Of a stretch of 32,000 nucleotides of DNA, positions 1 through 32,000 are shown piece by piece. Under the pieces are notes generated by a model, which saw nothing but the letters and a program-made list of their open reading frames with translations, made no database searches and was not told where the DNA came from. Source of the DNA: an archaeon (GTDB lineage Archaea; Asgardarchaeota; Thorarchaeia; Thorarchaeales; Thorarchaeaceae); the NCBI GenBank assembly GCA_024275415.1, contig JAJRZD010000025.1, forward strand, positions 1 to 32,000, written 5' to 3'. Position 1 is the first letter of the stretch. Each line of letters begins with the position of its first letter. Both the position numbers and the translations under genes were made by a program.

Positions 1-3000
1 AGAGTAACATATCTGGTGGAATGACGAATCCCCCACCAGGTCCGGTAGGAGTAGTGGGTTCGGGTGTCTGAGTCACAGTTCCGGCTTCAAACGGATCTGA
101 GTCAATCACATCAGTAAGACTGTACGAGTCTGTAACTCGCACCTGTACCGTGTAGTTTTTGATCAAGAATCCGGATGAGTCCCAATCGAAGGTCGTGGTT
201 GTAAGATCCGTTGCGATGAGCTGGTAGGTTTCACCACCGTCACCTGACAACAGAACTTCATAGGTATGAGTGTCTTGAGCGTTCAGGTCTGTGATGGACC
301 ACGAAATGGTCTTGGTCGCACCCTCGCCAGTAACTGATACGTCCACGAAGTGTGGAGCGAAGTAGTTCTGGAAGGTCACGGCTGCAAGGTTCATTTCAAA
401 GCCCATGTTAGTCCCCGTTGTCGCAACAATCTGAACCTGGAAGGTTCCGTTCTTCAGGAGGTCATAGGTGTCGAAGGTAACTTCGTTGCCTGTGGCCTTC
501 TCATAGATACCGACACGGGTATCCACGGTGACTTCGTATTCACCAGAAGCAAGGTCGTAGTCAAAGATACCAATAGCAATCATTCCACTGCGGTCTGCGG
601 TGAACGAGCCTTCTTCTGGATGAGCACCTGTTGCCATCTGATCTCCAAGCAGGTTGTTGCTGTATGACCAAGAAGAGTTGTCAGTGTCAGCCCACCATGC
701 CATGATATCACAGTCACCGTTGGTGAAGTCTACCACGACACTAACCTCATCACCTTCAACGATACCATCGACATACTCCCAAGCGAATTGAGAAGTGTCA
801 ATAGGACCGGTGAATGGATCATAGCTCGAGTCGGGGATGACAAGTGTTCCGCTATTCTGATAGAATACACCAGAGAGGAAGCCAATCTGGACACTTGTTA
901 CATCGAACTCGGGCATGTTCGGTAGGTTGAACGCTGGATAGGATACATTGACGACTGCATGGTCACCCCAGACGGTGTCACCGTCATCCCAAGTGAACAC
1001 ACCAGACCTGTCGTCTGTGGTGTAACTTAGAATCGGATCCTGGTTCGTCAGGGCATCGTAGAGCATCGCTTCCAGAGTGAACTCAACAGGCTGAGCGGTG
1101 GTACCGTTCTGTGCCAGTGGGTGCACTAGGAGGTAGTAGTAACCTGCGCCATCAATCGCAGCGAGTAGGGCTGTGCTTGTGGCTGTTTCAGCAGAGCTGG
1201 TAGCGAGTAGACCGTTCTCTGAATCATAGAGAGCGATGTACAAGTCACTTCCTTCGTCTGCGAACTCAGCACGGATACCGAGGTAAGCCGCAGTATCGTA
1301 TGCGTTGTAAAGCACATAGCTCCTGAAGTCCCAATCGTCTGGGTCTTCTTCCATCGAACCGAACAGCACATTGTCGTATGGGGTCATGTCAGCACCGTAG
1401 TCAGTGAACAAGGTATTGATGTTTCCACCATCCTCAGTTATGTTGTAGACTACTGTGTAGGCGTATGGTGCTATGAATGAACCGAAGTTGATGAATCCAG
1501 TGTAGATACCTGGATCTACAGGGTCTGGAACTGTCAACGTGATGTTGACTGAGGCAACAGCATTACCGTCGTCTGCAAAGGTAATCACTCCAGGGTCAGT
1601 AGCAGTGTAGGTAATGATAGTGACCGTGAAGTCATTTCCTGGAACAGCGGTCGCATTCCACCAGTCAGTGGCAACATCATGAACCGGGTCGTGAATGACG
1701 AGGGTCAAATCACCTGCAAGGGTTTCTGGAGCCCACTGCATGAGATTGATGTTACTGCCATCACTTGCGCTGGTCAGACGATGTAGTTCATCATAATTGG
1801 TAGTTGTCAGGTTGTAGAGGCTAGGCTTGCCATCACCAGACACATCCTCCCAATCATAGAGGAACATCCATGGATAAGCACCTGCAACATCGCCTTCGTC
1901 AAATGACACAACAATCTGTATCATATCTGCACCCATAACTGCTGCATAGTCAGTGCCAAGTGCCTCTGAGATGTTGAAGTAGCCGTACATCTGTTCGTTG
2001 CTAACGGTGTCGTTGTAGGAGAATGTGGTGTCCTGGAAAGTGAACGAGGCAGACATGTTGTAGAAGAAGGCAGTTGTGCCACCCCACGCCCATACCTCAT
2101 TAGGAGTTGTAAACAGATCCGCAGCATTATCATAGATGCCGTAGCTGACAGTCACCGAGTCTCCGGGCATGACCTGACCGAAGAATATCGCTCCATCGTA
2201 GTTCGCATCTGGGAATGCAACAGTGGTACTGTTCACATCACGAGGTACGTATGAACTGGGGAGGACACCCCAATATGCCCATGCGTCACCGATGAGTTGT
2301 GCGAAGTTGTACGAGGAATCTGTTGTTGCTCCCACAATCCCTACATTGTTAGCGGCGAAATCACATGCTGCTGCAGCATCGACTCTACCGAAGCCTTGGA
2401 TTGCGGCATCATAGCCCATGTCCTTAGCTGTTGATTGGATGATAGTCTTGACAACGAATGGGTTGTCACCACTTGCTGAATCGAAGTTGAGTGCGTCCAT
2501 CACGAGTGCTACAACACCAGCGGCAACAGGTGCGGCTTGGCTTGTACCAGCGAAGAGGGTTGTATTCGACTCAGTACCCCAAGTATCACCATAGTAGTCT
2601 GAATACCACGGCATACCTGAATAGCCTGCAAGTCCGGGAGCCAGTACATCAGGCTTTGGATAGCCTGTGAAGCTTGGACCACGGCTGCTGAAGGAAGCAA
2701 TGCCTTCGTATGGCTGAGTTGGGCCGTAGAGATATTCTAACCACATGCTCGCTGTCGAAGCACCGACCGTAAGGACGGCTGTGGCTGCACCGGGTGGACC
2801 GATGGTCATGTACCCAGCACCTTCGTTTCCGGCTGAGAAGACATGTAGAAGACCAGGATAACCATTATCGCTGTCAAGTATTCCTGGAGTTGACAGGATC
2901 TCCCATGTAAATGCGAGATAGTTCATCTGACTAGAGGGTGGAGTAATCCATCCCCATGAGTTTGTCACGAAGTCCGCCATGTGCGCACCTGTGTAGTTGA

Positions 3001-4663
3001 ACTCACCTGAGGTTTCATTGACCATTTCAAAGCCTGCTAGCCACAAGTAGCTGAAGTAGTCTGAAGCACCCGAGAGGGCACGCACAGAGATCATATCAGC
3101 ACCTGGAGCAATACCAGTCATGTTGACATAGCGGTCGTTATCCTCATTGTACCAGTCGTTGGCAACATCCCGTCCTACGACATGAATTGCAGTAGCAGTA
3201 CCGTGGCTACCGTCATCCCAGTAGAGGGAGAAGTCACCGTTCACGCTGAATCCTTGGAATATTGGATCTGAAGTGTTCCAGTCGGTGAAGCCAAAGGCAT
3301 CATATGCCCAACTGAGTGAGCCCAGACTGAAATCGTCGAGACCAACACCATCGTAGTTGTATGCAACGATTGGGTTGCTCATGTCATAGATCTCGCCTTC
3401 AGCGAATTCATCTACGAAGCTCCAGTCGAACTTGTTGTAGATGTAATCAAGATCACCTTCAGAGGTGTGTGACACATTGATGGAGTTCCAGTAGAATGCA
3501 TTTGTCCACATGTAGTTCCATGCGTCAGCATCATCCCAGTTGACCATCATGTGATAACCTTTGTCGGTACCATTGTAAACGAGGGCTGGTGCAAAGATCT
3601 TTGCGTATGGACCACTCTGTTGCTGGAATATCCAGTTGACCTGATAGTGAGTACCAGCAGTCAGATTCCCAGTGTCAGGAAGTGTCCAGTCCTGTTTTGT
3701 TTCCTCAAGCCAAGTGGCATTCATAGCTGCAAAACCATAACCTTCAATCCAGAAGTAGTTGTACAGCCAGATGAAACCGACACGGCTCTGGTATGGAACA
3801 CCAGGACCACCATCACCGTAAAGGTATCGGACACCGCCTCCATTGTTCAGGAGTGGATCCCAACCAGTCACATTCAGCTTGACATCACCATTATCATCAA
3901 TGTAGGTGAGCAGGTTGCCTTTCACGTCAACCCAATCGGTGATATTGTCAATGTAGCTGGCATTAGCATAATACCACATAGGTGTGATGCCTTCACCAGT
4001 GCCGTCGAAGGTACCAGTATTGTATGCATCCTGAAGCGCGGGATGACCGAAGTCAGCTCCGGTGTCGACGTGACCAACGGTAACTCCAGTCCCATCAAAA
4101 GCATGGGCCGCACCATTGTCAGCGCCAACAATGTCATAGATGTAGTCCATATCGACACCCTCACTTGGTATTGAAGGAGCAATGTCAATTTCCTTCACGA
4201 GGTCATCCATGACAGGTGTTCGCCACAGGTCTGCATCAATCAGACCGACGCCCTTGATCTTGGCAAGTTCAGTAACAGCCTCGGGACTACTAATAGTGAC
4301 CTTCAAGGTCTGGAAATAGCCCAAGTTCACAAACATGTCCACGGACACAACATCTCTGATAGCATCCATGTTCACATCTGGAGTGGTGACAACGATAGCG
4401 CTAACGCCATCCTTTGTTGAAACCATCTCATCTGTTACGACTCCAGTCTCAATCCATGAAGCCAAGACAGCGTCAATCTCTGGTGCAAAACCGGGTTGAT
4501 TCACGGTCTGATACCAGTTATTGAGCTTTTCTTGAGTTGCAGGAGCGAGACTGGGTGAGCTTGCCACTTCGGCTTGGGCAACAGGCCCAACTGGTGCCAT
4601 GAACACTGATAGTGTTAGCACAGCAATAAACAGCAGAACTGCCGATTTATTTGATAAGCTCAT
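1..4663 (-). CDS. Giant secreted S8 (pyrolysin-like) serine peptidase, >=1554 aa, 3' end beyond the window; absent from the ORF track
   Basis: Translated by hand. ATG at 4663 follows GAGGAG (4679-4674). Signal peptide MSLSNKSAVLLFIAVLTLSVFMAPVG. All catalytic motifs are in one frame: VGHVDTG (Asp 4066-4064), DDGSHGTATA (His 3205-3203), FSAGNEG, KPDVLAPG, FAGTSQAAPVAAG (~2550-2520). These are followed by beta-rich domains and a Thr/Pro linker (TVTQTPEPTTPTGPGGG) at the window edge. Confidence 0.93.
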   Translation of the reverse strand, partial: MSLSNKSAVLLFIAVLTLSVFMAPVGPVAQAEVASSPSLAPATQEKLNNWYQTVNQPGFAPEIDAVLASWIETGVVTDEMVSTKDGVSAIVVTTPDVNMDAIRDVVSVDMFVNLGYFQTLKVTISSPEAVTELAKIKGVGLIDADLWRTPVMDDLVKEIDIAPSIPSEGVDMDYIYDIVGADNGAAHAFDGTGVTVGHVDTGADFGHPALQDAYNTGTFDGTGEGITPMWYYANASYIDNITDWVDVKGNLLTYIDDNGDVKLNVTGWDPLLNNGGGVRYLYGDGGPGVPYQSRVGFIWLYNYFWIEGYGFAAMNATWLEETKQDWTLPDTGNLTAGTHYQVNWIFQQQSGPYAKIFAPALVYNGTDKGYHMMVNWDDADAWNYMWTNAFYWNSINVSHTSEGDLDYIYNKFDWSFVDEFAEGEIYDMSNPIVAYNYDGVGLDDFSLGSLSWAYDAFGFTDWNTSDPIFQGFSVNGDFSLYWDDGSHGTATAIHVVGRDVANDWYNEDNDRYVNMTGIAPGADMISVRALSGASDYFSYLWLAGFEMVNETSGEFNYTGAHMADFVTNSWGWITPPSSQMNYLAFTWEILSTPGILDSDNGYPGLLHVFSAGNEGAGYMTIGPPGAATAVLTVGASTASMWLEYLYGPTQPYEGIASFSSRGPSFTGYPKPDVLAPGLAGYSGMPWYSDYYGDTWGTESNTTLFAGTSQAAPVAAGVVALVMDALNFDSASGDNPFVVKTIIQSTAKDMGYDAAIQGFGRVDAAAACDFAANNVGIVGATTDSSYNFAQLIGDAWAYWGVLPSSYVPRDVNSTTVAFPDANYDGAIFFGQVMPGDSVTVSYGIYDNAADLFTTPNEVWAWGGTTAFFYNMSASFTFQDTTFSYNDTVSNEQMYGYFNISEALGTDYAAVMGADMIQIVVSFDEGDVAGAYPWMFLYDWEDVSGDGKPSLYNLTTTNYDELHRLTSASDGSNINLMQWAPETLAGDLTLVIHDPVHDVATDWWNATAVPGNDFTVTIITYTATDPGVITFADDGNAVASVNITLTVPDPVDPGIYTGFINFGSFIAPYAYTVVYNITEDGGNINTLFTDYGADMTPYDNVLFGSMEEDPDDWDFRSYVLYNAYDTAAYLGIRAEFADEGSDLYIALYDSENGLLATSSAETATSTALLAAIDGAGYYYLLVHPLAQNGTTAQPVEFTLEAMLYDALTNQDPILSYTTDDRSGVFTWDDGDTVWGDHAVVNVSYPAFNLPNMPEFDVTSVQIGFLSGVFYQNSGTLVIPDSSYDPFTGPIDTSQFAWEYVDGIVEGDEVSVVVDFTNGDCDIMAWWADTDNSSWSYSNNLLGDQMATGAHPEEGSFTADRSGMIAIGIFDYDLASGEYEVTVDTRVGIYEKATGNEVTFDTYDLLKNGTFQVQIVATTGTNMGFEMNLAAVTFQNYFAPHFVDVSVTGEGATKTISWSITDLNAQDTHTYEVLLSGDGGETYQLIATDLTTTTFDWDSSGFLIKNYTVQVRVTDSYSLTDVIDSDPFEAGTVTQTPEPTTPTGPGGGFVIPPDMLL

Positions 4664-4686
4664 TTTTCTCTTTCTCCTCACTTTTC

Positions 4687-4815
4687 AATAGAGAACAGAG
4701 AGATATCAGAACACGAGTCGACTAAGACATGCTCTGACCGCAATAAACCTATACCTGCCGAGAACGTTGCCCCGTCGGGCCGGCAAGCATATCTCCTCAT
4801 TCCGCGTTCTCTACT
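4687..4815 (-). promoter_or_regulatory. Candidate structured 5' leader RNA of the giant S8 gene
   Basis: Nested complementary segments: 4815-4806/4696-4687, 4796-4789/4706-4699, 4788-4781/4760-4753, 4780-4777/4772-4769 and 4736-4728/4715-4707. All non-Watson-Crick pairs are G-U on the minus strand. Confidence 0.55.
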
Positions 4816-4851
4816 TCCAATGTGATTACTACTCTGACGTGCAATAGGGAC

Positions 4852-4857
4852 TATTAA
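4852..4857 (-). promoter_or_regulatory. Putative TATA box (TTAATA) of the giant S8 gene
   Basis: TTAATA on the minus strand about 37 nt upstream of the structured leader. The spacing fits a start site near 4826-4830. Confidence 0.4.
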
Positions 4858-5046
4858 GCGTTATGCCACTCCATAGGAGTAATAAGCATTAACAACCACC
4901 GTTTTTAATCTTAATACCAATATGAGGTAGAATGTAGACAAATTAATAGTTCTAATCACTCTTCTTGATAAACTGTGGGTCGATACTTCTTAATAGATAT
5001 GGGTCTATTCAATTAAGGGGTTAACCACCCAATAAGATAATGTCAG

Positions 5047-6168
5047 TCATTGGCGCGCCATCTTCTTTATGCTATCGACAATCTCATGGGCCATCATGAC
5101 AGCCCCGATAAGTTCCACCTTTGGAGTGTCGTCCTTCTCAGCTGGTGAGCCAGCTATCCTACCCATTGACCGACCAAGTCCCTCAATCAGACTTGATAAT
5201 GCCTCCTTTGTGGACGGTTCGAGCCCGCTTGACTCAATCTGCGATATCAGCTGTGCCAAATCAGAAATGACGCTGTCTGAAACCTCTGACGCGGTTTCAG
5301 CTCTTCGTGTATAATCTTCCAGCTGAGCAGTCAACGCATTGATCTTGTCGTTGAGTTCCTTGACCCTTTCTGAATCCACGGCCGGTGTTGTGGACGCTTC
5401 GGCAGTAACCTTCGATGATTCCATCATAAGACGGATCTCATCTATTTCCGATTGCAGACGCCCGATAGTTTCATCCTTCTTGGAGATCGTTTCAAGAAGC
5501 TCCTGTTCACGGGTCGCATCCTCAGAATCGGATTTCAGTTTCGCTTCCATCTCAGTGATGGCTGTTTCCCGCTCACCAACAGCTTCCTTCAATGCGACAA
5601 GCTCGGCTTGTAAAGCATCAAGGTTCTCTTCCTTCTCTTTGAGGAATTCATTTAGTTTCTTGTTCTCGGCCTCAAGTTCCTTCTTTGTCTTAGCCAAGCC
5701 CTCAGATATGTCTGACAACTCCTTGAGCTTATCCCGCAAAAGAACAAAGTCGGGATCCGGTGGCGAAATAACATAATTGGCCATAAATGTAAAGATGACA
5801 ATTGTTCCAATCAGGTAAATCATGAAGTAAGCGATGTTATATGTGAACACCATGTGAGTGACTCTTTGGAGGATGGCCACAAATACATCATAGGATCCAA
5901 AAGAAACATCTGTAGGCATCCAATACATCGAACCGAATCCTGCATACAGTATCATTATGAATGCTCCAGCCGCTCCAAGGAGAGCAATAAAGATGATGAG
6001 ATTCCTACGGAGTTCCTTAGACGGAAGATACCTCTGATAGAGCAGAAGAAGAATCGCACCGAATACTAGTGGCAACGCAAAAGGGATGACTGCAGCAAGA
6101 TTACTCCCAAACTCTGTGGGAAATTCGATTAGTGACACAAGACTGGGATTCATACTGGGATTTACCAA
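5047..6168 (-). CDS. Membrane protein with 3 predicted TM helices and a long C-terminal coiled coil (373 aa)
   Basis: AGGAGG lies 9 nt before the TTG start. Hydrophobic segments at aa ~24-44, 57-77 and 111-134 are followed by E/K-rich heptads (LKELSDISEGLAKTKKELEAENKKLNEFL...). Confidence 0.85.
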   Translation of the reverse strand: MVNPSMNPSLVSLIEFPTEFGSNLAAVIPFALPLVFGAILLLLYQRYLPSKELRRNLIIFIALLGAAGAFIMILYAGFGSMYWMPTDVSFGSYDVFVAILQRVTHMVFTYNIAYFMIYLIGTIVIFTFMANYVISPPDPDFVLLRDKLKELSDISEGLAKTKKELEAENKKLNEFLKEKEENLDALQAELVALKEAVGERETAITEMEAKLKSDSEDATREQELLETISKKDETIGRLQSEIDEIRLMMESSKVTAEASTTPAVDSERVKELNDKINALTAQLEDYTRRAETASEVSDSVISDLAQLISQIESSGLEPSTKEALSSLIEGLGRSMGRIAGSPAEKDDTPKVELIGAVMMAHEIVDSIKKMARQ

Positions 6169-6296
6169 GATGGTGTTCCTCCTGAATACGCTTAACGGTA
6201 GAACAGTAAGATTCTTGAAATATATCTCTTCTTACCACTGAGAAAATCAGAAAAAGAGGATGAACGGGGATGGGGCAGCACCCGAAAAGAAAGGTT

Positions 6297-6587
6297 TCAG
6301 CCCTTCCAGAGTTTTGCCTTTTCCGCCTCATGCTCCTCGACTAGGAACTCTAAGACCTTGTATAAACGGCAGACTTCTTCAATACTCAACACGAAGGCAC
6401 CTTTTATGTCGCGGTCTTCGCCAAGTGACAATCGCACTCGACCGTCATTGACCCATCCTTCAGGGGTTTTGCTTGGTCGAGCTAATTGGATTTCAAGCCA
6501 AGTCCTTCTTTTCGCACCAGTTTCTCGGTCATCAAAGAAGTGCTTGATCTGGAGCTTCCGTTCGTATTGTAACGATTCAACACCCAT
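6297..6587 (-). CDS. Small hypothetical protein, possible PC4/PUR/Whirly-like single-stranded nucleic-acid-binding fold (96 aa)
   Basis: GGAG RBS upstream. Beta-strand pattern followed by KGAFVLSIEEVCRLYKVL, which resembles the PC4 'KGISL..E....L' strand-helix junction. Confidence 0.7.
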   Translation of the reverse strand: MGVESLQYERKLQIKHFFDDRETGAKRRTWLEIQLARPSKTPEGWVNDGRVRLSLGEDRDIKGAFVLSIEEVCRLYKVLEFLVEEHEAEKAKLWKG

Positions 6588-6754
6588 ACTGCTTCACTCC
6601 TTGAGAAGTCAATCTCAATAGAATTCTCACACCAAAATCATTTTACTTCATAGCTCGGGCATGACGAGAAATTAGATATTATTGATACATTTACGCCTTC
6701 AAGAAAAACCTTAACTTGTGTCCGAATGAGCAAAGAGCAGAAGGATGGTCACCT

Positions 6755-9661
6755 ATGCCTAGACTAACGACACGAGGATTCAACTATTTCCTGCTTGGTA
6801 CCTTGCTGGCACTTCTGATATTACCCTCTGTGAGTGCTATCATTCCCTTTGCAGAAAGCCAAGGTAAAACAAATACCACTATCATCGCCCCGGATCTTGA
6901 GAGAATGATGAACGGAGCTACAGCGGACGAGATGCTCCCTCTCACACTTGAATTCGAATCGAGCTATTCCCCGTATTTGATGGAGGAGTTGTTGAACAAA
7001 GTGTCAATCAGTGGCATCGAGATACGAAACATCTTCAGATACATACCCTTTGTTTCATTGTACGCAACCCAAGAAGCGATTATGCAACTAGTTAGGATCG
7101 AGGGGGTCGTTTCGGTCAACTATGACAATAAGATTGAAACTTATCCACTGACTGTAGCAAACCCACCCGCATCAGGTAGTATCGATGCTGGCTACGTACC
7201 CCCTACAGAGATACTTGATGCAGAGGGACTATGGGATCAAGGATATAATGGTACAGGAGTGACTGTTGCTGTCATCGATAGCGGGGTGGATGGAAGTCAT
7301 CCTGACTTGAATGGAAAGATCATAGGATTCTATGACTTGGTAAATGATGAAAGTGACCTTAACGCCACGGATGGCATCACTTCATATGATGATAACGGGC
7401 ACGGAACAGCCGTTTCATGGTTAATAACAGGTTCTGGGAAGGGTACAGATTATGCATACTCAGGGATTGCAGTGGGTGCAAAAATCCTAGCAATCAAGAC
7501 ACTTGATGAGGAAGGCGCTGGTGATGATTCAATCATCGCCCAAGGCATCGAATTTGCAATTTCCTCCAATGTCGATGTCATAAGCTTGAGTATAGGTGGT
7601 GAGTGGTTAGATAACCCATTTTATTCAGATGCTTCTGCCAAGGCAGCGAAAATTGCTGTTGCGGCTGGAATCATCGTGGTTGTGGCTGCTGGGAACTCGG
7701 GTCCTGCCACAGGCACAATCACATCACCAGGTATCGTCCAAGAGGTAATAACAGTAGGAGCCTCAATTGGTGCAGTCGATGTCGTGTCATTCAGTAGCAG
7801 GGGTCCGGTATACAGAGAAACTACTGCACCAAGAGGAGCCGTTGCAAAGCCGGACGTACTTGCTCCAGGCTATGGTATCTTAACAGGTATTGCTTCTGGT
7901 GCGTCTCCTTACGACTATTTGCCATACAACACCACACAGTTTGATGCAGATTATACACTCTTCTCCGGAACATCAGCAGCAGCACCACAGATTGCGGCGC
8001 TGGCTGCCCTTCTTCTTGATAAACATCCCGCATTGACTCCTATTGAGGCGAAGACCGCGTTGATGAAGGGAGCCACTGACCTTGATGCAGATTCGCTTGA
8101 GCAAGGATATGGACTTGCTAATGTCACAAGGGCATCTGAGATAATCAGTGACACAGCGGGACTGATGACCCTAATCACACCTCTCAGATATCCAACACTC
8201 CCAGGCACTAGTCAGGTATTGATTGTGGGCGACTCGAGAAGCCCAATGAATGCCACGGTCATCTCAACTGTGAACAGAGGAGTGGCAACGATTGAAACAG
8301 AAGGCAATGCATCCCAGTTCGTCATAACCAGTCAGAGTGTCGACGTGGGTGTCGGATATAGCTATTTCAACATCGGACTGGAGGTTCCACATAATCTCCC
8401 GCTGAGTGCGCTGGGCAAGTATGTGGGAACCTTGGACTTGATAGTTGGGACAGAAATAATTGCATCGATGAAACTCGACCTGCTAATCACAACCTATGGC
8501 GGAAAGATGCTGGTGGACATGGGACATCATTCTAGCACAGATCCGGATGACGTATCATATTACAGATATTTCTCGGAGTACCTACGGGAGCAAGGTATGG
8601 TCATTGGCGAATATCCAGAGAATTGGGAGGAACAAATAGGTTTCTTGAGAGCGTTTGATGCAGCAGCATTATCCTCTACCGAGGTGCTCATGATAATGGA
8701 TACGGAGCAGTCGTATAGCCAGAATGAGATTGACCTGATCCATTCATTTGTTGAGAATGGGGGCATCCTACTGATATTGTCCGAAGGTTTTGATTCCGAT
8801 GCTAATATGCCAGCCTTTGCTTTCGAGTCGTACAACCGGATACTAGAGCCTTATGGGATTCAAGTTGAAGATAATTGGATAGGAGAAAATGGTGGTCAGG
8901 TCTATGGGGCAGATATCGGAGGCGCTGTGGATGAACACCCACTTACCGAAGGTGTACGCAATCTGTATGTGCTGAATGGAGGGACATTCTCAATAGACTC
9001 GACTGTTTCAGGCGCAAAAGGACTTGTGTGGACTGATTCGGCTAAGACTCATGCACTTGTTGCAGTCGGAGAGGCTGGGAAAGGCAAAGTGATCGCAATT
9101 TCAGATGGATCAATGCTTTACGATTCTTCGATATACGATGCTGAACTAAACAATGCTGACAACCTAAAACTCTTGGAGAATGTAGCAAAGGCAATTGTCC
9201 CCAATCTGCCGAGAATCTATGATGTTGCTCTCAATTATGGTGAGGTCGGAGAGGCTGCGAATCTCACGGCTTACATTTTTGACGATAATATAGATACTGT
9301 GAACATATCGCTAACCGGCCCTGATGGTGAAGAAATTGACGCTCCGCTGAATCAGGAATTTGGATATAAATACACAATTGACTTTGTCTTGGAATCTACA
9401 GGATTCTATGATATCACGGTGACTGTGACTGACCTTGATGGATATGTACGAACCTATGCGAAGACTATTCTAATCCCAGTCAAAGCTCTTGATGACGCAG
9501 TCCTAATGGGAGTTGTGTACGGATTGCTAGGAATAGTCGGAATCGCACTAGCGTATGTGGGAATCCTGAAATTCGGAAGAGGGAGAAAGTTGAGGCGTCA
9601 TGTTGACCGTGAATGGTCTCCGCGGTGGGAAACTGATGATTCGCCCCCATCTATTGAATAG
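6755..9661 (+). CDS. Membrane-anchored S8 subtilase with Site-1-protease-like architecture (prodomain, S8, Ig-like, GATase/DUF4350-like, Ig-like, TM, basic tail)
   Basis: The ATG at 6755 (GGATGGT upstream) is preferred over the TTG at 6716. Signal peptide present. VAVIDSG (Asp 7277), DDNGHGT (His 7400), [15 protein letters not shown] (Ser 7973). GATase-like domain at ~8500-9200. TM [24 protein letters not shown], then [10 protein letters not shown]. Confidence 0.93.
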   Translation: [968 protein letters not shown]

Positions 9662-10931
9662 GTCCTAGCGTTTCCTCGAGATGATCCCTCATCCGTTTGT
9701 GCAACGGCTCAAGAAGTGGGGCTTCGTCCAATTTCGCCCCCATTTCTATTCTTTTGTGAATTTGGTAGCCGATTCGAGCACCCATACGAGAAGTGATGAC
9801 CTGCCCACCAATCAATGTCCCGTCTGAACTTGTGACTAGTGCGATTTTTGTGAACTCAGCGGGATCCTCAATGTAAAGCACATTGGCATCGATGCCAAGA
9901 TCCTCTGCAATCACAGAAGAAATGCCAACACAAACAATATCCGTATCGAATATCCTATCATACTGGAACCTTATTGAAACGTCATCATAGACTTTCTTGC
10001 CCCCAACTGCTGCCACACCAGCCTGACGGCCTGCTCTGGCTGCGACACTCCCGATTGGCATTAGGACAGGCTTCCCAGTAAGTCGATCGTGCATCTCGAT
10101 ACAATCACCAACAGAGTAGATGCCGTCCTTCGATGTTTCCAAAAGGGTGCCTACTTTGACACCACCAAGACCACCAATCTCAAGACCCATTGACTGTGCG
10201 AGTTGCACATCGGGCTTGACACCTGTCATGAAGAGAACAGCATCAGCATCGTAGGTCTGACCATTCAATTTAACCCCTTGGACTTTGGTTTCACCAAGTA
10301 CCTCGTCGGGAGAAACTCCGGAGTGCACGATTAATCGTTGGGACAAACGAGAAAGTAGCTCGTCGCTCATCGGTTCTTAAAGCAGACGACGCATCAAGCG
10401 AGACCTTACGACAAGATGCACTTCCTTGCCCATGTGCAGCAGTCGCTCAGCCACTTCCAGCCCGCTAAACCCAGCTCCGATAACGAATATCCGATCCATG
10501 CTTTCCAATTGCTCACCGATACGGGAGGTGTCGCTCATGTCCTGAATCGTGAAGACTCCTTCGAGGGCAGCCCCTTTGATTGAGGGGATTGCAGGGACGC
10601 CTCCAGTTGCCAGAATGAGCTTGTCGAACGAGTCATCAGTCACAGATCCTCCGACCTCCACCTTCAACATTTTGGTGGAAGTGTCGATAGAAACCACCTG
10701 TGCCTCATTGATGACTACGATGCCTTTCTCTTTCAGTCGAGCAACAGACCAGTCAGAAATCATCAGGTCTTTAGTCGTAGGATGTTCCAGAGCTAGTGAT
10801 GCGCCTGGCTTCCTATGAGCATCAAGAGATTCCCTTGTATAGATCACAACATCAGTATTCCTATCAAAGGTCTTTGCAGCAACAGCTGCTGACACACCAC
10901 CAGGTCCATATCCAATGATAACTAGTCGCAT
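9651..10931 (-). pseudogene. FAD-dependent pyridine nucleotide-disulfide oxidoreductase (Nox/rubredoxin-reductase-like) interrupted by an in-frame TAA at 10379-10377
   Basis: The track ORFs 10377-10946 and 9651-10370 are in the same frame: ...RLMRRLL-TAA-EPMSDELL... Motifs: IIGYGPGG (FAD), LILATGG, VIGAGFSGLE (NAD), TSKDGIYSVGDC. The likely start is the ATG at 10931, after GAGGTG. Confidence 0.82.
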
Positions 10932-10932
10932 C

Positions 10933-13900
10933 CTATGACACCTCACTGAATCGGGTCTTCCGTAGGTAGAGCAGTACTACTCCCGCCACAAGACCAATAC
11001 CCCCTATAAGGATTACATAGGAGTAGTCTTCAGCAATGGTCAGTTGTCCGAGCAGGAGTGAAACCTCTTCACCGCCAATGGATATTGCCACCGCATACAC
11101 ATCATAGACCCCAGAGGTCATACCCGATGGAGAGATGTCAAATTGGTATTCGCCATTATCCCCGGACAGGGTAATATTGAACATTAATCCATAAGATAGT
11201 TGAAGTGACAGCCGCACCTCAGCCGCGAGTAGGTGACCTTCTACTGTGACATTACCCGTGATGCGCTCTGAAACAAGCCACCCTATACGGACTACACTCT
11301 GGTCAAGATGGCCCTCGACAATCCTCAGTTCCACTGAGCCACCACCAGAGAGAATCACTGGAAGAAATGTCAAATCGTGGGTCCCGTCTGTAAGCATAAT
11401 CATCAGGGAAAGTGTCCCCAGAGATGAGAACTCTGATGTATCAACTTGAGTCTGTATTGAAAGAAGGGCAGATTTGGTAGTTGAGTTTAGCACAGTCAAA
11501 CTTCCGTCAATGACATCAAACTGGACGCTTAGCTGATTTGAGGTGGTATCCTTGTCAGAGAGTCGGAGATTGAAAGTATAAAGCTCATCAGAGGACTCCA
11601 TGTCCAATGTTTCGATCAGCGGAGCCCACTGGTCAGTCAACTGAACAGTAGAGGTTTCATCAACAGTTGTATTCGTGGCATTCCCTGTGAAGAATTCAAT
11701 TCGTCCAAAGTCAGTCCCCAAATCGTGTTCTATAGCAACATAGACGAAATTCGAGGAGTTGCTCCAACTTGTGGTTCCAGCAGCGACATACATGCCACCT
11801 TGCCAAGTGTATATATTTGCAACATTGTTACTGATGTTTACCTTCATATCGACTCCTAAAAGACCCGTGGACATGGAATTGTCTGTGTCCCAGTTCAATG
11901 TAATGACATTGGTTCCAGAATAGTCAGGAGAACCACGAAGACCAACTCGAAACCATGTCGTTTCATTTGTCAGATATACACTGACATTCAGGATGTCTAG
12001 TCCAGAATCAACACTCGGATCTGTGACATCGACCGCATTATAGGGTATTCCGTTCCACGCAGGAAAGCCTGTTGGAGAAAGCACATGCTGTACAGACCAG
12101 ACAGGATTCACAAAGCCAAACCCGAAAGAAGGAGAGGGGGTTTCATAATGACCATCAACACCACCAGACCCTTGAAGAAGGGCAGATAATGTCCGCCATC
12201 CATCGGTATCCTCAGATGCGTCTCTTATGAGCGCGACGACACCTGCTGCATGAGGAGCAGCCATACTTGTTCCAGATCGAGTGGCCCACAGCGAGGTGAC
12301 ACTATTGCGTGCTGCCCTAATTGCATCCCCGGGAGCGCTGACAACGGGTTTAGGAATCCCATCGATTCTGGGGCCTATACTTGAGGTGGAACTAAGCCCT
12401 AGTGTGACCTCATTGTAAGCTGTGACAGTGATGCCGATATCAGCTGTGCCTGGCGAGCTGATAGTATGAGAGAAGTCAAGCTTGCTGGTGAATTTCAAGT
12501 TCAGTCCCGCCCAGTTATTGTCCCATGCATACGCGTGGATTGTGATATCATCGCCTTCAGGATTTGAAACAGTAAGAGTCCAGCTGCCCATATCCCAGAA
12601 ATGATCCTGCGCGGACACCTGAACAATGACCCTGTTCATGCCCTTGATACTTCGGTCGGGGAAAACATAAGCCGAGATATTGTCGTGTTCTAGGACAAAT
12701 GGATTCGAAACAATCTCGTTGAAGGCTCCAAGGTCAATCTTTTCGTCAGAGTTCGGCGGAGTAAGAATCACATGTTCATCGTCATCCTCACTCTGCCATA
12801 GGACGTTTAGGAACGAGTAATCAGGAGGGTTGCTGACAGCCAAAAGGGCACTCTCTTCGCCACCGGAGGGGACGTTGAAGCTTGCATGCTTAGGACGACC
12901 GCCAAGATTCCCTGCGGCAAGTGTCGAAAGCACTCCGGATTGCATGAAGACCTCAGTAATCGCAAGATCCTCGTAGTCGGTTCCGTCAAGAAAACCGAGA
13001 TAGCTTGAGAATGACATGTTTATCACATCTGCGTCATTCTCAGCAGCGAATGCGATCCCATCGAGCACATCCTCCGAGCTGAGAGAACTTTTGATGATGA
13101 TAAGGTCTGCTCCTGGGGCCACACCCACATAATCAGTCATCCCAATCTGCCCTCCAGCAATGATGGACGCTACATGAGTCCCATGTCCATTAGTATCGAC
13201 AACAGATATGGCGTCAGTGAGGTTCACTCCTCTGACATAGACCTTTGATGTTATCTGGTCGTAGAGGATGGCAACCTTCGATTCACCCAGGATGACGACC
13301 TTCTCGCTGTTCAGATCGATGAGCCCGTTATCATCAGCATCGACTCCTCCAAGCCACCTCTCACCAGCAGCGAAATCGAACCTGCCATTATCATTCAAGT
13401 CAATGAACATATAGTCTTCGCCATAATCAATTAATGCACCGCCTTGCCCTGTGATTGTGGCAATTGGGCCCTCATCGGAATCAGCAATCGAATCGTTGTC
13501 GATGTCTATATAGAAGTCCGAGCCATCGAAAACGACAGCGAATGGATCTGAGGATTTCCTCCACAATGACGGGTGTAACCATGATGCCCCGGTGTCGATA
13601 ACTGCAACACGGGTGCCAGAGCCATCTATCCCTTTGCCATCGTCTTCCAGATCATTCCAGACTTCAGGCGCTTTGATTGCAGGCACAGATGATGCTATGG
13701 ATGGAAAGAACTGCTTTGATCCTGACGATGCCTGTATCAGTCCAACCCTGTCAAGCTCTTCAAGGGCGATAACATCGGACACCTTGACAAGATAGATGCC
13801 ACCTATATGCACTGGTTGTCCCCCCCGTTTCTTGAACTCGATCCCTAGTGACTCTGCATATTGAATTTCAGCAGGAGTGAGTTGTGCGTGAAAGCGGAGG

Positions 13901-14109
13901 ATAGCACTGGCTCCGTAGTCAGATGCCAATCTAGACCCCGCAAGCGGAGTGTCGTCTAGATTCCGAATCTCCATCTTTAGTTGGGATTCTATCATCGGAC
14001 GTTGATACCTGTCATCCGTCAGCGTTGCGTGGCCGGAATTAATAGAGATTATCGCAGGAACGTGCAATGTAGAAAGAACCAGAATGAACACAAGGAGTCG
14101 TCTATACAT
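10933..14109 (-). CDS. Secreted membrane-anchored S8 subtilase with a Ca-loop insert and a Csp-like insertion (1058 aa)
   Basis: Signal peptide; VAVIDTG, DTNGHGTHVAS, AAGNLGG, RSGTSMAAPHAAG; C-terminal TM YVILIGGIGLVAGVVLLYL plus RKTR. Confidence 0.93.
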   Translation of the reverse strand: MYRRLLVFILVLSTLHVPAIISINSGHATLTDDRYQRPMIESQLKMEIRNLDDTPLAGSRLASDYGASAILRFHAQLTPAEIQYAESLGIEFKKRGGQPVHIGGIYLVKVSDVIALEELDRVGLIQASSGSKQFFPSIASSVPAIKAPEVWNDLEDDGKGIDGSGTRVAVIDTGASWLHPSLWRKSSDPFAVVFDGSDFYIDIDNDSIADSDEGPIATITGQGGALIDYGEDYMFIDLNDNGRFDFAAGERWLGGVDADDNGLIDLNSEKVVILGESKVAILYDQITSKVYVRGVNLTDAISVVDTNGHGTHVASIIAGGQIGMTDYVGVAPGADLIIIKSSLSSEDVLDGIAFAAENDADVINMSFSSYLGFLDGTDYEDLAITEVFMQSGVLSTLAAGNLGGRPKHASFNVPSGGEESALLAVSNPPDYSFLNVLWQSEDDDEHVILTPPNSDEKIDLGAFNEIVSNPFVLEHDNISAYVFPDRSIKGMNRVIVQVSAQDHFWDMGSWTLTVSNPEGDDITIHAYAWDNNWAGLNLKFTSKLDFSHTISSPGTADIGITVTAYNEVTLGLSSTSSIGPRIDGIPKPVVSAPGDAIRAARNSVTSLWATRSGTSMAAPHAAGVVALIRDASEDTDGWRTLSALLQGSGGVDGHYETPSPSFGFGFVNPVWSVQHVLSPTGFPAWNGIPYNAVDVTDPSVDSGLDILNVSVYLTNETTWFRVGLRGSPDYSGTNVITLNWDTDNSMSTGLLGVDMKVNISNNVANIYTWQGGMYVAAGTTSWSNSSNFVYVAIEHDLGTDFGRIEFFTGNATNTTVDETSTVQLTDQWAPLIETLDMESSDELYTFNLRLSDKDTTSNQLSVQFDVIDGSLTVLNSTTKSALLSIQTQVDTSEFSSLGTLSLMIMLTDGTHDLTFLPVILSGGGSVELRIVEGHLDQSVVRIGWLVSERITGNVTVEGHLLAAEVRLSLQLSYGLMFNITLSGDNGEYQFDISPSGMTSGVYDVYAVAISIGGEEVSLLLGQLTIAEDYSYVILIGGIGLVAGVVLLYLRKTRFSEVS

Positions 14110-14331
14110 GATATGGCCTCAGATGCAATTTCTTGAACTATCTGTTTCACAGATATGCTTTCTGCCTGAAAACTTTAGAAAAAGGATGCGGTATCCATGA
14201 TTTCTCACAGTGTACTCATTGGATAGAGATCATCTGAAACACAGTATCAAGAGGTCACGACAGAAAATACATCATATCCTGCACCACCCAATACGCATTT
14301 ATGTATGGCAGAGTAATGAATTGTCTGAATC

Positions 14332-16353
14332 ATGATTGATGTTCCCCCCGAGTTCATAGGTTTCAAGGATTGTCCCAGCATACCTTGGGATGAGATATCC
14401 AGACGGATAAAAACAAAGAAACAAACCGAGCAGAAGTACTTTGAGGCTTTTACAGATGCCGCCATAGATATCGCAACTCGTGAATGCATGAACGACTCAC
14501 CAGAAGAGGATATCTTGGTCTTTGGTCTACAAGCATGTCTAACAAGAGGTAGGCTTGCCGAAGCGCTTTTCATCTCTACAGGATCCGGTATCGTCAGAAT
14601 CCTGAGCCTTCGAGGTATCGTGCTTTTCATATTGTCCGATACTGATGGGCTGAGGGATGTGTTGAAGAAAATGGAGGAACTGATCACCGATGAGTCACCC
14701 CCAGCAGATAGAGTCAGATTAAGCACGGTCAAAGTGCTTCTTGCCGCAGCAGAAAAAGATACGAGCGTCATCATTGCAGTCATGGAGTTTGACAATCTAT
14801 TAGAAACCCATCCTGAACAAGTCGAGAACCCATTGACGGAAACCATGTTCACACTGTATGTCATTGGGGATTTGCTTAGAATGGTCGGGCAGGCATCACG
14901 GGCGACTCGCATCAATGATACACTACAGGAGATGGCACTAAAGGGAAATCATCGGATGTTTCTCGCACTGTCAGAGAATCTAAGGGGGAACATATGCAAC
15001 ATCATGGGAGAAATGCAAGAGGCCGAGAAACATTATCTCAAAATAAAAGAGATAAGTGAGGCACTATGCTTCAATTTAGGACTGGGAATTGCATACAACA
15101 ATCTTGGGACAATACGGCATTTTGGGCTAAACCTAGAGGAAGCAATGGAGTTCTATCGAAAAGCCTACGAAACAATGGATATGGATGCCGCAAAAACAGC
15201 ACCCTTAGCTAACCTTGGAGAAATTGCTGTCACACTGGGCAGATTTGAAGAGGCGGAGCGGTTTCTGACGGAGGCTATCAGGATAGAGGAGAAAACGAAC
15301 TTTGGTACAATCGAAGCATATGCATGGTATGTAATCCTACTAGCTCGCACTGGTCGTGAGAAGGAGGCAAGGAAATTCCTCAAGATTACCAGAGATAGGA
15401 CTGCAAGGACTGAGAAGCCACTTCACAATGGGGCGTACCTGATAGCAAAAGCATCAGTTGATGTTGCAGGCAAGAAATGGAAGACTGCAATAAAGAACTT
15501 CGAGGAGGCCTTACGTATTGCTCGCGACAACAACCTATTCGAGATATTGATCCGAAGCGAGCTGTTCCTCGTGCAAACGCATATGAAGGTGTATGAGCAC
15601 GAAGCAGTAGAGGAGGAGCTTGAAAGGGCTGTCTATCACCTCAACGACTTGATTCAGATTGCAAAGGAGCAAGGGCTACAGCACCTTTATGCGGAGTCAC
15701 TGCTTTTGAGAAGTGATATCTTCCGTATGGCAGGAAGGAAATTGGAAGCAAAGGGGGATGCGGAGAGGGCAAAAAGTATTGCGTCGTATATCGAAGATGA
15801 TAGACTCATAGAACAGGCTGAGAACAGATTGAGCCTTATTAGTGGAAGGAGAGTTGCTCCAAAAGCAGGAATCGAGCTATCCGAGAAAATGCATCGTGTC
15901 GCTGCTTTCCGGCCCACAGGACAGTTGAAGCAGGTGCCACGACCTGACCTGTATATCTTGCTCACCCTCAGCAGAAACTCGGGTCTCTCTGAGTATGTGT
16001 ATAAATTCGACTCGGACATAGATATGGACAGTGGACTGATCAGCGGGTTCGTTTCTGCAATCACTACCTTCTCTAGTGAAGTAATGGGAAAGATAGGGAT
16101 GCTTCGGTCAATCAATCATGAGGGGTTCACTCTCATGATGGAGCACACAAAAAATAGAATCATCACGCTAATTGCAGAAGAAGAATCATTTGATATCCGA
16201 TACCTCTTGCGAGAGTTTGCTAGTACATTTCAAGAGAAATATCCCGAAGTCATACTGGAAGGGATTGGAGAGGACACATTCCGATGGGCTGACGAATTCG
16301 TTCAGGAACTCTTCTCGTCAGGTAGTGATTCTAGCGAGAGTCTGGCACTCTAA
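14332..16353 (+). CDS. TPR-repeat protein with a C-terminal longin-like domain (673 aa)
   Basis: TPR-like repeats (AYNNLGTIRHFGLNLEEAMEFYRKA; LANLGEIAVTLGRFEEAERFLTEA). The C-terminal segment LYILLTLSRNSGLSEY...SGLISGFVSAITTFSSEV...LRSINHEG...ITLIAEE is typical of Asgard longin domains. Confidence 0.88.
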   Translation: MIDVPPEFIGFKDCPSIPWDEISRRIKTKKQTEQKYFEAFTDAAIDIATRECMNDSPEEDILVFGLQACLTRGRLAEALFISTGSGIVRILSLRGIVLFILSDTDGLRDVLKKMEELITDESPPADRVRLSTVKVLLAAAEKDTSVIIAVMEFDNLLETHPEQVENPLTETMFTLYVIGDLLRMVGQASRATRINDTLQEMALKGNHRMFLALSENLRGNICNIMGEMQEAEKHYLKIKEISEALCFNLGLGIAYNNLGTIRHFGLNLEEAMEFYRKAYETMDMDAAKTAPLANLGEIAVTLGRFEEAERFLTEAIRIEEKTNFGTIEAYAWYVILLARTGREKEARKFLKITRDRTARTEKPLHNGAYLIAKASVDVAGKKWKTAIKNFEEALRIARDNNLFEILIRSELFLVQTHMKVYEHEAVEEELERAVYHLNDLIQIAKEQGLQHLYAESLLLRSDIFRMAGRKLEAKGDAERAKSIASYIEDDRLIEQAENRLSLISGRRVAPKAGIELSEKMHRVAAFRPTGQLKQVPRPDLYILLTLSRNSGLSEYVYKFDSDIDMDSGLISGFVSAITTFSSEVMGKIGMLRSINHEGFTLMMEHTKNRIITLIAEEESFDIRYLLREFASTFQEKYPEVILEGIGEDTFRWADEFVQELFSSGSDSSESLAL

Positions 16354-23739: not shown

Positions 23740-26430
23740 CTATTCATTCCGTTTCCGAGAGATGATGCAACCCAATACCACAGCCACAAGCACCATGGCC
23801 AACATGATTGCTAGGACCAGATAGTTTGGGCCTGTAGGGAGTGTTGTGGGTTCTGTTGTATCAGTACCGCTTGTGCCGTTTGTAGTGGTAGATGTAGTCC
23901 CTGATGTCGTGGTTGTCGATGACCCAGAGTCCGATACCAGATAGGAGTAATCCTGAGAAACAGCAATATTCCCGACAGTGTCATTGGCATGTATCCGGAA
24001 GGTCACAAGTGTACCATTCTGTAATTGAGGGATTGTCGCCCCATACACTCCACCGGTCAACGACATGGTCAGATTGACCCAGTGTGTTCCGTTGAAGTAC
24101 TCAAGAATAACAGTGTCAACACCGCTCAGGTCATTGACAGCGACCTCGATGAGTACAGTGTCCGTCGAATCCGGATTTGCAGGATTGATGACTGGAGTAC
24201 CAATGGTCGGTGCGGTCGTATCGGGAACAGGTGTGACTTGCTGAACGGCTGCGTAAGCATCCAATTTACCATATCCCCATATTGCATTGGGTGTGCCAGA
24301 TGTGAACTGGTCATCGAGTGCTGTAGCCTTGATGACATTAGCGATGTCCGAGCCACTGGTGGAATTCACCTGTAACATCAATGCGGCAGTTCCAGCAACA
24401 TGGGGACCTGATGCACTAGTCCCACTGAAGAGCTGGTATGAGCCGAACCTCCCCGAGAAGGGCAACGCGCCATATGCGTTATACCACGTATACCATAGGG
24501 ATTCATTGCTGTAATCAGTGATGATGTCATAACCACCAGGGGCTGCGATTCCTTGTTTCAATACCCCATCAATTCGAGGGCCTCGTGATGAGAAACTAGC
24601 AATGTCCCCGATTGTACCAGCTGACACCAAGTCGCGCACTCTGTATGATGCGACACTCAGTGCACTATCGGCCGTGGATGGCCATGTTATCTCATAATCA
24701 TTTGAGATGTCTGTTTTCCATACTGCGCCTCCAGTCCACGAGCTCTTGTCATCAGAAATATAGCAATGGAACGTTGTGTTTTGAGGTGTTGTTACGTTCA
24801 CCTGGTTAAAAGGTGGGCCATTGGGAGCGCTTGTATCAGGAAGTCCAACAGTTGGCGCATAGATATGAATGCCAAGCATCCTTGTTGATCGAGATGAGGT
24901 AGAGATGAACGACTCAACGTATAGCGTATTCGGACCGAGTACAATGGGTGGCTCAAGTACGAAGTTCTGGTAGCCTGAGCCGGGATGAAGGTATATGGTC
25001 TGAAGTCCTCCACCCCATGCAGCCATGTTCATAATCACGCTGAAATTGGATAGGCTGAAATCGGTATTATTCACCGACAGTATAGTGATATATACATCCT
25101 CGATTTTCGGATCCTGATTAGGAACGTGGAAGTCCACCTGTTGGGCTGCGTTTGCAGAGGTTCGAAGCAATGCGTGTTTGTCCTTACCTCCCAGATTGCC
25201 GCTTGGGACAATGACGGGGACGCCCGATGAAACGATTGTGTCAATTAGGGTTTCTGCAGCAGAGCTTCCATCGAGGTACTGATACGTCCATGACCCAATC
25301 TCGATGAGAATAACGTCAGCGCCGTGGTTGTATGCCCATGTCAGTCCCTCTTCTACTGTCAGCCAATCATTGCTGTTTCCTAGGACTTTAATCATCATGA
25401 GTTCCGCATCAGGGGCTACACCGACATACTTCCGGTAGCCCAGTTGCCCGCCAAGCAAGATGCCTGAAACAGCAGTGCCGTGACCGTCTGTGTCTTTGTG
25501 TGTGCTAGAAGTAAGATTCGTACTCCGATCCCAAACCCGAATGTTCCTTGAAGGAGTCCCATCTGCCTCCACGATATATTTAGTCTTGGGAGTGTTCAGC
25601 ATCACTAGCTTCTCACCCACATCCAACAAATCATTCGAGTTCGTATCGTTGACCACAAAGAAGGGCTCACCGAGGTCGTACACACCGTTTTGTGTCACAT
25701 TATCAACCCAGAGCCAGTCGGTTGTAGCATTCATGTTACCATCGGCATCTAGGTCAAGGATGTAGAATACCTCATCAGCAGACATAGAGCCGTTGCCGTC
25801 GAGGTCGACGTAATCACTCCCATTCGTCGGTACAGAATCTGGAAATACATCTACCCAGTCATAGGTGGAACCATTGGCGAACCAGAAATCGGGATGTGTC
25901 CAGTCAATACCCGAATCAAGGTCTGCGATAACTATCCCTTTTCCGGTCACGGATCTATTCAGGCTATCCAATGTCTGCCAGACAAGCGAAGCATTGATCT
26001 CTGGAATTGAAACGTCGCGTGCTGCTTCACTATGAGTGCTGGTAGTTTGGGGAGCAATGAAAGTAAATTCAAATGAGGTCATGAAGAGAGCGATGGCATC
26101 CCGATCCCCTCGGATCAAGTAGTAATTGCCCAAGCGGCTTGAAGATGGTGTTCCGAAGCTAAAGCGAATTCCAATCGAAGCCAAATCACGTACAGCTCCT
26201 TCACTAAGTGAATCCCCAAAACTTACGACCAAGGGGATATCTGAACCGAATTGACTTGACAGTGCATCAATGTCAAGATCAATCATCGGACTACTATTGT
26301 AGGATGTCCCTTCATCAGGCACAACATAGGGGACTATCCAGAAAGAGGAAAGTAATATTGTGGCGCATAGTAGGATGGATATTCTCCTCAAGGTGAAAAC
26401 CTCCAATGGTGACATGGACAGGATATACAT
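23740..26430 (-). CDS. Secreted membrane-anchored S8 subtilase, paralogue of 10933-14109 (896 aa)
   Basis: IADLDSG, DTDGHGTAVS, PSGNLGG, FSGTSASGPHVAG; Ig-like domain, Ser/Thr linker, TM YLVLAIMLAMVLVAVVLGCII plus SRKR; many N-x-S/T sequons. Confidence 0.93.
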   Translation of the reverse strand: MYILSMSPLEVFTLRRISILLCATILLSSFWIVPYVVPDEGTSYNSSPMIDLDIDALSSQFGSDIPLVVSFGDSLSEGAVRDLASIGIRFSFGTPSSSRLGNYYLIRGDRDAIALFMTSFEFTFIAPQTTSTHSEAARDVSIPEINASLVWQTLDSLNRSVTGKGIVIADLDSGIDWTHPDFWFANGSTYDWVDVFPDSVPTNGSDYVDLDGNGSMSADEVFYILDLDADGNMNATTDWLWVDNVTQNGVYDLGEPFFVVNDTNSNDLLDVGEKLVMLNTPKTKYIVEADGTPSRNIRVWDRSTNLTSSTHKDTDGHGTAVSGILLGGQLGYRKYVGVAPDAELMMIKVLGNSNDWLTVEEGLTWAYNHGADVILIEIGSWTYQYLDGSSAAETLIDTIVSSGVPVIVPSGNLGGKDKHALLRTSANAAQQVDFHVPNQDPKIEDVYITILSVNNTDFSLSNFSVIMNMAAWGGGLQTIYLHPGSGYQNFVLEPPIVLGPNTLYVESFISTSSRSTRMLGIHIYAPTVGLPDTSAPNGPPFNQVNVTTPQNTTFHCYISDDKSSWTGGAVWKTDISNDYEITWPSTADSALSVASYRVRDLVSAGTIGDIASFSSRGPRIDGVLKQGIAAPGGYDIITDYSNESLWYTWYNAYGALPFSGRFGSYQLFSGTSASGPHVAGTAALMLQVNSTSGSDIANVIKATALDDQFTSGTPNAIWGYGKLDAYAAVQQVTPVPDTTAPTIGTPVINPANPDSTDTVLIEVAVNDLSGVDTVILEYFNGTHWVNLTMSLTGGVYGATIPQLQNGTLVTFRIHANDTVGNIAVSQDYSYLVSDSGSSTTTTSGTTSTTTNGTSGTDTTEPTTLPTGPNYLVLAIMLAMVLVAVVLGCIISRKRNE

Positions 26431-26445
26431 GTACCCCAGAGAAGA

Positions 26446-27864
26446 TTAATCTACTGGCTGTTTGTCTGCCGGATCAATTTCGAGTTCATCCCCGAGATTC
26501 GCATCCAGTACATCTGCTCGTAGTCCGATAGACGGACTGGGAACATTGTCAAGCAACTGGTAGTACCCAATATCCTCATCATCCCTACTCAGCTTTTGAC
26601 CCTCATACAAGGAGGTTCCTCCACTGACAAGATAGGCAATTGACACACAAAGAGCCAACGGGATGACAAGGTCAAACGAATGGCTCATCTCGAGCATCAT
26701 CACTGTGGTAGCGACAGGCGTATTAGTTGTTGCAGCTAATACAGCACCCATACCAAGAACCATGAATGCCCCGACCTCTTCGGGATAGAATACCTCTCCG
26801 AAGATTGCACCGAGCATAGCACCGACAAAGAGCGATGATGCAAGCACACCCCCAGAAACCCTTCCAGCAACTACTGAGGATGAAGCGAAAAGCTTCCCAA
26901 AAAGTAGGATGATTAGGACATATATCGGAACAGTCGATGTGGCAAGATTATTAATGACTTCGTAACCCATGCCTGCAATGGTGAGGTCAGGAGAGAGAAG
27001 AAGCCCCGTGATAAAGATGAATATGCAGGCGAACAGTGCTCCTGCGATGGGGTCAAGCCAGTCTGGGAGCTTCAATGTGAAGAGGTTCCGTGTAATCATG
27101 AGGACGAGAGCGAAGATGATCGAGAGCAGCCCTGAAACAATGCCGAACAAGACCAATAGGGGAAGGACATCAAGGGTCAGGATAAAGCTTGCACCAAATT
27201 CAAGAATTGGGTCGATTCCCATCACCAGCGCATACATAATGTATGAAGTCAATGCGGCAATTACAGTCGGAACGAAATATCCAAGTCGAGCGTCGCGACG
27301 ATAGGGAGCTTCCGTTGCGAACAGAGCACCTCCAAGTGGTGCCTTGTAGATTCCTGCTGTTGCAGCGGCAGAACCCATCATAAGTAAGACACGGAGATGC
27401 GACGGTTCATGTATGCCAAGTCGCCTGCCGACAGAGTTGCCAATCGAGGCACCAATGAGTACGGCGGGACCCTCACGACCGACCGGGTTTCCAGACCCGA
27501 TTGATATCGAGGTCGCAAGAAGTTTTGTCACTGCTGTCTTGCTCTTGAACTTCCCCGGAGTATGAGTCATCTCAATTGCCTTCGAAATACCACTGCCCTG
27601 AATCTCGTGTCGTCCAAGATATATCAAGATACCAGAGAACGCACCACCTATCATCGGAGTGATGTACTGCGGGAACGTACTGAATCCATCTGCAAGTGTG
27701 ATAATCAGAATCTGAAGGACTATCATCGCAAGACCTGACAGGATTCCGATGAGAATGGCTATGGGCACATAGAGCCTGTAGAAGTGTCCAAAATGTGAAA
27801 AATGAAAGATATCCCTGAGAGGGGTCACCTTGGCCTCTGATTCGTGGGACTCCTTCGAGTTCAA
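26446..27864 (-). CDS. ClC-family chloride channel/transporter without CBS domains (~472 aa)
   Basis: GSGIS, GREGP, APLGGALFATE, GGVLAS, GTSLYE. The likely start is the TTG at 27864 after GGAGG. Confidence 0.92.
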   Translation of the reverse strand: MNSKESHESEAKVTPLRDIFHFSHFGHFYRLYVPIAILIGILSGLAMIVLQILIITLADGFSTFPQYITPMIGGAFSGILIYLGRHEIQGSGISKAIEMTHTPGKFKSKTAVTKLLATSISIGSGNPVGREGPAVLIGASIGNSVGRRLGIHEPSHLRVLLMMGSAAATAGIYKAPLGGALFATEAPYRRDARLGYFVPTVIAALTSYIMYALVMGIDPILEFGASFILTLDVLPLLVLFGIVSGLLSIIFALVLMITRNLFTLKLPDWLDPIAGALFACIFIFITGLLLSPDLTIAGMGYEVINNLATSTVPIYVLIILLFGKLFASSSVVAGRVSGGVLASSLFVGAMLGAIFGEVFYPEEVGAFMVLGMGAVLAATTNTPVATTVMMLEMSHSFDLVIPLALCVSIAYLVSGGTSLYEGQKLSRDDEDIGYYQLLDNVPSPSIGLRADVLDANLGDELEIDPADKQPVD

Positions 27865-27982
27865 CAGACTGCCTCCAGTTGTGAAACAATGCCATGGAAT
27901 AAAACCCTTTGGCGTTGAAACCTTTCGACCAGTTACAGCAGATTTATCATCGCACATCTATAGACTGGAATGGGGTTGTTCC

Positions 27983-28456
27983 ATGGCTCGTGGCTCTGAT
28001 GATGAAAAGGACTCGTCAAACCTAGAGCTATCACTGGAAGAAGTCCAGCACAGGCTGAACGAAATATCAAAAAGATTGGAGAGAGTAGAAACACTCATCG
28101 AACGGCTGGGGCCTGGCATCGAGGAGATAAGTGACTCTGCTAAAGTTATCCGTGAAGGCTTTGAGTTCTATGATGGCATGGTCAGGTTGATGTCAAAGTT
28201 CACCAGAGCAGAGCGTCTTGAATCAAGATATGGAGACCTCAAGAAGGATCAGATTGCATGGTTAATCATCAAGATACTGGACGCAAATCAGCCACTGAAC
28301 ATCAGCCAATTGACCGCAGCAGTCCGATCCGAAAGAGGGACTGCCTCACGCAGGATCGTCCGTGAGAGAGTCAACTCATTGCTCAAACGAGGGATCCTCA
28401 TGGTGATTGACGACGAGGATGGACGGGCACGCTATTTCACTCTCGCGCCAAGTTGA
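27983..28456 (+). CDS. Coiled-coil plus winged-helix putative transcription regulator (157 aa)
   Basis: Heptads LEEVQHRLNEISKRLERVETL; wHTH-like PLNISQLTAAVR...SRRIVRERVNSLLKRGIL. Start at ATG 27983, divergent from the ClC gene. Confidence 0.8.
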   Translation: MARGSDDEKDSSNLELSLEEVQHRLNEISKRLERVETLIERLGPGIEEISDSAKVIREGFEFYDGMVRLMSKFTRAERLESRYGDLKKDQIAWLIIKILDANQPLNISQLTAAVRSERGTASRRIVRERVNSLLKRGILMVIDDEDGRARYFTLAPS

Positions 28457-28523
28457 GTTTAAGCTATCTATATCAGACAACGCCTTTTTTAGGGTGATTC
28501 AATGCTCGTACACGGAGATCGCA

Positions 28524-29858
28524 ATGCTTGACGAAGCCGTGGATTTGCTTCAGAAGATGATTCGTAATAAATGCGTCAACCCACCGGGGGGAGAGATGAG
28601 AAACATCCTTACTGTCAGCGAGTACCTTGACAAATACGATGTCCCCTACGAAGTATTCGAGCCGACACCCGAAAGAGGGAATTTATTCGCTGAGATAACG
28701 GGCTCTGGGGGACGGCCGAGTCTGATGTTTGGTCCTTCACATGTGGATGTGGTTCCAGTAAACGACGAGAACAAGTGGGTCGTCCCACCGTTCGAGGGAG
28801 TCGTGAGGGACGGCTGTGTTTGGGGACGAGGTGCGTTGGATATGCTCTACTTCGTTGCAGCCCAGGCCGTGGTCTTTGCCAATCTACATTGTGAGGGATT
28901 TCAACCAAGAGGAACTCTCAAGCTTCTCATCGTGGCGGATGAAGAGTCAGCAGGCACAGTAGGTGCGAAGTGGATGGTGAACAACTATCCGGACAAGGTG
29001 CAGGTGGACTATCTGATAACCGAACAAGGGGGCGAACCTATTGAGAAAGACAAGATGGCGTATTGGATTGGTGAGAAAGGGATTGCATGGACACGCATCA
29101 CTTTCAGGGGCGAAGAGCAACATGGGAGCGCACCATACAAGAGCAACAATGCAGTTGTCAAGATGGCAGAAGCAATCAAAAGATTGACCGAGTATCAGCC
29201 GCCAAGGGACACGCAATTCATCAAGCCATTGATAGAAAGGCTCAACATCAGTTCATTGATGAAGAAGCTTGCGACCAGCACAAGCACCTTGCCGCGATTA
29301 TTGGACAGACTTAGCAATGACAATATGGGGATGGCAAGGTTCCTCCACGCACTCAGCCAGATGACAATATCACCGAATATTGCCAATGGCGGAACAAAAG
29401 TGAACGTTATCCCAAGCGAAGCTAGGATAGATGTGGACATCAGACTTCTCCCCGGACAGGACGAGAAGTATGCACACACACAAATTCGAAAGGCACTTGG
29501 TAATCTGGCACATGAAGCCGAGATAGACATAGTTCCAGCAGAAGAGGGAGGCGACACGCATCCAGGAACTTCAAGTGATGCTGAAACTCCCCTTGTCGAT
29601 ACGATGCGAGAGGTCGCAAAAGAACTGAAGGGAAGCCATATCGAGCTTGTACCAATGCTGTCAACTGGTGCCACGGATGCTAGGTTCTTCAGAGATGCCT
29701 TCGGGACACAGGCCTATGGATTTGCAATATCAGATGATGCGTTTGACCTCCAGACCATTCAGTCTCTGTTTCATGGTGACAATGAAAGAGTATCAATCGG
29801 TCAGATCGAGATGACATTGAAAGCATATCACGCTATCGCGACAAGATTCCTTTCCTGA
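28524..29858 (+). CDS. M20/M25/M40-family metallopeptidase (ArgE/DapE-like, 444 aa)
   Basis: SHVDVVP, GRGALDM, ADEE, EQGG, HGSAP, GATDARFF, FHGDNER; ATG at 28524 after GGAG. Confidence 0.93.
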   Translation: MLDEAVDLLQKMIRNKCVNPPGGEMRNILTVSEYLDKYDVPYEVFEPTPERGNLFAEITGSGGRPSLMFGPSHVDVVPVNDENKWVVPPFEGVVRDGCVWGRGALDMLYFVAAQAVVFANLHCEGFQPRGTLKLLIVADEESAGTVGAKWMVNNYPDKVQVDYLITEQGGEPIEKDKMAYWIGEKGIAWTRITFRGEEQHGSAPYKSNNAVVKMAEAIKRLTEYQPPRDTQFIKPLIERLNISSLMKKLATSTSTLPRLLDRLSNDNMGMARFLHALSQMTISPNIANGGTKVNVIPSEARIDVDIRLLPGQDEKYAHTQIRKALGNLAHEAEIDIVPAEEGGDTHPGTSSDAETPLVDTMREVAKELKGSHIELVPMLSTGATDARFFRDAFGTQAYGFAISDDAFDLQTIQSLFHGDNERVSIGQIEMTLKAYHAIATRFLS

Positions 29859-29924
29859 AGTGGTCACTTTTTCCCACATCGCTAATATCCAGTGACCATA
29901 CTACATTAGTATTGGTGATAGGTA

Positions 29925-30317
29925 ATGAACGACGAATCAAATGACGTACCCAAAAAAGAGAAAGAGCACAAACCCACAGCTTCAGAGGATGCCGAGGAGT
30001 TACGTGAGATTGCCAAGGCACTTCCCGAGCTTTTTGATGCCCTCAACGAATCAATCCCGAAGATGATAAGTGGGATAATCGGAAGTGTGTATAGTCCAGA
30101 GGCCGCTGGTAATATGGGCTCGGCAGTCGGTGAGTTCTATTCGAAGCTGATCCAAGGGGGAATCCCGGAGGACGCAGCACTTGAGATGACAAAAAAATTC
30201 GTTGGAGCCCTTGACTTTGACAAGATCATCAGAATGGTGACAAGCGAAGTCGAAACTAATACATCAAAGAAGAAACGAAATAGAGATGATGAGTTAGACG
30301 ACAAGGATGATGATTAG
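29925..30317 (+). CDS. Conserved-looking helical hypothetical protein (130 aa)
   Basis: GGTGA upstream; motif AVGEFYSKLIQGGIPEDAALEMTKKF; acidic tail. Confidence 0.8.
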   Translation: MNDESNDVPKKEKEHKPTASEDAEELREIAKALPELFDALNESIPKMISGIIGSVYSPEAAGNMGSAVGEFYSKLIQGGIPEDAALEMTKKFVGALDFDKIIRMVTSEVETNTSKKKRNRDDELDDKDDD

Positions 30318-30319
30318 TC

Positions 30320-30580
30320 ATGCGGGCTCGCGCAGTCGGGTCATTGATTTGGACGACTTTCACTGGCACAACAAAGCTTGTTACGCGATTATATCTCGCT
30401 CTACGTCATTGTAGGAACATAGTAAAGAAGGGGAAAAAAGTATTCTACAATTCACTCATTGAATCAGGACTTCCTAGAAGCCTCGCAAATGATATCGCAC
30501 GAACTTACGCGCAATCAGGACTTGAACTGCTCAAGGTCAGAAGGATCATAAGAATAGCAAGGGATGCAGCGGATTTCTAG
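30320..30580 (+). CDS. Small basic hypothetical protein (86 aa), apparent distant paralogue of the upstream gene
   Basis: Starts 2 nt after the upstream stop; motif VFYNSLIESGLPRSLANDIARTY. Confidence 0.7.
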   Translation: MRARAVGSLIWTTFTGTTKLVTRLYLALRHCRNIVKKGKKVFYNSLIESGLPRSLANDIARTYAQSGLELLKVRRIIRIARDAADF

Positions 30581-30606
30581 CGCTGCACCTTACTCATCTT
30601 TGACGG

Positions 30607-31077
30607 CTATATGATAATGATTGGGCATTCAGTCCCTTCGACCACTCGTTCGGTTGCACTTCCCATATCCAAACGCTTGCCAGACTTTGGACCCCGAGAA
30701 CCCATCACCACAAGGTCGATATCCTTGTCATTCGTATGAAAGGCGATTCTTTCAGAAGGCCTACCTTCGTCAAGGATTATCTCCACATTCAGGTCGTACT
30801 TCTCAGCCGCCTTCTTGTAGCCCTCTAGAAGCCGTTGCCCATTCGCGATGTATTTCCGCTTGATGTCCTCTACATCAGTGTCAGTCATGAGAGCTATATG
30901 CTGAACTGATGGAAGCGGAACTACATGGATTATGTATAATGTCGAACCGGTCATCTCAGCCACCTCATATGCCACCGTAGCAGCTCTGCCAGCACGATCA
31001 CTCCCATCGACCGCAAGAAGGACTCGCTTTGACCTACAGAATATCCGCCCGGGTTCACAATAGAAAATGTTTTCCAT
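30607..31077 (-). CDS. Universal stress protein (UspA family)
   Basis: RVLLAVDGS, YIIHVV, DLVVMGSRG...MGSATERVV...CPIIII. Confidence 0.92.
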   Translation of the reverse strand: MENIFYCEPGRIFCRSKRVLLAVDGSDRAGRAATVAYEVAEMTGSTLYIIHVVPLPSVQHIALMTDTDVEDIKRKYIANGQRLLEGYKKAAEKYDLNVEIILDEGRPSERIAFHTNDKDIDLVVMGSRGPKSGKRLDMGSATERVVEGTECPIIII

Positions 31078-31295
31078 GATTTACAATAGTGAATTGTGGC
31101 TAAAGAAGTTAATGCTATGCGAGCTAGGACACAAAGAGCACTTTCGGACTACTTGTCCAATGATGTAACTTCTATAGATAGGACTCTTGGCAAGGCATAC
31201 GTAGACATATGTGAACGATAATCTTGCCTCTGAAACAGAGGTTGGAACGGAAGTTTCTAAAACAGGTTCTTTAGACTCTGAGTCAGGTGAATATC

Positions 31296-32000
31296 ATGGA
31301 TCCAAAGGACGCTGCAGCAAATGCTCTGCAATATGTACTAGAAGCTCGTCAGGGAGAATCAATCCTCATAGTGACAGATGATATACGAGAAGATATAGGT
31401 TCAGTCTTTGCTGAAGGGGCTCTTAATCTAGGTCTCTGGACAAGGATGCTTGTGCTTGAAACTGGCGAGAACAAATTCAGAACTGACCCACCCCCAGAAC
31501 TTGTTGAGATGATCAATTCACCTCATCAACCGGACATATTCATCAACACTCTGAGAGGTCCGGCTCAAGAAACACCCTTCCGCATCAGCATCATCAAGCT
31601 TGAAACGAGAAAGGGACGCTCTCGACTGGGACACTGTCCGGGAATCACAATGGACATGCTAACTGAGGGTGCGCTTGCATTGACGAAAGAAGAGCATACG
31701 ACAATGCAGGAAATGGCACGGGGGCTTCTGAACATACTGCGCGATACTGAAACAATCCATGTCACCTCACCATCAGGTAGCGACTTCACATTCAGCGTCA
31801 ATGGACGTACATGGTTCTCTGACACATATCTCAATTGGAAAGACATGAAATGGATGAACCTTCCCACAGGCGAGGTCATCGTGGGCCCTGTCGAAACGTC
31901 GATGGAAGGGACATTAGTCTGCGACCTTGCGGTTGGTGGTATAGGGCCTCTGCAAAGCCCTGTGACCATCATCACTGAGAAAGGGAAAGTGACTTCAATT
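31296..32000 (+). CDS. M29-family (thermophilic metallo-) aminopeptidase, 3' end beyond the window; absent from the ORF track
   Basis: ATG at 31296 after CAGGTGA. Hand translation MDPKDAAANALQYVLEARQGESILIVTD...HCPGITMDML...IHVTSPSGSDFTFSV...NLPTGEVIVGPVETSMEGTLVCD. Confidence 0.88.
   Translation, partial: MDPKDAAANALQYVLEARQGESILIVTDDIREDIGSVFAEGALNLGLWTRMLVLETGENKFRTDPPPELVEMINSPHQPDIFINTLRGPAQETPFRISIIKLETRKGRSRLGHCPGITMDMLTEGALALTKEEHTTMQEMARGLLNILRDTETIHVTSPSGSDFTFSVNGRTWFSDTYLNWKDMKWMNLPTGEVIVGPVETSMEGTLVCDLAVGGIGPLQSPVTIITEKGKVTSI

What the first reader, a model, noticed from the sequence alone, without database searches (positions are those of the whole stretch)
4687..4815. Multibranch RNA structure in the 5' leader of the giant protease gene
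On the sense (minus) strand the ~130 nt between a TTAATA box and the RBS fold into nested stems. These are AGUAGAGAAC/GUUCUCUAUU (10 bp), GGAGAUAU/AUAUCUCU (8 bp), GCUUGCCG/CGGCAGGU (8 bp) enclosing GCCC-GACG-GGGC, and CAGAGCAUG/CGUGUUCUG (9 bp). All six non-canonical pairs are G-U in this orientation and would be A-C on the other strand, which favours selection at RNA level. The two inner stems can extend only by taking bases from the 8-bp stem (mutually exclusive registers), and the outer stem ends about 7 nt before GAGGAG. I do not recognise it as a known Rfam family. Inference: an undescribed cis-regulatory or mRNA-stabilising leader, possibly a switch.
Basis: partly seen in the sequence, partly recalled or inferred. 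Interest (0 to 1): 0.7.

Follow-up and report, generated by a model that had tools for sequence, protein, structure and literature searches.

The report
Conserved folded leader of Thorarchaeota protease
The messenger RNA of a giant secreted protease in Thorarchaeota (Asgard archaea) begins with a 164-base folded, untranslated leader that every genus of the family has kept and that no RNA catalogue lists; it most likely protects the message and keeps its ribosome site open, and whether it also senses a signal is unproven.

Summary
On the minus strand, window 4827-4664 folds far better than shuffled sequence (z -4 to -5; the opposite strand z about -2), and all six non-canonical pairs are G-U.

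The element is a family-wide RNA. Covariance models find one copy per genome in all 16 genera of the family (labelled Thorarchaeota in public records), always before orthologues of the same ~1,600-aa S8 subtilase. A reduced form occurs in the sister family. No Rfam family matches.

The anatomy has these parts:
- a TATA box 30 nt upstream of an invariant 5' AAUCAC;
- a 4-bp closing helix, UCAC/GUGA, that abuts the Shine-Dalgarno site;
- helix P1 (GAGAAC/GUUCUC);
- two hairpins that vary freely but covary;
- two conserved purine junction strands (GAGGAGA and GGAGGU) that resemble ribosome-binding sites.

Covariation does not support a switch that buries the ribosome site, and an upstream reading frame is not conserved.

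My best reading is a default-ON leader that stabilises the mRNA and recruits ribosomes (confidence 0.45). The main rival is a switch controlled by a ligand, protein or small RNA (0.3). No expression data exist.

This scan had already found the same leader on other Thorarchaeota genomes, with a similar verdict.

The parts
4852..4857 (-). TATA box TTAATA (with conserved BRE-like bases just upstream)
   Evidence: Its first T lies 29-31 nt (30 nt in 34 of 50) before A1 of AAUCAC in every homologue. The 22-24 nt spacer is not conserved.
4822..4827 (-). Invariant AAUCAC: the predicted transcript 5' end. UCAC (4825-4822) is the 5' strand of helix P0.
   Evidence: At least 90% conserved in 51 sequences. 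It pairs with GUGA in nearly all 51 unconstrained MFE folds by my reading of the output. The start site is inferred from the TATA distance and has not been mapped.
4806..4815 (-). P1 5' strand AGUAGAGAAC (core GAGAAC)
   Evidence: 8 of 10 P1 pairs show double-sided changes across 51 sequences, and 96% of cells are paired. Examples: UGGAGAAC/GUUCUCCA, AGGGAAC/GUUUCCCU and CACAGAG/CUCUGUG.
4792..4805 (-). Junction strand J1/2, GCGGAAUGAGGAGA. The GC and GAGGAGA parts are at least 90% conserved. GAGGAGA copies the SD heptamer.
   Evidence: Consensus. Median predicted unpaired probability is 0.58, against 0.36 for the leader as a whole.
4750..4791 (-). Hairpin P2, variable in sequence. In this genus it carries a bulge CGUUCUC (4760-4766) complementary to GAGAACG.
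   Evidence: 9 of 9 basal pairs covary, each with several pair types. I saw the bulge copy of GUUCUC only in 5 genera.
4739..4749 (-). Junction strand J2/3, GGUUUAUUGCG. The family consensus is (U)GGAGGU(U/A)U; this genus has the weaker form AGGU.
   Evidence: GGAGGU is a perfect 6-nt complement of the family's 16S 3' end ...GGAUCACCUCCU.
4705..4738 (-). Hairpin P3, variable in sequence and length (23-63 nt)
   Evidence: 9 of 9 modelled pairs covary, with 86% of cells paired but many gaps. The leader interior folds into exactly two hairpins in 44 of 51 sequences.
4697..4704 (-). Junction strand J3/1, AUCUCUCU.
   Evidence: Pairing with GGAGAUAU is genus-limited: 77% paired and no double change.
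4687..4696 (-). P1 3' strand GUUCUCUAUU (core GUUCUC, at least 90% conserved)
4678..4681 (-). GUGA, the 3' strand of helix P0, directly 5' of the SD
   Evidence: Invariant in the family, with a median unpaired probability of 0.08. No covariation is possible, so the helix is predicted only. It is not extended by covarying pairs.
4661..4677 (-). Shine-Dalgarno GGAG (4677-4674), A-rich spacer and start codon AUG (4663-4661)
   Evidence: The genome uses SD sites, with a 4-mer peak at -15 to -11.
2..4663 (-). Gene for a signal-peptide-bearing S8 subtilase. It runs off the contig end; orthologues are 1,570-1,640 aa.
   Evidence: Pfam PF00082, E = 8e-32. Every leader copy examined precedes a homologue.

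Best explanation
Window 4827-4664 (minus strand) is the 5' untranslated leader of the subtilase mRNA. It is a member of an uncatalogued RNA family that is single-copy and specific to Thorarchaeota.

Shown here:
- A three-way junction of P1, P2 and P3, with strong covariation.
- Invariant junction strands.
- A fixed promoter 30 nt upstream of the first leader base.
- Exclusive linkage to one orthologous protease gene.

Inferred mechanism: a default-ON leader that raises and stabilises expression. Three features would contribute:
- The first bases of the transcript (UCAC) pair with GUGA right next to the ribosome-binding site, and P1 closes the rest. The 5' end would therefore be tucked into a compact fold that hinders decay dependent on a free 5' end.
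- The SD, the A-rich spacer and the AUG would stay single-stranded.
- The two exposed SD-like junction strands (GAGGAGA and GGAGGU) may act as extra docking sites for the 16S 3' end, in the manner of STAB-SD or a ribosome standby site.
For: Structure and strand:
- z = -5.0 and -4.06 on the sense strand, against -2.3 and -1.77 on the antisense strand.
- Across 51 sequences, 93.5% of cells are paired against 77.8 +/- 0.6 in shuffles. 30 of 36 pairs have double-sided changes. Slid controls give 36-48%.
- 161 G-U cells make the sense strand 93.5% paired and the antisense strand 84.3%.

Distribution:
- Model R1 finds one hit in each of 49 of 86 family genomes, including 21 of 23 high-quality ones.
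- With model R2 and the pattern search, all 16 genera are covered.
- In a pattern scan of 185,579 species genomes, only Thorarchaeota/Asgard-labelled records pass the model.
- The leader is always followed by the S8 orthologue.

Default-ON reading:
- Unconstrained MFE folds give P0 plus P1 with a free SD in nearly all 51 leaders, by my reading of the printed folds.
- P1's 3' strand is transcribed before the SD.
- The TATA-to-AAUCAC distance is 29-31 nt in 50 of 50 sequences.
- The sister-family orthologue has a reduced leader that keeps an outer helix near the 5' end plus P1, z = -5.5.

Ribosome docking and decay:
- The 16S 3' end is ...GGAUCACCUCCU.
- SD usage in this genome is clear: 6-mer matches at -20 to -3 in 10% of ORFs against 1.3% in a control window.
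- The genome encodes three beta-CASP nucleases.

Against: - There is no transcript, start-site, half-life or expression evidence. No RNA run holds the stretch.
- P0 is only 4 bp and invariant, so it cannot be tested by covariation, and covarying pairs do not extend it.
- When 40 nt of coding sequence are included, the SD is only moderately accessible in the ensemble (median unpaired probability 0.49).
- Simple protection would not need nucleotide-level conservation of GAGAACGC, GAGGAGA and GGAGGU across a family in which the protein falls to 27% identity. That pattern is more typical of a specific binding site.
- That archaeal 5'-to-3' decay is blocked in this way in Asgard archaea is extrapolated from Bacilli.
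Confidence: 0.45

Rival explanations
1. A regulated translational switch. A small molecule, a protein or a C-rich small RNA binds the conserved junction (GC...GAGGAGA and GGAGGU) and decides whether P1 forms. When P1 is open, its 3' strand UUCUCY pairs with the SD region GGAGAA and blocks initiation. The layout resembles the adenine 'add' ON-riboswitch.
For: - The element is a three-way junction whose conserved bases are concentrated in the junction, while its helices covary freely.
- P1 is conserved in sequence, unlike P2 and P3, as expected if its 3' strand must serve two partners.
- Folded alone, the 3' part pairs the P1 3' strand with the SD in 46 of 51 sequences, median -6.1 kcal/mol.
- Two lineages show matching changes: G013 UUACUC with GAGUAG, and G010 UUCUCGGU with ACUGAGGA.
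- In 5 genera, including this one, a second GUUCUC copy in the P2 bulge could capture the P1 5' strand.
- Earlier scan notes report C-rich, anti-SD-like small RNAs in these archaea. I did not test this.
Against: - The own-versus-cross-genus duplex test shows no covariation of the anti-SD:SD helix (difference +0.08 kcal/mol, p = 0.66).
- Where the SD region diverged (genera g2, g9, g10, g12), the complementarity is lost rather than repaired.
- P1 is long (8-10 bp), forms first during transcription, and wins in nearly all MFE folds.
- The element has one copy per genome and one target gene, with no regulon.
- The P2-bulge copy is absent in most genera.
- No ligand or partner has been identified.
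Confidence: 0.3
2. A DNA-level element. The conserved blocks (AATCAC, GAGAAC...GTTCTC, GAGGAGA) are operator or initiator sites for a transcription factor, and the RNA fold is incidental.
For: - AATCAC sits at the predicted start site and could be an initiator element.
- GAGAAC and GTTCTC form an inverted repeat that is conserved in sequence as far as the sister family.
Against: - Compensatory changes keep pairing in P1, P2 and P3 over a spacing of 50-120 nt that varies between lineages.
- 161 G-U cells are tolerated on the sense strand only.
- The folding z-score is strand-specific.
Confidence: 0.05
3. Control by a leader peptide or upstream reading frame, or a separate small RNA gene lying upstream of the protease.
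For: In this genome, an AUG in J1/2 opens a 40-codon frame that ends at the UGA of GUGAGG.
Against: - That frame is open in only a minority of the 51 homologues. Its phase and length are not conserved, and the AUG is absent in several genera.
- No terminator separates the fold from the SD.
- P0 and P1 tie the 5' end to the SD region.
Confidence: 0.03

Closest known systems
5' stabiliser leaders of Bacilli: the aprE (subtilisin) leader, STAB-SD of cryIIIA, and the ermC and hbs leaders (reviewed in PMC3997798; PMC5737220)
   Same: - A long untranslated leader before a heavily expressed or secreted protein gene; aprE is also a subtilase.
- The 5' end is sequestered in a helix.
- There are SD-like sequences complementary to the 16S 3' end that have no start codon.
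- The true SD is left open.
   Different: - There is no sequence or structural homology.
- The organism is an archaeon, with different nucleases (beta-CASP enzymes rather than RNase J1/Y).
- The fold is a three-way junction with two SD-like junction strands, not one hairpin plus one SD.
- A stabilising effect has not been measured here.
S-layer gene 5' UTRs (e.g. Lactobacillus slpA). This was the earlier follow-up's choice; I know it from memory only and did not read it here.
   Same: A structured, long 5' UTR with a base-paired 5' end, on the mRNA of an abundant surface protein.
   Different: - It is unrelated in sequence.
- The slpA leader is a simple stem-loop.
- High expression of the Thorarchaeota protease is assumed, not shown.
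Three-way-junction translational riboswitches such as the add adenine riboswitch (purine class, Rfam RF00167; from my own knowledge)
   Same: - The P1-P2-P3 junction architecture.
- Conserved junction bases with covarying helices.
- A P1 3' strand that can alternatively pair with the SD region a few nucleotides downstream.
   Different: - There is no match to any Rfam model.
- The junction strands are 11-18 nt long and purine-rich.
- P1 is 8-10 bp and stable without a ligand.
- The alternative helix does not covary.
- There is a single target gene and no known ligand.

Membership tests
Any Rfam 15 family | Match to a covariance model at or near its gathering score | tested here: not met
   A permissive cmscan of 4400-5300 gave only three hits, at E about 5 and 14-18 bits, far below their gathering scores. 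Only one of them (a microRNA model) touches the start of the leader, and it is meaningless in an archaeon.
Riboswitch (generic) | Conserved aptamer fold with covarying helices and conserved junction or loop bases in a 5' UTR | tested here: met
Riboswitch (generic) | Conserved alternative pairing (an expression platform) that occludes the SD or forms a terminator | tested here: not met
   The potential UUCUCY:GGAGAA helix exists in 46 of 51 sequences. It shows no covariation and is lost where the SD region diverged. No terminator is present.
Riboswitch (generic) | Direct binding of a small-molecule ligand | not testable with these tools
   This needs in-line probing, ITC or similar.
Riboswitch (generic) | Association with genes of one metabolic theme, usually several loci per genome | tested here: not met
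   There is one copy per genome, always before the same S8 protease orthologue.
STAB-SD-type stabiliser | SD-like sequence in the 5' UTR, complementary to the 16S 3' end, with no start codon at initiation distance | tested here: met
   GGAGGU (6 nt) and AGGAG within GAGGAGA (5 nt) match the 16S end ...CACCUCCU. No conserved reading frame follows them.
STAB-SD-type stabiliser | The SD-like sequence increases mRNA half-life through 30S binding | not testable with these tools
   No expression data are available.
5'-terminal stem-loop stabiliser (aprE/ompA type) | Base pairing that begins within a few nucleotides of the transcript's 5' end | tested here: inconclusive
   P0 would pair nucleotides 3-6 of the predicted transcript. 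However, the start site is inferred from the TATA spacing only, and P0 is an invariant 4-bp helix. The sister family has a 9-bp outer helix near the predicted 5' end.

The most novel reading that the evidence does not exclude
The leader is a true sensor: an Asgard-specific riboswitch, or a protein- or small-RNA-operated switch. Its purine-rich three-way junction would bind a signal of protein or peptide availability, or one of the C-rich anti-SD-like small RNAs reported in these archaea. Binding would gate translation of the cell's main extracellular protease by choosing between P1 and pairing of the P1 3' strand with the SD. That would be the first cis-regulatory RNA sensor class known only from Asgard archaea.
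Probability: 0.25. Interest if true: 0.8.

Novelty: new member of a known kind. Interest (0 to 1): 0.55.

Why it matters
Almost nothing is known about post-transcriptional control in Asgard archaea, the closest prokaryotic relatives of eukaryotes. Very few structured cis-acting mRNA elements are described for any archaeon.

This leader is a clean case with strong covariation. It is single-copy and tied to one gene, the large secreted subtilase that probably feeds these protein-degrading sediment archaea. It can go straight into RNA catalogues as a new family. It also gives a defined 164-nt object for probing, reporter assays and ligand or partner screens.

Its three copies of a ribosome-binding-like heptamer, and its 5' end paired beside the real ribosome site, suggest an archaeal counterpart of the stabiliser leaders of Gram-positive bacteria. 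That idea is testable.

Tried and rejected
- **Rfam.** The scan at E up to 10 found nothing usable.
- **Expression.** One run of unstated type holds only 0.07 of the sampled words and no RNA holder is listed, so no start-site or expression test was possible and read laying was not used.
- **Upstream reading frame ending at the UGA of GUGAGG.** Not conserved.
- **Anti-SD:SD alternative helix.** Present by composition, but without covariation.
- **Extension of P0 by covarying pairs.** None found.
Limited to one genus.
- **P2-bulge pseudoknot or alternative pairing** (a lead from earlier notes). I saw it in only 5 of 16 genera.
- **K-turn reading of the junction.** I checked by eye only. The GA positions are not consistently adjacent to P2, so I dropped it.
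- **MAFFT/RNAalifold on genus g6.** Hairpins P2 and P3 were not aligned in register, so no junction pairing could be tested.
- **R2 hits outside the family** (G128, G140, G157, G169). On inspection they are not leaders.
- **My first 16S 3'-end pattern, typed from memory.** It matched nothing. A shorter pattern worked.
- **Scan of non-coding DNA in this genome for UCUCCUC/ACCUCC partners.** It returned mostly the antisense of other genes' SD sites.
- **Ensemble accessibility of the SD with coding sequence included.** Only moderate (median 0.49), so not decisive.
- **Second leader copy in this genome.** Not found. The 41%-identical paralogue on contig C110 has coding sequence upstream and no leader.

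Full report
**1. The observation**

The gene on the minus strand starts at AUG 4663 and runs off the contig end. It encodes a subtilase with a signal peptide (Pfam PF00082, E = 8e-32).

| Stretch | Strand | Energy | z-score | Shuffles as good |
|---|---|---|---|---|
| 4687-4815 | minus | -54.3 kcal/mol | -5.0 | 0 of 200 |
| 4687-4815 | plus | -33.8 kcal/mol | -2.3 | 7 of 200 |
| 4661-4827 | minus | -59.6 kcal/mol | -4.06 | 0 of 200 |
| 4661-4827 | plus | -37.1 kcal/mol | -1.77 | 7 of 200 |

A permissive Rfam scan found nothing meaningful.

**2. Conservation**

- BLAST-level searches found the leader in 4 of the 6 other genomes of the genus, at 74-83% identity. They also found its 5' and 3' blocks in other genera.
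- A motif pattern hit 33 of 86 family genomes, and some of those hits were chance.
- Model R1, built from the five genus sequences, recognised exactly the true sites among the fetched loci.
- In whole genomes, R1 found one hit in each of 49 of 86 genomes. These include 21 of the 23 high-quality genomes and cover 14 of 16 genera.
- Model R2, built from 51 sequences, added genus g14 (G019) and another g3 genome. Genus g8 had been found by the pattern. So all 16 genera have the leader.
- Outside the family, R2 gave only weak hits in 125 other genomes of the phylum. On inspection these are not leaders.
- A pattern scan of one genome for each of 185,579 species gave 98 stretches, of which 80 were returned as loci and tested. 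R2 gave strong matches (58-128 bits, plus one copy truncated at a contig end) in 32 of them, all labelled Thorarchaeota, Promethearchaeota or 'uncultured archaeon'. The bacterial pattern matches scored nothing or only weakly: one Planctomycetia locus at 25 bits and one Acidobacteriia locus at 20 bits. This also confirms independently the taxon given in earlier scan notes.
- Every leader copy examined is followed by a homologue of the same protease. Protein identity ranges from 65% down to 27%, so the leader core is better conserved than the protein.
- This genome has one leader. Its 41%-identical paralogue on another contig has none.

**3. Anatomy**

In order along the RNA:

- A TATA box (CTTAATAG) whose first T lies 29-31 nt before the first leader base in 50 of 50 sequences. 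The spacer is unconserved. This places the box centre near -26/-27, the usual archaeal position, so the start is predicted at A1 of AAUCAC (window 4827).
- 5'-AAUCAC.
- 6-10 variable nucleotides.
- P1 5' strand, (G)U(A/G)GAGAAC.
- J1/2: GC, then 3-7 nt, then GAGGAGA.
- Hairpin P2.
- J2/3: (U)GGAGGU(U/A)U...
- Hairpin P3.
- A short J3/1.
- P1 3' strand, GUUCUC(U/C)A.
- 6-12 nt.
- GUGA-GGAG, an A-rich spacer, and AUG.

UCAC (nt 3-6) pairs with GUGA in nearly all 51 unconstrained MFE folds, by my reading of the printed output. I call this helix P0. The interior folds into exactly two hairpins in 44 of 51 sequences.

**4. Covariation**

On the 51-sequence alignment, 93.5% of cells are standard pairs, against 77.8 +/- 0.6 in shuffles and 36-48% when partners are slid. 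30 of 36 pairs show double-sided changes, against 19.5 +/- 1.6.

| Helix | Pairs with double-sided changes | Note |
|---|---|---|
| P1 | 8 of 10 | |
| P2 | 9 of 9 | |
| P3 | 9 of 9 | many gaps |
| P0 | none possible | essentially invariant |

The alignment was fitted to the model, which favours the structure, but the margins are large. P1 variants can also be read directly from the sequences: UGGAGAAC/GUUCUCCA, AGGGAAC/GUUUCCCU and CACAGAG/CUCUGUG.

The 161 G-U cells make the sense strand 93.5% paired and the antisense strand 84.3%.

**5. The sister family**

The full-length orthologue in the one genome of the sister family has a reduced leader. It has a TATA box, a 9-bp outer helix near the predicted 5' end, the same P1 sequence (GGAGAGAACU/AGUUCUCUCU), one hairpin, and a GGAG in an internal loop. 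Its z-score is -5.5. So the element is older than the family, and both the 5'-proximal closing helix and the P1 sequence are its oldest parts.

**6. Tests of mechanism**

(a) Upstream reading frame. The 40-codon frame seen here is not conserved in phase, length or start codon. I rejected it.

(b) Switch.
- Folded alone, the 3' part pairs the P1 3' strand with the SD in 46 of 51 sequences, median -6.1 kcal/mol.
- However, a duplex test comparing own-genus with cross-genus pairs shows no covariation (+0.08 kcal/mol, p = 0.66). Complementarity decays where the SD region diverged. Only g5 and g8 show matched changes.
- P1 is long and is completed before the SD is transcribed.
- A second GUUCUC copy in the P2 bulge, a lead from earlier notes, could trap the P1 5' strand. 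I saw it in only 5 genera.
- So a switch is possible but not supported.

(c) Ribosome-like motifs.
- The family's 16S rRNA ends ...GGAUCACCUCCU.
- GGAGGU in J2/3 is a perfect 6-mer match to it. GAGGAGA in J1/2 is identical to the true SD heptamer, which gives a 5-mer match.
- This genome clearly uses SD sites, and 6-mer matches are rare away from start codons: 10% of ORFs at -20 to -3, against 1.3% in a control window.
- Both junction strands are predicted to be more exposed than the leader average: 0.58 and 0.52 against 0.36. GUGA is paired (0.08). The SD is intermediate (0.49). The spacer and AUG are open (0.70).

(d) Nucleases. The genome encodes three beta-CASP proteins. From my own knowledge, this family includes the archaeal 5'-to-3' exonucleases.

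**7. Interpretation**

What is shown is a new, single-copy, gene-specific structured 5' leader RNA, conserved in all 16 genera of the family and present in reduced form in the one sister-family genome examined.

The most likely function (0.45) is a default-ON leader for stability and translation. The 5' end would be tucked into P0 and P1, the SD left open, and the extra SD-like tracts would recruit or park 30S subunits. This is analogous to the aprE, cryIIIA (STAB-SD), ermC and hbs leaders of Bacilli (PMC3997798; PMC5737220).

The strict conservation of the junction bases and of the P1 sequence is not fully explained by that reading. It keeps a ligand-, protein- or small-RNA-operated switch alive (0.3).

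**8. Prior knowledge**

Literature searches found no description of this element. Earlier notes of this scan had already found the same leader on other Thorarchaeota genomes and reached a similar verdict. I re-derived that verdict independently. I add the following:
- the coverage of all 16 genera;
- the reduced form in the sister family;
- the promoter-spacing argument for the start site;
- the 16S comparison;
- the negative covariation test for the switch helix.

Noticed in passing
window 5047-6168 (minus strand); homologues in L009-L038 and L069-L078: The gene just upstream encodes a 373-aa protein with N-terminal membrane helices and a long coiled coil, and has no solid Pfam hit. It is syntenic with the leader and protease, on the same strand, in every locus that reached far enough upstream (28 rows, 40-65% identity). 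It may be a functional partner of the protease.
   Followed up: partly
L010, L027, L030, L034 (G043, G080, G083, G090; also G008, G089, G092): A different conserved element shares the GAGAACG...GGAGGAGA words. It is a hairpin, GGGGCC(A/G)GAGAGAACGCUGGAAGGAGGAGAG...GGCCCC, followed by a conserved AAGAAGUAUUUAAGCAAAUCUUGUUUGAG stretch. It occurs 1-3 times per genome in genera g3 and g5. It is not matched by the leader models.
   Followed up: no
L183/L184 (G042:C2, about 61712-61810, minus strand): The 16S rRNA gene of G042 carries an insertion of about 75 nt between ...GGUAUCCGUAG and the terminal CUGCGGAUGGAUCACCUCCU. The insertion contains repeated GUCACAUUUCGUGAC-type hairpins and looks like an intron.
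   Followed up: no
G000 contig C110:16282-20811 (minus strand): A 41-43% identical paralogue of the protease lies in a 2,587-aa open frame. The frame continues upstream into what looks like a solute-binding-protein-like domain. It has no leader.
   Followed up: partly
L193 (G025:C3:18350-18950, minus strand): The sister-family orthologue has a reduced, single-hairpin version of the leader with the same P1 sequence. Upstream of it lies an extremely AT-rich region of about 300 nt.
   Followed up: partly
window 7679-8191 (+), 12217-12522 (-), 24241-24603 (-): Three further S8-like catalytic regions lie in the same 32-kb window (tblastn). The locus is therefore a cluster of subtilase genes, and only the largest one carries the leader.
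   Followed up: no
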